Below, piece by piece: positions 1-64,000 of a DNA stretch of 64,000 nt; position 1 is the first letter of the stretch; the number at the start of each line of letters is the position of its first letter. Source of the stretch: an uncultured Oscillospiraceae bacterium (GTDB lineage Bacteria; Bacillota; Clostridia; Oscillospirales; Oscillospiraceae); NCBI GenBank assembly GCA_934597255.1, contig CAKTQV010000005.1:55712-119711 (forward strand). The letters are read 5' to 3'. The notes beneath the pieces are model-generated. The model worked only from the letters and a program-made list of their open reading frames with translations. It made no database searches and had not been told where the DNA came from. A program made the position numbers and the translations under genes.

Positions 1-308
1 ATATCCGCAAAATTGCGCAGCAGCGCCGCGATGAGAAGAATGATGCAAAACGGCGCAAGCACGGCCGACAGCGTGGCCACGACGCCGCCGAGCACGCCCT
101 TTTCCTTGTAGCCGATGAACGTCGCCGTGTTCACCATGATGATGCCGGGCGTGCACTGGCCGACGGCGTAATAGTCCGCCAACTCCTCCTCTGTCGCCCA
201 GCCGCGCTTGTCAACGACCTCCCGCTGCAAGATCGGCAGCATGGCGTAGCCGCCGCCGAAGCTGAGAAGCCCGATGCGGAAAAAGCTTGAAAACAGCTGC
301 TTATACAT
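1..308 (-). CDS. chrA: Chromate transporter (ChrA family), N-terminal part only; gene continues past window start
   Basis: Reverse-strand translation from ATG at 308-306 gives MYKQLFSSFFRIGLLSFGGGYAMLPILQREVVDKRGW..., with the FGGGYAM motif typical of the ChrA family. GAGGGAG RBS lies 10 nt upstream. Not in the ORF track because it runs off the window. Confidence 0.6.
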   Translation of the reverse strand, partial: MYKQLFSSFFRIGLLSFGGGYAMLPILQREVVDKRGWATEEELADYYAVGQCTPGIIMVNTATFIGYKEKGVLGGVVATLSAVLAPFCIILLIAALLRNFAD

Positions 309-310
309 TA

Positions 311-1204
311 TTATTTATCTCCCTCGTCTCCGCCGCCGAACATCTTCTGCTTCCACCGCTCGCCCGTGGGCGTGGCGGCGCAGCCGCCCAGCGCCGTCTC
401 CCGCAGCTCCGCCGGCAGCTTCCGCCCCACGGCGTACAGCGCCGCGACCATCTCGTCAAAGGGGATGAAGCTGGCCATGCCGCTCAGCGCCATCTCGGCG
501 CAGATGACGGCGTTGACCGCGCCGAGCGCGTTGCGCGTCTGGCAGGGGCACTGCACCAGCCCCGCGACCGGGTCGCACACCAGCCCCAGCAGATTCGTCA
601 GCGCCACGGCCGCTGCATCGAACGACTGCTTCGGCGAGCCGCCGAACATCTCCGTGACCGCCGCGGCCGTCATGGCGGACGCCGCGCCCACCTCGGCCTG
701 ACAGCCCGCCTCCGCGCCGGACACGGAGCCGTTGCGCATGAAAATGCAGCCGACGGCGCCGGCGCAGAACAGCGCGGCCTCCACCGCCGCATCGTCCAGC
801 GCAAATTCCTCCTGCAGGGCGAAAACCGTTCCCGGCAGAACGCCCGCCGAGCCTGCCGTCGGGGCCGCCACGATCAGGCCCATCGAGGCGTTCTGCTCCA
901 AAACCGCCATCGACCGCGACACGATCTTGGAAAAGCAGCCGCCCAGAATGGAGTTTCCGCGGAGAAAATGCTCCCGCAGCAGGCCGCCCTCCCCGCCGAT
1001 CATGCCGCCGGCAAGCCGCCGCGGGCCGTCCATCGGCTCGGTGTAGCTCTGGCGCATGATGTCCATGGACGCACGCATCCGCGCCGAGACCTCCGCCTCC
1101 GTCACGCCCTCGTTTTCCGCCTCGATCCGCCGCGCCAGCGCCGAGATCGGCGCGTTCTGCTCCCGGCACAGCGCCAGCAGCGCCGCTCCGCTCGTGATCT
1201 CCAT
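311..1204 (-). CDS. sdaAA: L-serine dehydratase, iron-sulfur-dependent, alpha subunit
   Basis: 297-aa ORF with LGLVCDPVAGLVQCPC and GSAGVLPG motifs typical of the SdaA alpha chain. GAGGAGG RBS 5 nt before ATG. Sits immediately downstream of the beta subunit. Confidence 0.85.
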   Translation of the reverse strand: MEITSGAALLALCREQNAPISALARRIEAENEGVTEAEVSARMRASMDIMRQSYTEPMDGPRRLAGGMIGGEGGLLREHFLRGNSILGGCFSKIVSRSMAVLEQNASMGLIVAAPTAGSAGVLPGTVFALQEEFALDDAAVEAALFCAGAVGCIFMRNGSVSGAEAGCQAEVGAASAMTAAAVTEMFGGSPKQSFDAAAVALTNLLGLVCDPVAGLVQCPCQTRNALGAVNAVICAEMALSGMASFIPFDEMVAALYAVGRKLPAELRETALGGCAATPTGERWKQKMFGGGDEGDK

Positions 1205-1214
1205 AACGGCCTCC

Positions 1215-1880
1215 TCAAACCTGCAGAAGCAGGGTGTTCGTGATCATTTCTCCCTCGCGCATATCCGCCAGCACATCCTCGTCAATGCGGCCGTCGGACT
1301 CGATCACGGCGTAGGCGCGGCCGCCGCGGCTTTCGCGGTAGCAGCGCAGCGAGGCGATGTTCAGATCGTATTCCTCCAGAACGCCGGTCATGAAATGCAG
1401 CGCGCCCGGCTCGTCCCGGTGCGCCACGATGAGCGTCGGAAACTCGCCCGTGAACGCAACGTCCACGCCGTCGAGCCGCCGGATGCATATCTTGCCGCCG
1501 CCGACGCTTTCGCCGCGGACGGACAGCGATCCCCGCTCGTCCGAAAACACCAGATCGGCCGTGTTCGGATGCTCCGTGGGCGTGTCCCGGTCAAAGACGA
1601 TGCGGTAGCGTATCCCCCGCTCGTCGGCGATGGAACGGCTGTCGCGGATGCGCTCGTCCCACGGCTCCATGCCCATGGCGCCGCCGAGCAGCGCCAGATC
1701 CGTCCCGTGGCCGCGGCCGGTCTGGGCGAACGAGCCGTACAGTGTGATGTCCAGCTCCTTCGGGTCGCGCCCGAACAGGCGGCGGCCCGTCAGCGCGATG
1801 GAGCACGCGCCGGCCGTGTGGGAGCTGGACGGGCCGACCATCCACGGCCCGATGGCTTCAAACAATCCGATCCTGGACAT
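1215..1880 (-). CDS. sdaAB: L-serine dehydratase, iron-sulfur-dependent, beta subunit
   Basis: ORF 1215..1946 trimmed to the internal Met that begins MSRIGLFEAIGPWMVGPSSSHTAGA (beta-chain signature GPSSSHT). Contains a C-terminal ACT-like region. Confidence 0.8.
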   Translation of the reverse strand: MSRIGLFEAIGPWMVGPSSSHTAGACSIALTGRRLFGRDPKELDITLYGSFAQTGRGHGTDLALLGGAMGMEPWDERIRDSRSIADERGIRYRIVFDRDTPTEHPNTADLVFSDERGSLSVRGESVGGGKICIRRLDGVDVAFTGEFPTLIVAHRDEPGALHFMTGVLEEYDLNIASLRCYRESRGGRAYAVIESDGRIDEDVLADMREGEMITNTLLLQV

Positions 1881-1948
1881 ACGCGGCACCTGCCTTTTCC
1901 TGTTTTCTTCCGTTTGTATTATACCATCGTTTCCGGCGCTTATCAATC

Positions 1949-1977
1949 TTGCGCGCGGCGGCCGCGGCGCGTATAAT
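1949..1977 (+). promoter_or_regulatory. Sigma-A promoter: -35 TTGCGC, 17-bp spacer, -10 TATAAT. Predicted TSS coincides with the ATG of the rluA-family gene (leaderless).
   Basis: Read directly. TTGCGC at 1949-1954 and TATAAT at 1972-1977. The start codon at 1985 is only 7 nt downstream of the -10, with no RBS. Confidence 0.5.
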
Positions 1978-1984
1978 AGAGCCC

Positions 1985-2638
1985 ATGGATATCATCTATC
2001 AGGACAAGCGCATACTGGTCGCCGTCAAGCCCGCGGGCGTGCTTTCCACGGACGAGCCCGGCGGGATGCCCTCCCTTGTGCGGCAGGCGCTGGGCGATGA
2101 GCGCGCCTGCATCCGCACCGTCCACCGGCTGGACGCCGCCGTGGGCGGTCTGATGGTCTTCGCCCGCAGCGCGCGCGCCGCCGCCCTTTTGTCCGAGCAG
2201 ATGCGCGCTGGCGCGTTTCACAAGGAATATCTCGCCGTGGTGCATGGCCGGCCGGAGCCGGACAGCGCCGAGCTGCGGGATCTTCTGCGCTACGACGGGG
2301 CGAGGCGGATGAGCCGCGTCGTGCCCGCGCCCGAAAAGGGCGCGCAGGAGGCCGTGCTCGACTATGCGCTCGCCGCGGAGGCGGACGGGCTTTCGCTGGT
2401 ACGCGTGCGCCTTCACACGGGCCGCACCCACCAGATCCGCGTGCAGTTTTCCTCGCGGGGCTGGCCGCTCGCCGGCGACCGGAAATACGGCCGCTTTCCC
2501 GACCGCTTCCCCATCGCCCTGTGGTCGCGCCGGCTGGCCTTCACGCACCCCGAAAGCGGCGCGGCGATGGACTTTTCGGCGCCGCCGCCGGACGCGCCGC
2601 CATGGACGCTTTTTTCCGGGGCGCCGCAGACGCTTTGA
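1985..2638 (+). CDS. RluA-family pseudouridine synthase
   Basis: Begins MDIIYQDKRILVAVKPAGVLS, the typical RluA N-terminus. Contains HRLDAAVGGLMVFARS (catalytic Asp motif) and HTGRTHQIRVQF. The longer ORF start at 1949 (TTG) is rejected. Confidence 0.85.
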   Translation: MDIIYQDKRILVAVKPAGVLSTDEPGGMPSLVRQALGDERACIRTVHRLDAAVGGLMVFARSARAAALLSEQMRAGAFHKEYLAVVHGRPEPDSAELRDLLRYDGARRMSRVVPAPEKGAQEAVLDYALAAEADGLSLVRVRLHTGRTHQIRVQFSSRGWPLAGDRKYGRFPDRFPIALWSRRLAFTHPESGAAMDFSAPPPDAPPWTLFSGAPQTL

Positions 2639-2699
2639 CCGCCTGTATAAAAAACCGCAGCCGCGTTTTGCGGCTGCGGTTCATGCTTTATAAAGGGTC

Positions 2700-4022
2700 T
2701 TATTTGTCCGCGTTCTTTTTCTTCCCGCCGCCGAGCAGGACGTTCGTGAGGATGCCGAGGATGAGGGCGCAGGCGATGGACGTGATCGTGACCTTTCCGA
2801 AGGACACGGTCAGCCCGCCGATGCCGGCGATGAGGATGACGCACACGACGAAGAGATTGCGGTTGTCGTTGAGATCGACATTCTGGACCATCTTCAGGCC
2901 GGACACCGCGATGAAGCCGTACAGCGAGATGCACATACCGCCCATGACGCAGTTGGGGATGCTGGCCAGGAAGGCGGCGAAGGGGCCGAAGAAGGAGATC
3001 AGCATGGCGAGGATGGCCGTGGCGAGGATCGTGACAACGGAGGCGTTGCCGCTGATGGCGACGCAGCCGACCGATTCGCCGTAGGTGGTGTTGGGGCAGC
3101 CGCCGAAGATGGCGCCCGCAATGGAGCCGACGCCGTCGCCGAGCAGGGTGCGGTGCAGACCGGGCTCGCGCAGCAGGTCGGTGCCGATGATGGAGGAGAG
3201 GTTCTTGTGGTCGGCGATGTGCTCGGCAAAGACCACGAAGGCGACCGGGACGTAAGCCACGGCGATGGTGGCGATGTAGCCGCCGTCCAGCTCGGCGAGG
3301 CCCTTGGCGGCCTCGGTGAAGGTAAAGGTGGGGACCCAGGGGATCGACTTGAATATCTCGAGGTTGATGATGAGCAGCGCGTCATTGCCGGTGGCGCGGC
3401 CGATGAGCGTGAACACCAGCGCCACGGCGTAGCCCGCAAGAACACCGATGATGAACGGGATCATCTGGAGCATTTTCTTTCCGTAGACCGAGCAGACCAT
3501 CGTCACGCCGAGGGTCACAAGACCGCAGAGGATGGCGAGATAGGAGCTGCCGCCGGCGGTGGCGGTCATCAGATCGCTCACGGCGTTGCCGGACAGGCTC
3601 AGGCCGATGATGGCGACCGTCGGCCCGATGACGACGGCGGGCATGAGCTTATCGACCCACTTGACGCCGCTGCACTTGACCGCGATGGCGATCACGACAT
3701 AGACGAGCCCCGCGAAGCCCGCGCCGATGATCAGTCCGGCATAGCCGGCCTGCGCGCTCACGGCGCCGGCAAAGGCCGTGGACATGGAGCCGAGGAAGGC
3801 GAAGGAGGAGCCGAGGAACACGGGGCTCCGGAAGCGGGTGAACAGAAGATACACAAGCGTTCCGACGCCCGCGCCGAACAGCGCGGCGGTCTGGCTCATG
3901 CCGTTTCCGATGATGGCGGGCACCGCGATGGTGGCGGCCATGATGGCCAGCAGCTGCTGAAGCGCGAAGACGATGGTCTGGCCGAATTTGGGCCGGTCCT
4001 TGATGCCGTAGACAAGATTCAT
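2700..4022 (-). CDS. pyrP: Uracil permease (NCS2 family)
   Basis: 440-aa polytopic membrane protein with NCS2 uracil/xanthine permease motifs. AAGGAGAGG RBS. Located directly downstream of pyrR, as in Firmicutes pyr operons. Confidence 0.85.
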   Translation of the reverse strand: MNLVYGIKDRPKFGQTIVFALQQLLAIMAATIAVPAIIGNGMSQTAALFGAGVGTLVYLLFTRFRSPVFLGSSFAFLGSMSTAFAGAVSAQAGYAGLIIGAGFAGLVYVVIAIAVKCSGVKWVDKLMPAVVIGPTVAIIGLSLSGNAVSDLMTATAGGSSYLAILCGLVTLGVTMVCSVYGKKMLQMIPFIIGVLAGYAVALVFTLIGRATGNDALLIINLEIFKSIPWVPTFTFTEAAKGLAELDGGYIATIAVAYVPVAFVVFAEHIADHKNLSSIIGTDLLREPGLHRTLLGDGVGSIAGAIFGGCPNTTYGESVGCVAISGNASVVTILATAILAMLISFFGPFAAFLASIPNCVMGGMCISLYGFIAVSGLKMVQNVDLNDNRNLFVVCVILIAGIGGLTVSFGKVTITSIACALILGILTNVLLGGGKKKNADK

Positions 4023-4225
4023 AGTGGTTCCTCTCCTTTGTCTCTCTTTCTTTATTTAGGCGGCGCCGCGCAGCGCGCCTGCGGCCTCTGCCGGATCCCC
4101 TCCGCCCGATCCCGCCGCCTTCTCCCGAAACGCACAAAGCGTTCCCGCGAAAAGGCGCCGTCCTCAAAGCGCAGGTCCTCCCGGCGCCGGCTCCCGCCGC
4201 ATCGTGCGGCGCCGCCTTATTTTAT

Positions 4226-4903
<678 letters not shown>

Positions 4904-5029
4904 TCAAGCCCGAATTTTTCTTTTTTCATCCGTCCCCGCGGCAGGCCAGCTTCCCGCGCCGCCCCCTTGCGTTTTCCGGGCCGGACGTTATAATGAATAC
5001 AGCCGAAATCCGCAAAGGAGCCCGTATGC

Positions 5030-6073
5030 ATGACCCTTCCGCCGACCCCGCTGCCGCCCATCGCGCAGCCGCTCATCCAATGGTATAAGGAAAACGCGCG
5101 GCCGCTGCCGTGGCGCGACCGGCCCACGCCCTACCGCGTGTGGGTCTCGGAGATCATGCTGCAGCAGACCCGCATCGAGGCCGCCCGCGGCTACTTCGAG
5201 CGCTTCATGGCCGCGCTGCCGGATCTGCCGTCGCTGGCGGCCGCCGACGAGGACACGGTCCTGAAGCTGTGGGAGGGGCTCGGCTATTATTCGCGCGCCC
5301 GCAATCTCCGCCGCGCGGCCAGGCTCGTCATGGACGAATACGGCGGCGAGCTGCCCGCCGACGCGGAAAAGCTGCGCGCGCTGCCGGGCGTCGGCGATTA
5401 CACCGCCGGCGCGATCGCCTCCATCGCCTTCGGGCTTCCCGAGCCGGCCGTGGACGGAAACGTGCTGCGCATCTGCACGCGGCTGTGCGCGTGCGGCACG
5501 AGCATCGGCGACGCAAAGCTGAAAAACGAATTCCGCGCCCGGCTGCGCGCGCAGTACGCGGACGACTGCGGCGCGTTCAGCTCCGGGCTCATGGAGCTGG
5601 GCGAGACGGTCTGTCTGCCGGGAACGCCCGACTGCGAGCGCTGCCCTATCGCGGCGCTGTGCGCGGCGCACGCGCGCGGGCAGGAAACGGACTACCCCGT
5701 CATGCCCGGAAAAAAGCCCCGGCGCATCGAGGAAAAAACCGTTCTCATCCTGCGCTGCGGAACGCGCACGGCCCTGTGCCGGCGGCCGGACCGGGGCCTG
5801 CTCGCAGGCCTGTGGGAGCTGCCGAACCGCCCGGGCCGGCTGGACGGGGACGCCGTTTTCCGCTGGTGCGCGCGGCAGGGTCTCGCGCCGGCGCGCGTCG
5901 TCCCCTGCGGCGAGGCGCTGCACATCTTTTCACACCTGGAGTGGCACATGACCGGCTATTTCGTCGCCTGCGGGCACGAAGCGCCGGACTTCGTCTGGAC
6001 GGACGACACGGACGCCTACGCCCTGCCGGCCGCCTTCCGCTTTTACCGCCGCCAGATCGGCAGAGAATTCTAG
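5030..6073 (+). CDS. mutY: A/G-specific adenine DNA glycosylase MutY
   Basis: HhH-GPD motif region (LPGVGDYTAGAIASIAFG). 4Fe-4S cluster loop CLPGTPDCERCPIAALC. C-terminal NUDIX-like domain. GGAG RBS 9 nt upstream. Confidence 0.9.
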   Translation: MTLPPTPLPPIAQPLIQWYKENARPLPWRDRPTPYRVWVSEIMLQQTRIEAARGYFERFMAALPDLPSLAAADEDTVLKLWEGLGYYSRARNLRRAARLVMDEYGGELPADAEKLRALPGVGDYTAGAIASIAFGLPEPAVDGNVLRICTRLCACGTSIGDAKLKNEFRARLRAQYADDCGAFSSGLMELGETVCLPGTPDCERCPIAALCAAHARGQETDYPVMPGKKPRRIEEKTVLILRCGTRTALCRRPDRGLLAGLWELPNRPGRLDGDAVFRWCARQGLAPARVVPCGEALHIFSHLEWHMTGYFVACGHEAPDFVWTDDTDAYALPAAFRFYRRQIGREF

Positions 6074-6097
6074 TATAGACAAAAAATTGACAATTTT

Positions 6098-6145
6098 CCG
6101 GCAGTCCGCTATTGTCGCGGCGCGGGATTTGTGGTATAAATACGG
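6098..6145 (+). promoter_or_regulatory. Promoter region for the abfD-like gene. Two overlapping candidates: TTGACA-17-TATTGT and TTGTCG-17-TGgTATAAA.
   Basis: Hexamers read directly from the sequence. AAGGGAGG RBS at 6161-6168. Confidence 0.4.
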
Positions 6146-6179
6146 AAGAAGGACAAAGTTAAGGGAGGATTTGATCGAT

Positions 6180-7625
6180 ATGATGACCGGCGAGGAGTAT
6201 ATCCAGAGCCTGAAAAAGCTCAACACGCGCATTTACGCTTTCGGAAAGAAGATCGAGGACGTGACGGAGGACCCCATCCTGCGTCCGAGCGTCAATTCCG
6301 TGAAAATGACCTACGATCTGGCGGCCATGCCGGAATACGAGGGGCTGATGACCACCACCAGCTCGCTGACCGGGAAAAAGATCAACCGCTTCTGCCACAT
6401 CCACCAGAGCGCCGAGGATCTGATGCTGAAGGTGAAGATGCAGCGCCTGTGCGGCCAGAAGACCGGCGCCTGCTTCCAGCGCTGCGTCGGGCTCGACGCG
6501 TTCAACGCCGTATACAACACGGCCTATGAGATCGACCAGGCCCACGGCACGCACTATTTTGAAAACTTCAAAAAGTATCTCGAATATGTTCAGGACGCCG
6601 ATCTGGTCGTGGACGGCGCCATGACCGACCCCAAGGGCGACCGCGGGCTGGCCCCCTCCGCGCAGGCGGACGCCGACCTGTTCCTGCACGTCGTCGAGCG
6701 GCGCAGCGACGGCATCGTCGTGCGCGGCGCCAAGGCGCACCAGACCGGCGCGTCGAACAGCCATGAGATACTCGTCATGCCCACGCAGGCGATGAAGGCC
6801 GAGGATAAGGACTACGCCGTGGCCTTTGCCGTTCCCATCGACGCCGAGGGCGTGTTCATGATCGTCGGCCGCCAGAGCTGCGACACCCGCAAGCTGGAGG
6901 ACGGCACGCTCGACCGCGGCAACCCCACCTTCGGCGGCATGGAAGCGCTGGTCGTGTTCGACAACGTGTTTGTCCCGAACGACCGCATCTTCATGGACGG
7001 CGAGTACGAATTCGCCACCATGCTCGTCGAGCGCTTCGCCAGCTATCACCGCCAGAGCTACGGCGGCTGCAAGGTCGGCGTGGGCGACGTCCTCATCGGC
7101 GCGGCCGCGACCGCCGCGGACTATAACGGCGTGCCCAAGGCCAGCCACGTCAAGGACAAGCTCATTGAGATGACCCATCTGAACGAAACGCTCTACTCCT
7201 GCGGCATCGCCTGCTCCGCCAACGGCTGGAAGACCGCGTCCGGCAACTACATGGTCGACACGCTTCTGGCCAACGTCTGCAAGCAGAACGTCACGCGCTT
7301 CCCCTACGAGATCGCGCGTCTGGCCGAGGACATTGCGGGCGGCGGCATGGTCACCTGCCCGTCGGAGACCGATCTGCGCGACCCGGAGCTTGGCCCCTAT
7401 GTGGACAAGTATCTGCGCGGCGTGGCGAACGTTCCCACGGAGGACCGCATCAAGATCTGGCGTCTGATCGAAAACCTCACGCTCGGCACGGCCGCCGTCG
7501 GCTACCGCACCGAGTCCATGCACGGCGCCGGCTCCCCGCAGGCGCAGCGCATCATGATCTCCCGCCAGGGCAACATCGCCGGCAAAAAGGCGCTGGCCAA
7601 GGACATCGTCGGCATCAAGGAATAA
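6180..7625 (+). CDS. 4-hydroxybutyryl-CoA dehydratase / vinylacetyl-CoA isomerase family protein (4-hydroxyphenylacetate-3-hydroxylase-like fold)
   Basis: 482-aa ORF trimmed to MMTGEEYIQSL (AAGGGAGG RBS 11 nt upstream). Family-level similarity to AbfD/HpaB-like flavoproteins, judged from overall pattern only. Confidence 0.6.
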   Translation: MMTGEEYIQSLKKLNTRIYAFGKKIEDVTEDPILRPSVNSVKMTYDLAAMPEYEGLMTTTSSLTGKKINRFCHIHQSAEDLMLKVKMQRLCGQKTGACFQRCVGLDAFNAVYNTAYEIDQAHGTHYFENFKKYLEYVQDADLVVDGAMTDPKGDRGLAPSAQADADLFLHVVERRSDGIVVRGAKAHQTGASNSHEILVMPTQAMKAEDKDYAVAFAVPIDAEGVFMIVGRQSCDTRKLEDGTLDRGNPTFGGMEALVVFDNVFVPNDRIFMDGEYEFATMLVERFASYHRQSYGGCKVGVGDVLIGAAATAADYNGVPKASHVKDKLIEMTHLNETLYSCGIACSANGWKTASGNYMVDTLLANVCKQNVTRFPYEIARLAEDIAGGGMVTCPSETDLRDPELGPYVDKYLRGVANVPTEDRIKIWRLIENLTLGTAAVGYRTESMHGAGSPQAQRIMISRQGNIAGKKALAKDIVGIKE

Positions 7626-7649
7626 CGCCGGTTTATAAAGCCATAAATG

Positions 7650-7685
7650 AACGCCCGGAGCGACTCCGGGCGTTCTGCTTATATT
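7650..7685 (+). terminator. Rho-independent terminator after the abfD-like gene
   Basis: Hairpin AACGCCCGGAG-CGAC-TCCGGGCGTT followed by a U-containing tail. Confidence 0.5.
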
Positions 7686-7886
7686 CCGCAAGCCTTCCGA
7701 AAACGCAGGCGCGCACAGGCCGGCCGTTCTTCCGAATCATGGCTGACAACTGTAAAAATCTATCTATAATAGATTTGGACGAAGCCCCTTTGAAAAGCGC
7801 CGGGTCCACAGGCTCTGTCAAGGGATGTGCCTCATTTTGTTCATTCCCTGTTCGCATAAAGTCTTTCTAGGAGGAATTTGGGTGAT

Positions 7887-8735
7887 ATGAGCAGCATACA
7901 GCCGAAATTCTGCCCCCATTGCGGGATGAAACTGGACGCGGAAGACGCTTTCTGCAGGAGGTGCGGAAACAAAATCGAAAAGGAATTAAAAGTCATCACG
8001 CCTCCGCTCGTACCAGAAAAAACGAGGATACCGGCACCGTCCGTACGGAAACGAACGGTTCGTCGGAAAAAGACAAGAGACCCAGTCGTCACCGGCTTTT
8101 ATATCGTTTTGGCACTTTTGTGCTGCGCGATCGTGATCACGTTGACCGTGACGAACATACAGGAAAGACGAGTTGCAACCGCACGCATCGTTGGCGACAG
8201 AATAAGCGTGGTCATGACGCCGCCCCCAACGCCAAGCCCCGTTCCTGCTCCGTGCAGTCATCAATGGCAGGAAGCGACGTGCATAACCGCAAAAACGTGC
8301 ATCCTGTGCGGAGAAAAAGAGGGAACGGCTCTTTGGCACCAGTATGGGAACGACAACCGATGTGTTGTTTGCGGAGCCTTGTACGAATCACCAACATCAA
8401 CAACAGCGCCCTATGAGGCGCAGGAAGAAACGGCTTCCCATTATGTAACGCTTGGAGAAAAAAACGCGCTTAGCAGCGCCTTGAGTTACTTAAAACATAT
8501 GGCCTTTTCCAAAGAAGGGCTGATCGAACAGCTTGAATATGAGGGATATTCTTATTCAGAAGCAAAATATGCCGCAGACAATTGCGGGGCCAACTGGAAG
8601 GAGCAGGCCGCCAAGTGCGCAGCCAACTATCTATCCCATATGCCCTTTTCCCGGCAGGGGCTGATCGAGCAGCTGGAATACGAAGGATTCACACACGAGC
8701 AGGCCGTATACGGCGTTACGCAGGCCGGATATTGA
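7887..8735 (+). CDS. Zinc-ribbon, TM-anchored protein with two C-terminal Ltp-like (host cell surface-exposed lipoprotein / superinfection-exclusion-type) repeats
   Basis: N-terminal CPHCG...CRRCG zinc ribbon, then a TM helix (FYIVLALLCCAIVITLTV). Two repeats SYLKHMAFSKEGLIEQLEYEGYSYSEAKYAADN and NYLSHMPFSRQGLIEQLEYEGFTHEQAVYGV match the Ltp domain pattern. AGGAGG RBS 12 nt before ATG 7887. Local GC is lower than the flanks. Confidence 0.65.
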   Translation: MSSIQPKFCPHCGMKLDAEDAFCRRCGNKIEKELKVITPPLVPEKTRIPAPSVRKRTVRRKKTRDPVVTGFYIVLALLCCAIVITLTVTNIQERRVATARIVGDRISVVMTPPPTPSPVPAPCSHQWQEATCITAKTCILCGEKEGTALWHQYGNDNRCVVCGALYESPTSTTAPYEAQEETASHYVTLGEKNALSSALSYLKHMAFSKEGLIEQLEYEGYSYSEAKYAADNCGANWKEQAAKCAANYLSHMPFSRQGLIEQLEYEGFTHEQAVYGVTQAGY

Positions 8736-8873
8736 ATGAGATGGGCGCCCGGAAACCGGTGAAGGCACGCAGATAAAGTTGCCGATTTATCTGCAAGCCG
8801 GCATTGAGACGGAGCAGTTTTTCCATACTTATACAGTCAACAAAAGCACACAATATCCAGCCCCGCCGCGGCC

Positions 8874-8914
8874 GGACACAAAAACTCTCCGTATGGCGTC
8901 GCCGCCATACGGAG
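8874..8914 (-). terminator. Rho-independent terminator downstream of the SNF transporter gene
   Basis: Perfect 12-bp inverted repeat CTCCGTATGGCG/CGCCATACGGAG with a 4-nt loop, followed on the minus strand by UUUUUG. Confidence 0.6.
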
Positions 8915-8954
8915 ATCGGTCATTTTTGGGGATGTATGTACGCGTATGCGCGCT

Positions 8955-10412
8955 TTACTGGAAGATGCCGAGCCCGAAGAAGTCGTTGAGCTGGCCGAGA
9001 AGGACCAGGACCATGACGACCGGGACCACAAAGCGGATGCAGATGGTATAGAACTTGTTCAGCAGCGGCGTCACGCGGCAGCCGTTCGAAAGCTCGTCGG
9101 TCGTGAAGCCCGGCTTGAGCGACCAGCCGATCATGATCGCCATCAGCAGCGCGCCGAGCGGCATGGCGATACCCTCGGCAATGCAGTCGAAGAAGTCAAG
9201 CCAGCAGTCGTTGAAGCCGTTGACGAAGAATTTCTGGAACGGGACCCACACGCCGTTGCTGCCCAGACCGTCCCAGGCCACGAGAATGGCCAGCACCGTG
9301 AAGCAGGCGCACACGATCCAGGTGATGCGGGAGCGGTCGACGGTCTTTTTCTTCTCCGCGCGCACGTCGGACACATAGGTCACGAGCACCTCGACCAGCG
9401 AAATGGACGACGAGATGGCCGCGATGAGCACCAGACCGAAGAAGATGACGCCGAACAGCGCGCCGATGATGCCCATGGAGCCGAACACGTTCTGCATCGT
9501 AACGAACAGCAGGCCGGGGCCGGAAAGCTTGATCTCGTTCATGGGGATGCCGTTCTGCACACCGTAGGCCACGGCGGACGGGATAACGGCCAGGCCGGCC
9601 ATCAGCGCGACCAGCGTGTCGGACACGACGATGATGGCGGAGTTTTTCACCAGATTTTCGCTCTTGGAAAGATAGGAGCCGTAGGTGATCATGGCGCCCA
9701 TGGCCAGCGAGAGGGAGAAGAACATCTGGCCGCCGGCCGTGGCAAGGATGCTGATGAAGTTGGGCGTTTTCTCAATAAACCCGGCCTTGACCGCGTAGCC
9801 GGGGACAAACATGAACTTCAGACCCTCGACGGCGCCGTCCATCGTGACGGCACGGATGATGATGATCACGAGCATAACGGCCAGCGCCGGCATGCCGATG
9901 GTATTGAACTTTTCCAGCCCGCCGGACACGCCGCCGCGGACGATCGCCACGTTGAGCAGAACGAAGATGAGCGTGAAAACGACGCAGCCCCACTGGTTGG
10001 TGCACATGGCCGCGAACAGATCCGTGCCGGACAGCGACGCCTGGGCAAAGGCGATGTTCGCCAGATTGTAAAAGATATACTGCAGGCAGTAGCCGCCGAG
10101 CACGCAGTAGAACGTCAGGATCAGAAACGGCGAAATGACGCCCAGCCAGCCGACCCAGGCAAAGCGCTTGGACGCCTGCTTGTACGCGCCGATGATGCCC
10201 TTGCCAGTCTTGCGGCCGAGCGCAAGCTCGGTCATCATGATAACGAAGCCGACGAACAGCGCCAGCAGAAGGTAGACGAGCAGGAAGCTGAAGCCCCCGC
10301 TTTTACCCATCTTGTACGGGAAGCCCCAGATGTTCCCAAGGCCGACCGCGGAGCCGATGGCAGCCATCAGAAAACCGATGTTGCTGGCCCATGAACCGCG
10401 TTTGTGTTCCAT
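8955..10412 (-). CDS. Sodium-dependent transporter, SNF (neurotransmitter:sodium symporter) family
   Basis: About 12 TM helices. NSS-family N-terminus WASNIGFLMAAIGSAVGLGNIWGFPY. GGAGG RBS 7 nt before the second ATG (MEHKRGSW). Confidence 0.85.
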   Translation of the reverse strand: MEHKRGSWASNIGFLMAAIGSAVGLGNIWGFPYKMGKSGGFSFLLVYLLLALFVGFVIMMTELALGRKTGKGIIGAYKQASKRFAWVGWLGVISPFLILTFYCVLGGYCLQYIFYNLANIAFAQASLSGTDLFAAMCTNQWGCVVFTLIFVLLNVAIVRGGVSGGLEKFNTIGMPALAVMLVIIIIRAVTMDGAVEGLKFMFVPGYAVKAGFIEKTPNFISILATAGGQMFFSLSLAMGAMITYGSYLSKSENLVKNSAIIVVSDTLVALMAGLAVIPSAVAYGVQNGIPMNEIKLSGPGLLFVTMQNVFGSMGIIGALFGVIFFGLVLIAAISSSISLVEVLVTYVSDVRAEKKKTVDRSRITWIVCACFTVLAILVAWDGLGSNGVWVPFQKFFVNGFNDCWLDFFDCIAEGIAMPLGALLMAIMIGWSLKPGFTTDELSNGCRVTPLLNKFYTICIRFVVPVVMVLVLLGQLNDFFGLGIFQ

Positions 10413-10534
10413 TGTCATTCCTCCAAATCTCTCTTTTACTATTTAGTACAGAAAATAGTGTTTATAACTATACCATTAACCGCCCAATTTGGAAAGAAAA
10501 AATTGTGCATTTTTAATAATTAAAAATTTGTCAA

Positions 10535-10580
10535 GAAAACACAGAAGAATTCCCGGCGGGCTTTGTGCTGTCCGCCGGGA
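10535..10580 (-). terminator. Terminator downstream of the 5'-nucleotidase gene
   Basis: Inverted repeat CCCGGCGG...CCGCCGGG followed on the minus strand by a U-rich tract. Confidence 0.45.
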
Positions 10581-10598
10581 ATTTTCGCTATATTTTAT

Positions 10599-12767
10599 TC
10601 ATTCTGCCGGAACCACGCGTCCGTCCGGGCAAAGCTCGTCGGGATAGATGGTATAGTCGGCCTCCGCCAAGAAGCGGCACCAGCAGCGCGCCATCTCCTC
10701 CTTGCTCGGCACGATCAGAAGCGGGCTGTCGTCCGGGACGGAGCTCATGTTGCCGCCGCCGACCTCCGCCGCGCAGCCGACCGTCCAGTCCTCGCCGACA
10801 AGATATTCGCCGTTTTCATAGATACATTCGTCGCCCACCGTCAGGCTCACGACCGCCTTCGTCGCCGGGTCGTAGGTGCAGCGCAGCCCCGCGACCTGGA
10901 ACATGTTGTTGTTCTCCTCGCCGAGCTTCGAGCAGGACGTCGTCATCAGCGCGACCAGCTCCGCCGCCGTGTACTGCGCGTAATAGATCTTCAGGGGGTT
11001 GGCAAAAACGCTCATGGCGTCCACCAGCGTGATGTCGCCCGGCTCGATGCTCGAGCGGACCCAGAAGCCGGGGTAAAGCGCGATGGAGATCGGCTCGCCC
11101 TGCCACAGCTGCTGCGCCGTCCAGAGGATGCCGTCGGCCACAAGATCGCCGAGATTTGTCTCGTTGGCGCGCACGCCGCCGGCGGGGTTGCCCGTGGAGA
11201 TGCGGTCGCCGTTGAGATAATACTCCGTGCTGGCCCAGACCTCGGTGTAGCCGTCGGCCGCGAGCCGGTCATAGCAGCGGTCGACCGCCGCCTGCACCTG
11301 CGCGTCCGGCAGCACGCCCTCGACGGCGCCGTCCTCGCCGGGAACAAGATTCTCACAGTCCTTGGCGACGACCCGGCCGTCCTTGATATACAGATACAAA
11401 ACACCGATGGCCTCGCCCTTGCAGGACGCCTGATTGACGATAGGGCTGCGGCCATAGCCCGCGAACAGCCAGCCCTCGCCGTCGTTGATGACGGAGTGGG
11501 TGTGGGCGTCTATGATGGCGTCCAGGCCGTCGGTCTTCATGGCAAGCTGCGCGGAGTTGGTGTCGTTGGAGGAGGTCTGCGTGCTGTCCGCGCCGAGCCA
11601 GCCGACGTGGCCGAGCATCACGACGGCCGTCGCGCCCTCGTCCGCCAGCGCGTCGGTCATGGCCTGCGCCACGGTCTGCGTGGCCATGCCGGTGAAGTAG
11701 GCGTCCGTGATGGAGCCGCCGTTGGTGGAAACGCCGAACAGGCCGAGCTTCGTTCCGTTCGCCGTTTCAACGATCGCGCCGTCGTCCAGCGGGTTTCCGC
11801 CCGTCTCCAGATCGTACTGCGCCGGGTCGAGCTTGTCGAAGTTCAGCGTTCCGTCCTCGTTGAGGCTCACGGCGTCCGGGTACAGCGCGGCGAATTCCTC
11901 CGCGCCCACGGCCGGCTCGTAGGAGGCGGCGCAGGATGACAGGGACACCGGCTCGGCGGCCTTGAGATTGGCCAGGAGCGTCGTCGTGCCCTCGGCGTTG
12001 CCGAGCGCGGCCAGCAGATAGGTAGACATGCCCTGATCGCTCAGTCCGCCGTCGTTGTTGCCCCAGGTCATATAATCATAAATGCCGCTCATGACATAGG
12101 GGATGTATTCGCCCTCGTAAACGTGCGCCGCCGCGTAGCCGCCGGCGTACTGGTCGCCGGCGTTGACGGCCAGGACCAGAGAATATTTCCCGGACGCCGC
12201 GAGCTGGTCCTTCAGCCCCCTGACATAGGGCTCGAGCTGCATGAAGCCATGCGTATCGTTCGTGTGGACGATGGCGACCGTCTCGTCGTAATCGCATACG
12301 AACTGGACGTTGCCGATCACATCGCCGTTCCCGACCGTGTCGGACTGCGAAAAGAACACGATCACCGGGAAATCGGCCTCGACCTGCGCGCCGGGCTCAA
12401 TCTCCAGCCGGTCCACGGTGCAGCTGTCGCTCACAAACCAGGTCTCGCCCGCGGCGACGTAGCGGTCGCCCTGCGACGGGCCGCAGTCCTCGCCGGTATA
12501 CAGCCCGGTCAGATCCGTCTCCCCGCCGTCCGGCTGCTCATAGGCGTCGTAGACGATGCGGATATCCGTCGGCTCGCCGGCGTCCGCGGCGCTGCCGGAG
12601 GCCTCCCCGGAGGGCTTGCCCGACGGCTCGGCGCTCGCGCCGCCCCCGGCCGCCGCGTCCGTCTGCGCGGGCGCCGCCGCGGGAGTCTCCGCCGCCGCCT
12701 GTGTGCCGCAGGCCGAAAGGCCCAGCGCCATGCAGGCGATGAGCAGCATGCAAAGCAGTTTCTTCAT
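10599..12767 (-). CDS. Secreted lipoprotein, bifunctional metallophosphatase / 5'-nucleotidase family
   Basis: Signal peptide with lipobox LGLSAC. Calcineurin-like motifs (VAIVHTNDTHG, NAGDQ, TWGNND) plus a 5'-nucleotidase C-terminal region. AAAGGGAG RBS. Confidence 0.75.
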   Translation of the reverse strand: MKKLLCMLLIACMALGLSACGTQAAAETPAAAPAQTDAAAGGGASAEPSGKPSGEASGSAADAGEPTDIRIVYDAYEQPDGGETDLTGLYTGEDCGPSQGDRYVAAGETWFVSDSCTVDRLEIEPGAQVEADFPVIVFFSQSDTVGNGDVIGNVQFVCDYDETVAIVHTNDTHGFMQLEPYVRGLKDQLAASGKYSLVLAVNAGDQYAGGYAAAHVYEGEYIPYVMSGIYDYMTWGNNDGGLSDQGMSTYLLAALGNAEGTTTLLANLKAAEPVSLSSCAASYEPAVGAEEFAALYPDAVSLNEDGTLNFDKLDPAQYDLETGGNPLDDGAIVETANGTKLGLFGVSTNGGSITDAYFTGMATQTVAQAMTDALADEGATAVVMLGHVGWLGADSTQTSSNDTNSAQLAMKTDGLDAIIDAHTHSVINDGEGWLFAGYGRSPIVNQASCKGEAIGVLYLYIKDGRVVAKDCENLVPGEDGAVEGVLPDAQVQAAVDRCYDRLAADGYTEVWASTEYYLNGDRISTGNPAGGVRANETNLGDLVADGILWTAQQLWQGEPISIALYPGFWVRSSIEPGDITLVDAMSVFANPLKIYYAQYTAAELVALMTTSCSKLGEENNNMFQVAGLRCTYDPATKAVVSLTVGDECIYENGEYLVGEDWTVGCAAEVGGGNMSSVPDDSPLLIVPSKEEMARCWCRFLAEADYTIYPDELCPDGRVVPAE

Positions 12768-12788
12768 CGTGTTCTCCCTTTCATTTTG

Positions 12789-13385
12789 TCATATTTCGAG
12801 CCGCTCCGGCGCCGCCGCGCGGGTCGCCGCGCAGACGCTGCCAAAGCAGTCTTCGACCCGAAAATCCGTAAAAAGCCACGGCGCGCCGCCGGCCAGCACG
12901 CTGTATTCATCCAGCGCGAGCATCCGCTCCCGGCTCATCGCCTTGACCCATGCCTCCTTGCGCGCCCACAGCGCCATGAGCGCGTCGTTCTGTTCCGCTG
13001 CGGGCAGCGACTCCAGATACGCCCGCTCGTCCGCGCAGAAGCGCCGCGCGATCGACAGCTTCGCCGGACGCGGCTTTTGGATGTCTGCGCCCACCGGCCC
13101 GTCCGACAGCGCGCACAGGCAAAGCTCGCCCGAATGGGACAGGCTGAAGCACGCCCCGCCGCCGGCAAACACGGGCTTTCCCGCGCCGAGCCGGCGCACC
13201 GGCGCGTCCGGGTCAAGTCCGTTTTCCTCCATCACGCGCCGCCACAGCAGCCCCGCCCCAAGCGAGGAGCGCCGCGCGTCTTCATTTTTCAGGCGCTCAA
13301 GCGTCTCCCGCCGCCAGGCCGGAAGCCGCGCCGTCAGCGCCGCCGTTTCCGTGTCCGGCCGCCGGGCGTAATACAATCGCAGCAT
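12789..13385 (-). CDS. 4'-phosphopantetheinyl transferase (Sfp type)
   Basis: Motifs GKPVFAGGG...FSLSHSG and WARKEAWVKA (the W/KEA..K signature). Start trimmed to the ATG right after the upstream stop (MLRLYYARR). Confidence 0.7.
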   Translation of the reverse strand: MLRLYYARRPDTETAALTARLPAWRRETLERLKNEDARRSSLGAGLLWRRVMEENGLDPDAPVRRLGAGKPVFAGGGACFSLSHSGELCLCALSDGPVGADIQKPRPAKLSIARRFCADERAYLESLPAAEQNDALMALWARKEAWVKAMSRERMLALDEYSVLAGGAPWLFTDFRVEDCFGSVCAATRAAAPERLEI

Positions 13386-13389
13386 GCTC

Positions 13390-14826
13390 TCACCACCAGG
13401 AACTGAAATAGTATATGTAATAAAAGCGGCCGCTTCGGATGCGGAAAAGGTCAAAATCCTGGTGCCCGCGGCTGCGGTCCGATTCGATCTCCGTGTCGTA
13501 GATGTAGTAGGCGCCGTTTTCCGGTATCGCGACGAAGCCGTGCGGGAGCGTGTAGTTGTCGAAATAGCCCCGGATCATATAGGCTTTATAGCCGAGCGCC
13601 CGCGCCAGGAAACCAAAGCCGCCGGCATAGTCGTAGCAGCAGCCGCCGCCGGTTTTGAAAAAGCGCAGCGCGCGCAGCTCAAAGCAGTCGCTGTCGTCGT
13701 CGGCAAAGCCGTAGGAGTACCAGTCGTGATAGATATAGGTGAAGTTGTGTACGCAGTAGATATAAGCCGCCCGCAGCGCCTCGTAGTCGCTCATGCGGTC
13801 GGTGCCTAGCTCCAGCAGGATATCGCGGATAGTGTCGTCAAGCTCAGGGAGGCCGGTCGTATAGCGCCCGTCCGCACCGAAGGTCCATTTCCACAGTGTC
13901 CCGCTGCGCAGAAGGCTCCCATCCTCCTGCACATAGAACAGCCCTCCGTCGATGCGATGGAAGCCCGGCTCCAGCGGCGGGCATTCCCAGAACTCCCGAT
14001 CTCCGTCGTAGAAGAACGTATGCGGGCAGCTTGCCTCCAGAACATCGGCAAAGTCGGCATGGCTGCTTGACAGGTCGCGGAACGTGCCGCCGCGTCCGCT
14101 GAGCAGCGCCGCGCTCCTGTCCCCCTGGCGTCCGAGCACCCGGTTCATAACACGGCAGAACTCCGCGCGGGTGACGGCGGCATCGGGATAGAACTTTCCG
14201 CCCGCCTCGACCCAGCCGCGCTGCGCCGCGTTTTCGATGGCCGCCGATGCCCAGTGTCCGGAGCTGTCCTCAAAGGACGGGATGGACATATCGGACAGGC
14301 GATTCACCTCCGCTCCGCGGCGGAGGAACGAGCCGACGTATGGCCGTTTTACATCCCATGCCGGCTCCGGCGGGTAAATGCGCGAGAGCATGGTCACGAG
14401 CTGGGCACGGCTCAGCATGCCTCTGGGGTTGAAGCCACCCGTCGAATCGTTCACGACGCCCCAGGCCGTGAGGCAGCCCAGCGCCTCATACAGCGCGTCG
14501 TCCTCGTCCACGTCGGAAAAGGAGCAGTCGCCCTCGATCGGGTTTTCCAGCAGCTTATACAGCGCGCGGCAGGCGTCGCCCCGCGTGATCGGCGCATCCG
14601 GCGCGATACAGTCGGCGAAAGCTGGCTCAAGATAGAGGATATGCTCCTCCGTTATCAGAGAGGGCGTACCCTTATTCCTCGGCGCAGGGTCTCGGTCTGC
14701 GGCGATCAGCTTGACCGAAAGCGTCGGCGTAGCCTCCGGCTCCGCCGCCACAAGCTCGGTCTCGCCGCAGCCGGCAAGGCACAGCGCCAGCAATATGAAA
14801 ATGGCGATCAGCGCGGTTCGTTTCAC
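13390..14826 (-). CDS. Lipoprotein with two SLH domains and a C-terminal transglutaminase-like cysteine-protease domain (paralog 1)
   Basis: GTG start giving MKRTALIAIFILLALCLAGCG (lipobox). SLH motifs FSDVDEDDALYEALGCLTAWGVV and VTRAEFCRVMNRVLGR. C-terminal GGGCCYDYAGGFGFLARALGY...HGFVAIPENGAYYIYD (Cys/His/Asp). Confidence 0.7.
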   Translation of the reverse strand: MKRTALIAIFILLALCLAGCGETELVAAEPEATPTLSVKLIAADRDPAPRNKGTPSLITEEHILYLEPAFADCIAPDAPITRGDACRALYKLLENPIEGDCSFSDVDEDDALYEALGCLTAWGVVNDSTGGFNPRGMLSRAQLVTMLSRIYPPEPAWDVKRPYVGSFLRRGAEVNRLSDMSIPSFEDSSGHWASAAIENAAQRGWVEAGGKFYPDAAVTRAEFCRVMNRVLGRQGDRSAALLSGRGGTFRDLSSSHADFADVLEASCPHTFFYDGDREFWECPPLEPGFHRIDGGLFYVQEDGSLLRSGTLWKWTFGADGRYTTGLPELDDTIRDILLELGTDRMSDYEALRAAYIYCVHNFTYIYHDWYSYGFADDDSDCFELRALRFFKTGGGCCYDYAGGFGFLARALGYKAYMIRGYFDNYTLPHGFVAIPENGAYYIYDTEIESDRSRGHQDFDLFRIRSGRFYYIYYFSSWW

Positions 14827-14867
14827 GGCGTGGTGCTTCCTTCCGTCCTTTTTCTCCGGCGGCCGGG

Positions 14868-15000
14868 ACACAGCATACTTTTTTAATTTTATCACCAACA
14901 CAGCCCTCTGCGCAACTGTCCTTTCCAAAAAAACGCAGCAAATTTCTCCATGAAAAGGAAGACGGGCCGAGCCGAAGCTCAGCCCGTCCGTCCGGGAATG
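14868..15000. repeat. About 130-bp cassette (terminator hairpin plus sigma-A promoter), copy 1 of a direct repeat (copy 2 at 16495..16630)
   Basis: Near-identical sequence CAGCATACTTTTTTAATTTTATCACCAACAC...GACGGGCCGAGCCGAAGCTCAGCCCGTCCGTCCGGGAATG is present upstream of both SLH paralogs. On the minus strand it reads as hairpin GACGGGC/GCCCGTC plus a U-rich tail, then TTGCGC-17-ATAAAAT. Confidence 0.7.
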
Positions 15001-15021
15001 TATCAGGCCAAAGGCCCTATA

Positions 15022-16455
15022 TCACCACCAGGGCGTGTACCAGTAATTATAGATCGACCCGTTCGTGATCCGGAACAGGTCAAAATCCGTGTGCCGCCAC
15101 GGGCGCGCCGACTCAAGCTCCGGGTCGTATATGTAGTTGACGCCGTTCTCCGGGATCACGACAAAGCCGTGCGGCGCGTAATACTGGTTCACTTCCGCCT
15201 TGACTATGTAGCAGTTGAAGCCGAGCGTGCGCGCCAGCAGCCCGAAGCCCGCGGCGTAATCGTAGCAGCAGCCGCCGCCGGTTTTGAAAAAGCGCAGCGC
15301 GCGGAAGGCAAACTCGTCGTGAACGTCGTCAAAGCCGTAGGAGTACCAGTTGTGGTAGATGTACACATGGTCGTGCGTGCAGTAAAGATACGCCGCGCGC
15401 AGCGCCTCGGTCTCGCTCATATCGTCGGTGCCGAGCTCCAGCAGGATATCGCAGATGATGTCGTCCAGCTCCGTCAGCCCCGTCGTATAGCGGCCGCTGT
15501 CGTCAAAATCCCACTGCTCAACGCTTCCGCCGCGCAGAAGGCTCCCGTCCTCCTGCACATAATAAAGCCGTCCGCCGGCGCGGTGCAGCCCCGGCTCGAG
15601 CGTCCGGCAGCGCCAGCATTCCCGTCCGCCGTCGTCATAGAAAAACTCATGCCGGCAGGAAGCCTCCAGAACGTCGCCGTAATCCTCATGATCGACCGGC
15701 AGATCGCGGAAATGGCCGTAGCTGCCGCTCAGCAGCGCCACGCCCTCGTCCCCGCGGCGGCCGAGCGCCCGGTTCAGTATGCGGCAGAACTCCGCGCGGG
15801 TAACGGCCGCGTCGGGATAGAATTTCCCGCCCGCCTCGATCCAGCCGCGCCGCACCGCGTTTTCGACCGCCGCGGACGACCAGTGGCCGGACGTATCCTC
15901 AAACGAGGGGATGCCGGCGTCGGGCAGGCGCTCCACATCTGCGCTCCGGCGGCGGAACGAGCCGACATACGGCTCCTCCGCGCCCTCCGCCGGCTCCGGC
16001 GGGTAAAAGCGCGACAGCATCGTCACGAGCTGGGCGCGGCTGAGCATATCCGTAGGGCCGAATTCGCCCGCCGAATCGGTCACGACGCCCCATGCCGCCA
16101 GGCAGCTCAGCACCTCGTACAGCTCGTCGTCCGGACTTACGTCGGAATAGGCGCACGCGCCCTCGATCGGGTTTTCCAGCAGCGTGTACAGCGCGCGGCA
16201 GGCGTCGCCCCGCGTGATCGGCGCGTCCGGCGCGATGCGGCCGGTATGGATCGGTTCCAGGTAGACCAGATGCTCCTGCGTGTTCAGCCGCGGCAGCGCC
16301 CCGCTCTCCGCCGCCGCGCTCCGGCGCCCGGCGATCAGCTTGACCGAAAGCGTCGGCGTAGCCTCCGGCTCTGCCGCCACAAGCTCGGTCCGGCCGCAGC
16401 CGGCAAGGCACAACGCCAGCAATATGAAAATGGCGATCAGCGCGGTTCGTTTCAC
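15022..16455 (-). CDS. Lipoprotein with SLH domains and transglutaminase-like domain (paralog 2)
   Basis: Same architecture as 13390..14826, with roughly 70% identity by eye. Same N-terminal lipoprotein signal. Confidence 0.7.
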   Translation of the reverse strand: MKRTALIAIFILLALCLAGCGRTELVAAEPEATPTLSVKLIAGRRSAAAESGALPRLNTQEHLVYLEPIHTGRIAPDAPITRGDACRALYTLLENPIEGACAYSDVSPDDELYEVLSCLAAWGVVTDSAGEFGPTDMLSRAQLVTMLSRFYPPEPAEGAEEPYVGSFRRRSADVERLPDAGIPSFEDTSGHWSSAAVENAVRRGWIEAGGKFYPDAAVTRAEFCRILNRALGRRGDEGVALLSGSYGHFRDLPVDHEDYGDVLEASCRHEFFYDDGGRECWRCRTLEPGLHRAGGRLYYVQEDGSLLRGGSVEQWDFDDSGRYTTGLTELDDIICDILLELGTDDMSETEALRAAYLYCTHDHVYIYHNWYSYGFDDVHDEFAFRALRFFKTGGGCCYDYAAGFGLLARTLGFNCYIVKAEVNQYYAPHGFVVIPENGVNYIYDPELESARPWRHTDFDLFRITNGSIYNYWYTPWW

Positions 16456-16494
16456 GGCAAGGTGCTTCCTTCTGTCTTTTTTCCCGGCGGCCGG

Positions 16495-16630
16495 GACACA
16501 GCATACTTTTTAATTTTATCACCAACACGCCCCTCTGCGCAACTGTCCTTTCCAAAAAAACGCAGCAAATTTCTCCATGAAAAAGCGGACGGGCCGAGCC
16601 GAAGCTCAGCCCGTCCGTCCGGGAATGCGT
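16495..16630. repeat. Copy 2 of the terminator/promoter cassette
   Basis: See 14868..15000. Confidence 0.7.
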
Positions 16631-16723
16631 CAGGCCCAAGACCAGGGCCTTTTCGCCGCGGCTTTCGGGCCGCAAAAAAGACCCCGGCGCCGAAGCGCCG
16701 GGGCGTACAGGTTCGTTTTTCGT

Positions 16724-19048
16724 TCAGCTGTTGGCCGCGACCCACTCGTCGTAGGTCATGGGGCAGCCGGTGTTGAGCATGCCGTTCCACAGCATCTCCG
16801 CCGGGAAGCTCTCATAATCGCCGGCATAGATCAGGGGCATGAACTCGTTTTCCACGATATCCTCGGTCATGGTGTCGTTGGCGGCGTCCTCCGCCTTGAG
16901 CCACTCATGCAGATATTCGTTGTAGGCGTCGACGGACAGATCGGCCGCACCGGTCTCGCCGCTGGCCTCGCCGGAGGTCTCGTTCGGCTCGATCTTGTAA
17001 AGGCCGTTGGCCAGCACTTCGATCTTTCCGTTGACGGTGGAGCTGTCGTCCACGTCCAGCACAGAGACATAGCTCGTCTCGGTCACGTTCCAGACGGAGC
17101 CGTTCTTCAGCGTGACGATGACGCCGTTGTTGACCGTTTCGCTCGGATAGCAGGTGACGCGGCCAAGGTTCTCGCGGCAGCCGTAGGTCAGGCCGTCCTC
17201 GCTCACGATGGTCTCGTCGCCGTAGGGCAGCGTGCGCTCCACGCCGTCCACGTCGTGCTCGCACCAGCCGGAGGAGATGACGCCGGTCAGCTCAGAGCCG
17301 TCAAGCGTGAGAACAAGGTTCTTGGAAGTGAACTGGTGGCAGTTGAAGATGTCGCCCTCAAGAGCGGTCTCGCCGGCGCAGTCCTCGAAGTAGGCCTCCA
17401 CGGCCTCGTTGTAGTTATACTCGGTGCCGGCCGTCCACATGGTGCTGGCAGGGCCCCAGTTGTCGCGCTTGGTAACGTCGAAGTCCTCGTCCTTCGGGGC
17501 GATGGAATCGTCGAAGGTGATCTCCGTGCCGCCGAGGGAGCCGGGATCGTCGGAGTCGAACGCCAGAACGAGCACGGGCGCGTCGATCTTGCAGTCGCGC
17601 ACATACAGGTTCGAGCCGGTCGCGCCCATCATCATGGTGGAGGAGGCGGCGTTGTCGTCGATGTTCTCCTGGGTGTAGCCGTCGCCGGTGCCCTTGTAGA
17701 TAAAGGCGATCTCGCCGGCGTTGAGCTCGGAGTCGGCGCAGTAGGTGATGCCGCCGGCGTTGGAGTGGCACATCACGATGCTCTTGCGGGCATTGACGAC
17801 CGTGCCGTTGACATAGGCGGAGGAAGCGTATTCGTTGGCTTCCACGTTGCCGTAGTCGGCGTTGACAAGGCAGTTGGAGTAAACGTTGATGTTCGCGCCG
17901 ATGGAGTAGGAGGAGTAGCCGGTGCCGCCCTCATCCATATCGAGAATGTTCAGCTCGCAGTTGCACAGGGTGTTCTTGCCGGAGAAGTAGTAAAGGCTGT
18001 AGTCGTTGGTCTGGGGCAGCGCGGTAAGATCTTCCTCGGTCTCGACCGCGGCGAGCTGCGCCAGATAATCGTCCGTCAGGCCGGTGGCGGCCACGGCGAA
18101 CTCGTTGAGACCCATGATCTCGCCGGAGGCGTCGGCATAGCCCTTGCCCTCGACATAGGCCGCGCTCAGCTCACGGAGATCCTCGGCCGTGGGCGCCTCG
18201 GTGCCGTCCACGGACAGGCAGGCCCAGCCGAACGAGTCGATGCGGGTGTTGGCATAATAAACGTCGTAGTAGTCGCAGAACTGGCAGGTGCGCACGACGC
18301 CATGCAGGCCCAGCACCCAGACGGAGCAGTCCTCACCCTCGGGGTCGCCCAGAGAGGTGAAAACGGAGTCGGTCACATAGATGGTGGGATAGGAGTCATG
18401 CGTGGACAGGCCGCCGTACAGGCAGGTACGGGTGACGCCGTCGCCGGTCACGTTCACATTGTTGATGTACAGAACGCTGTCGCCGGTGGCCGCGATGGCG
18501 CAGCCGTCGCCGGTGAAGTCGTTGCCGCCGGACTCATGGTTGCCGGTCTGAAGGATCTCGAAGTCGGAATCGTCGATGCGGTAGGTGCCGCCGTTGACCG
18601 TGACCACGCTCATGTTGGGATCGTCCACGACGATATCGGCGTCGGCAAGGCCCTTTTCGTCAAAGCTCCCGTTGACCGCCGCGTCCGCCGCGTAAGCGCC
18701 GTCCGCCGTGCGGACGATCAGGGACTTCGTGCTGTAGTCGGAAGTGCCGTCGTTCGACTCGGTCATCTTCACGGGCGTGAACACGACCTCGCCGGTGTAG
18801 CGGCCGGGCGCCTGCGGCGTGTACTGGCCGTCCACCGTCATGACGATGAAATAGCCCTCCGCGCCGGTATAGCCCGCGTTATCCGCGATGGTCAGACCGT
18901 TGGGATAGCTTTTGACCTCCGTAAGCTCCTCGTAGCGGGACAGCGTCTCGCCGGAAGGCTCGCCCGAGCCGGCCAGGGCAAAGCCGCCCAGACTCAGCAG
19001 CAGGCACAGCGTCATCAGCACACAGATCAGCTTCCTTGTTCCTTTCAT
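16724..19048 (-). CDS. Large secreted Gly/Asp/Asn/Thr-rich protein, possibly parallel beta-helix fold; unknown function (paralog A)
   Basis: Signal peptide MKGTRKLICVLMTLCLLLSLGGFALAGSGEPSGE. AGGAGG RBS. Shares N-terminal and C-terminal blocks with 49185..50960 (e.g. NGSVWNVTETSYVSVLDVDDSSTVNGKIEV versus EGAVWNVSGESHLDLLTIADGAVINGTITV). Confidence 0.6.
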   Translation of the reverse strand: MKGTRKLICVLMTLCLLLSLGGFALAGSGEPSGETLSRYEELTEVKSYPNGLTIADNAGYTGAEGYFIVMTVDGQYTPQAPGRYTGEVVFTPVKMTESNDGTSDYSTKSLIVRTADGAYAADAAVNGSFDEKGLADADIVVDDPNMSVVTVNGGTYRIDDSDFEILQTGNHESGGNDFTGDGCAIAATGDSVLYINNVNVTGDGVTRTCLYGGLSTHDSYPTIYVTDSVFTSLGDPEGEDCSVWVLGLHGVVRTCQFCDYYDVYYANTRIDSFGWACLSVDGTEAPTAEDLRELSAAYVEGKGYADASGEIMGLNEFAVAATGLTDDYLAQLAAVETEEDLTALPQTNDYSLYYFSGKNTLCNCELNILDMDEGGTGYSSYSIGANINVYSNCLVNADYGNVEANEYASSAYVNGTVVNARKSIVMCHSNAGGITYCADSELNAGEIAFIYKGTGDGYTQENIDDNAASSTMMMGATGSNLYVRDCKIDAPVLVLAFDSDDPGSLGGTEITFDDSIAPKDEDFDVTKRDNWGPASTMWTAGTEYNYNEAVEAYFEDCAGETALEGDIFNCHQFTSKNLVLTLDGSELTGVISSGWCEHDVDGVERTLPYGDETIVSEDGLTYGCRENLGRVTCYPSETVNNGVIVTLKNGSVWNVTETSYVSVLDVDDSSTVNGKIEVLANGLYKIEPNETSGEASGETGAADLSVDAYNEYLHEWLKAEDAANDTMTEDIVENEFMPLIYAGDYESFPAEMLWNGMLNTGCPMTYDEWVAANS

Positions 19049-19085
19049 GGGTTCCTCCTTACAAAATTAGGTCTTTGGCCTCTTA

Positions 19086-19115
19086 ATTGTATGGCTTTCG
19101 TGAAAGCAATGTCAA
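19086..19115 (-). promoter_or_regulatory. Sigma-A promoter TTGACA-18-TACAAT for the secreted-protein gene
   Basis: Read on the minus strand. AGGAGG RBS follows. Confidence 0.5.
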
Positions 19116-19210
19116 GCGTTTTGGGACAGGTCAGGCAGACAAAAAAACCTCGTTTTTATGTCGATTTTGACGAAAACAAATAAACACAGACGCTCTCACT
19201 CGTGCAAAAA

Positions 19211-19247
19211 GCAAAAAGAACAGGGCTGAAAAGCCCTGTTCTTTTTG
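19211..19247 (-). terminator. Bidirectional-looking rho-independent terminator downstream of prsA
   Basis: GAACAGGGC-TGAAAA-GCCCTGTTC flanked by an A-run and a T-run. Confidence 0.7.
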
Positions 19248-19270
19248 CGGGACCGCACCGCCCGTCCGGC

Positions 19271-20530
19271 TCAGCCAAGCGTGGCAAACAGGCGGGCCAG
19301 GTCGATGGTGTCAAAGCCGTCCGTCCATTCGACGGACACGTCCTCCGCCGCCTTGCTGTTCGTCTGGCTGAAGATGTTGTTGAGCACATAGTCGCGCAGC
19401 GTCACGTCGTAGCCGTAGCGGTTCTGCCCCAGCACGCCGTCCGGGTCGAGCGGAAGGCGCAGGATGATGTGATAGCCGAAATCGCTTTCGACCACGCCGC
19501 TGAGCCCAAGATCGTCGTCCAGCGCCTGGACGGCCTGTTCAAACTCCTCGACCATCTCTCCCGGCAGGAACACATAGCCGTTGGGATGGGTCTGCAGGCC
19601 GGTGTCCTCGGAATACTCGTTCATGAGCTTGTCGAAATACGCCTCAAAATCGGCGCGGGCCTGCGCGGCGGGATCCTCCGGCTCGCCGGAGGCCTCCGTG
19701 CCGGTCTCCGCCGTTTCCCCGCTCTGCTCCGCCGCGGCAAGCGCCTTTTCCTCGGCGGTCTTCGCCTCGGTCAGCTCGGCCAGCAGATAATCGGCCGTTT
19801 CGGCCTTCTCCGCCGCCGTCGCCTCGTCCAGCGGCTCGCGCGTCTGCGCGTCCACCGTCAGCAGCAGGATGTGCTTGGCCGCCATGTAGCCCTGCTCCGC
19901 CGCCCATTCAACGACCTGCTCATCGTCCACGGACGCGGTGCAGTATTCAAACAGCGACTGCTCGGCCAGCTTGTATTTCGCCAGCTTCAGCTGCAGCTCG
20001 TAGCTGATGCCCGCCTGCGCAAGATACGCGTCCAGCTCCGCGCGCTCCTCCTCGCTCAGCTCGCCGTTGCCGTCGCCGAACATCTGATCCGCCTCCAGCA
20101 GAAGCTCCTGCTCGGCCTGCTCGTCCGTGGGAGTCACGCCGGCCGCGTCCGTCTGGACAAGGATCGTGTGATAATACAGCATATCGTTCTGCGCCAGCGC
20201 AAGGACGACCTGCTCGTTGGTCATGTCGGTGTAATAGGCGTTCAGCGCATCCCAGTCGGTGATCTCGCCAAGCTGGCTCTCCACGCTCTGGCGGCAGTTG
20301 TTCAGCCAGTAGTAATACTCCTCCCAGGTGCATTCAAGCCCGTCGACCGTGCACACGACGGCGTCGGCCAGGTAGCTGTTGGCCGGCGCTTTGCTCTGCT
20401 GGGCCTGCTCGGCCGACTGCTCGGCGGCAGAGATGTTTTCCGCGGAATACTCCTCGATTTTGCTGCCGCAGCCGGCAATGAGCGAAGCCAGCAGCACGGC
20501 GATGAGAATGAGCGCAAGACGTTTTTTCAT
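19271..20530 (-). CDS. prsA: Foldase lipoprotein PrsA (parvulin-type peptidyl-prolyl isomerase)
   Basis: Lipobox LIAGC. PpiC/parvulin motif GVVESDFGYHIILRL. Confidence 0.8.
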   Translation of the reverse strand: MKKRLALILIAVLLASLIAGCGSKIEEYSAENISAAEQSAEQAQQSKAPANSYLADAVVCTVDGLECTWEEYYYWLNNCRQSVESQLGEITDWDALNAYYTDMTNEQVVLALAQNDMLYYHTILVQTDAAGVTPTDEQAEQELLLEADQMFGDGNGELSEEERAELDAYLAQAGISYELQLKLAKYKLAEQSLFEYCTASVDDEQVVEWAAEQGYMAAKHILLLTVDAQTREPLDEATAAEKAETADYLLAELTEAKTAEEKALAAAEQSGETAETGTEASGEPEDPAAQARADFEAYFDKLMNEYSEDTGLQTHPNGYVFLPGEMVEEFEQAVQALDDDLGLSGVVESDFGYHIILRLPLDPDGVLGQNRYGYDVTLRDYVLNNIFSQTNSKAAEDVSVEWTDGFDTIDLARLFATLG

Positions 20531-20689
20531 AATCCTCGATCCTCGGTTTCAAATATTTGGCCTATATCATACCAAATCCCGTCCGATTTGTCCATACATC
20601 CGCCCTTCCCTTGACGGCGGGCGCGGCAAGTGGTATCATGCAGCATGCCATTGGCTTATTATTTTATTTAGTATCCGCGGGAGGCCGTT

Positions 20690-22048
20690 ATGGAAATCAT
20701 CATCGTCGGCGCCGGCAAGGTCGGCTACACCGTGGCGCAGCAGCTCTGCTCCGAGGGGCACAGCGTCACCGTTGTCGACCGCTCTCCGGCGCGTATCGAG
20801 CTTATCAGCGGCAGTCTGGACGCCAACGCCATCTGCGACGAGGCCGGCATCGACAGTCTCCGTCTGGCCGGCGCCGCGCACGCCGACCTTCTCATCGCGG
20901 TCACCAATTCCGACGAGGCGAACATTCTCTGCTGCATGACGGCGCGCAAGCTCGGCGTGAAGCAGGCGGCGGCGCGGGTGCGCCGGGCCGACCGCGCGCG
21001 CGAGGTGTATCTGCTGCGGCAGGAGCTTAGTCTGATGATGACCATCAACCCCGATCAGGCGGCGGCCAAGGAGATATCCCGCGTTCTCCGCTTCCCCTCG
21101 GCCACGATGGTCGAGCCGTTCGCGCGCGGGCAGGCGGAGCTCGTGGAGTTCGCCGTCACGGCGGCCAACCCGCTGTGCGGTCTGGCGCTGAAGGACTTTC
21201 ACGGCGTATACGGCCGCGGCATTCTGATATGCAGCGTCCGCCGCGGCGCGCAGGTGCAGATCCCCGGCGGCGATTTCGTGCTCCGCGCCGGCGACATCGC
21301 CAGCGTGGTGGGCGCGCCGAAGGAGATATACGGCTTTTTCCGCGCCATGGACATCTTCAAGCGCAGCGTCCGCCGCGTGATGATCCTCGGCAGCAGCCAC
21401 ATCGGCCGCTATCTCGCCGGGCAGCTGCTGGAAATGGGCATCCATGTGAAGATCCTTGAGCAGGACGCGGAAAAATGCGAGCAGTGCATCGACGAGCTTC
21501 CCAAGGCGGACATCAGCTGCGCCAACGGCGCCAAGCCCGACGTGCTGCGCGAGGAGGGCATCGGCGAGGCGGACGCCTTCGTGGCGCTGACCGGCTCAGA
21601 CGAGACGAATCTCATCATGGCGGCCTGGGCCAGAAGCCAGGGTGTCGAAAAGGTCGTGTGCAAGGTCAACGAGGCGTATTTTCTGCCGCTGGCGGCGTCG
21701 TTCGGGCTCGACGAGCCCGTGCGGCCGAGCTACATCGCCGCGCAGCAGCTTCTGCGCAGCGTGCGCGGGCTGGAGAACTCCGCCGACGCGAGCGGTCTGG
21801 AGAGTCTGCGGCGCATCGTGGACGGAAAGCTCGAGGCGCTGGAATTTCTCGCGCGGGACGGCTCGCCCTGTCTCGGCGTGAGCCTGCAGAAGCTTCCCAT
21901 CCGCAGCGGCGTTCTGGTCGCGGCCATCATACGCGCCGGCCGCTGCTTCATCCCCGGCGGCGGCGACTGCATCGAAAGCGGCGACCGGGTCATCGCGGTG
22001 TCCGGCCACATGGGCATCCGCGCGCTCGAGGATATTTTAGAGGGCTGA
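20690..22048 (+). CDS. trkA: Trk potassium uptake system protein TrkA (tandem RCK domains)
   Basis: MEIIIVGAGKVGYTVAQQL Rossmann start. A second RCK domain (VMILGSSHIGRYLAGQL). Confidence 0.85.
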   Translation: MEIIIVGAGKVGYTVAQQLCSEGHSVTVVDRSPARIELISGSLDANAICDEAGIDSLRLAGAAHADLLIAVTNSDEANILCCMTARKLGVKQAAARVRRADRAREVYLLRQELSLMMTINPDQAAAKEISRVLRFPSATMVEPFARGQAELVEFAVTAANPLCGLALKDFHGVYGRGILICSVRRGAQVQIPGGDFVLRAGDIASVVGAPKEIYGFFRAMDIFKRSVRRVMILGSSHIGRYLAGQLLEMGIHVKILEQDAEKCEQCIDELPKADISCANGAKPDVLREEGIGEADAFVALTGSDETNLIMAAWARSQGVEKVVCKVNEAYFLPLAASFGLDEPVRPSYIAAQQLLRSVRGLENSADASGLESLRRIVDGKLEALEFLARDGSPCLGVSLQKLPIRSGVLVAAIIRAGRCFIPGGGDCIESGDRVIAVSGHMGIRALEDILEG

Positions 22049-22052
22049 TACG

Positions 22053-23507
22053 GTGAATTATCGCTTTGTAGGACGTATACTGGGACAGGTTCTGCTGATC
22101 GAGGCGGGGCTTCTGCTGCTGCCGCTCGCGGCGGCGGCGCTGGCCGGCGAGAGCGTTCTCCCCTTCCTGTACACGGCGCTGCTGGCCGCGGCGCTCGGCG
22201 GGGCGCTCACGCTGGTGAAGCTGCGCGACCGGGAGTATTACGCGCGCGAGGGCTTCGTGTCCGTGGCGCTCAGCTGGATCGTCATCAGCCTGGTCGGCGC
22301 GCTCCCCTTCGTGCTCTCCGGCGACATCCCCCGCTATGTGGACGCGCTGTTCGAGATCACGTCGGGCTTCACCACCTGCGGCGCGTCGGTCGTTCCCGAC
22401 GTGGAGACGCTCGGCCGCGGCGTGCTGTTCTGGCGCAGCTTTTCCCACTGGATCGGCGGCATGGGCGTGCTGGTGTTCATGCTGGCCGTGATGCCGATGA
22501 GCGAGGAGCGCAGCATGCATCTGGCGCGCGCGGAGATGCCCGGCCCGGTCAAGGGCAAGCTCGTGCCGCGCATGCGCCGCACGGCCCGCATCCTGTACAT
22601 CATTTACATCGCGCTCACCGCGCTGGAGACGGTTCTGCTTCTGTGCGGCGGCATGAGCCTGTTCGACTCGCTCGTTCACGCCTTCGGCACCGCCGGCACC
22701 GGCGGCTTCGGCATCCACGCCGCCTCGGTCGGCTGGTACGACAGCGCGTACATCGACGGCGTGATCACCGCGTTCATGCTGCTGTTCGGCGTCAATTTCA
22801 ACCTGTTTTACCTCATCCTCCTCGGCAGCGGGCTGCGGGCGCTGAAAAACGAGGAGCTCTGGGTCTATGTGGGGCTGGTGCTGTTCGCGGGGCTGTCCAT
22901 CGCGGCCAACATCGCGCCGCTGTACGGCGGCTTTTTCCCCGCCCTGCGCTACTCGTTTTTCCAGACCGCGTCCATCGTGTCCACCACGGGCTACTCCACC
23001 GCCGATTTCAATCTGTGGCCCAGCTATTCCAAGGCCATGCTGCTCCTGCTGCTGATCTCGGGCGCGTGCGCCGGCTCGACCGCCGGCGGCATGAAGATCA
23101 GCCGCGTCGTGCTGGTGGTCAAATACGCCGTGTATGTCGTCGGCAAGCAGCTTTCGCCCCACAGCGTCCGCCGCGTCACGCTCGACGGCGAGCGCATGGA
23201 CGAGGCCACGCTGCGCTCCACCTGCGGCTTCCTCGCGCTGTACTGCATGACCGCGCTGGCGGCCTTCCTGCTTCTGAGCCTGCAGGGCGTGGATCTGGAA
23301 ACGACGGTCACGAGCGTTCTGACCTGCCTTTCAAACGTCGGGCCGGGGCTGGGAATGGCCGGGCCGAGCGGAAGCTTCGCCTTCTGGAGCGCGGGCGCGA
23401 AGCTCGTATTGACGCTGTGCATGCTTCTGGGGCGGCTGGAATTTTACCCGGTCCTGATGCTGCTGGCGCCCGGCGTGTGGACGGGCCGGCGGGACCGGCG
23501 CTTCTGA
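22053..23507 (+). CDS. trkH: Trk potassium uptake system membrane protein TrkH
   Basis: Polytopic protein with TrkH/KtrB selectivity-filter-like TTGY, TAGTGGFG and FEITSGFTTCGAS motifs. GTG start 4 nt after the trkA stop. Confidence 0.8.
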   Translation: MNYRFVGRILGQVLLIEAGLLLLPLAAAALAGESVLPFLYTALLAAALGGALTLVKLRDREYYAREGFVSVALSWIVISLVGALPFVLSGDIPRYVDALFEITSGFTTCGASVVPDVETLGRGVLFWRSFSHWIGGMGVLVFMLAVMPMSEERSMHLARAEMPGPVKGKLVPRMRRTARILYIIYIALTALETVLLLCGGMSLFDSLVHAFGTAGTGGFGIHAASVGWYDSAYIDGVITAFMLLFGVNFNLFYLILLGSGLRALKNEELWVYVGLVLFAGLSIAANIAPLYGGFFPALRYSFFQTASIVSTTGYSTADFNLWPSYSKAMLLLLLISGACAGSTAGGMKISRVVLVVKYAVYVVGKQLSPHSVRRVTLDGERMDEATLRSTCGFLALYCMTALAAFLLLSLQGVDLETTVTSVLTCLSNVGPGLGMAGPSGSFAFWSAGAKLVLTLCMLLGRLEFYPVLMLLAPGVWTGRRDRRF

Positions 23508-23538
23508 AAAAAGTCTTTACGGATAGGAAACACGGATT

Positions 23539-24816
23539 ATGACGATCGCACTGATTCTTTTTGTCCTGATGTATCTGGGGATGCTGATCTTCCCCAAATG
23601 GCGCGTGGCCTTCGCCGTCGGCGGGGCGGTGTGCATGCTGGCCTTCGGCGTGCTGCCCATCGGCGCGGCCCTGCCCGCCATCAACTGGAACGTCATTCTG
23701 ATGATCGCGGGAACGATGGGCCTCGTGAGCCTGTTCATCGAAACGGGCATGCCCGCGCGCCTGGCCGATCTGCTGCTGCAGAAGGCGCCGAACGCCTGCT
23801 GGGCCATCGTGCTGCTGGCCATGTTCGCCGGCGTGGTGTCCGCGTTCGTGGACAACGTGGCCACGGTCCTGATGGTCGCGCCGGTCGGCATCGCCATCAG
23901 CCGGAAGCTGAAGGTCAATCCCGTCCCGGTCATCATCGCCATCGCGGTGTCGTCCAACCTGCAGGGCGCGGCGACGCTCGTCGGCGACACGACGAGCATC
24001 CTGCTCGGCGGCTACGCGGGCATGAGCTTTGTCGATTTCATCTTCTGGCAGGGCAAGTTCTCGATCTTCTGGGCCGTGGAGCTCGGCGCGCTGGGAACGG
24101 CCGTGATCCTGTATTTCCTTTTCCGGAAGGAAACGGCGCCCGTGCTGTCGGACCGCATGACGGCGGTGGACGACTATGTCCCGGGTTATCTCATGATTGT
24201 CGTGGTCGCGCTGCTGATCGCCGCCTCCTTCGTCACGATCCCCGTTCCCGCGCTCGAGGAGCTGAAAAACGGGCTGATCTGCATGGCGGTGTGCCTGTTC
24301 GCGCTCATACGCGGCTGCCTGCGTTCGCGCAGCCTCGCCCCGCTGAAGCTGGTGGCAAAGGAGATGGACTACGCCACGCTCGGTATGCTGGCCGGCCTGT
24401 TCATCGTCATCGCCGCCATTGAAAACGCCGGCATCATCGACGCGGTGGCGGATTTCTTCGCCAGTGTGGGCGGCGGGAGCCTGTTCGGGCTGTATACGCT
24501 GATCGTGTTCGCGTCGGTGCTGCTGTCGGCGTTCATCGACAACATTCCCTACGTCGCGGCCATGCTGCCGGTCGTGCAGGGCATCGCCGCCAATCTCGGC
24601 GTCGACCCCGTCGTGCTGTATTTCGGTCTGCTCACCGGCGCGACGCTCGGCGGCAATCTCACGCCCTTCGGCGCCTCGGCCAACGTCGCCGGCATCGGCA
24701 TTCTCCGCAAGGAGGGCTGCGAGGTCCGCAACCGCGACTTCTTCCGCATCGGCCTTCCGTTCACCTTCACCGCCGTTATCATCGGCTATCTGTTCATCTG
24801 GTTCGTCTGGGGCTGA
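23539..24816 (+). CDS. ArsB/NhaD-superfamily anion permease
   Basis: 425 aa, about 12 TM helices, internal duplication typical of the ArsB/NhaD (citrate-transporter-like) fold. Confidence 0.65.
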   Translation: MTIALILFVLMYLGMLIFPKWRVAFAVGGAVCMLAFGVLPIGAALPAINWNVILMIAGTMGLVSLFIETGMPARLADLLLQKAPNACWAIVLLAMFAGVVSAFVDNVATVLMVAPVGIAISRKLKVNPVPVIIAIAVSSNLQGAATLVGDTTSILLGGYAGMSFVDFIFWQGKFSIFWAVELGALGTAVILYFLFRKETAPVLSDRMTAVDDYVPGYLMIVVVALLIAASFVTIPVPALEELKNGLICMAVCLFALIRGCLRSRSLAPLKLVAKEMDYATLGMLAGLFIVIAAIENAGIIDAVADFFASVGGGSLFGLYTLIVFASVLLSAFIDNIPYVAAMLPVVQGIAANLGVDPVVLYFGLLTGATLGGNLTPFGASANVAGIGILRKEGCEVRNRDFFRIGLPFTFTAVIIGYLFIWFVWG

Positions 24817-24939
24817 TCGCCGCCCCGCTCCGCATCCATCCGTTTGGGAGCCTTTCCGTGGGAAAGGCTCCTTTTTCTTGCATCCTCTCGCTCAAACGAG
24901 TAATATAGACAAAAAGGAACCGTGAAGGGAGCCGGAGCC

Positions 24940-26115
24940 ATGGAATACATATCGGCGCGGGAGGCCGCCGCGCAGTGGAGCGTTCACATCCGCGTGGTGC
25001 AGAGCCTGTGCCGGGACGGGCGCGTGCCGGGCGCACGGAAATACGGCAACGTATGGATGCTGCCGGCGGGCGCGCAGAAGCCGCCCGATCCGCGCCGGGC
25101 GCGGCGGTTCCGGCCGTGGGGCCGCCCGGAATACGACGGCTGCGGCCTTCTGAGCATGGCGGCCGTTCCCCTGCCGAAAAGCGCGCCGGCCTCGCTCGAC
25201 CGGCTCGGCGAGGAGCGGCACCGGCGCCAGCTCGCGGCCGAGTTTTCCTTCCTGCGGGGCAATCTTTCCGCCGGGCTGCACATGTTTCACGACACGGGCC
25301 GCGCCGACGCCATGTCCCTGTGCGCCGCGACGCTGAGCATGGCCGCGGCCAGCCGGACGGACGACTGGATGACCTTCTGCGAAACGGAGGCGTTTCTTCA
25401 GGAGCTGCGCCGCGCCGGAACGGAGCGGGAGCAGCGGCTGGCGGAGCTCGCGCTGGCGACGGCCTCGCTGAGCCTTTTCGCCGCCGATCTTGCGCCGCAG
25501 TGGATCCTGGACGGCGAGCTTTCTCACGCGCCGGAGGACGCACGCGTTCTGTCCGTGTATCTGTACGCCAAGGCGCTGCAGGGCCAGCGCCGCTCCGACG
25601 AGCTGCTGGCCGTGTGCAAAACGGCGCTGGCCTTCTGGGCGCGCGACGACAGCTTCACACTGCTGGACGTTTACCTGTGGCTTTTGTCGGCGGCCGCCTG
25701 CCGCGCGACGGGCGACGGCCGCGGCTGTCTGGACGCGCTGGAAAAGGCGGCCGCGCTGGCGCTTCCCTACGGCTTCATAATGCCGCTGGCCGAATTCCGC
25801 TACACGCTGGAATCGGAGATGGAGGATGTGCTCCTGCGCCGCTGGCCGCCGTATTTTGACGCCGTCTGCTCGATGAGCGAGGAGATGTGGCGCAGCTGGA
25901 ACGTGTTCCACACGCGCTTTGCCCGCAGCCATCTGGCCTCTCTGCTCACGACGCAGGAATACCGCGCCGCTTATCTGATCGCCAAGGGCGCGAGCAACCG
26001 GGACACGGGCCGCGAGCTGGGCCTTTCGCCGCAGGAGCTGAAAAAGCTCATGGCCGGCGTTTACGAAAAGCTGTTCATCTCCGACCGGGACGCGCTGGCC
26101 CGGTATATCCTGTAA
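24940..26115 (+). CDS. Transcriptional regulator with N-terminal HTH and C-terminal LuxR-type HTH
   Basis: C-terminus LTTQEYRAAYLIAKGASNRDTGRELGLSPQELKKLMAGVYEKL is a LuxR/GerE HTH. N-terminus MEYISAREAAAQWSVHIRVVQSLCRDGRVPG resembles an excisionase/MerR-like HTH. AAGGGAG RBS. Confidence 0.65.
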   Translation: MEYISAREAAAQWSVHIRVVQSLCRDGRVPGARKYGNVWMLPAGAQKPPDPRRARRFRPWGRPEYDGCGLLSMAAVPLPKSAPASLDRLGEERHRRQLAAEFSFLRGNLSAGLHMFHDTGRADAMSLCAATLSMAAASRTDDWMTFCETEAFLQELRRAGTEREQRLAELALATASLSLFAADLAPQWILDGELSHAPEDARVLSVYLYAKALQGQRRSDELLAVCKTALAFWARDDSFTLLDVYLWLLSAAACRATGDGRGCLDALEKAAALALPYGFIMPLAEFRYTLESEMEDVLLRRWPPYFDAVCSMSEEMWRSWNVFHTRFARSHLASLLTTQEYRAAYLIAKGASNRDTGRELGLSPQELKKLMAGVYEKLFISDRDALARYIL

Positions 26116-26171
26116 GCGCCATAAGAAAGCGGCGGCCGCCCCCACGGGCGGCCGCCGCTTCCTCTTTTCGG

Positions 26172-27026
26172 TCACATCTCCGTATCGCGGATGAACACCT
26201 GCTTGGAGCGCGGATCGTTTTTGTCCTCGCGCTCCTCCACCTGGAACCGGCCGATGGCCTTGACCATGGCCGACAGCTTCGGATAGCCGTAGCTGCGCGT
26301 GTCAAAATCCGGACGCTTTTTCTGCACGAGCTGCCCGACGGCGCCGAGGGAGACAAAATCGTCGTCCGACGCGCCGGCCAGATCGAGTATGGAGTCGGCA
26401 ATGAGCCACACGATCGAGTCGGGGATGACCCGCTCCTCGCTCTTTTTTTCCGGCTTCGGCTCGGCCGCTTTGCGGGCCGGCTCCGCCTTTTTCTCCGGCT
26501 TCGGCTCGGCCGTCTTGCGGGCCGGCTCCGCCTTTTTGGCCGCCGGCTTTTTCACGGCCGTCTTTTTGTCCCGCTCGCGGATGACCTCGATATAGATGAA
26601 TTTGTTGCACGCGGCAATGAGCGCGTTGGGCGTTTTCTGCTCGCCGACGCCGATGACATACTGTCCCGCCTCGCGCAGACGGCGCGCCAGACCCGTGAAA
26701 TCGGAATCGGAGGACACAAGGACGAAGCCGTCCGTGTTGCCGGTGTAGAGAATATCCATCGCGTCGATGATCATGGCGGTGTCCGTGGAGTTTTTCCCCT
26801 TCGTATACGCAAACTGCTGGATGGGCGTCACGGAAATATCCAGAAGCGCCTTTTTCCAGCCGGACAGATTGCTCGTGGACCAGTCGCCGTAGGCGCGCTT
26901 GATGTTGGGCGTGCCGTAAATGGCCAGCTCCTCCATCACGCCCTGCAGACAGTCGCGGGGCGCGTTGTCCGCGTCGATCAGCACCGCCAGGCGCAGGTTA
27001 TTGTCATTTATGGACAAGTCGATCAC
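26172..27026 (-). CDS. NYN (LabA-like PIN nuclease) domain protein with Lys/Pro/Ala-rich repeat linker and C-terminal OST-HTH/LOTUS domain
   Basis: LAVLIDADNA...DGFVLVSSDSDFTGLARRLREAGQYVIGVG matches NYN. Repeat AEPARKTAEPKPEKKAEPARKAAEPKPEKK. C-terminal DFVSLGAVGQLVQKKRPDFDTRSYGYPKLSAMVKAIG is LOTUS-like. Confidence 0.7.
   Translation of the reverse strand: MIDLSINDNNLRLAVLIDADNAPRDCLQGVMEELAIYGTPNIKRAYGDWSTSNLSGWKKALLDISVTPIQQFAYTKGKNSTDTAMIIDAMDILYTGNTDGFVLVSSDSDFTGLARRLREAGQYVIGVGEQKTPNALIAACNKFIYIEVIRERDKKTAVKKPAAKKAEPARKTAEPKPEKKAEPARKAAEPKPEKKSEERVIPDSIVWLIADSILDLAGASDDDFVSLGAVGQLVQKKRPDFDTRSYGYPKLSAMVKAIGRFQVEEREDKNDPRSKQVFIRDTEM
26440..26540. repeat. Tandem repeat of about 45 bp (2 copies) inside the NYN/LOTUS gene, encoding the KPEKKAEPARK linker
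   Basis: CCGGCTTCGGCTCGGCCG(C/T)(T)TTGCGGGCCGGCTCCGCCTTTTT repeated. Confidence 0.6.
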
Positions 27027-27086
27027 ATCCTTTTCGGAAAGAGTATAGCGTATCCGCCGCGGATTTTCAACTCCGCCGCGCGCGGC

Positions 27087-27836
27087 TCACAGCGCCTCGA
27101 AGCGATAGCGGGGCTTGCCGAGGCTCTTTTTTCCGTATTCGATCGCAGCTGTGGGACAATAACAGATGCAGGCCATGCAGTGGGTGCAGGCCTTGCCCCA
27201 GACGGGTCTGCCGCCCCGCAGGGTGATGTTGTTCATCGGGCAGCGCGCCGTGCAGCGGCCGCAGCCGGTGCAGGCGTCCCCGGCGGCGAAGGCGTTCGCC
27301 TTCACGCAGAAGGTATAGAACAGCGGGTTCACCGGCCCGCTCATGAAGCGGTCATAGAGGTTGCTGCGCGTCGGCGCGAAGGGCTGGCCGGCCTTGAGCG
27401 CGGCAATGGCGCGGTCGATATCCGGCTCGGCGCGCTCGACGATCTTTCGCGCCTCGTCCGCCTGCGGAGCGTCGAACATCGAGATATAGTTCTCGGGCAT
27501 GACGATCTGCGCCGTCCCCATGCAGGCGATGCCCTTCTCCCGGCAGAGCGCGCGGTTGTACCGCTCGGCATGGCCGATCTCGCTGCCGCAGGTCATGATG
27601 AACCACGCCCGCTTCGCGCCGCGCAGCTCCGTGCGCAGCAGCCAGTCCCGCACGACGCGCGGAATGCGCCACGCGTAGGTCGGCGTGACGAGCACAAGGC
27701 GCTCCCCGGTGTCGACGGGCGACGTGTCGCCCGACTTGATGCGGTCGTTCAGGCTGAGCAGCGGCTCGCCCAGCGCGTCCGCGATGCGCCGGGCGGCGTA
27801 TTGGCTGTTTCCGGTGCCGGAAAAATAGAAGATCAT
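27087..27836 (-). CDS. Flavodoxin-like domain fused to 4Fe-4S ferredoxin domain protein
   Basis: MIFYFSGTGNSQYAARRIA flavodoxin start. C-terminal CTGCGRCTARCP...CTHCMACICYCP (two Cys clusters). GAGGGAG RBS. Start ATG overlaps the def stop (ATGA). Confidence 0.7.
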   Translation of the reverse strand: MIFYFSGTGNSQYAARRIADALGEPLLSLNDRIKSGDTSPVDTGERLVLVTPTYAWRIPRVVRDWLLRTELRGAKRAWFIMTCGSEIGHAERYNRALCREKGIACMGTAQIVMPENYISMFDAPQADEARKIVERAEPDIDRAIAALKAGQPFAPTRSNLYDRFMSGPVNPLFYTFCVKANAFAAGDACTGCGRCTARCPMNNITLRGGRPVWGKACTHCMACICYCPTAAIEYGKKSLGKPRYRFEAL

Positions 27837-28243
27837 ATCAAAACTCCCTCGCAGTGGTCGATCTCGTGCTGGATGATCTCCGCCGTCCAGCCGGTGAAGG
27901 TTTTTATGCGCGTCTGGAGCTTCTCGTTCTGCCACTGCACCTTGATGCTCCGCCAGCGCTTCGTTTTCCGCGTCCCGGCGAGGGACAGACAGCCCTCCTC
28001 CGCCTCATACGCGCCGGACCGCTTCAGAATCACGGGGTTGAGCATGAGCAGATACGCGCCGTCACAGTCAACGGCGATGATGCGCTTGTTCACGCCGATC
28101 ATGTTCGCCGCCATGCCGACGCAGCCGTCCCTGTGCGCCGCCAGCGTATCGAGCAGATCCTGTGCCGCGCCGAGGTCGTCCGCCGCGGCGGGCGCAGCCT
28201 TCTGCGCAAGGAAAAACGTGTCTCTGCAAATTTCACGGACCAT
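27833..28243 (-). CDS. def: Peptide deformylase
   Basis: Motifs GVGMAANMIG (GxGxAAxQ), EGCLS and HEIDHCEG. Start trimmed to MVREICRDTFFL (GGGAGA RBS). Confidence 0.85.
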   Translation of the reverse strand: MVREICRDTFFLAQKAAPAAADDLGAAQDLLDTLAAHRDGCVGMAANMIGVNKRIIAVDCDGAYLLMLNPVILKRSGAYEAEEGCLSLAGTRKTKRWRSIKVQWQNEKLQTRIKTFTGWTAEIIQHEIDHCEGVLI

Positions 28244-28359
28244 AGCCTGTTCTCCCGGAATCGTCTTTTCCATATTGTATCAGCCGGCGGGACGATGCGC
28301 AAGGCCCGCGGCGCGTTTGCCGGAAGGGACGGCAGGGCGGATAAAGCGCCGCATATGCA

Positions 28360-28405
28360 GATTGCTTCTTTTTGTCAAATCTGGTATAATGGACAAAAGT
28401 TGTCC
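28360..28405 (+). promoter_or_regulatory. Near-consensus sigma-A promoter (TTGCTT-17-TGgTATAAT), followed immediately by a perfect inverted repeat GGACAA-AAG-TTGTCC (candidate operator). Drives the AT-rich island operon.
   Basis: TTGCTT 28362-28367, extended -10 TGGTATAAT 28382-28390, inverted repeat 28391-28405. Confidence 0.6.
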
Positions 28406-28417
28406 CATCAGGGAAAG

Positions 28418-28966
28418 ATGATGTGGTCATTTTCCCGAAACGCGGTATGGATTATGGAGCCTTTTCGGGGCGCTCCTGCTTTTATGGGAGGATTAATAGT
28501 AGTGTTTGGCTTTATCATTGCATCCTTAGGAGTTACGCTTTTAATTTCTGTGGGTTGTAGAAACTCGGTGGTCGACTCGGTGGTCAGAAGCATATTTGAC
28601 GTTATCATTTTGTACTCATCAGTTACGTTTTTAGCTTCTTGGGATTGTGGAGACATGACGGTCAAAAGGATAAAAGAAATTGGAATAAATCATCGATCTC
28701 GATATTATCCAGAACATTACATCACTCCAAAAAGGTGGATGAGGAAGCTCTTTGATATAAAGCAGCGCGTCATTCCACGATTCCTTTACTTTGAACTGTT
28801 TGTTTCTCTTTTCTATGTAATCCTTGGACTAATTAATATAGTGATCACCATTGCTGTAGGCGTTGATACGAACATTGCTAGTATTTTGTTCCTGTCTTAT
28901 CTCGGCCTGATAATGGTCAACGTAATATGTAATTGTATTATTTCCCATAGATTTAAAAGAAAATAG
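28418..28966 (+). CDS. Small polytopic membrane protein, unknown function (first island gene). The first ~20 codons are GC-rich, the rest AT-rich.
   Basis: 182 aa with 4 predicted TM segments (GLIVVFGFIIASLGVTLLISV, IFDVIILYSSVTFLASW, FLYFELFVSLFYVILGLINIVITIAV, ILFLSYLGLIMVNVICNCII). Start uncertain (ATG 28418/28421/28454). Confidence 0.45.
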   Translation: MMWSFSRNAVWIMEPFRGAPAFMGGLIVVFGFIIASLGVTLLISVGCRNSVVDSVVRSIFDVIILYSSVTFLASWDCGDMTVKRIKEIGINHRSRYYPEHYITPKRWMRKLFDIKQRVIPRFLYFELFVSLFYVILGLINIVITIAVGVDTNIASILFLSYLGLIMVNVICNCIISHRFKRK

Positions 28967-29037
28967 TAAAGGAAATGTAAGTTTACAGAATGATTTTGCT
29001 TACCTCAAATCAATTTGCGGGATTTGGAGTGATAGAT

Positions 29038-29526
29038 ATGACGATACAGGAAATCAGGATTTACTTAAAAAAGCACGGTTCCTTTGTATTTATGTATAAT
29101 TCCCAATGCTACACGCTCAAGAGAAGCCGATTCTTATTTTGTCCTCAATATAGCTTGATCGCAACCGATGCGTTGCCTCAACGCCGAAATTCGTTAGAGA
29201 AGCTGTGTGAGCAAGCTTATATCAGTAATGGCACGCTATTGATCGAAGTCATCCAGTATATTGAAATTCCTGAAGGAAATGATCCTTCGTGGGAAACGTA
29301 TGAGGCGATCCGGCACAGTGCTATAGTATACGGAAACGAGATCCATTTTTCATATCGTGGAAAAAGCTATTGGATCGCACAGACCAGTGATGGGTCATCT
29401 CATTTAAGCGATGATTCAGGAAACACGCAATGGTTCAGCTCTTGTCGTGACTTGTTTGACAAGGCACGCATTGATGGCTGCACGCTTGAGGCCATATGGG
29501 AAAAAGCAGCTGTGGACGCTTGTTAA
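29038..29526 (+). CDS. Hypothetical soluble protein (candidate orphan immunity protein)
   Basis: 162 aa from MTIQEIRIYLKKHG. GGAG RBS 8 nt upstream. No recognisable motif. Confidence 0.4.
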   Translation: MTIQEIRIYLKKHGSFVFMYNSQCYTLKRSRFLFCPQYSLIATDALPQRRNSLEKLCEQAYISNGTLLIEVIQYIEIPEGNDPSWETYEAIRHSAIVYGNEIHFSYRGKSYWIAQTSDGSSHLSDDSGNTQWFSSCRDLFDKARIDGCTLEAIWEKAAVDAC

Positions 29527-29608
29527 AGCCTGGCGCTCGTTGGAATGCATTGGTCTGTAATAGTAAGAGTCATTACAATACGGAAACCGTATATTTTGCA
29601 GCGGAGAG

Positions 29609-30244
29609 GTGATTACCATGATGAATAGGGTGTTGAGCGGAATTATCATCATAGTAATATGTATGGCAACATTGACAGGGTGCAATAATACGAAATTCGA
29701 CCAAATAACAGATAAAAATGATTTGCTTACAGAAAAATATCCAATTACTCAAATAGAAGAATTACAGAGCGCAGCAGAAGCCGGTGACATGACATTCTCA
29801 GATTTCAAGAAGGATTTTAATGTACAATGTATGCGGAAAACACATCAAGGGTATTATGTCGTGCTATTGCTGGAAGACGGCGGAAATGCTTTTGCTTTTT
29901 TTAACAGAAAAGACGCATTGATTCGTGTTATGGCTTTCGACTGTTTTAAAAGCAAAATAGAATTTCAAAATCAAGTGGCGGAAGAAATGCCCAAAAGCGA
30001 GGTGCTAAATTTGGATTCTAATACAATTATTGCACCTGTATCTGCGCAGGAAATAACGGCACATATTGTGCAGGAAGGCATTTTTGTGCTGAAATATTCA
30101 CGTTTCAGAGATGGGGAGATAATGGAAGACCCAATTGTAACTTCCATACAATTCATCGAAAATGAAGATATACCAACGAATGACGATCCTTTTATTAGAG
30201 ATGAGATCCCTTTTATTTTTGAATTTGATAAAGCAAGCACATGA
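29609..30244 (+). CDS. Hypothetical lipoprotein
   Basis: Signal peptide with lipobox MATLTGC. GGAGAGG RBS. 211 aa. Confidence 0.5.
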   Translation: MITMMNRVLSGIIIIVICMATLTGCNNTKFDQITDKNDLLTEKYPITQIEELQSAAEAGDMTFSDFKKDFNVQCMRKTHQGYYVVLLLEDGGNAFAFFNRKDALIRVMAFDCFKSKIEFQNQVAEEMPKSEVLNLDSNTIIAPVSAQEITAHIVQEGIFVLKYSRFRDGEIMEDPIVTSIQFIENEDIPTNDDPFIRDEIPFIFEFDKAST

Positions 30245-30483
30245 ACCTTAGCAAAATTTAATCATACCAGCAGGCAAAAACCGCAAATTATCATCTCTCG
30301 ATCGGTATGTGGGGCGCCGGCTTGTGGGAGGTATTGCGCGTGATTAAATTTACAAAAAGCCTTTTATTGAATCCGGCAGAAATATGGATTTCTGGTATTA
30401 GATGCAGCTTCAATAATATAATTAAAATCTCAACCGTGTTTGACTTCAAATGGATCGCAGATCGATGAAGGAGATGAAAATGT

Positions 30484-31011
30484 ATGGCGTCCATAATTCA
30501 TGTTCTGTCTTTGGGTTTGATCCCGATCGCCCTTCAGCTCATCTTTTGCTCTATCTACAAAAGTAATACCAAGGAGCTGCTCAAAAACCTTAGTGCGGAG
30601 CAGTTCGTTCTTCGTTTGCCCAAGGCATATATGTGGGTTTTTATTGTCGGAATCTTGACGAACGTGATTTTCTTGCTGATCATGGAATTCTTCCCAAATG
30701 GAACGGAAGCAGGTTGGGTATATGCGATATTTTCTATTTTCGGGATCTTCTGTGCTTTTTTTGCTTTATACACGCTGACGTGGAAGCTGGAATGCTTTCG
30801 GAATGAGGATTTTTTCATCTACCGACCGTTATTTGGAAAAGGCCGCAAGATCTTTTACCGTGATGTCGAATTCTATCGCATCGAAACGACCGGTACGGGC
30901 GGCATCATAATAAAAACGAAAACGGGCAGGTTTACTCTTGATCCGCATGTGACGAATAAGGAATTTTTCCTGGCGGTACTCTCAAAGCATGGTGTGCCGG
31001 AAAAGAAGTGA
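30484..31011 (+). CDS. Membrane protein with C-terminal bacterial-PH-like domain (candidate immunity protein)
   Basis: Two or three N-terminal TM helices. C-terminal FFIYRPLFGKGRKIFYRDVEFYRIETTGTGGIIIKTKTGRFTLDP resembles the bPH/YdbT-like fold. Similarity judged by eye. Confidence 0.45.
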   Translation: MASIIHVLSLGLIPIALQLIFCSIYKSNTKELLKNLSAEQFVLRLPKAYMWVFIVGILTNVIFLLIMEFFPNGTEAGWVYAIFSIFGIFCAFFALYTLTWKLECFRNEDFFIYRPLFGKGRKIFYRDVEFYRIETTGTGGIIIKTKTGRFTLDPHVTNKEFFLAVLSKHGVPEKK

Positions 31012-31107
31012 TCCCGCCTCCTGTCCGCGAAGTTTATCTGTGCAGGCAGGGGTAACGTTGCTCTGACTGGCAGTATGCCTATGATGCGAACGGCAGCCTG
31101 ACGGGTA

Positions 31108-32052
31108 TTGGGCGGAACAGCTGGACAGATGCCAAATACACCGGGTGCTCCGCTTACCATGCCTTACGGCGGCGCCGGGGCCGGAGCGGTCTGGCCGCCC
31201 ATTGCCGAGCTCAATCCCCTCCGCTACCGCGGCTATTATTACGACGCTGAAACGGGATTCTATTACCTCCAAAGCCGCTATTATGATTCCAAGATCGGCC
31301 GGTTTATCAACGCAGACAGCCAACTCGACACGGCCATATCCAGCGGCCTGAACCTGTTCTCCTATTGCGAAAATAATCCGGTGAACATGGTTGATACTAC
31401 AGGGCAATTACCGTTTTTTCTTATAACTGCAGCTATCGGTGCAGTGGTTGGAGCTGTTATCGGTGGTGTGGTTGCCGCTAAAAATGGCGGTAATGTTTGG
31501 TCAGGAATCGGAATTGGCGCAGTCGCAGGCGCGCTAATAGGCACGGGCGCAGGTATGGCGGCAGGTGCTGCATTGGCTGGTAGTATAACAGCAACAACGG
31601 GGGCTGTTATGGCTGGTGGAAGCACTTTGGTAGCAACTATTGGCACAGGCGGCCTTGGTGCAGGGGCAACATATATTGCAAAAAACTTGTCTCAAGCTGC
31701 CAATAATTTGGCCGGCGCAGCTCAAACTGCAGCAGACAAAATGCAAGAAGTTGCAGCCAAAGGAAAAGCCGGAGAAGCATTGTCAGGAATAGCCAAAAAC
31801 ACAACTCGTATTCCATCTATGACAGGAACAGCTTCTTATCGGATCCCAGACGGACTTGATGACGGTATGAGAATTTTAAGCGAAGTAAAGAATTACGCGG
31901 GTACTTTGTCGTACACAAATCAACTTAAGGATTTCGTGATGTGGTCACAAGCTAAAGGATTCCAAATGCACCTCTATACAAATGCTACGTTAACTGGTCC
32001 ATTGCAGCAGATTGTTGACAATGGCATAATTCAGTTATTCTCATTAGGATGA
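31108..32052 (+). CDS. Orphan RHS/YD-repeat core C-terminal tip fused to a polymorphic toxin C-terminal module: glycine-zipper membrane segment plus PD-(D/E)xK nuclease-like domain. The 5' side is truncated and frame-broken (31056..31107 encodes a YD repeat in another frame).
   Basis: NPLRYRGYYYDAETGFYYLQSRYYDSKIGRFINADS...LNLFSYCENNPVNMVDTTGQ is the conserved RHS core end. In a different frame just upstream: QYAYDANGSLTGIGRN (YD repeat). An 80-aa Gly/Ala-rich GxxxG tract follows. C-terminal RIPDGLDDGMRILSEVKNY carries a PD...ExK motif. The core part is GC-rich, the toxin part AT-rich. Confidence 0.65.
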   Translation: MGGTAGQMPNTPGAPLTMPYGGAGAGAVWPPIAELNPLRYRGYYYDAETGFYYLQSRYYDSKIGRFINADSQLDTAISSGLNLFSYCENNPVNMVDTTGQLPFFLITAAIGAVVGAVIGGVVAAKNGGNVWSGIGIGAVAGALIGTGAGMAAGAALAGSITATTGAVMAGGSTLVATIGTGGLGAGATYIAKNLSQAANNLAGAAQTAADKMQEVAAKGKAGEALSGIAKNTTRIPSMTGTASYRIPDGLDDGMRILSEVKNYAGTLSYTNQLKDFVMWSQAKGFQMHLYTNATLTGPLQQIVDNGIIQLFSLG

Positions 32053-32063
32053 GGAGAGAAAAA

Positions 32064-32738
32064 ATGAGCATTAAAGATATTAACAATGATCCGAAGCGGG
32101 TCAAAATGTGGCTCGACAGGGAAAAGGCCGCAGAGGAACAATACCGCAGGGACAACCCCGATTCTTTAATTCCTCTTTTTGTAAAGGAATTAAGAGAGCT
32201 GGGCTTTGAATTTGAAACCGCCAATCAGGCGGTCGGGCTCCTCCCGAAACACAAAAAAGCAATAGTACCTGTGGCCGTCAAATATTATCGGCTTGCAAAA
32301 GAGCTTGAAAAACCAAACGAACAAAACTATTTTCTGAGCTTTCTTCATATCAAAGGCCTTGATGATGTTGTTCCCATGCTGCTTGAGGACTATTACTCTG
32401 AGAAAACCGAAGATCTGACCCGCTGGTTCATATCGGACTGTATTTATCAAATACGGGCCAGGAATTTTGTAAAAGAATACCTGGACATTGTTTCAAGCCG
32501 GAAGTTCGGCCAAAACAGGCAAATGATCGTTTTGCTTCTTGGGAAGCTGAAGGAAGAGAGTGCCGTTCCGGTTTTAATTGATCTGTTGGAAGACGAAGAC
32601 GTTCGATTGCACGCCATCTGCGCGCTGGGTCAATTTAAGCGGGAAGAGTTTCGCCGTTACTTTGAGCGATTCCAGGATTCTGCACACCCCGGCTGGCGCA
32701 AATATGCCAGATCCGCCATAAAAAAGCTGGATGGATAG
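32064..32738 (+). CDS. HEAT-repeat protein, candidate cognate immunity protein of the RHS-tip toxin
   Basis: GAGGAG RBS within the toxin 3' end, start 12 nt after the toxin stop. HEAT-like repeat AVPVLIDLLEDEDVRLHAICALGQF. The longer track ORF starts at 32049, overlapping the toxin stop (ATGA). Confidence 0.55.
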   Translation: MSIKDINNDPKRVKMWLDREKAAEEQYRRDNPDSLIPLFVKELRELGFEFETANQAVGLLPKHKKAIVPVAVKYYRLAKELEKPNEQNYFLSFLHIKGLDDVVPMLLEDYYSEKTEDLTRWFISDCIYQIRARNFVKEYLDIVSSRKFGQNRQMIVLLLGKLKEESAVPVLIDLLEDEDVRLHAICALGQFKREEFRRYFERFQDSAHPGWRKYARSAIKKLDG

Positions 32739-32774
32739 CTTCTGTATTCCTGTGGATTTTCGGAGGGGTCCGGT

Positions 32775-33326
32775 TTGAAAAAAAGACAAATGACTATTGA
32801 AGAACATAAAATTGCCCCCGGCGCCCACACCATAACAGTCAGCAATGCTCGTTATCAGGAAGGTTTTCCAGACGCCATCGAAAAGATTATGAAAGTCTTC
32901 CTGGCCGATAAGGAGGTGTTTTTCGGCTTTTGCAGAACAGATGGCCTGAATTTAACACGAAAACAACAGAAAAAGCTCGAAAATGAGATCCCGGCATTCT
33001 TTCAAAAAACCGGTAATTTTCAAAGCCTGAGTGAATATTTGACAGCGGCAAGAACCCGGTTAGATGATCACAGCTGCCGCTATATACCGTTAATTTTTGA
33101 TTATTACCTTGAAACTATAATGTTTAACCCTGAGGTGGACTGGGAAATTTTTAAGCAATACCATTCCAATTATCAAAAGCACAGACTTGATGAAATGATT
33201 CTTGATCATTTTGCCGAAATGCTGTTTTACTATTTTGACAGCGGGGATCTTTTGATTTGCTTTAATCCGCAAATGTATAGTCCTGGGGCGGTCAGAAGTA
33301 TGATCGAGCGGGCCTTTGGCGTGTAG
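32775..33326 (+). CDS. Hypothetical protein (candidate orphan immunity)
   Basis: 183-aa ORF in the island, no motif recognised. Confidence 0.4.
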   Translation: MKKRQMTIEEHKIAPGAHTITVSNARYQEGFPDAIEKIMKVFLADKEVFFGFCRTDGLNLTRKQQKKLENEIPAFFQKTGNFQSLSEYLTAARTRLDDHSCRYIPLIFDYYLETIMFNPEVDWEIFKQYHSNYQKHRLDEMILDHFAEMLFYYFDSGDLLICFNPQMYSPGAVRSMIERAFGV

Positions 33327-33350
33327 TTTTTTTGGGGGGGGCGAAGGCAT

Positions 33351-33593
33351 TTGACAAGAACTGAATTCCTGGAGCTGCTGAAAAAATATAACATCAACGA
33401 AAGACTTGTGGTGTTTGATGACGCTATGGCAGAGGGGTATTGCGTTAGAAAAAACCATTTTCGCTGGGAAGTCTTTTTCCGGGAAAGAGGCGAAGAATAC
33501 GATTGCATCGGCTTTCCGTCCGAAAGCAATGCGCTGCAATACCTGTTTGATACGCTTTGCAGCGTATACGCAAAAAAGGGATCCAAAAAATGA
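33351..33593 (+). CDS. Small hypothetical protein (80 aa), TTG start preceded by a T7G8 homopolymer
   Basis: ORF-track start at TTG 33351. G8 tract at 33334-33341. Confidence 0.35.
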   Translation: MTRTEFLELLKKYNINERLVVFDDAMAEGYCVRKNHFRWEVFFRERGEEYDCIGFPSESNALQYLFDTLCSVYAKKGSKK

Positions 33594-33874
33594 AAAATCT
33601 CACTAAATTCATCATTGATCAGTCCATATTTCTTGTGCTTGGCATTGTATCAATAATAGGTCTCTATATTATCAGCGGTCCTGTTTTTACCTTGATCTCC
33701 AGCATTTTAATAATAATACCACCTTTTGCCTATCTTTGCCGGCGAACCCTTTTACTTCCGCTTGACCTGATTTTAGGCAAGGTCACCCAGACGGCCTACT
33801 TTAGAGACCAATGGCTTCCTGAGGATTTGGACTTCTTTAAAAATATGTATTGCCGCCAATGGAAGTTCCAATAA
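33590..33874 (+). CDS. Small membrane protein (94 aa)
   Basis: MKNLTKFIIDQSIFLVLGIVSIIGLYIISGPVFTLISSILIIIPPFAYL, two TM helices. ATGA overlap with the upstream ORF. Confidence 0.4.
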   Translation: MKNLTKFIIDQSIFLVLGIVSIIGLYIISGPVFTLISSILIIIPPFAYLCRRTLLLPLDLILGKVTQTAYFRDQWLPEDLDFFKNMYCRQWKFQ

Positions 33875-34033
33875 AAAAATAAAAATGGCCAGAATGGTCA
33901 GGCGCTTTGGCTATTAGCTCCTATTGTTTTCACGGCAGAGGACGTAGATAAGATCGTTCCTCCCCCAAAAGACGTGCTGCTTAGACTCAGCTACTTCAGA
34001 TTCTCAAAAATTTTGTTAGAATGGAGTATGGAC

Positions 34034-34597
34034 ATGGACAACGAGAAGAATGGTAATACTACCAAGTCAAGTCTTAGTAATGGATTAATGACAGATATCT
34101 CACTTGCAACTGGTCGGCCTGGTGATAAGCTATTGCGAGCGATAGTAAATGATGTTACGAAATCTGCCCCAAGGAGCGCTTTGTCCTCATTGGAAAAACT
34201 TGTCGAGTATTCTAATCAATTTTCAACCTTGGATGGATTAATAAGAGCCTATTTTAACCCAGTAATTGAAAAGAACAAGGGAAGTCAGGAGACCATGTAT
34301 CTTATTTCAATAACCACGATCTGGATCGCCCTTTTTACAAGGCCTATCGATTCGGCCAAACTTCAAGCCGACCGCCTTATTAAGGCAAAAAGAGAGTTTC
34401 AAATCTGCATGCTATACTATTGCTTTGGACTGCTTACTGGCACAATTCCTTGTAAAGGTGTTAGATTTGCCGCGAAGCATCGGTTCAGTTGGAAAAAAAT
34501 CCTCACAATTCAAGACGATGAATGGTGTATAAAACTGGCTAACGCCCTTATGGCCCATTTCGGCCTGGAGTATGCTCTGGCCGATAAACTGGTTTAG
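34034..34597 (+). CDS. Hypothetical protein (candidate orphan immunity)
   Basis: 187 aa from MDNEKNG. GGAG 7 nt upstream. Alternative starts at 33974 or 34028. Confidence 0.4.
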   Translation: MDNEKNGNTTKSSLSNGLMTDISLATGRPGDKLLRAIVNDVTKSAPRSALSSLEKLVEYSNQFSTLDGLIRAYFNPVIEKNKGSQETMYLISITTIWIALFTRPIDSAKLQADRLIKAKREFQICMLYYCFGLLTGTIPCKGVRFAAKHRFSWKKILTIQDDEWCIKLANALMAHFGLEYALADKLV

Positions 34598-34878
34598 CCA
34601 AACGGTATTATCAAATGAGCGCAGAACGAGAGATCAAAAGAATACATCCATATTCGGCCGCTACCATTGAGCCTCTTGAGAGGCGCTTTCGAAAATGGCT
34701 GGCGCTGGATGGAAACTGAAGTCCGTGAAGCGTTGGCGTTTTTCATTCGTTAAATGCCAGCGTTCTGTACGCCGGTATTTTATGTATTTAAGCCTTGATG
34801 CAGGCAACGGCTTCGTGGATGAATTCTCCTTGGGAATACCAAGTATCAATACCATCGCGCATTCGGGAGGTAACAAAT

Positions 34879-35314
34879 GTGAAGGATCAATTGATGAAGG
34901 AACAATTGATTGCCATCCTCTTACTATATCCTGTTTTTTTCTTTTATATTCGCAGCTTTTTGTCTAGTGAAATACTGTATCAACTCAACAACAGCGCCTA
35001 TAAAAAGCGAAAAAAAAGGACAGACTTTTATCGAATGGTTGTTCTACAGCAGATTTAGAGGAGAAATACCTAAGATACTGCGTGTGCTCTATTATTCTGT
35101 ATTGATTATCCACCCAGCTGGAGCAATTGCTTGTCTGCTCGTACATATTACAATGGGTTCATTGAATATTGGCAGAATAATACTAATTGGTATAGCTGCA
35201 TTTGATAGTATATGGAAGTTAGCAATCGACTTGCTTTTTTGGCAGAACCGCCCCGGCTGGGCGTTTGAACGATGGATCACAAAAAAGCGTGGTCAAAGGA
35301 AAAGAAGGAAATAG
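34879..35314 (+). pseudogene. Membrane protein interrupted by a +1 frameshift at an A8 homopolymer (35010-35017); could also be phase-variable or a sequencing error
   Basis: GGGAGG-N8-GTG start gives MKDQLMKEQLIAILLLYPVFFFYIRSF... ending after KKRKK. Downstream frame (34910..35314) continues a hydrophobic protein, ...GAIACLLVHITMGSLNIGRIILIGIAAF. Confidence 0.45.
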
Positions 35315-35359
35315 TTGGAACATCCCGCCAGTATGTATATTACCAGTGAGGAAATGTGT

Positions 35360-35689
35360 ATGAAACGATTGTCCAAAGAAGAGGCAAGTACGGTCAAAGA
35401 ATTCCTGAAAGTCCCTATTCCTGCGTATATCCTTGCATATAGTGACGGACAATTTGACCTTTTGGACTGTTACGAGGTGGCATTTACTTTTGCCATCGAC
35501 CTGCTGAGAGGAGGAAAGGTGGATCCAAATGCATCACCATGGGGCGATGGCCAAAGTGTAATATTTGACCCAGGCTATGCCAGGTTATTATTAAATATCC
35601 GACACGCCAATTTAAGCGCAGATGTCAACAATTATTGCGATTTGTTTTTAAAAGTTCTGGCTCTTTTTAAGGCCCATCTTGTGTCGTGA
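35360..35689 (+). CDS. Hypothetical protein (109 aa)
   Basis: GAGGAA RBS 6 nt before ATG. MKRLSKEEASTVKEFLK... Confidence 0.4.
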   Translation: MKRLSKEEASTVKEFLKVPIPAYILAYSDGQFDLLDCYEVAFTFAIDLLRGGKVDPNASPWGDGQSVIFDPGYARLLLNIRHANLSADVNNYCDLFLKVLALFKAHLVS

Positions 35690-35737
35690 ATTTTGCCAAT
35701 CGAAATTCTTCCGTATTGAAGCATACATACAACCACT

Positions 35738-35992
35738 ATGATAAGAGAAGCAAAAGTAATCGATATTATAAACAAGTATTTAAAATGCGCTCATGAATCC
35801 GATATTCATCGATATTATCCAGTTGCTGCATCCCAAATTTACGATGACAAGCAATTATGTGAGCGGATAATCGACTTTCTAGGGGATATATATATTGGCT
35901 CCGGCCTGGATGTGAACTATGAGGAAAATACAACCGGTGCAGAAATTCAGGATGCAATTACTTTTCTGGCCTTTTGCAACGGGAACGCATAG
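35738..35992 (+). CDS. Small hypothetical protein (84 aa)
   Basis: ORF in the island. No RBS check possible beyond AT-rich context. Confidence 0.3.
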   Translation: MIREAKVIDIINKYLKCAHESDIHRYYPVAASQIYDDKQLCERIIDFLGDIYIGSGLDVNYEENTTGAEIQDAITFLAFCNGNA

Positions 35993-36032
35993 GCTTACGA
36001 CTGCGACCTTGGATAACCGAAGGAGAGAACAC

Positions 36033-36461
36033 ATGTGGAACGAAATTGAAAACGAAAAAGATTTAAACCGTTTTATGGATACTGTGTGCTGGTTTCACGA
36101 CAGTTGTTTAAAGGAGCTTAAATACATCAGCGGTGCATATGTAAATGAAGAATTGAGTATGCTTCCAGTTAATACGCAAAGAATATTGAACATGATCATT
36201 CAACGGCAGTTTGAAAACCCATCTGTGGTTGAAATGCAATTTGTGGGACTAAAGTATTTAAAACTCTTTCCAACCGACGAAAGCTATACCTGTGAAATTC
36301 TGGATACGACTATGATTTTAGAAGAAGATCGCGTTTATTGGTGTGATTGCGGCGGGTTATCCGTAAAGGATATGGAAAACTACACAGGCACTGCAATATG
36401 TGCATCAAAGGTTCGGTGGAGAGCCGTGGATGAATATATTGGCCCAAAAGAAATTTATTGA
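36033..36461 (+). CDS. Hypothetical protein (142 aa), last island gene
   Basis: GAAGGAGAG RBS 5 nt before the ATG giving MWNEIENEKDLNRFMDTVCWFHDSC... Confidence 0.45.
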   Translation: MWNEIENEKDLNRFMDTVCWFHDSCLKELKYISGAYVNEELSMLPVNTQRILNMIIQRQFENPSVVEMQFVGLKYLKLFPTDESYTCEILDTTMILEEDRVYWCDCGGLSVKDMENYTGTAICASKVRWRAVDEYIGPKEIY

Positions 36462-36650
36462 ACATTTAAGCAAAATTGAGAAAATGTAAGAGTTAAAACG
36501 GCTTCCGTAAGTTCCGTCCACGCGTTATGGTATCACAAAGGCGTTGCTTCCCCGTACATAGCTGACGCAATACAGGCAATTCGGAACGGGACCCGGCCGC
36601 TGCGCGCAGGTTCAAACGCTGACCACAAAAAAATATCAGGAGTGTGAAAT

Positions 36651-37007
36651 ATGACCTTTATCGCTTACCCCAAATGCACCACCTGCCAGAAGGCGCGAAA
36701 GTGGCTGGACGAGCGCCAGATCGCCTATGAATTCCGCGACATCAAGCTGGACAACCCCAGCTATGACGAGCTGGCCGCGTGGTACCGGCGCAGCGGCCTG
36801 CCGCTGAAGAAATTTTTCAACACCAGCGGCCTGCTGTATAAGTCCATGGGACTGAAGGACAAGCTGCCCGGCATGGGTGAGGACGAGATGCTGAAGCTTC
36901 TCGCCGCGGACGGCATGCTGGTCAGGCGCCCGCTGCTGATAAGCGACGATTTCGTTCTCGTGGGTTTCGGGGAAGCCGCGTGGGCGGCGAAACTGAAAAC
37001 CGAATAA
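36651..37007 (+). CDS. ArsC/Spx/YffB-family thioredoxin-fold protein (arsenate-reductase-like)
   Basis: MTFIAYPKCTTCQKARKWLDERQIAYEFRDI, typical ArsC-family CxxC-like N-terminus. GGAG RBS. Confidence 0.75.
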   Translation: MTFIAYPKCTTCQKARKWLDERQIAYEFRDIKLDNPSYDELAAWYRRSGLPLKKFFNTSGLLYKSMGLKDKLPGMGEDEMLKLLAADGMLVRRPLLISDDFVLVGFGEAAWAAKLKTE

Positions 37008-37129
37008 TGGCCGCCCGTCCGGCGCCCTCCCTTTGGCTGCGCTGAAATCAAAGCGCGCTCAGGCGGGAAGGGCTCTATGCCGGAACCGGCATTCCACTTC
37101 CGGAACAGGAAATATTTTCCCCGCACAAA

Positions 37130-37180
37130 CAGCAAAAAGCCTTGATGCTCCCGGAAAAACCAGGTTCATCAAGGCTTCCT
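37130..37180 (-). terminator. Hairpin terminator immediately downstream of tRNA-Leu
   Basis: AAGCCTTGATG...CATCAAGGCTT 11-bp stem followed on the minus strand by UUUUGCUGUUUG. Confidence 0.45.
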
Positions 37181-37186
37181 GCTTCG

Positions 37187-37272
37187 TGGTGCCGGTGGCG
37201 GGACTTGAACCCGCACGCCTCATCGGCAACGGATTTTGAATCCGCCTCGTCTGCCAATTCCAACACACCGGC
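37187..37272 (-). tRNA. tRNA-Leu (anticodon CAA)
   Basis: Reverse complement GCCGGTGTGTTGGAATTGGCAGACGAGGCGGATTCAAAATCCGTTGCCGATGAGGCGTGCGGGTTCAAGTCCCGCCACCGGCACCA. Cloverleaf with 7-bp acceptor stem, anticodon loop UUCAAAA, long variable arm, GGTTCAAGTCC T-arm, encoded CCA. Confidence 0.9.
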
Positions 37273-37370
37273 GCAGCAGGGCTTATTATATACGACGCGC
37301 GCCGCAAAATCAAGCGCGGAAAAAGCCGCCGCGGGAAATTCCCGCGGCGGCCCGGATCTTCATCGATCCA

Positions 37371-37787
37371 TCAGCCCTCGATGGCGATATATTTCTTTTC
37401 CTCCACCTGAGGCACCGGCTGCTTCTTCGGCACCGCGATGGTCAGAACACCGTTTTCAAAGCGCGCCTTGATATCCTGCTCCGTCACGTCCTCGCCGACA
37501 TAGAAGTTGCGGCTGAACGAACCGGAGAAACGCTCGCGGCGGAGATAACGGCCCTTCTTGTCCTTTTCCTCGTTGTCATAGCCGGTCTTGGCGCTGACGG
37601 TCAGATAGCCGTCCTTAAGCTCGACCTGCATGTCCTCCTTCTTCACGCCGGGCATATCAATGTCCAGCACATAGCCGTCGTCGTGTTCCTGAACGTCGGT
37701 CTTCATCAGATCCGCGCGGGGCGCCGGCATACGAGGCGCATCGAAAAAGTCATCAAAGAAATCCTTACCGAAAATAGGCATCAACAT
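37371..37787 (-). CDS. Hsp20/alpha-crystallin family small heat-shock protein
   Basis: Alpha-crystallin-domain pattern (DVQEHDDGYVLDIDMPGVKKEDMQVELKDGYLTVSA...GVLTIAVPK). AGGAGCG RBS 7 nt before ATG. Confidence 0.85.
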   Translation of the reverse strand: MLMPIFGKDFFDDFFDAPRMPAPRADLMKTDVQEHDDGYVLDIDMPGVKKEDMQVELKDGYLTVSAKTGYDNEEKDKKGRYLRRERFSGSFSRNFYVGEDVTEQDIKARFENGVLTIAVPKKQPVPQVEEKKYIAIEG

Positions 37788-37864
37788 ATATGATCGCTCC
37801 TTCCAAAGCTTTGTTCAAATTCCCGGACTTCGGGACATCTCTGTTTTTCCCTCCGTCTGATTGT

Positions 37865-37906
37865 ATTATACCACGATTTTTAGCACTGTCAATAGGAGAG
37901 TGCTAA
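37865..37906 (-). promoter_or_regulatory. CIRCE element (HrcA operator) TTAGCACTG-N9-GAGTGCTAA overlapping a consensus sigma-A promoter (TTGACA-16-TGgTATAAT) for the Hsp20 gene
   Basis: Palindrome at 37880-37906 matches the CIRCE consensus TTAGCACTC-N9-GAGTGCTAA with one mismatch. On the minus strand, -35 TTGACA lies inside the CIRCE right arm, with TATAAT at plus 37865-37870. Confidence 0.8.
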
Positions 37907-37964
37907 TTTTTTAAAATTTTTATTTCTTTTGTTCTCCGCTTTATATATTGTGTTGATCGCATTT

Positions 37965-39299
37965 TCATTCTTCGCCGGTCTCTGTCCCGGCATCCGGCTG
38001 CTTCCGCAGCTCCGCGCGCGCGATCTGGTGGCCGCGGACCTCGCGGATATGGATGCGCAGCCCGGCCGCGTCCAGGCAGATATCCTGCGGCCCGTCCTCC
38101 GGGATCATGCCGAGCGCGTCGAAAACAAGGCCCGTGAGCGTATCGTGCTCCCGCACCCCGAGATCCACGCCCAGCGCCCTCTCAATGTCGTCGAGCGCCG
38201 CGTTCCCCGCCGTCTCCAGACTTCCGTCCGCCCGCTTCCGGATCACCGGCTCGTTCCCGGCGCCTTCGTCAAACGCGCCCACGAGCTGCCCGATCAGGTC
38301 GTTGAGCGTAACGATTCCGACCATGCCCCCATACTCATCCAGCACCACGGCCATGCCGCTTCTCCCGCTCCGCATATTGCGGAAAAGCACGTCCGCCTTC
38401 ACGCTTTCCGGCACAAAATAGGCCGGCTTCACCGCGGCGGCCAGGACGCTTTCACGGCTTTTGTCGTTCAGGCGGAAATAATCCCGCGCATCCAGTATGC
38501 CGATCACCTTATCCGGAGAATCCTCGCAGACCGGGTAGCGCGTGTGGCGCGTTCCGTGGATGGTCGCCTCCCAGGTGTCCATCGGCTCGTCAAGCCACAG
38601 CAGGTCTACCTCCGTCCGATGCGTGGCGATCTCCCCGGCCGTGAGATCGTCAAATTCAAACACATTCTGAATAAAGGTCTGCTCCTCGCGGTCAATGCCG
38701 CCCTGTTCCCCGCTGGCCTCCACCATCATGCGGATGTCCGCCTCGCCCGGCGTTTCATTTATCTCCCCCGGATCGACGCCCAGCAGCCGCAAAACGGCGT
38801 TCGTCGACACGGAGAGCAGCCATACGATGGGCGCAAAAAGCCTGGATATCGCCGTGATAACGCCGGACACGCCCAGGGCGACCGCCTCGGCGTTTTTCAT
38901 GGCGATGCGCTTGGGCACAAGCTCGCCGAAGATCAGCGTGAAATAGGACAGTATCAGCGTGATGACGACGACGGCGATCGCCTCCAGCGTCCCTCTGGAC
39001 GCGCCGACGCCCAGGCCGATCAGCCAGTCGGCCAGCCGGCCGGAAAAATTCTCGGCGGCAAAGGCGCTGCCCAGAAAGCCCGACAGCGTGATAGCCACCT
39101 GTATGGTCGCCAGAAATTTTTCCGGCTGCGCCATCAGCCGTCCGAGCCGCCGCGCCTTTTTGCTTCCCTCCGCGCCGAGCTTTTCAACGCGAAGCGCGTT
39201 GGCCGACAGCACGGCGATCTCCGCGCAGGCAAACACCGCGTTGAGTAAAATGAGCACAAGCTGTAAAAGCAGCATCCATCCGATCGAGTTTTTCAACAA
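37965..39299 (-). CDS. CNNM/CorC-HlyC family protein (DUF21 TM domain + CBS pair + CorC_HlyC), putative Mg/Co efflux
   Basis: N-terminal 4-TM DUF21, tandem CBS (VIGILDARDYF, MAVVLDEYGGMVGIVTLNDLIGQLVG), C-terminal transporter-associated domain. Start uncertain: TTG 39299 with AGGAAAGGA RBS, or ATG 39275. Confidence 0.7.
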   Translation of the reverse strand: MLKNSIGWMLLLQLVLILLNAVFACAEIAVLSANALRVEKLGAEGSKKARRLGRLMAQPEKFLATIQVAITLSGFLGSAFAAENFSGRLADWLIGLGVGASRGTLEAIAVVVITLILSYFTLIFGELVPKRIAMKNAEAVALGVSGVITAISRLFAPIVWLLSVSTNAVLRLLGVDPGEINETPGEADIRMMVEASGEQGGIDREEQTFIQNVFEFDDLTAGEIATHRTEVDLLWLDEPMDTWEATIHGTRHTRYPVCEDSPDKVIGILDARDYFRLNDKSRESVLAAAVKPAYFVPESVKADVLFRNMRSGRSGMAVVLDEYGGMVGIVTLNDLIGQLVGAFDEGAGNEPVIRKRADGSLETAGNAALDDIERALGVDLGVREHDTLTGLVFDALGMIPEDGPQDICLDAAGLRIHIREVRGHQIARAELRKQPDAGTETGEE

Positions 39300-39495
39300 G
39301 ATTTCCTTTCCTGCGCAAACGCGCAAAGGCACGGCCTGTACGCGATCGCACAAGCCATGCCTTTTATTCTTTTTCTTTCTGTTATTTTCTGATTTCGGTT
39401 TCGTTCAGGGTCCGCGTCGCCGCTGTCGGTATCCATTGCATCCTCCCGGGCGTAATTGCGCCCATTATACGGGGCGCGGCTCCTTCTGTCAAGAC

Positions 39496-41487
39496 CTACA
39501 GCCGGCAGCCCAGCTCGCAGCCGGCAGCGATGGCGTCGATGGCACGTCCGGGCCGCACCGCGTTTCCGATGCGGTGAACAGGCATCCGCTCCGCCAGCGC
39601 CGCATACAGCCGCTCGTCCGCCTCCGTGCCCGGACATACGACCACGGCCTCGCACGGCCAGAGCCACTCGGCCGTCAGAACGCCCTCCTCCTCGACGCAC
39701 ACGACCTCCGTCCGGCCGAAGATGCGCGCGCCGAACGCGGCCAGGTCGGCATAGACCGGCCAGGCGATGCCCGGCTCATAGCCCGCGCCGGGCTTGCCCC
39801 GCTCGAACACGGCCACCTCGCGCGCGGAGTGGGCCACCATGGCGTGCAGCCGCTCGTCCGGTTCCACGCCGTACCGCAGCAGCCAGCGCAGCGTCTCGTC
39901 GGAGTACGCGCCGTCGAACGCGAGCCACCGCGCCGTTTCCATGCCCACGAAGCTCCCGCCGATCACCGCCACGCGCGGCGGCAGCACCGGCTTTTCCCGC
40001 ACAAGACGCTCCATCGTCCAGACGCGGCCCTCATCCATCCGTATATCCAGCGTCACCGGCTTGTAGTCCCGGCCGTTCGCCAGCACCAGCTCGTCAAAGC
40101 CGCCGTCCGCGACCGACTCCGCCGTCGCCTCCCGGCCCAGCACAAGCGTCACGTCCGACTCCGCCAGACGCCGCGCGTACCAGTCCACCAGCTCGCCCAG
40201 CATCTCCCGGTGCGGCAGCTCCCGCGCCAGCCGGAGCTGTCCGCCCAGCGCGTCCGACCGCTCCCACAGCGTCACGGCATGGCCGCGCTCCGCCGCGCGA
40301 AGCGCGCATTCCATCCCGGCCGGCCCGCCGCCGACGACCAGAACGCGCCTGGGCCGCTCCGTTTTCTCCGGCCGCAGCTCATGCTCCCGGCCGGCCAGAC
40401 CGTTCGACAGGCAGCGGATGGGCTTTTCAAAAAACGTCCCCGCCAGGCACCCCTGGTTGCAGGACACGCAGGGACGTATCTTCTCCGGCGTGCCGGCCCG
40501 GATGTATTTCGGATAGTCCGGCTCCGCCACGAGCGCGCGCCCCATGGCTACCATGTCGCAGCTTCCCAGCGCCACAGCGCGCTCCGCCAGCCGCGGGCGG
40601 CTCATGCGATTGGCCATGGCCACCTTCATGCCCGTTTCCCTCCGGGTCTGCGCCGCCAGATACTCCATCGCCCCGAAGGGCATCTCCTCCGTAAGCTGCG
40701 GCGTGCGGCTCTCGTGCCAGCCGCCGGTCATATCCAGCAGGTCGATCCCGGCCCCGGCGGCCAGTCTGGCGAAGGCCAGCGCCTCGTCCGAACCGCCGGC
40801 CTCCGGCACCAGCGTGTGCCCCGACCAGCGCAGCAGCAGCGTGTAATCGTCGCCCACGGCCGCGCGCACGGCGCGGATGACCTCCAGAGGGAAGCGGCAG
40901 CGGTTGGCGAAGCTGCCCCCGTATTCGTCCTCGCGCCGGTTCGTCAGCGGCGAGAGAAACTGGCTGATGAGATAGCCGGCGCTCGCGGATATCTCCACGG
41001 CGTCAAAGCCGGCCTCCCGCGCCCGCCGCGCCCCCTCGGCCCACGCACGGACGACCGCATCGATCTCCTCGGCGGTCATGGCCCGGGCCGTCTCCTTCGT
41101 AAACGGCGTGTACACCGCGCTCGGCGCGATGGCGCCCTTTCCGTCGGGCACGCCGTCGGAGGCGAGATAGCGCCCGGCGTGGTAAAGCTGCACCGCCGCG
41201 GGACAGCCGCGCGCGCGCATCCCGGCCGTAAAGCTCTGCCAGGGCTTGATGAAGCGGTCGTCCGACAGGCTCATGCAGCTCGGCCGCGCGCCCTTTTCAT
41301 CAAAGCGGCACGCCCCGACCACGATCAGTCCCGCGCCGCCCTCGGCCCGCCGCCAGTAAAATTCGTTGAAGCGCTCGCTCGGCCCGCCGTTTTCGGGATA
41401 AAGCGTGTGCATCGCCGGCATGAGTATGCGGTTTTTCAGCGTGAGCGCGCCGACCCGGACGGGGCTTGAAAGCTGGGGAAATTGCAT
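39496..41487 (-). CDS. NADH:flavin oxidoreductase (Old Yellow Enzyme TIM barrel) fused to FAD/NAD(P)-binding domain with a 4Fe-4S motif; 2-enoate/2,4-dienoyl-CoA reductase family
   Basis: N-terminal OYE pattern (LKNRILMPAMHT, HAGRY). CVSCNQGC cysteine motif. Central GGGPAGMECA Rossmann motif. Confidence 0.75.
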   Translation of the reverse strand: MQFPQLSSPVRVGALTLKNRILMPAMHTLYPENGGPSERFNEFYWRRAEGGAGLIVVGACRFDEKGARPSCMSLSDDRFIKPWQSFTAGMRARGCPAAVQLYHAGRYLASDGVPDGKGAIAPSAVYTPFTKETARAMTAEEIDAVVRAWAEGARRAREAGFDAVEISASAGYLISQFLSPLTNRREDEYGGSFANRCRFPLEVIRAVRAAVGDDYTLLLRWSGHTLVPEAGGSDEALAFARLAAGAGIDLLDMTGGWHESRTPQLTEEMPFGAMEYLAAQTRRETGMKVAMANRMSRPRLAERAVALGSCDMVAMGRALVAEPDYPKYIRAGTPEKIRPCVSCNQGCLAGTFFEKPIRCLSNGLAGREHELRPEKTERPRRVLVVGGGPAGMECALRAAERGHAVTLWERSDALGGQLRLARELPHREMLGELVDWYARRLAESDVTLVLGREATAESVADGGFDELVLANGRDYKPVTLDIRMDEGRVWTMERLVREKPVLPPRVAVIGGSFVGMETARWLAFDGAYSDETLRWLLRYGVEPDERLHAMVAHSAREVAVFERGKPGAGYEPGIAWPVYADLAAFGARIFGRTEVVCVEEEGVLTAEWLWPCEAVVVCPGTEADERLYAALAERMPVHRIGNAVRPGRAIDAIAAGCELGCRL

Positions 41488-41547
41488 GATCGTTCTCCTT
41501 TATGCGCACAAAGGGGGCCGTGCCGCGGCACCGACCCCCAGACGTGT

Positions 41548-42663
41548 TTATTTTGCGGCCTTCATCGCCAGATAGGCGTTGATGAAGCCGTCGATATCGC
41601 CGTCCATGACGTTCTGGATGTTGCCGTTTTCATAGCCGGTGCGCGTGTCCTTGGCCAGCGTGTAGGGCATGAACACATACGAGCGTATCTGGCTGCCCCA
41701 TTCGATCTTCATCTGCACGCCCTTGATGTCCTCGATCTTTTCCAGATGCTCGCGCTCCTTGATCTCGGCCAGACGCGCGCGCAGCATCTGCTTGCAGTTT
41801 TCGAGGTTCTGGAAGTGGCTGCGCTCGACCTGGCTGGACACCACGATGCCCGTCGGGATATGGGTCAGACGAACGGCGGAGGAGGTCTTGTTGACCTTCT
41901 GTCCGCCGGCGCCGGACGAGCGGTAAACGTCCATTTTGATCTCGTCGTCGCGCAGCTCGATCTCGCCGGCATCCTCGATCTCGGGCATGACCTCCACGGC
42001 GGCAAAGCTCGTGTGGCGGCGGCCGGAGGCGTCGTACGGGCTGATGCGCACAAGGCGGTGAACGCCGTGCTCGCTTTTGAGGAAGCCGTAGGCGTTTTCG
42101 CCCTCGATCTTGATGGTGGCGGATTTGATGCCGGCCTCTTCGCCGTCCTGCCAGTCCATGAGCGTGTACTTGTAGCCGTGGCGGTCGGACCACATGGTGT
42201 ACATGCGATAGAGCATCTGCGTCCAGTCCTGCGCCTCGGTGCCGCCGGCGCCGGCGTGGAAGGTGAGGATGGCGTTGTTCGCGTCGTATTCGCCGGTCAG
42301 CAGCGTGGACAGGCGCGTGGCCTCCAGCTCGGCGGAGAACTTTTCAAAGCCCTCCCGCAGCTCCGGCAGCATGCTCTCGTCGTCCTCCTCCAGCGCCATC
42401 TCGCAGATGGTATAAAGATCCTCCCAGCTCGTCTCCAGCTTCTGATAGCCCTCGACCTTGTGCTGCAGCGTGCGCAACCGCTTCTGCGCCGCCTGCGAGC
42501 GCGCCAGATCGTTCCAGTAGCCCTCGGAGGCGCTCTCGGCCTCGAGCTTTTCGATCTCGTTTTTCGCATCGTCCAGCCGCAGCGCGTCCCGCAGTTCGGT
42601 CAGCGTGGGCTTGAGATTGTTGAGCTTTCCTTTATATTCTTCAAATTCCAGCAAGTGCAACAC
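41548..42663 (-). CDS. prfB: Peptide chain release factor 2
   Basis: SPYDASGRRHTSFAAVEV (RF2 SPF-type motif). GAGGQKVNKT (GGQ). Continuous ORF with no programmed +1 frameshift site. GTG start with AGGAAAGG RBS. Confidence 0.8.
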   Translation of the reverse strand: MLHLLEFEEYKGKLNNLKPTLTELRDALRLDDAKNEIEKLEAESASEGYWNDLARSQAAQKRLRTLQHKVEGYQKLETSWEDLYTICEMALEEDDESMLPELREGFEKFSAELEATRLSTLLTGEYDANNAILTFHAGAGGTEAQDWTQMLYRMYTMWSDRHGYKYTLMDWQDGEEAGIKSATIKIEGENAYGFLKSEHGVHRLVRISPYDASGRRHTSFAAVEVMPEIEDAGEIELRDDEIKMDVYRSSGAGGQKVNKTSSAVRLTHIPTGIVVSSQVERSHFQNLENCKQMLRARLAEIKEREHLEKIEDIKGVQMKIEWGSQIRSYVFMPYTLAKDTRTGYENGNIQNVMDGDIDGFINAYLAMKAAK

Positions 42664-42838
42664 ATACCTTTCCTATTTTAACTTTTTTATTATAATCAAA
42701 AACCGCCCGCCTGTAAAGAGCGATTTAGCCGCGCAGGAAAATTGCGGAAAGCACTTTTCATCGGCGCGGCACTTTGTTATAATCAGACTGTAATAAAATA
42801 TAGACCTGGGAACCGACCAGGGGTTGAGGAGAAAAGAC

Positions 42839-43802
42839 ATGATCACACATGGCAAGGAAATCAAGATCTTCACCGGCAACGCCAATCCCTCGCTGGCAAA
42901 CGACATCTGCCGCAGCCTGTCCAAAAATCTTGGCAACGCGGTCTGCACCCACTTTGCCGACGGCGAATGCTCCGTTTCCGTGTACGAGCCCGTCCGCGGC
43001 GCGGACGTGTTCCTCGTGCAGCCCACCTGCGGCCCCGTCAATGACAACCTGATGGAGCTGCTCGTTATGACCGACGCCATGCGCCGCGCCTCCGCCGGCC
43101 GTATCACCGCCGTCATCCCCTATTTCGGCTATGCCCGGCAGGACCGCAAGGCCAAGAGCCGCGACCCCATCAGCGCCAAGCTCGTGGCGAACCTCATTAC
43201 CATCGCGGGCGCTGACCGCGTGCTGACCATGGATCTGCACGCCGCACAGATCCAGGGCTTTTTCGACATCCCCGTGGACAACCTGCAGGGCGGTCTGATC
43301 TTCGCCGACCACTTCCTCAAGCGCTTCGGCCACGGCTGCGAGGATCTGGTCGTCGTCTCGCCGGACGTCGGCAGCGTCGCCCGCTCGCGCACCTTCGCCA
43401 TGAAGCTCGGCACCGGCCTGGCCATCGTGGACAAGCGCCGCGAAAAGGCCAACCAGTCTGAGGTCATGAACCTCATCGGCGACGTGCGTGATAAAAACGT
43501 CGTCATCCTCGACGACATCGTGGACACGGCCGGCTCTCTGTGCGGCGCGGCCAAGGCCGTCAAGGAAGTCGGCGGCGCGAAGGCCGTTTATGCCTGCGCC
43601 AGCCACGGCGTTCTGTCCGGCCCCGCGCTCGAGCGCATCGCCCAGAGCGATCTGGAGGAGCTGATCCTGCTCGACACCATCCCCTATCCGCAGGGAAAGC
43701 CCGCCGTGGACAAGATCCATTATCTCAGCGTGGCCAACGTTTTTGCCGAGGCCATCGAGCGCATCTACGAGGATCTGTCCCTCGCGTCCATGTTCGAGTA
43801 AC
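42839..43802 (+). CDS. prs: Ribose-phosphate pyrophosphokinase
   Basis: MITHGKEIKIFTGNANPSLA. Motifs GYARQDRK and VVILDDIVDTAGS (PRPP-binding loop). GGAGGAG RBS. Confidence 0.9.
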
Positions 43803-43867
43803 GACCACTGTCCGCGCCGGCCGCCGAAAACGGCCGGCACGGCGCATAAAGCAAGGAAGTGCCCAAT

Positions 43868-44458
43868 ATGCTCTTTAACAGCGGCGGCGTGCAGTGGATC
43901 GCCGTCTTTCTCGGCAACCCTGGCCCCCGCTACAGCGGCACGCGCCACAACGCCGGCTTTCTCGCGGCGGACGAGCTGGAGAAAAAGCTCGGCGTGCGCA
44001 TCGACCGGCTGCGCTTCCGCGCGCTGACCGGCCGGGCCGTCGTCGGCGGGCAGTCCGTTCTTCTGATGAAGCCGCAGACGTATATGAACCTGTCCGGCGA
44101 GGCCGTCGGACAGGCCGCCCGCTTTTTCAAGCTCCCGCCGGAGCGCGTGCTCGTCGTGTCCGACGAGATCGCCCTGCCGCCCGGTGCGCTGCGCGTGCGC
44201 ACGAAGGGCTCCGCCGGCGGCCACAACGGCCTGAAAAACATCATCGCCCATCTCGGCTCGGATCAGTTCCCCCGTATCCGCATCGGCGTAGGCGCCCCGC
44301 CGCACGGCGGCGCGGAGCAGGCGGACTGGGTCCTCGGCGTGCCGAAAAACGAGGACGCCGAAGCCTTTGCCGGGGCGGTACAGCGTGCGGCGGACGCCGT
44401 GTGTGACTACATCGAAAACGGCCCGGAGCACGCCATGAGCCATTTCAACCGAAGCTGA
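43868..44458 (+). CDS. pth: Peptidyl-tRNA hydrolase
   Basis: VFLGNPGPRYSGTRHNAGF and GGHNGLKNI motifs. AAGGAAG RBS. Confidence 0.85.
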   Translation: MLFNSGGVQWIAVFLGNPGPRYSGTRHNAGFLAADELEKKLGVRIDRLRFRALTGRAVVGGQSVLLMKPQTYMNLSGEAVGQAARFFKLPPERVLVVSDEIALPPGALRVRTKGSAGGHNGLKNIIAHLGSDQFPRIRIGVGAPPHGGAEQADWVLGVPKNEDAEAFAGAVQRAADAVCDYIENGPEHAMSHFNRS

Positions 44459-44482
44459 GCACCGAAAGGGAAGGGAGACGCC

Positions 44483-45682
44483 ATGAAAAAGGAAATGATC
44501 GCCATGCTTCTGGCCGGCGGCCAGGGCTCACGCCTGTATGCGCTGACGGCGGACGCGGCCAAGCCCATCATGCCGTTCGGCGGAAAATACCGCATCATCG
44601 ACTTTCCCCTGTCCAACTGCGCCAACTCCGGCATCGACACCGTCGGCGTGCTGACCCAGTACCGGCCGATGAAGCTCAACTCCTACATCGGCAGCGGCCA
44701 GGCCTGGGATCTCGACGGCTCGGACGGCGGCGTTTACATCCTTCCGCCGTATATGTCCGCCGGGGAACAGGGAAACTGGTTTTCCGGCACGGCCAACGCC
44801 ATTTATCAGAACATTGATTTCGTGGATATGTGGGACCCGGACTACGTTCTCATCCTCTCCGGCGACCACATCTACAAAATGGATTACAGCGAGATGCTGC
44901 GCGCACACAAAGAGCACGGCGCCGCCTGCACCATCGCCGTTCTGCAGGTCAGTCTCAACGACGCCAGACGCTTCGGCATCCTGAACACGGGTCCGGACGG
45001 CTTTGTCTCCGAATTCGAGGAAAAGCCCCAAAGCCCGAAAAGCGACCTGGCCTCGATGGGCATCTATATTTTCAACTGGAAAACGCTGCGCGCCGCGCTC
45101 ATCGCGGACGAGGCCGACCCCGCCAGCGACAAGGACTTCGGCAAGAACATCATCCCGAAGCTTCTCGCGCAGGGCGAAAAGCTCTGGCCCTGGCGCTTTG
45201 AGGGCTACTGGCGCGACGTGGGCACCATCGAGAGTCTCTGGGACGCCAACATGGACATGCTCACGCCGGAGCTGATCGGCCTGTTCGACCCCGGCTGGCC
45301 CATTCTCAGCCGCAGTCCCATCCGTCCGCCGCAGCGCATCGGCCCGCAAGCCGTCGTCCGCCACTCCATCGTGACGGAGGGCTGCCGCGTGGACGGGCTG
45401 GTTTCGGCCTGCGTGCTTTCCAATCAGGTCACGGTCGCTCCCGGCGCGCAGGTCGAATACAGCGTGCTCATGCCGGGCGCGCGCGTGGACGAGGGCGCCG
45501 TGCTTCGCTTCGCCATTGTGGGCGAGGGCGCGCGGATCGGCGCGGGGGCGCAGGTAGGCGCCGGGCCGGACGGCTCGGAGGGCTGGGGCGTCGCCACCGT
45601 CGGCCCGGGCGTGGCCGTGGGCGCAGGCGCCGTCGTGCCGCCGGGCGCAATGCTTTACGGAGATGTGGAGGGGCGGACATGA
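44483..45682 (+). CDS. glgC: Glucose-1-phosphate adenylyltransferase
   Basis: [15 protein letters not shown] (GGxGxRL). [22 protein letters not shown]-terminal left-handed beta-helix. Confidence 0.9.
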
Positions 45683-46791
45683 ACGATATGCAGGGCATCC
45701 TCTATTCGCTGCGCTCCGATCCGGAGCTCGGCGCGCTCGTGGCCGACCGCAACACCGCCGCGATCCCCTTCGGCGGCCGCTACCGGCTGATCGACTTCAT
45801 GCTCTCGTCCATGACCAACGCCGGCGTGCGCGATCTGGGCGTGGTCATGGACCGCGATTACCAGAGCCTGCTCGACCATCTTTCCGGCGGGAGGGAATGG
45901 GATCTCGCCCGGCACACCGGCGGGCTGCGGCTTCTGCCGCCCTTCGGTCTGCCGGAATCCAAGGGCCGCTTCGGCGGCTGCATGGAGGCGCTGCGGGGCG
46001 TGCGCTCGTACATCGAGAGCATCCCGCACGAAAACATCGTCCTGTCCGCGGGCGATCTGGCCGCGAACATCGATCTGACCGCCGTGCGCGAGCTTCATCT
46101 CGCCTCCGGCGCGGAGATGACGGCCGTGTGCGCAGACGGCGGACCGCTTTATTCCCACCACCGGCTCGTGCCGGACGGCGACGGCTTTGCCTCCCGGCTC
46201 CTGTTTTCCCAGAGCGGCCCGGGCGAGGGTCTTCTGTCGCTGGAGGTATACATCCTGAAAAAATCCCTGCTGCTGTCGCTGATGGACTACTGCGCCTCCA
46301 GCGGCGAGCTGCATTTCCACCGCAGCGGCGTGGCACACTATCTCAAGACCGGCGGCCGCATCGCCGTTTACCGCCATGAGGGCTACGCCCGGCGCATCCG
46401 CTCGGCGCTGGATTATTACGAGGCCAGCATGGCGCTTCTGCGTCCGGAGGCCATGGACAGCCTGTTCCCCTCCGGCGCGCGGCGCGTCCGCACGCGCGAA
46501 AGGGCGGAGGCCTCCACCTATTATTCCGATACCGCCGAGGTCGAAAATTCCCTTCTGGCCGACGGCTGCTACATAGAGGGGCGCGTGCGCGGCTGCGTTC
46601 TGTTTTCCGGCGTGCGCGTGGAAAAGGGCGCCGAGCTTGAAAACTGCGTCGTGATGCACGACTGCGTCATCGGCCGCGGCGCGCAGCTGCGCTGCGCCGT
46701 GGCGGACAAGAGCTGCGTCGTCAGCGAGGGCGTGACCCTTGCGGGCAACGAGCGTCTGCCCATCCTCATCCCGAAAGGAGCCCGCATCTAA
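45679..46791 (+). CDS. glgD: Glucose-1-phosphate adenylyltransferase subunit GlgD
   Basis: GlgC paralog lacking the full GGxGxRL loop ([18 protein letters not shown]). ATGA overlap with glgC. Confidence 0.8.
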
Positions 46792-46792
46792 G

Positions 46793-49171
46793 TTGTCACA
46801 GATATCAAGACAGGAGCTGCACGCCGCCATCGAGGACAAGCTTTGCGCCCATTTCGGCGTGACCGGCCGCAGCGCCGATAACGAGCAGATCTTTCAGGCC
46901 GCCGCCATGGTCATCCGCGAGCTGATGAGCCGGCGGCTGGCCGTTCAGACGCCGGCCGGCGGCGAAAAAGAGGTATGCTATCTCTCGATGGAATTCCTGC
47001 TCGGCCGCAGTCTGATGAAAAACGCCTTCAATCTCGGCGTGGCCGACGCGCTGACCGGCGCGCTGGAGGACATGGGCCGCTGCGCGGCGGATATTTTTGA
47101 AACGGAGCCGGACGCCGGGCTTGGAAACGGCGGGCTCGGCCGGCTGGCCGCCTGCTATTCCGATTCCATGGCCACGCAGAACATCCCCGCGGTCGGCTAT
47201 TCGCTGTGCTACGAGCTGGGGCTGTTCCGGCAGATCATCCGCGACGGCAGGCAGACCGAGGCCGCGGACAGCTGGCGCGCCGGCGAGGAGAGCTGGCTCG
47301 TCGCCCGGCCGGAGGACATCTGCGAGGTGCGCTTCGGCGGACAGGTGTCCGAGGAATGGGACTGGTCCGGCACCTGCCGCACCTATCACACGGGCTACAC
47401 CGCCGTTCTGGCGCTGCCGCGCGATATGCTCATCGCGGGCTACGGCCCCGGCGCGCGGGTCAACACGCTGCGCCTGTGGGACGCGAAAAGCCCGGAGGAG
47501 CTGGATATGTATCTTTTCTCCGGCGGCAAATACGTCGAGGCGATGGCCGGGCGGACCATGGCCGAGGTCATCACCAAGGTACTCTACCCGGCGGACGACC
47601 ACCGCGAGGGCAAGGAGCTGCGGCTGAAGCAGCAGTATTTCTTCGTCTCCGCCACGGCGCAGGACATCGTGCGCCGTCACCGCCGCCAGTTCGGCCCGCT
47701 GGACAGCTTTGCCGAACACCACGCCATCCAGATCAACGACACCCATCCCGCGCTCATCATTCCGGAGCTCATGCGCCTGTTCATGGACGAAAACGGGCTC
47801 GGCTGGGACGAGGCGTTCGATCTTCTTTCCCGCTCCGTCGCCTACACGAACCACACCGTCATGTCCGAGGCTCTCGAGCGCTGGCCGCAGGACATGGTGC
47901 AGTCGCTCATGCCGCGCGTGTGGCAGATCCTCTCCGAGCTCAACCGCCGCTGGGCCCAGTGGCTCGTCACCCGCTTCCCCGGAGACCGCGAGGCGGTGGA
48001 AAAAAATCTGATCCTGTTCGGCGGCGAGGTGCATATGGCCAATCTCTGCCAGGCCGTCTGCCGCCGCATCAACGGCGTTTCCCGGCTGCACGGCAGCATT
48101 TTGAAAACGCGGCTGTTTTCCGCCGTCAGCTCCGTGCGCCCCGAGCGCTATACCTTCGTCACCAACGGCATCGACCACCGCCGCTGGCTCACACAGATCA
48201 ATCCGCGGCTGGCCGCGCTCGTGCGCGAGTGCGTCGGAGAGGACTATCTTCTGGAGCCGGAGAGGCTCGACGGGCTGCTCAGATTCGAAAACGACGGCGC
48301 CGTTCTCGAGCGGCTGGCCGCCGTCAAGCAGGCGAACAAGGAGGATTTCGCCGCCTGGTTCCGGCGCTCGCAGGGCGCGCTGCTCGATCCGCAGGCCGTA
48401 CTGGACGTGCAGATCAAGCGCCTGCACGAATACAAGCGCCAGCTTCTGTGCGCCATGCTCATCGAGCATCTGCGCCGGCGCATCCACGACGCGCCGAACG
48501 CGCCGTTTCTGCCGCGCAGCTTCGTTTTCGGCGCCAAGGCGGCCGGCAGCTATACGACCGCCAAGCGGATCATCGAGCTGCTCATCGCGCTGGGCGAGGA
48601 CATAAACGCCGACCCGCTCTGCCGGGGAAAGCTGCAGCTGTTCTTCCTGGAAAACTACCGCGTATCCGCCGCCGAGGCGCTCATCCCCGCCGCGCAGGTA
48701 TCCGAACAGATATCCACCGCCGGCAAGGAGGCGAGCGGCACCGGCTGCATGAAGCTGATGGCCAACGGCGCGGTCACCATCGGCACGCTGGACGGGGCGA
48801 ACGTGGAGATGTACGAGCGGCTCGGCAGCGAGAATATGCAGCTGTTCGGTTTGACCGAGCAGCAGGTGGAGGCGCTGCGGCCGCATTACGAGCCCCGCCG
48901 GTATTACGACGCCGACCCCGCTCTGCGCGCCGTGCTCGACCGCTTCAGCCGGCGCTTCCCCGATCTGGTTTCCGGGCTTGTCTACGGAGGCGACCCCTAC
49001 ATGCTTCTGGCCGATTTTTCCTCCTATGTAAAGGCCCACGACACGCTGTACGCCCGCATTGCGGACGGACGCGTAGCGGCGCGGATGTCCCTTGTGAACA
49101 TCGCCCGGTCCGGCTATTTTGCCGCCGACCGCGCCGTCCATGAATACGCCAGTACTATCTGGAACATATGA
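46793..49171 (+). CDS. glgP: Alpha-glucan (glycogen) phosphorylase
   Basis: GLGNGGLGRLAAC motif. PLP-site region EASGTGCMKLMANGAVTIGTLDGANVE. TTG start with AAAGGAG RBS (start uncertain). Confidence 0.85.
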   Translation: MSQISRQELHAAIEDKLCAHFGVTGRSADNEQIFQAAAMVIRELMSRRLAVQTPAGGEKEVCYLSMEFLLGRSLMKNAFNLGVADALTGALEDMGRCAADIFETEPDAGLGNGGLGRLAACYSDSMATQNIPAVGYSLCYELGLFRQIIRDGRQTEAADSWRAGEESWLVARPEDICEVRFGGQVSEEWDWSGTCRTYHTGYTAVLALPRDMLIAGYGPGARVNTLRLWDAKSPEELDMYLFSGGKYVEAMAGRTMAEVITKVLYPADDHREGKELRLKQQYFFVSATAQDIVRRHRRQFGPLDSFAEHHAIQINDTHPALIIPELMRLFMDENGLGWDEAFDLLSRSVAYTNHTVMSEALERWPQDMVQSLMPRVWQILSELNRRWAQWLVTRFPGDREAVEKNLILFGGEVHMANLCQAVCRRINGVSRLHGSILKTRLFSAVSSVRPERYTFVTNGIDHRRWLTQINPRLAALVRECVGEDYLLEPERLDGLLRFENDGAVLERLAAVKQANKEDFAAWFRRSQGALLDPQAVLDVQIKRLHEYKRQLLCAMLIEHLRRRIHDAPNAPFLPRSFVFGAKAAGSYTTAKRIIELLIALGEDINADPLCRGKLQLFFLENYRVSAAEALIPAAQVSEQISTAGKEASGTGCMKLMANGAVTIGTLDGANVEMYERLGSENMQLFGLTEQQVEALRPHYEPRRYYDADPALRAVLDRFSRRFPDLVSGLVYGGDPYMLLADFSSYVKAHDTLYARIADGRVAARMSLVNIARSGYFAADRAVHEYASTIWNI

Positions 49172-49184
49172 AAGGAGAAAAAAC

Positions 49185-50960
49185 ATGAAGAAAACCAGCA
49201 AGACCCTTGCGCTGCTTCTGGCGCTGTGCCTGTGCCTGAGCCTCGGCGCGTTCGCCGCGTCGGGCGAGGCCTCCGGCGACGTGACCGTGATGTCCATGAA
49301 CGCGGACGCGGCCGCCAGCGGCACGGCCTGGACGATGACCGAGGACGGCCTGCAGAGCGCGGATGTCGACGGTGTGGAGATCGTCTCCGGCGAGATCGGC
49401 GCGACCGAGACCGACGGCGCCGAGATCAACATCACGGCCTTCTCCGTCAACGGCTTCAAGGTCACCGGCGGGGAGTACACCATCCGCAACACCACCGTCA
49501 ACAAGACCGTCACCGGCCCCATTGACGCCAACGCCGCCGGCGGCTACATCGCCGGCGTGACCAACGGCCGTCTTGTCATCGACAACTGCACGTTCATCAA
49601 CGCCGGCAAGGGCGGCCGCAACGGCAACTACACCGTTGACTGCGAAGCCTCCGGCGAGATGGTCGTCATCAACTCCGACATCATCCAGACCGGCTTCACG
49701 GGCGATCCCGAGGGCTACACGGCCGCCATCACCGATCCTCCCTCCAACGCGGGTCTGCTGATCTCCGGCTACGCGCGCGCGAACATGTCCGTGGGCCAGT
49801 CCAAGACCTATTACTACGGCTCCTACGTCGAGACCGAGGGCTGGGCCGCCATGAGCACCGACTCCGCGCAGTCCGGCTTTGAGTTCTACAGCTACGACTC
49901 CGTCGGCAAGGCGCTGTACGGCGGCTACGGCACCTACGCCGACACCTCCTGCGTCGACTGGTTCTACGGCAGCGTCCTCTCCGCGGCGGAGGTCGGCGCG
50001 ATCATCTCCAACAACGGCGAGATCCACATGGCCAACGGCGCCGACGCCACCGAAGACGCGCTCGTTTATCTGCCCGAGGGCTATGAAAACACCGCGGATT
50101 ATACCGCGCGCGGCGGCCGCAGCGTCGTGGAAGCCGGCCGCAACGACTTCCAGATCCACTCCCCCGACATGATGGGCGGCGGCGCGAGCAGCGAATTCAC
50201 CGCCATCCTTGACCTGGCCGGCACCGACCTGGTCACGTCCGAAGATCTGGACGCGGAGGCCACGCTTACCGACTGGTATGCCGATTACGGCCCGGCCTAC
50301 GGCGAATACGTCGATTTCCTCAAGGGCGCGAACATCCTTGTCAAGTCCACCAGCGCGGACATCACGCTCACGGACGTGACAACGGAGAGCTCCTCCGGCG
50401 TTCTCCTGCTCACGGCGCTCAACTCCGACTCCATGAGCCGCTACGCGCTCGCGGACGACGACATGACCGGCAAGGGCACGCATATGACCGTTTCCGACAG
50501 CGAGGTCTCCGGCGACGTGCTGGCCTATGACTACCAGCGCAGCTGCCTCGTCACGCTGGAAAACGCCACCTGGACCGGCGCGTTCCGCAAGGCCGACAAG
50601 GCCGCCTGGGACGCGATATGGTCCGACGAGTGCAAGGCCGACGCCAACTGCGTCTGGATCCTTGACACCGACAAGTACTACGACGGCGCGGACAGCGTTC
50701 AGGGTCTGGTCGTCGGCGAGGGCGCCGTCTGGAACGTCAGCGGCGAGAGCCACCTCGACCTTCTCACCATTGCCGACGGCGCCGTCATCAACGGCACCAT
50801 CACCGTGGATGGCGAGTCCATCGACGGCGAAGCCGGCGTTTACGAGGGCGACATCGTCGTCATGCCCGCCGCCGGCGGCAGCGACAAGCTCTCGCTGACC
50901 ATCTCGGTCGACCCCGATTCGGCCATCGGCCAGCTCATCCTGGCCGTCCTCGGCAAATAA
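49185..50960 (+). CDS. Secreted Gly/Asp/Thr-rich protein, paralog B of 16724..19048; unknown function
   Basis: Signal peptide MKKTSKTLALLLALCLCLSLGAFAASGEASG. AAAGGAG RBS 7 nt upstream. Shared blocks with paralog A. Confidence 0.6.
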   Translation: MKKTSKTLALLLALCLCLSLGAFAASGEASGDVTVMSMNADAAASGTAWTMTEDGLQSADVDGVEIVSGEIGATETDGAEINITAFSVNGFKVTGGEYTIRNTTVNKTVTGPIDANAAGGYIAGVTNGRLVIDNCTFINAGKGGRNGNYTVDCEASGEMVVINSDIIQTGFTGDPEGYTAAITDPPSNAGLLISGYARANMSVGQSKTYYYGSYVETEGWAAMSTDSAQSGFEFYSYDSVGKALYGGYGTYADTSCVDWFYGSVLSAAEVGAIISNNGEIHMANGADATEDALVYLPEGYENTADYTARGGRSVVEAGRNDFQIHSPDMMGGGASSEFTAILDLAGTDLVTSEDLDAEATLTDWYADYGPAYGEYVDFLKGANILVKSTSADITLTDVTTESSSGVLLLTALNSDSMSRYALADDDMTGKGTHMTVSDSEVSGDVLAYDYQRSCLVTLENATWTGAFRKADKAAWDAIWSDECKADANCVWILDTDKYYDGADSVQGLVVGEGAVWNVSGESHLDLLTIADGAVINGTITVDGESIDGEAGVYEGDIVVMPAAGGSDKLSLTISVDPDSAIGQLILAVLGK

Positions 50961-50974
50961 TCCGTCCCATACGC

Positions 50975-51010
50975 AAAGCCGCCGGAGCCTGAGGCTCCGG
51001 CGGTTTTCCG
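50975..51010 (+). terminator. Rho-independent terminator (also convergent with 51071..52114)
   Basis: GCCGCCGGAGCC-TGAG-GCTCCGGCGG followed by TTTTCC. Confidence 0.65.
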
Positions 51011-51070
51011 AAAGCGCCCCCGGAGCGGCCATACCGTTCCGGGGACTTTCCGCGCGGGCGGACGCCGCCC

Positions 51071-52114
51071 TTATTTTCCGTAAACACCATAGGTCTTCGC
51101 AATGTCGATCATGCGCTGCGCGCGCTCAAGCCCTGCGTTTGCCGGGTATTCGCAGCCCGTGGCCAGGACGAACCCGCCGCCGGCCGCCATGGCGTCGATC
51201 TGGCTGCGGCACTGACCGTCCCACTGCTCGTCCGTCCCCAGCACCGCATCCGCCGGCGTCACGCAGCCGATGAGCGTCACATCCCGCCCGTATTTTTCCT
51301 TGCATTCCGCAAAGTCCACGCAGTCGTCCGGCGGGTACAGGAAGGAGATCGCCGCCGGCCGGATGCGCCGGATCTGCGCGTCAAAATAGATCCGCCGGCC
51401 GCAGTTGTGGATCATGTTCATGCAGCCGCGGCCGCGCACGACGCCGGCCAGCATCTCCATCGGGCCGCCCTCCATCTCGTCCCACATCGCCTTGCTCATG
51501 ATCGAGCCGCTGGCAAACAGCGTGTCCCACATGATCGCGTCCGCGCCGGCGTCGCAAAGGGCCCCGGCATAATCCGCCAGCGTTTCCGCCACGCGCCAGA
51601 CCGCCGCCTTCACCGCCTCGGGGTCGTCGTACAGATCCAGATACAGCTCCTGCTGGCTGCGCATCATGGACAGCGTCCCGAGCGGCCCGAACACAAACGC
51701 CACGATGGGCAGCTCGCCCTTCTTTTCCGCCGCCAGCCGCCGAACCACATCCAGATGCATGTTCATTCGCCGGCTGTTCCGGTAATCGGCCTTCCCGATC
51801 CTGGCATAATCGTCGATGTCCCGGATCAGAAGCTCATCAAAGTCCGGATGCGCCGCCTCGTTTTCCGGGTACACGATCTTCTGTCCCCAGGCGTCGCACT
51901 CGACGGACAGGTCGATGAGCGTGACCAGGCAGTCTATATCAAACATCTCCGCCGTTTTCAGATATCCCTCGGCACACACGGCCGCGTCTGTGGACCACGT
52001 CGGATAATCCGCCCCGACCAGCCGGCGGTTGACTCCCGCAAGGATGGGGTACACCGGCACCCGATCCGGCTCCTGATGGGAAAGCGCCGCCAGGACCCGC
52101 TCCATCGAATTCAT
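51071..52114 (-). CDS. Uroporphyrinogen-decarboxylase (URO-D) family protein, MtaA/CmuA-like methylcobamide methyltransferase candidate
   Basis: 347-aa ORF with URO-D-like fold pattern (PVYPILAG..., C-terminal ATGCEYP). GGAAAGGG RBS. Confidence 0.55.
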   Translation of the reverse strand: MNSMERVLAALSHQEPDRVPVYPILAGVNRRLVGADYPTWSTDAAVCAEGYLKTAEMFDIDCLVTLIDLSVECDAWGQKIVYPENEAAHPDFDELLIRDIDDYARIGKADYRNSRRMNMHLDVVRRLAAEKKGELPIVAFVFGPLGTLSMMRSQQELYLDLYDDPEAVKAAVWRVAETLADYAGALCDAGADAIMWDTLFASGSIMSKAMWDEMEGGPMEMLAGVVRGRGCMNMIHNCGRRIYFDAQIRRIRPAAISFLYPPDDCVDFAECKEKYGRDVTLIGCVTPADAVLGTDEQWDGQCRSQIDAMAAGGGFVLATGCEYPANAGLERAQRMIDIAKTYGVYGK

Positions 52115-52223
52115 ACACTTCGCCCTTTCCAGTTCTTTGTTTTTGTGCTATAATCGTATTATAATCCATGCAAATTCCGGTGTATTGTAAAAATCACCGA
52201 ATTTTTTCAATTTGGAGAGATTT

Positions 52224-53474
52224 ATGGCCACAGGACTGTATTCCCTTGTCCCGGAGGAGCGGCTGCGCGATATACTGAGCACGCTGCATGAATTTCTGCA
52301 GCTTCCGGTGCAGCTGCTCGACGCCGACGGACGGGATCTTCTGCGCTTCGGCGAGGCGCCGGGCTACTGCACCCGGCTGAAAAAGACACTGCTGCGCGGC
52401 GGCGAGTGCGCCCGGCTGCACGCGAAGGCCGGACTGCGGGCCATGGAGATCGGCGAGGCCTACATCTTCTCCTGCCACGCCGATCTCAACCACATCGCCT
52501 TCCCGCTGCTCGACCACAGTCTGCTGCTCGGCTGCATCATCATCGGCCCGTTTCTGATGGACGCGCCGGACAGTACCATCGTCAGCGCGCTGTCCGGGCC
52601 GTATGAGCTCGACTCCCGGCTGGCGCTGGAGCTGTACGATGAGCTGGGCACGCTGCGCGTGCTGCCGCCGCGGCAGGTCAATCTTCTGAAAAAGCTTCTG
52701 GAATACATGCTCTCGCCGCTGATGCCGGGCGCGCACCGCTATCTGCGCCAGACGCAGGAAAAGCTGTATCAGCAGTCGCGCATCAGCGAGTCCATCCAAT
52801 CCTATAAAACGTATCGGGCCGAGCCGGCGCAAAGCTTCCTGCGCGAGAAGGAGAGCGAGCTTCTCACCGAAGTCCGCACCGGCAGCGTGGAGCGGGCCAA
52901 GGCGCTTCTCAACGAGCTGATCGGCCAGACGCTTTCCGTGGACGGAGGCCGCGCGGACGCCGTCCGCCTGCGCGCGATCGAGCTTTCCACGCTGCTGTCG
53001 CGCGTCGCCATGGACGGAGGGGCCGACACGGAAAGCGTGTATGCGCTCAACAGCAAATTTGTCACGCTGATGAATTCCCGGCAGGATCTCGACGAGCTCT
53101 GCTTTCTCCTGCAGGACATGGTCGAGGGCTTTATGGACGCCATGTTCAGCCAGACCGACCGCGGCAACCTTTACGTCCGGCGCACGCTTCAGTATATCGC
53201 GGCCAATTACAGCGGCCGGGCCACGCTGGAGGCGGCGGCGAAGGCCGCGGGGCTGAGTCCGAATTATCTGTCCTCGCTGTTCAAGCAGATCACGGGCGTC
53301 AGCTTCCGTGAGCAGCTTTGCCGTGTGCGCGTCGAACAGAGCAAGCGCCTTCTTCTGAGCACGGATTACTCGCTGGACGACATTGCCGCCGCCGTCGGCT
53401 TTTCCGACCAGAGCTATTACTGCCGGGTGTTCAAGCGCATCGTCGGGCTGACGCCGGGACAGTACCGGAACTGA
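52224..53474 (+). CDS. AraC-family transcriptional regulator with N-terminal PocR sensor domain
   Basis: PocR-like Cys-containing N-terminal region (GYCTRLKK...CARLHAKAGLRAMEIGEAYIFSCHADLNHIAFPL). C-terminal AraC HTH (YIAANYSGRATLEAAAKAAGLSPNYLSSLFKQITG...YYCRVFKR). Confidence 0.7.
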   Translation: MATGLYSLVPEERLRDILSTLHEFLQLPVQLLDADGRDLLRFGEAPGYCTRLKKTLLRGGECARLHAKAGLRAMEIGEAYIFSCHADLNHIAFPLLDHSLLLGCIIIGPFLMDAPDSTIVSALSGPYELDSRLALELYDELGTLRVLPPRQVNLLKKLLEYMLSPLMPGAHRYLRQTQEKLYQQSRISESIQSYKTYRAEPAQSFLREKESELLTEVRTGSVERAKALLNELIGQTLSVDGGRADAVRLRAIELSTLLSRVAMDGGADTESVYALNSKFVTLMNSRQDLDELCFLLQDMVEGFMDAMFSQTDRGNLYVRRTLQYIAANYSGRATLEAAAKAAGLSPNYLSSLFKQITGVSFREQLCRVRVEQSKRLLLSTDYSLDDIAAAVGFSDQSYYCRVFKRIVGLTPGQYRN

Positions 53475-53572
53475 CGCGCGGCTTTCTCCCGCCGCGCGGC
53501 GCGGAAGCGGCCGGCGGTATAAACGATCCCCGGAACGGAAAGCTTTCCGTTCCGGGGATCGTGTATTTTGTC

Positions 53573-54898
53573 TCACGCCTTCTCCGGCTTTTTTCCCAGC
53601 GCCCGGTATACCGTGAGCATCATGGTCGCAAAGCAGGCGACGGAGCCGAGATAGTCGCTCAACGGCTCGGCCAGGTATACGCCCGTAACGCCCAGGACCC
53701 GCGGCAGCAGCAGCGTGGCCGGGACGACGATGAACGCCTTGCGCAGAAGGGAAAAGAACACGGCCTGCTTTGATTTGCCGAGCGCCGTGAACGTATTCTG
53801 GCCGACAAACTGCAGCCCCATGATCCAGAAACCGCTCATATAAAGCCGCATGGCGTGCCGCCCGGCCGAAAGGAGCGTTTCGTCGGACGTGTAGATGCGG
53901 AAAAGCAGCGCCGGGCACAGCTCGGCCAGCAGGCACATGGCCGTGCAGTAGCCGATGGTGATCCAGAAGACGAAGCGGATGCCGGCGCGCACGCGCTCAT
54001 ACAGCCCCGCGCCGTAATTGTAGCCGAACACCGGCTGACACCCCTGCGTGATGCCGCGCGGCACCATCATGAATATGTCGTGCAGGCTCATCAGAACCGT
54101 CATCACGCCGACGCTCACGTCGCCGCCCCACGCCAGCAGAACGCGGTTCGTGACCAGCTCGACCAGCGAATTGGTCACGCCGAACACGAAGCTGGCCGAG
54201 CCGAGCCCCAGGATGCGCCGCACCACCGGCCAGCGCAGCCGCATGGCCGAAAGCTCCAGCCGGACGGCGATCCGCCGCCCGCGCAGAAACAGCAGCACCC
54301 ACACGGTGGAGGCCGCCTGCGAAATAACGGTCGCCACGGCCGCGCCGCGCACGCCCATATCGAGCGCGTAGATGAACAGCGGGTCGAGCGCGATGTTCAG
54401 CACCGCGCCGAGCGCCACCGTGAGCAGGCCCGTCCGGGCAAAGCCCTGGGCGTTTATGTGATAGTTCATGCCGGAGGCGATCATTACGAACTCCGTCCCC
54501 AGCAGGTATATGACCAGATAGTCCCGCGCATAGGGCAGCGTCTGCTCCGAGGCGCCGAAAAACAGCAGCAGCGGGTCGAGAAAGCACAGAAACAGCGCCG
54601 GCACGGCCAGCCCCGCGATCAGCAGCATGGCAAAGGAGCTGCCCACTACGCCCTTCGCGCTCTCGTCGTCATGGCAGCCGCGGGCGATGGACACCAGCGG
54701 CGCGCCGCCCTGGCCGCACAGGTTCGTAAAGGCCGTGACAAGGCTGATGACCGGCAGGCACACGCCCAGCCCCGTGAGCGCGAGCGCGCCGGTTCCAGGG
54801 ATATGGCCGATGTAGACGCGGTCGACCAGATTGTACAGCAGATTGACGATCTGCGCCAGGCAGGTCGGTATGCCCATGCGCAGGACGTTCGCGCTCAT
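53573..54898 (-). CDS. MATE-family efflux transporter
   Basis: 12-TM protein with MATE N-terminus MGIPTCLAQIVNLLYNLVDRVYIGH. Confidence 0.8.
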   Translation of the reverse strand: MSANVLRMGIPTCLAQIVNLLYNLVDRVYIGHIPGTGALALTGLGVCLPVISLVTAFTNLCGQGGAPLVSIARGCHDDESAKGVVGSSFAMLLIAGLAVPALFLCFLDPLLLFFGASEQTLPYARDYLVIYLLGTEFVMIASGMNYHINAQGFARTGLLTVALGAVLNIALDPLFIYALDMGVRGAAVATVISQAASTVWVLLFLRGRRIAVRLELSAMRLRWPVVRRILGLGSASFVFGVTNSLVELVTNRVLLAWGGDVSVGVMTVLMSLHDIFMMVPRGITQGCQPVFGYNYGAGLYERVRAGIRFVFWITIGYCTAMCLLAELCPALLFRIYTSDETLLSAGRHAMRLYMSGFWIMGLQFVGQNTFTALGKSKQAVFFSLLRKAFIVVPATLLLPRVLGVTGVYLAEPLSDYLGSVACFATMMLTVYRALGKKPEKA

Positions 54899-54942
54899 CT
54901 TCCCCCGGGAAAAATCGTTTTGTATCGCAGTCTGAGCCGTTT

Positions 54943-56913
54943 TTATTTCTCTCCTCTCAGCTTTACGAGCCGGTCGCGGATGACGGCGGCGTACTCGAAT
55001 TCCAGCATCTTCGCAGCCTTGCGCATCTCCTTTTCCAGCCGCTCGATCTCCTGCTCCCGCTCGCGGCGCGTGAGCTTGCGGCCCTCCTCCGTGTAGGCCA
55101 CGGCCTCCGCCGCGCTCTGGGATATGTCGATAAGATCGCGCACGGACTTGACGATGGTCTTCGGCGTGATGCCGTGCGCCTCGTTATAGGCCTGCTGCTT
55201 GGCGCGGCGGCGTTCCGTCTCGTCGATGGCGGCGCGCATGGACGGCGTGACCGTGTCGGCGTAGAGGATAACGAAGCCCTCGGCGTTGCGCGCGGCGCGC
55301 CCGATGGTCTGGATCAGACTCGTCTCCGAGCGCAGGAAGCCCTCCTTGTCCGCGTCCAGGATCGCCACGAGCGACACCTCCGGCAGATCCAGCCCCTCGC
55401 GCAGCAGGTTGATCCCGATCAGGCAGTCGAACTCGCCCAGCCGCATGTCGCGGATGATCTCCATGCGCTCCAGCGCGGCGATGTTGTGGTGCATATAGCG
55501 GCATTTGATGCCCGCGCCCGACAGATACGCGCTCAGATCCTCGGCCATCTTGACCGTCAGCGTCGTCACGAGCGCCCGCTGTCCCTTCGCCACGCGCAGA
55601 TTGATCTCCGAGATCAGATCGTCGATCTGGCCCTCGATAGGCCGCACCTCGACCTTCGGGTCAAGCAGCCCGGTCGGGCGGATGACCTGCTCGGCGATCT
55701 GGCCGGCGCGGCTGCGCTCATATTCGCCGGGCGTCGCGGAGACGTAGACCGCCTGGCCGATGCGCTGCTGAAATTCGTCGAACTTCAGCGGCCGGTTGTC
55801 GAAGGCGGAGGGCAGGCGAAAGCCGTATTCCACAAGCGTCTCCTTGCGGCTGCGGTCGCCGTGGTACATCGCGCGCACCTGCGGCAGCGTCACATGGCTC
55901 TCGTCCACGAACAGGATAAAGTCCTTCGGGAAATAATCCAGCAGCGTCATCGGCGGCGAGCCGGGCGCGCGCGCGGAAATGACGCGCGAATAGTTCTCGA
56001 TGCCGGAGCAGTAGCCCAGCTCCTGCATCATCTCTATGTCGTACTCCGTGCGCTGGCGGATGCGCTGCGCCTCGAGAAGCTTGCCGTTTTGCTCAAAATA
56101 CGCCACGCGCTGCTCCAGCTCGGCGCGGATGTCCTCAATGGCGCGCGCCATTTTCTCCTTGGTCGTGACATAGTGGCTGGCCGGATAGATCGCCGCGTGC
56201 TGCAATATGCGCGCGGGCATCCCCGTGACGACGTTTATCTCCGAGATGCGCTCGATCTCGTCGCCGAAAAACTCCACGCGGATGGCCCGGTCCTGCGAAT
56301 AGACGGGGAATATCTCCACCGTGTCGCCGCGCACGCGGAATTTGTTTCGCTCAAAGGCGATGTCGTTGCGCTCGTAGCGGATATCCACCAGCTTGCGCGC
56401 CAGCTCCTCCACGCTTTTGTTCATCCCCGGGCGCAGCGAAATGACCAGATTGGCATAGTCGATCGGGTCGCCCAGCCCATAAATGCAGCTGACGGACGAG
56501 ACGATGACGACGTCCCGCCGCTCAAACAGCGCACTGGTGGCGCTGTGGCGCAGGCGGTCGATCTCGTCGTTGATGCTCGCGTCCTTTTCGATGAACGAAT
56601 CCGTGTGCGGGATATACGCCTCGGGCTGATAATAGTCGTAGTACGAGACGAAATATTCCACGGCATTGTCCGGGAAAAACTCCTTGAATTCGCTGCACAG
56701 CTGCGCGGCTAGGGTCTTGTTGTGCGCCAGCACCAGCGCCGGGCGGTTCATCCGCTCGATGACCTTGGCCATCGTGTAGGTCTTGCCCGAGCCGGTCACA
56801 CCCAGGAGCACCTGCTCGTCGATGCCGGCCTCCAGCCCGCGCACAAGCGTTTCAATGGCCTCCGGCTGATCGCCGGACGGCGTGTATTCCGATACAACAT
56901 GAAAGTCGGGCAT
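54943..56913 (-). CDS. uvrB: Excinuclease ABC subunit B
   Basis: [12 protein letters not shown] Walker A. UvrB beta-hairpin region. C-terminal UVR domain ([18 protein letters not shown]). Confidence 0.95.
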
Positions 56914-56922
56914 ACGTTCTCC

Positions 56923-58107
56923 TCAGTCTGAAAGCGTCACGCCGTCCGGAACGCCGTCCGGCTCGGACGACGCCGGCGCGGCGGCGCGGCCGAAATAATC
57001 GTAATCCTCCGGGCAGGCGGGATAGGCCGCCGTGTCCCACCAGTAGCGGCCCCACATCCCGTCGTCGCCGCGCAGGAAGCTTTCGTCCAGATCGGACAGA
57101 TCGAGATGATAGCTCGCGCCGCCGAAGCTGACGATGTTCCAGAAGTGCCCCTCGTTGTCCAGCCGCCCGGACACGACCTGGCATTCGCCGCCCAGAGCGC
57201 CGCACAGTGCCTGAAACGCCATGGCCAGCCCCTCGGAGTCGGCCCGTCCCGTCACCAGCGCGTCATAAGCGCCGCTGCCGCCGTCCGCCGCGTACTGGCA
57301 GCGGGCCTCAAGCCAGACCGCCGCGTCGTAGATCCGGTCGGCCGTGCCGTCGGATTCGCCGCTGGCCTCGCCGGAGGCGGCCGGCTCGTCCGCGAGAGCC
57401 TCCGCCGCGCTCTGGCACGCGGCGATCATGGCCTGGCGCCGTTCATCCAGCTCCTCGGGAGAAAGGCCGTAATCCAGGCTGATCTCCACGATGCGCTCCA
57501 CGCCGCTGTCGGGATAGAGGCTCACCTCCGCCTCCGGCAGCACCGGCGAAGCCAGCGCGTCGGCGTAATACGCGCGGCGGATGTATTCCTTCACCAGCTC
57601 CGGCGTCAGCGACGCCGCGGTCATCTGCAAAACGAGATAATGCTCGCCGCCGCTCAGCGCCTCGTCCAGCCGCCGCAGAAACGACGACAGCCCGCCAAGC
57701 TGCTCCAGCTCCTGCACCTGCTCGGCGCTGCGCTTGTAGGTTATGTAGATGTCGGCCTGATAAAAGCTGACGATGCGCGACAGGTCAAAGCTGGTGTAAT
57801 CAACGGCGAACGCGCCGAGCGGCGTGCTGCTTTTGACCTCCCAGCACGCCTGCGACAGATCGCGGGATATGTTCCCGTCGTAGTTTTGAAACTGCAGCTC
57901 CGCCGATTCCTGATGCTCCGCGACGAGCCACACGATCGCGCGGCGCAGCGCGGCGTAGTCGGAGATGTAACCCACGCCGTCGTCGCTGCCCTCCTCGGGC
58001 TCGGCGGAATACTCCGTCAGCTCGTACACGGAGCGGTCGAATATGCTGCACGCGGCGCAGCCGAACAGCACCGCCGCCGCCAGCAGCGCGCCAAGAAGCC
58101 TTTTCAT
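56923..58107 (-). CDS. Lipoprotein with C-terminal transglutaminase-like-superfamily domain (possibly inactive)
   Basis: Start trimmed to MKRLLGALLAAAVLFGCAAC (lipobox). C-terminal EGLAMAFQALCGALGGECQVVSGRLDNEGHFWNIV resembles the transglutaminase-like core. Confidence 0.5.
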   Translation of the reverse strand: MKRLLGALLAAAVLFGCAACSIFDRSVYELTEYSAEPEEGSDDGVGYISDYAALRRAIVWLVAEHQESAELQFQNYDGNISRDLSQACWEVKSSTPLGAFAVDYTSFDLSRIVSFYQADIYITYKRSAEQVQELEQLGGLSSFLRRLDEALSGGEHYLVLQMTAASLTPELVKEYIRRAYYADALASPVLPEAEVSLYPDSGVERIVEISLDYGLSPEELDERRQAMIAACQSAAEALADEPAASGEASGESDGTADRIYDAAVWLEARCQYAADGGSGAYDALVTGRADSEGLAMAFQALCGALGGECQVVSGRLDNEGHFWNIVSFGGASYHLDLSDLDESFLRGDDGMWGRYWWDTAAYPACPEDYDYFGRAAAPASSEPDGVPDGVTLSD

Positions 58108-58120
58108 GCCCGCCGCCCCA

Positions 58121-58714
58121 TCAATAGCCGAGCGGCTCGTCCGAAACGACAAGCTCCATCTCATCGGCCCAGAAGGGCTTCTGCCACAGCACCAGCAGCG
58201 CCGAGCATATCCGCTCCGGGCTGGCGCAGTCATAGCAGCGCCCGGCCGCGGCGCAGGGCGTTTTGCAGCCGAGACGCGCGCTGTTTTTCGGCGCGGCCAC
58301 GTTCCGCGCCCGTTCGATCGCCGCCTCCAGCGTGGACACGATCTTGTTCGCGCCGACCAGGAAGAACACCTTTTCCTTCTTCATCAGCGTTCCGGCCAGC
58401 CGGTTGCCGCGGCCGTCGATGTTGACGATGCAGCCGTCCTCCGACACCGCGTTGGCGCTCGTGATGTACACCGGCGCCCCGCACGCGGCCAGCATGACCT
58501 CGTCGGTCTTGTCCAGCAGATGCCAGTACACGCGGCTGCGGTCCTTCAGCATCTCATAAAGCCCCGTTTCGCCGACGCTCATGCTGCCGCCGATGCCGAC
58601 CGTCCGTCCCGCGAGCTGATCGGCGATGTGGCGCGCGGCGGCCTCGCCGGTCGGAAAGCGCGAGACGGTGTAGCCCTTGCGGACAAAGCTTTTTTCCAGT
58701 TTTTCAAAATCCAT
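58121..58714 (-). CDS. LUD-domain protein (LutC/YkgG-like)
   Basis: MDFEKLEKSFVRKGYTVSRF...GIGGSMSVGETGLYEMLKD, the LUD/DUF162 pattern. AAGGAGG RBS 7 nt upstream. Confidence 0.6.
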   Translation of the reverse strand: MDFEKLEKSFVRKGYTVSRFPTGEAAARHIADQLAGRTVGIGGSMSVGETGLYEMLKDRSRVYWHLLDKTDEVMLAACGAPVYITSANAVSEDGCIVNIDGRGNRLAGTLMKKEKVFFLVGANKIVSTLEAAIERARNVAAPKNSARLGCKTPCAAAGRCYDCASPERICSALLVLWQKPFWADEMELVVSDEPLGY

Positions 58715-58727
58715 GACGCGGCCTCCT

Positions 58728-59597
58728 TCAATCCTGGCTGGCAATGCTGGAGAAATTCTTGCCGAATATCTCATGGGAGCTCGTAACGATAACGAACGAA
58801 CGCTCGTCGATGCGGTAGATGATCTTCTTGAGCTGGGCGATCTGGCGCTGCTTGATGACGCACAGGACCACAAAGCGCTCCTCCCCGGTGTAGGCGCCCT
58901 CCGCCTTGAGCAGCGTCGCCCCGCGGTGCAGCATCTCGCCGACGGCCTCGGCGATCTCGCGCGGCCGGATCGTGATGATGTAGCACACCGACGAGTTCAT
59001 CGCCCCGTAGAGCACGAGATTGACGATGCGGGAGCTGACGAACATGGTGATGACGGTGTACATCGCGGCGTCAAATTTCTGCACGGACAGCGCATAGCAC
59101 AAAACGACGGCGGCGTCCAGCGCGAGCGACAGCGTTCCGAAGTTGATGTAGGGGTAGCGCCGGCGCAGCATACGCGCGCCGATGTCCGCGCCGCCGGTCG
59201 TCCCGCCGGTGCGGTACACGAGCCCCAGCCCGAAGCCCTTTATCAGCCCGCCGTATACCGCCGCCAGCAGCAGATCGTGCGTCAGGCAGATATCCAGCAT
59301 ATTGAACAGGTCGATGAACGCGCTGCTGGAAAGCAGCCCCAGCAGCGACGCGAGGATGAACTTCACGCCGAACATCCGCCAGGCGAACACGAACAGCGGA
59401 ACGTTCAAAACCACGCCGACCAGACCGACCGGCCAGCCCGTGAAGTGGTTGACGATCTGCGCCATGCCGGTCACGCCGCCGGCCACGATGGAGTTGGGGA
59501 AGGTGATAAAGGAAAAGCCGATCCCGTTGATGGCCGTGCCGAGGAGGATGATCAGCGCCGAGCGCGCATCCTCGCGTGTGATCGTCAGCTTCTTCAT
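58728..59597 (-). CDS. YitT-family membrane protein (DUF161 + DUF2179)
   Basis: N-terminal ILLGTAINGIGFSFITFPNSIVAGGVTGMAQI, typical of YitT. C-terminal soluble DUF2179-like domain. Confidence 0.7.
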   Translation of the reverse strand: MKKLTITREDARSALIILLGTAINGIGFSFITFPNSIVAGGVTGMAQIVNHFTGWPVGLVGVVLNVPLFVFAWRMFGVKFILASLLGLLSSSAFIDLFNMLDICLTHDLLLAAVYGGLIKGFGLGLVYRTGGTTGGADIGARMLRRRYPYINFGTLSLALDAAVVLCYALSVQKFDAAMYTVITMFVSSRIVNLVLYGAMNSSVCYIITIRPREIAEAVGEMLHRGATLLKAEGAYTGEERFVVLCVIKQRQIAQLKKIIYRIDERSFVIVTSSHEIFGKNFSSIASQD

Positions 59598-59626
59598 GCC
59601 GAGACCTCCTTATATCGCAGCCGCCG

Positions 59627-61861
59627 TCAGAGCAGGCTGAGCTGTTCCTCGCCGCGATCGGCGTCGGTGAGCTTCGCGCCGGCGGCCGGCAGGCTGCGGA
59701 CGCGGTAGCGCGCGGGGTTGGCCACGGCGGTCTCCGATAAAAACCGCGCGGCCGTGAGCGGGTATTTTTTCAGCGTCATGACCTGCACGCCCTGCGTGGT
59801 GCGGGTCGGCTTGGGCGCGAGCAGCGCGCTTGAGAAGATCACGCAGCGGCCCTCCGCCGATTCCGCGGCGATCTCCGCGTCGGCGCCGAGCGGCAGGAGC
59901 GCCGCGAGCGGGCTTTTGTCGCTGTACGCGCCGGTGAGCCGGCGGCGGTTCGTTTTCGTGGCATAGGCCGACACCGGGATGCGCGCGCACTTGCCGTTTG
60001 CGAAAAACAGCAGCAGCGAGCCGCTCCAGTCGCCCGGCAGCACCACGGAAAACACGCTCTCGCCCTCGTCCATGCCCAGCTTCGCGGGCAGATAGTCGCC
60101 CAGCACGCTGGCCTTCGCGTCGGCAAAGTCGCTCACGCGCGCCTTATACACCTGCTGGCGGTCCGTGAAGACAAGCAGCTCCGCGGCGTTGGTGGTCTGG
60201 AAATACTGGCCGGGGCCGTCGTCCTCCTTGTATTTCTGCTCGGCGGACATACGCAGGGACTGGGGCGTGATCTTTTTGAAATACCCGTGGCGGGAGATGA
60301 ACAGATGCACCGGGTAATCCTCCACGCCGTCGTCCTCCTCATAGGTCTCCACCTCGTCGGAATAGACGATGGCCGTGCGGCGCGGGGACGGGAATTTGCG
60401 CAGCACCTGCTTCAGCTCGTCCGTGATAATGGCCCGGACGCGCTTTTTGGAGCGCAGAATGTCCTCCAGATCCTCGATCTGCCTGGCCAGCTCGTCCGTT
60501 TCGGCCACGCGTTTGAGAATGTATTCGCGGTTTATATTGCGCAGCCGTATCTCCGCGACAAACTCCGCCTGCGTCTCGTCGATGCCGAAGCCGATCATCA
60601 GATTCGGCACCACATCCGCCTCGCTCTCCGTCTCGCGGATGATGGCGATGGCGCGGTCGATATCGAGCAGGATCTTCTTCAGACCCTCGAGCAGATGAAG
60701 CTTCTCCTGCTTGCGGCTCAGTTCATAGTATGTGCGGCGGTGGACGCATTCCATGCGCCAGGCGCACCATTCGTCCAGTATCTCGCGCACGCCCATGACG
60801 CGCGGCGAGCCGGCGATGAGGATGTTGAAGTTGCAGGGGAAGTTCTCCTGCAGCGGCGTCATTTTGAACAGCTTGGCCATGAGCTTGTCCGGCTCCGTGC
60901 CGCGCTTGACGTCGATGGCGATCTTCAGGCCGCCGAGATCCGTCTCGTCGCGCATATCGGATATCTCGCGCAGCTTTCCGTCCTTGATGAGCTCGCGGCA
61001 CTTGTCGATGATGGCCTCGGTCGTGGTCGTGTAGGGGATCTCATAGACCTCGATGATGTGCTCCTTCTCCGCGTAGCGCCAGCGCGCGCGCACCGGGAAC
61101 GAGCCGCGGCCCGTGCGGTATATCTCCGCCATGCGGCTCGGGTCGTACACGATCTCGCCGCCGGTAGGGAAGTCCGGCGACGGCAGCGTGGCCATGAGAT
61201 CGCAGTCGGGATCGCGGAGAAATTCGATGGCCGTGCGGCACACCTCGCCGAGATTGAAGCCGCATATCTGGCTGGCCATACCGACGGCGATGCCCAGATT
61301 CGACGAGACGAGCACGTTCGGGAACGTCGTGGGCAGAAGCGTCGGCTCGGTGGTGGAGTTGTCGTAGTTCGGGACAAAATCAACGGTGTCCTTGTCGATG
61401 TCGCGGAACAGCTCCGCGCAGATGGGCGCGAGCTTGGCCTCGGTGTAGCGGCTGGCGGCATAGGCCATGTTGCGCGAATAGACCTTGCCGAAGTTTCCCT
61501 TGGAGTCGATGAACGGCGCAAGCAGCGATTCGTTGCCGCTGGACAGACGCACCATGGTGTCGTAGATGGCGGCGTCGCCGTGGGGGTTATAGTGCATGGT
61601 CGCGCCGACGATGTTGGCCGATTTCGTGCGCGCGCCGGACAGGAGCCCCATCTTGTACATGCAGTACAGAAGCTTGCGGTGGCTGGGCTTGAAGCCGTCG
61701 ATCTCCGGGATGGCGCGCGAGACGATGACCGACATGGCGTAGGGCATGTAGTTCGTCTCCAGCGTTTCGGTGATCGGCTGCTCCACGGTCTGGCCGCGCA
61801 GGCCCATGACGTTCGGGTCGCCGCGGCGCGGCGCCGCGGACTGTTCCTTCTTTTTAGCCAT
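59627..61861 (-). CDS. parC: Type IIA DNA topoisomerase subunit A (ParC/GyrA-like, divergent)
   Basis: AIPEIDGFKPSHRKLLYCMYKMGL, HPHGD-type motif YNPHGDAAIYDTMVRL, and active-site Tyr context AASRYTEAKL. 744 aa (short C-terminal domain, topo IV-like). GGAG RBS. Confidence 0.7.
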   Translation of the reverse strand: MAKKKEQSAAPRRGDPNVMGLRGQTVEQPITETLETNYMPYAMSVIVSRAIPEIDGFKPSHRKLLYCMYKMGLLSGARTKSANIVGATMHYNPHGDAAIYDTMVRLSSGNESLLAPFIDSKGNFGKVYSRNMAYAASRYTEAKLAPICAELFRDIDKDTVDFVPNYDNSTTEPTLLPTTFPNVLVSSNLGIAVGMASQICGFNLGEVCRTAIEFLRDPDCDLMATLPSPDFPTGGEIVYDPSRMAEIYRTGRGSFPVRARWRYAEKEHIIEVYEIPYTTTTEAIIDKCRELIKDGKLREISDMRDETDLGGLKIAIDVKRGTEPDKLMAKLFKMTPLQENFPCNFNILIAGSPRVMGVREILDEWCAWRMECVHRRTYYELSRKQEKLHLLEGLKKILLDIDRAIAIIRETESEADVVPNLMIGFGIDETQAEFVAEIRLRNINREYILKRVAETDELARQIEDLEDILRSKKRVRAIITDELKQVLRKFPSPRRTAIVYSDEVETYEEDDGVEDYPVHLFISRHGYFKKITPQSLRMSAEQKYKEDDGPGQYFQTTNAAELLVFTDRQQVYKARVSDFADAKASVLGDYLPAKLGMDEGESVFSVVLPGDWSGSLLLFFANGKCARIPVSAYATKTNRRRLTGAYSDKSPLAALLPLGADAEIAAESAEGRCVIFSSALLAPKPTRTTQGVQVMTLKKYPLTAARFLSETAVANPARYRVRSLPAAGAKLTDADRGEEQLSLL

Positions 61862-61875
61862 ATATTACTCCTGTC

Positions 61876-63861
61876 TCACGAAATATCCAGCATATCGAGA
61901 TAGCGTCCGCCCTCGCTGGCGATGTGCGCCTTGCGCCCGGCCAGATCGTCGCCCAGCAGCAGATCGAACATACGGGCGGTCTTTTCCGCCTCCTCCGGCA
62001 TCACGCGGATGAGCCGGCGCGTTTCCGGGTTCATCGTGGTCATCCACATCATGTCCGGGTCGTTCTCGCCAAGACCCTTGGAGCGCTGGACCGTGAATTT
62101 TGCGCCGCCGAACGACTCGACGATATCCGTTTTCTCCCGCTCGTCGTAGGCGAACCAGGTCTTTCCCTTGCAGGTGAGCTCATACAGCGGCGTTTCGGCG
62201 ATGTAAACATAGCCCTCGCGGATGAGCGTCGGCGTCAGGCGCCACAGCATCGTCAGGATCAGCGTCCGTATCTGGTAGCCGTCCACATCGGCGTCCGTGC
62301 AGATGATGACCTTGTTCCAGCGCAGGCTGCCCAGATCGAAGGCGTTGAGATCCTTGCTGGCCTTGTTGTTCACCTCCACGCCGCAGCCGAGCACCTTGAG
62401 AAGATCGGTGATGACGTCGCTTTTGAAAATGCGGGGATAGTCGGCCTTGAGGCAGTTGAGTATCTTCCCGCGCACGGGCATGAGCCCCTGGAACGCCGCG
62501 TTGCGGCTGAGCTGGCAGCTTCCGAGCGCGGAATCGCCCTCGACGATGTATATCTCGCGCTCGTCGGGGTCCTTCGAGCGGCAGTCCACGAATTTTTCCA
62601 CGCGGCTGACCACGTCCATGGAGCCGGTGAGCTTCTTTTTGATGCTCAGGCGCGTGCGCTCGGCCTGCTCGCGCGAGCGCTTGTTCACGAGCACCTGATC
62701 GGCCATGCGGTCGGCCTCAGTCTTGTGCTCGATGCACCAGATCTCCAGCCGCTCCTTGAAAAAGTCGGTCATGGCCTCCTGAATGAAGCGGTTGGTGATC
62801 GCCTTTTTCGTCTGGTTTTCGTAGCTGGTCTGGGTCGAGAAGCAGTTCGTGACGAGCACGAGACAGTCCTGCACGTCCTGAAAGGATATTTTCGACTCGT
62901 TTTTCTGGTATTTCCCGCTTTTTTTGATATAGGCGTCCACGGCGTACACGAAGCCGAGCTTCGCCGCCTTCTCCGGCGCACCGCCGTGCTCGAGCCAGGA
63001 CGAGTTGTGATAATACTCGATGCGCTGCACCTCGCGCGAGAAGCAGAAGCTCGCCGACAGCCGCACCTTGTATTCCGGCTTGTCCGCGCGGTCGCGCCCG
63101 CGCCGCTCCGTTTCAAAAAACACCGGCGTCGTCAGCGGCGTTTCCCCGGCCAGCTCCGTCACATAGTCGAGGATGCCGTTTTCGTAGGCGTATTCCTCCG
63201 TTTCAAAGCCGCGCCCCTGCTGGATGCGCAGCCGGAACGTCACGCCGGCGTTGACCACGGCCTGCCGCCGCAGCGTCTCGCGGAACCAGTCCACGGGGAT
63301 ATCAATATCCGTGAACACCTCGCGGTCCGGCTTCCAGCGGTGGGTCGTGCCCGTCTTTTTGCGGTCGGCCGGCGTTTTTTTCATCTCCCCGACGATCGCG
63401 CCCTTTTCAAAATGCAGATCGTAGCGGAAGCCGTCGCGCCAGACGGTCACGTCCATGTATTCCGACGCGTACTGCGTGGCGCAGGCGCCGAGACCGTTGA
63501 GGCCCAGGGAATACTCGTAGCTCTCCCCCTCGTTGTTTTTATACTTGCCGCCGGCGTACAGCTCACAGTACACCAGCTCCCAGTTGTAGCGCTTTTCGTT
63601 CGCGTTCCAGTCCACCGGGCAGCCGCGGCCGAAATCCTCCACGCCGACGGAGCCGTCCTCATAGCGAGTGATGGTGATCAGATCGCCGTGCCCCTCCCGC
63701 GCCTCGTCGATGGAATTGGAAAGGATCTCAAAAACCGAGTGCTCGCAGCCGTCCAGCCCGTCGGAGCCGAAGATGACGGCCGGGCGCTTGCGGACGCGGT
63801 CGGCTCCCTCAAGCAGGACGATGCTCTCGTTGCTGTACTGTTCTGTCTTACGTTTGGCCAT
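61876..63861 (-). CDS. parE: Type IIA DNA topoisomerase subunit B (ParE/GyrB-like, divergent)
   Basis: GHKL ATPase motifs (EILSNSIDEA, VEDFGRGCPVD). Toprim motifs EGDSALGS and PVRGKILN. Start trimmed to MAKRKTEQ (GAGGAAG RBS 8 nt upstream). Confidence 0.7.
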   Translation of the reverse strand: MAKRKTEQYSNESIVLLEGADRVRKRPAVIFGSDGLDGCEHSVFEILSNSIDEAREGHGDLITITRYEDGSVGVEDFGRGCPVDWNANEKRYNWELVYCELYAGGKYKNNEGESYEYSLGLNGLGACATQYASEYMDVTVWRDGFRYDLHFEKGAIVGEMKKTPADRKKTGTTHRWKPDREVFTDIDIPVDWFRETLRRQAVVNAGVTFRLRIQQGRGFETEEYAYENGILDYVTELAGETPLTTPVFFETERRGRDRADKPEYKVRLSASFCFSREVQRIEYYHNSSWLEHGGAPEKAAKLGFVYAVDAYIKKSGKYQKNESKISFQDVQDCLVLVTNCFSTQTSYENQTKKAITNRFIQEAMTDFFKERLEIWCIEHKTEADRMADQVLVNKRSREQAERTRLSIKKKLTGSMDVVSRVEKFVDCRSKDPDEREIYIVEGDSALGSCQLSRNAAFQGLMPVRGKILNCLKADYPRIFKSDVITDLLKVLGCGVEVNNKASKDLNAFDLGSLRWNKVIICTDADVDGYQIRTLILTMLWRLTPTLIREGYVYIAETPLYELTCKGKTWFAYDEREKTDIVESFGGAKFTVQRSKGLGENDPDMMWMTTMNPETRRLIRVMPEEAEKTARMFDLLLGDDLAGRKAHIASEGGRYLDMLDIS

Positions 63862-64000
63862 GCGGCGATCTTCCTCACGTTTCACGAAATATTGTATGGC
63901 AAAGCCGATACTAACTCAAATATATAGTATACCGTATGCCCCGGCAAATTGCAAGCCGGCGCGCCGGACGCGCCGGCGCATAAAAAGGAGACAGAGCCGG

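Follow-up and report, generated by a model that had tools for sequence, protein, structure and literature searches.

The AT-rich island flanked by def and an arsC/spx-like gene in the 64-kb stretch of DNA analyzed here (the window) is very probably a degenerate RHS orphan-cassette array turned polyimmunity locus, and represents the local allele of a hypervariable locus. The array is already known in kind; since it holds one truncated cassette here and complete orphans in other alleles, it stands midway between orphan-toxin arrays and polyimmunity loci. The island amounts to an "armoury" that differs between strains of its human-gut host, probably one of the Clostridia.

Layout and Composition of the Island

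The island extends from ~28,400 to 36,535 and encodes 14 co-directional ORFs of 80 to 314 aa, all on the plus strand (Table 1), the only strand of the island on which gene callers predict genes in identical metagenome contigs. Measured in 500-nt steps, the GC content is 0.36–0.54 between 28,500 and 36,499 and 0.58–0.73 in the flanks, and no other trough of this kind occurs in the 64 kb. Laterally exchanged Rhs tips typically show such a low GC content; within the island, the RHS core piece has 56–58% GC, and the tips and immunity genes 36–47%.

The initial annotation, made from the sequence alone, had described an 8-kb low-GC island with about 14 small same-strand ORFs. Both the trough and the ORF count hold, although the overall GC contents are 42% inside and 64% outside, not 38% and 65%. 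The tight spacing also stands, with intergenic gaps mostly of 0–82 nt and three larger ones of 239, 153, and 312 nt, but the "several" ATGA overlaps reduce to one that is certain (33590–33593) and a second possible one (32049–32052) that hinges on the start codon chosen. The left junction had been placed inside the first ORF; GC does fall from the 5' end of o1 onward, but the variable region starts only after this gene, at 28,968. The reported lack of integrase, phage, and conjugation genes was confirmed for 10 kb on either side. Profile searches of the island ORFs returned no phage, defence, or housekeeping families, the last being the assignment that the annotation had itself set against its reading. 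In addition, PADLOC gave no meaningful matches for the island, PHROG gave none with known function, and no flanking direct repeats were found in the window. A tRNA-Leu gene is located 0.7 kb to the right of the island, which does not abut it.

Table 1. Features of the island and its edges in window coordinates; immunity roles are predicted.
Feature	Coordinates	Strand	Description
Promoter-like site	28362–28390	+	Upstream of o1, divergent from def; read from the sequence, putative function
o1	28418–28966	+	182-aa multi-pass membrane protein, immunity-type; 38% GC
o2	28990–29526	+	Soluble protein of 178 aa, orphan immunity gene; in L073, a homologue (74% identity) overlaps the stop codon of the preceding RHS-CT ORF
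o3	29609–30244	+	208–211-aa lipoprotein (lipobox LTGC), orphan immunity gene
Conserved non-coding stretch	30316–30460		Between o3 and o4
o4	30484–31011	+	175-aa membrane protein, DUF6560 (PF20197, E 4e-11), probable immunity gene
Remnant YD repeat	31064–31142	+	WQYAYDANGSLTGI...; 5' leader of the orphan, out of frame with the downstream part
Truncated orphan RHS toxin	31108–32052	+	RHS core end, glycine-zipper hydrophobic linker, Tox-REase-7 domain
o6	32064–32738	+	HEAT-repeat immunity protein, 11 nt after the toxin; possible earlier start at 32049
o7	32775–33326	+	183-aa soluble protein, orphan immunity gene
o8	33351–33593	+	80-aa orphan immunity gene; presumed target, TNT-domain (NAD-glycohydrolase-type) RHS tip
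o9	33590–33874	+	Membrane immunity gene with nonsense codon (TAA at 33872–33874); frame runs on to 34027
o10	34028–34597	+	187–189-aa orphan immunity gene
o11	34910–35314	+	134-aa membrane protein, orphan immunity gene
o12	35315–35689	+	Soluble protein of 124 aa; probable immunity gene, the least well supported of the array
o13	35738–35992	+	84-aa orphan immunity gene
o14	36033–36461	+	142-aa Cys-rich protein, orphan immunity gene
Right boundary element	36536–36566	+	3' arm of a hairpin plus conserved 30 nt (CAAAGGCGTTGCTTCCCCGTACATAGCTGAC)

The Truncated RHS Toxin and Its HEAT-Repeat Partner

The toxin ORF matches PF15649 (Tox-REase-7) at residues 219–293, scoring 57.3 bits (cut-off 25) and covering profile positions 1–76 of 84, as well as the TIGR03696 Rhs_assc_core model at residues 20–100 (E 2e-21). 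The preserved RHS core end occupies 31143–31400, ending in ...NNPVNMVDTTGQ, and the nuclease domain lies at ~31762–31986. The segments ...YRIPDGLD...ILSEVKNY... are consistent with a PD-(D/E)xK-type catalytic motif, and the product is a predicted nuclease. No RHS shell is found upstream of this ORF. Three-frame translation revealed the YD remnant, which matches a YD repeat that other loci carry at the corresponding RHS position (compared loci and contigs are labeled with L-numbers). The 5'-truncated gene carries an internal out-of-frame deletion whose junction, 31143, is the exact start of homology to intact orphans; its in-frame counterparts in other strains are longer RHS fragments (L001 and L010, 98–100% identity). 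Only 258 nt of RHS core homology are left in the window orphan, versus ~0.8 kb in the orphans of L010 and L192. Gene callers place the start of the toxin ORF at 31129 or 31159, and no start codon preceded by a convincing ribosome-binding site was found for it.

A full-length rhs gene was found neither in the window (no ORF above 868 aa in 64 kb) nor in the complete alternative allele of the def–arsC interval (L191/L192), which contains orphans only; the best 120 database relatives are all of 774 aa or less.

The gene that follows, o6, matches HEAT_2 (E 2e-8) and is the predicted immunity protein cognate to the Tox-REase-7 tip. In L197, an o6 homologue (62% identity) lies 11 nt after a REase-7 RHS tip (58% identity), and the toxin and HEAT genes are also paired in L010 (98% identity). 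The Tox-REase-7/HEAT pairing had already been listed by Zhang et al. (2012; PMC3482391). The locus shares with Rhs orphan cassettes a 5'-truncated fragment with core end and variable toxin domain and an immunity gene kept directly 3' of it; the position downstream of a full-length rhs in the same locus is missing.

Accessory Genes and Their Relatives near RHS Tips

All 13 non-toxin ORFs have homologues within RHS-tip arrays of unrelated genomes or metagenomes, and cross-searches revealed no notable similarity among them. For ten (o1–o4, o7–o10, o13, and o14), the homologue lies directly 3' of an RHS-CT ORF. An o1 homologue (35% identity, E 5e-17) begins right after such an ORF in L020, and o3 has a counterpart in this position in L113 (33% identity over 218 aa, E 2e-33). 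Homologues of o7 follow 15–37 nt after RHS ORFs of one CT family (...FHCHPPGH), including a 2,176-aa RHS; its AF2 model (pLDDT 91) matched no solved fold. The o8 homologue (E 1.5e-23) starts 3 nt after an RHS tip with the TNT domain (PF14021) in L197, and o9 homologues come directly after RHS ORFs of 1,902 and 2,279 aa (L060 and L123). The o10 gene directly follows an RHS orphan with a PD-(D/E)xK-like CT in the alternative allele L191/L192, and it has this position in L188–L190 as well. In L087, a homologue of o13 (38% identity, E 1e-13) begins 1 nt past the end of an RHS orphan ORF, and o14 homologues (55–80% identity) immediately follow RHS tips in 10 loci, where the tips whose sequence was read belong to one CT family (...PDGTPK..YGPDG..DYNH..PHDH). 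Homologues of o11 and o12 are placed inside RHS-tip arrays: that of o11 is found 1 nt after an RHS-CT ORF in L197 and just upstream of an orphan in L121, and o12 is kept beside o11 in L192. Recurrent pairing of one immunity family with one CT family was observed for o7 in three CT-bearing loci, for o9 in two, and for o14 in the tip-read loci. The link to RHS tips is weaker for o12, whose homologue in L123 (26% identity, E 3e-8) is separated from the 2,279-aa RHS by one gene, and for o4, which is connected by a profile-profile match only: the DUF6560 profile, a family of 285 clusters at 50% identity, aligned with a gene that immediately follows an RHS-CT ORF in L147 (hhalign probability 93%, 163 columns).

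These findings refine what had been proposed from the sequence. The RHS-tip toxin fragment is borne out and has gained a named family, Tox-REase-7, and an internal frameshifting deletion; the view of an orphan toxin module with a coupled HEAT immunity gene, set in an orphan-immunity array, agrees with the family assignment, the neighborhoods, and the strain polymorphism. The statement that no protein belonged to a nameable family was incorrect, given the matches to Tox-REase-7, Rhs_assc_core, HEAT_2, and DUF6560, and the suggested "bPH-like" domain finds no support in the profiles (the predicted structure of the candidate has a pLDDT of 58). The suggested new families are new only in that most of the predicted immunity families of the array are without a Pfam or NCBIfam model, and no Pfam Imm model matched any of the 12 toxin-less ones; members of each are found beside RHS tips in other places. 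Furthermore, one immunity gene, o9, can now be recognized as a pseudogene, as Leu occupies the position of the stop in its family (P0177, 36 member sequences).

Alleles, Recombination, and Selection

The comparison with related strains that the initial annotation had called for revealed a strain-variable island. At least five alleles of the def–arsC interval exist in the same species, on contigs with 94–100% identical flanks, and all share exact breakpoints at 28,968 and 36,536. To the left of this variable region, o1 is present in every allele, with 97.5–100% identity across same-species contigs. The window arrangement recurs in several independent samples at 99.9–100% identity; other alleles lack the REase-7/HEAT pair altogether, alleles with complete orphans occur, and no fully covered allele holds a full-length rhs gene. 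Further breakpoints fall inside genes and RHS homology (31143 and 34034/34147). A polyimmunity locus comprises at least four tandem, same-strand, closely spaced, and mutually unrelated immunity genes whose content varies among strains of one species, a description that fits both the 13 ORFs and the allelic variation.

The accessory families are under strong purifying selection (dN/dS 0.07–0.23; 0.23 for o2 and 0.07–0.09 for o14). Between close alleles the ratio is ~0.7–1.6, a range based on only 8–39 substitutions. The decay of the window allele, seen in the toxin deletion, the o9 stop, and these close-allele values, could reflect relaxed selection.

Promoter and Non-Coding Elements

The promoter-like site ahead of o1 consists of TTGCTT, a 17-nt spacer, and a perfect TG-extended -10 (TGgTATAAT, 28382–28390); it was missed by a consensus scan because its -35 matches at 3 of 6 positions only. 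Overall, the island contains 27 promoter-like sites, compared with 17.7 ± 4.7 in shuffled sequences. The conserved non-coding stretch is 90% identical to positions 8510–8655 of L082, where it separates an immunity gene from the RHS orphan that follows, and gave no match in an Rfam search.

The right boundary element occurs once in the window, as a half-element. With a full stem of 13–15 bp, the same element stands ahead of every RHS orphan of L010, L094/L095, and L192. The hairpin folds strongly (-29.6 kcal/mol, z -3.5), and its stem is preserved between alleles by a compensatory A:T to T:A change. The element was found neither in RHS arrays of other species nor between the immunity genes of the window.

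Proposed Function and Alternative Explanations

Because the relatives of the 13 small genes sit by RHS toxin tips, the array is most likely an antidote stockpile against the toxins of neighbors, a protective role predicted from gene neighborhoods. The one remaining tip, a putative Tox-REase-7 DNase, has lost its shell, any export-competent N-terminus, and ~0.57 kb of 5' leader, and is therefore not deliverable. Beside the cognate HEAT gene, there would remain twelve immunity genes whose cognate tips have been deleted, one of the twelve inactivated by a stop codon. Co-directional transcription would begin at the o1 promoter, and the products may render the carrier resistant to RHS toxins from related strains and species. 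Cassettes would be gained, lost, and swapped by homologous recombination, giving differing alleles per strain, with the conserved GC-rich RHS core segments and the repeated hairpin-plus-30-nt element as probable substrates. The remaining cassette itself may be a possible yet poor substrate for recombination with a full-length rhs elsewhere in the genome; as such a gene is missing from the window, the complete alternative allele, and the best 120 relatives, a reservoir role is left without a demonstrated partner.

That the island is instead what is left of an earlier RHS toxin array in decay, free of selection and of present function, is unlikely. The truncated and frameshifted toxin, the o9 nonsense codon, the high close-allele dN/dS, and the lack of a full-length rhs in the locus would all fit such wreckage; however, the toxin domain is intact, as are all but one of the 13 accessory ORFs, near-identical copies of the arrangement with short spacers and shared orientation persist in independent samples, and the dN/dS values concerned derive from few substitutions. 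Equally improbable is that the truncated tip and the HEAT protein form an intracellular type II toxin–antitoxin pair that stabilizes the island or modulates growth, with the remaining genes as bystanders. Nuclease domain and immunity gene are both intact and adjoin each other (with an overlap or an 11-nt gap), the toxin product has no export part, and an orphan Rhs of Salmonella is reported as an intracellular toxin–antitoxin precedent (PMC7043789); yet this reading accounts for 2 of 14 genes, the toxin ORF lacks a start codon with a convincing ribosome-binding site, and the pair is missing from other alleles and so does not hold the locus in place.

Two further proposals concern the way in which the island was assembled. 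Its boundary element might be the site of a recombinase encoded elsewhere, which would make the locus an integron-like cassette platform. Such a role would suit an element that stands ahead of every RHS orphan seen in the species, marks the common right breakpoint, folds strongly, and has a compensated stem, but it is very unlikely, given the single half-element in the window, its absence from other species' arrays and from the spaces between the immunity genes, the lack of a recombinase or integrase nearby, and breakpoints within genes and RHS homology, a pattern of homologous or illegitimate recombination; the hairpin may be a mere terminator or a duplicated flank. An anti-phage defence island, or a prophage or ICE remnant with a captured RHS fragment, is largely refuted and hardly credible: low GC, strain variability, small genes of unknown function, and the nearby tRNA-Leu would be expected of one, but the PADLOC and PHROG results, the lack of integrase or recombinase genes within 10 kb and of flanking direct repeats in the window, the separation from the tRNA, and the mapping of all 13 ORFs to RHS-tip neighborhoods contradict it.

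Comparison with Known Systems

The degenerate orphan array has much in common with enterobacterial Rhs orphans, such as the rhs-orphan of Salmonella Typhimurium (PMC3967940) and the Rhs elements of E. coli. In both, an rhs fragment that lacks its 5' part retains the 3' end of the core, a variable CT toxin is directly followed by its immunity gene, the core is GC-rich and the tip AT-rich, and strains vary through core-homology recombination. Unlike these orphans, the array belongs to a Gram-positive-type gut anaerobe rather than a T6SS-bearing proteobacterium, has no upstream full-length rhs, and contains toxin-less immunity genes and cassettes at 12 to 1, while its surviving orphan has lost most of the homology segment.

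Heterogeneous polyimmunity loci have been interpreted as pre-emptive defence against non-kin toxins and by definition contain no intervening toxin genes or cassettes (Zhang, de Souza, Anantharaman, Iyer, and Aravind 2012; PMC3482391). The island resembles them in its tandem, same-orientation, tightly spaced, and unrelated immunity genes of strain-dependent content, but the truncated REase-7 cassette at 31064–32052 interrupts its array. The AID gene clusters of gut Bacteroidales (Ross et al., bioRxiv 10.1101/471110) are likewise strain-variable, laterally acquired orphan-immunity arrays of the human gut, with presumed protection from the contact-dependent toxins of neighbors. Those clusters counter T6SS effectors and are carried on mobile elements; in the island, RHS tips are the toxins concerned, and the array is chromosomal between housekeeping genes, without the mobile-element setting, as no recombinase or mobility gene lies within 10 kb. 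Finally, the esaG/tsaI immunity arrays of the T7SS in Staphylococcus aureus (PMC9484751) are also strings of Firmicute immunity genes reshaped by homologous recombination between repeats; they comprise paralogues of one family beside the T7SS, whereas the island is heterogeneous, RHS-associated, and composed of 13 unrelated families.

Composition and Boundaries of the Island

Between the peptide deformylase gene (def) and an ArsC/Spx-family gene (arsC), the window carries an array of immunity-type genes interrupted by one truncated RHS toxin gene. Across ~28,500–36,499, GC content per 500 nt falls from 0.58–0.73 to 0.36–0.54, the sole such trough in 64 kb. The initial annotation had described an island of ~38% GC in ~65% GC DNA holding about 14 same-strand ORFs. 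The low-GC island stands, with computed values of 42% inside and 64% outside in place of the 38%, and the gene count was reproduced: there are 14 plus-strand ORFs of 80–314 aa, and independent gene callers on identical metagenome contigs called island genes on the plus strand only.

Upstream of o1, the first ORF, lies a putative promoter with a perfect TG-extended −10 box and a weak −35; promoter-like sites number 27 in the AT-rich island against 17.7 ± 4.7 in shuffles, and inter-ORF gaps include 239 and 312 nt. On the right, arsC is followed by tRNA-Leu(CAA) and Hsp20. No att-like direct or inverted repeats flank the island in the window, and tRNA-Leu was the sole match in an Rfam scan at a permissive threshold. 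A non-coding block between o3 and o4, with no Rfam match, is 90% identical to one in a different, Hadza-derived MAG (L082), where it likewise separates an immunity gene from the next RHS orphan, that is, a 5′-truncated rhs fragment keeping the core end and the C-terminal toxin domain (CT).

Features of the island, alleles of the def–arsC interval and related elements in comparison loci (L numbers, genome or metagenome contigs); RHS-CT, ORF ending in RHS core plus CT
Feature	Window position (strand)	Comparison loci and remarks
def, left flank	27833–28273 (minus)	
o1	28418–28966 (plus)	directly 3′ of RHS-CT: L020
o2	28990–29526 (plus)	directly 3′ of RHS-CT: L073, 74% identity
o3	29609–30244 (plus)	directly 3′ of RHS-CT: L113
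Non-coding block	30316–30460	L082 8510–8655
o4	30484–31011 (plus)	directly 3′ of RHS-CT: L147 (family profile, hhalign 93%)
YD repeat	31064–31142	
Toxin ORF	31108–32052 (plus)	
Glycine-zipper-like segment	31401–31760	CT regions of L020, L060, L073, L087, L123, L197
o6, HEAT repeats	32064–32738 (plus)	
o7	32775–33326 (plus)	directly 3′ of RHS-CT: L097, L100–L104 (one RHS of 2,176 aa)
o8	33351–33593 (plus)	behind TNT-domain tip: L197
o9	33590–33874 (plus)	behind RHS ORFs of 1,902 aa (L060) and 2,279 aa (L123)
o10	34028–34597 (plus)	directly 3′ of RHS-CT: L188–L190, L192
o11	34910–35314 (plus)	right behind RHS ORF: L197; just upstream of orphan: L121
o12	35315–35689 (plus)	second gene behind RHS: L123
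o13	35738–35992 (plus)	directly 3′ of RHS-CT: L087
o14	36033–36461 (plus)	directly 3′ of RHS-CT: ten loci
Boundary element	36536–36566 (3′ arm and 30 nt)	L010 1339–1384, 4868–4906; L192 5828–5883, 9864–9920; L094/L095 1–135 (reverse strand)
arsC, right flank	36651–37007	
tRNA-Leu(CAA)	37187–37272 (minus)	
Allele, window type		L009, L090, L091; L092 and L093 match left end
Allele, un-deleted orphan		L001
Allele, different RHS tip and DUF5071 gene	joined at 34147	L002
Allele, extra lipoprotein gene		L195
Allele, whole interval spanned		L191/L192
CT family paired with o14		L011 1900–2382; L054; L069; L084; L010 2–841
Toxin–immunity fusion		L052 9293–11185
Resolvase-like 59-aa ORF		L104 3918–4097; L107 596–775
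Longer arrays		L082 6300–12900; L197 1–9929

A Crippled RHS Toxin and Its HEAT-Repeat Partner

The toxin ORF has matches to TIGR03696, the RHS repeat-associated core domain (E = 2 × 10−21), and to PF15649, Tox-REase-7 (57.3 bits; cut-off 25), separated by a glycine-zipper hydrophobic linker, and the gene 3′ of it encodes a HEAT-repeat protein (229 aa as an ORF; gene callers take the 224-aa start). HEAT repeats already appear as the Tox-REase-7 immunity partner in the list of Zhang et al. 2012 (PMC3482391). In L197, an unrelated Nepalese gut contig, a HEAT protein (62% identical) begins 11 nt after a REase-7 RHS tip (58% identical). The coupling of an RHS-tip toxin with a HEAT-repeat immunity candidate, proposed from the sequence alone, is thus borne out by profiles and by recurrence of the pair.

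The window copy of this toxin is crippled. A YD repeat, WQYAYDANGSLTGI, in another frame than the toxin ORF, is the counterpart of the first YD repeat in the orphan leader (the RHS part 5′ of the tip) of related loci, and nucleotide homology to intact orphans begins exactly at 31143. The same tip stands in frame with 150–220 more RHS residues in L010 and in L001, a contig that matches the window at 99.9% identity across 15.9 kb; the window allele is therefore short of ~0.57 kb of its leader and retains just 258 nt of core homology. Having neither shell nor export part, the toxin is not deliverable as it stands. A search for a full-length rhs partner that covered the window, the alternative allele and the top 120 relatives found none, an absence that is weak evidence because assemblies break in RHS repeats. 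Many RHS tips, including that of the window, contain a long Gly/Ala-rich hydrophobic glycine-zipper-like segment between the core cleavage motif and the toxin domain; these Gram-positive RHS toxins may have in it a common module for membrane entry.

Candidate Immunity Families and Their RHS Neighborhoods

Approximately 190 loci were gathered around RHS core ends and island-protein homologues and then searched with the island proteins. For each of the 13 ORFs other than the toxin, an RHS-tip array elsewhere contains a homologue, and for 10 of them it starts at most ~40 nt away from the stop codon of an ORF ending in RHS core and CT, which agrees with the immunity-gene array of the initial annotation; the weakest link is that of o12. 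The families of o14, o7 and o9 repeatedly accompany the same CT family, as expected of cognate pairs. Values of dN/dS of 0.07–0.23 in deep comparisons indicate that the island ORFs are real genes. One of them, o9, is broken by a TAA where a variant with 36 member sequences has Leu (33872–33874), and its frame extends into o10.

The suggestion of new toxin or immunity families applies to 12 of the 13 ORFs only in the sense that they lack a family-specific Pfam or NCBIfam model, and it fails for o4, which belongs to DUF6560, and for the Tox-REase-7 toxin. The bPH-like domain ascribed to the membrane protein o4 is unsupported by profiles, with 0 of 62 family members matching a bPH profile and hhalign to a bPH_5-type immunity protein giving 8% probability; a single-sequence AF2 model of o4 (pLDDT 58) was too poor for use. 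About 12 DUF6560 relatives of 300–315 aa (gathered proteins P0218–P0220, P0226 and others) matched the query twice; they are tandem duplications inside a single chain and recall "polyimmunity proteins". Within o2, the C-terminal third (residues 111–172; 29320–29505) matches phrog_3711, of unknown function (E = 3 × 10−11), so this small domain also occurs in phage genomes. For o11, 34976–35314 compared with L192 8150–8488 gave 33 non-synonymous and 6 synonymous differences, a dN/dS of ~1.6 from small counts that could reflect diversifying selection or relaxed constraint; o10 and o12 gave 0.7–0.9 between the same two close alleles.

Among CT domains paired with immunity homologues, Pfam recognized TNT alone. 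Two recurrent CT families have no Pfam match: one, with the pattern ...PDGTPK..YGPDG..DYNH..PHDH, is paired with the o14 family, and the other, ending in ...WDPAHGFHCHPPGH (L097, L101, L104), with the o7 family. A single 630-aa frame in L052 fuses a truncated o14-partner RHS tip directly to an o14-type immunity domain, apparently by a deletion joining toxin and immunity. In L104 and L107 (Firmicutes MAG), an o7-family immunity gene is separated from the RHS orphan that comes after it by a 59-aa ORF matching Resolvase (PF00239) weakly. Other gut MAGs have comparable arrays of much greater length, with cassettes common to several species; in L197, tips of the REase-7, TNT and Ntox37 types follow one another, and the tip found in L002 in place of the window's left part is near-identical to one in L082.

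Alleles of the def–arsC Locus

At least five arrangements occur behind flanks of 94–100% identity, in keeping with the earlier view of the island as an acquired one. All alleles covering the left end share a breakpoint at 28,968, just after o1, and all covering the right end rejoin the window at 36,536. The order in L191/L192 is def, o1, a hairpin element, a 414-aa RHS orphan, o10, o11, o12, two other small genes, a 30-nt element and arsC; L094 and L095 cover the left end only, with o1, hairpin element and RHS leader as in L191/L192 (94% identity). [quoted passage not shown] Each RHS orphan of this species (L010, L094/L095, L192) has in front of it a hairpin with a 13–15-bp stem together with 30 conserved nt, an element that is found at the common right breakpoint as well; of this element the window keeps just the 30 nt and the hairpin's 3′ arm, at its right junction. 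Between alleles the stem shows a compensatory T:A to A:T change (GCATCGCC... versus GCAACGCC...), and the hairpin is no canonical terminator, since no T-run follows it.

Proposed Function and Comparison with Known Systems

Composition, gene families, the truncation and stop codon, neighborhoods and alleles are direct observations. The array is proposed to be expressed and to protect its carrier from the RHS toxins of neighbors, following the logic of polyimmunity or acquired defense (PMC3482391; 10.1101/471110). The island could be the dead wreckage of a former RHS array, but this is unlikely given that 12 of the 13 ORFs are intact and the window arrangement recurs. A toxin–antitoxin-like role of the truncated tip, for which PMC7043789 offers a precedent, is improbable and would account for two genes only. 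Support is lacking for a defense island or a prophage remnant: PADLOC, PHROGs and NCBIfam searches gave nothing suggesting defense, phage or housekeeping roles, and one scan each for o3, o4 and o7 found no relatives in viral contigs.

The alleles themselves would have been made by homologous recombination in GC-rich core segments and boundary repeats, the route described for the rhs loci of enterobacteria (PMC3967940). The position of the boundary element before every orphan, its compensatory stem change and the common right breakpoint would also suit a site-specific cassette system, with the element as the recognition site of dedicated machinery encoded elsewhere and def–arsC as an integron-like platform; however, no recombinase lies nearby and breakpoints fall inside genes too, and we regard such a system as highly improbable. 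If it were real, this locus would capture RHS tips and immunity genes in integron-like fashion in Gram-positive gut bacteria.

To our knowledge, experiments on RHS antagonism among the Clostridia that abound, uncultured, in the human gut are scarce. The locus yields 13 candidate immunity families, whose neighbors elsewhere indicate matching tips (one TNT NADase, two REase-like nucleases and several without a Pfam match), and the candidate toxin–immunity pairs are concrete targets for testing. Sharply bounded, strain-specific alleles could mark strain-level competition in metagenomes, and they illustrate decay from an orphan-toxin array to a pure immunity stockpile. What is new is the host group, which is hardly studied, together with 12 immunity families lacking a family-specific Pfam or NCBIfam model and several partner toxin domains without a Pfam match; current concepts are unchanged and are extended to this group. 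The architecture is already known from rhs orphan arrays and heterogeneous polyimmunity loci. Unlike the former, the island has no upstream full-length rhs gene, one of their defining features; unlike the latter, it has one toxin cassette interrupting its immunity genes. The most fitting description is that of a form intermediate between these two kinds of locus.
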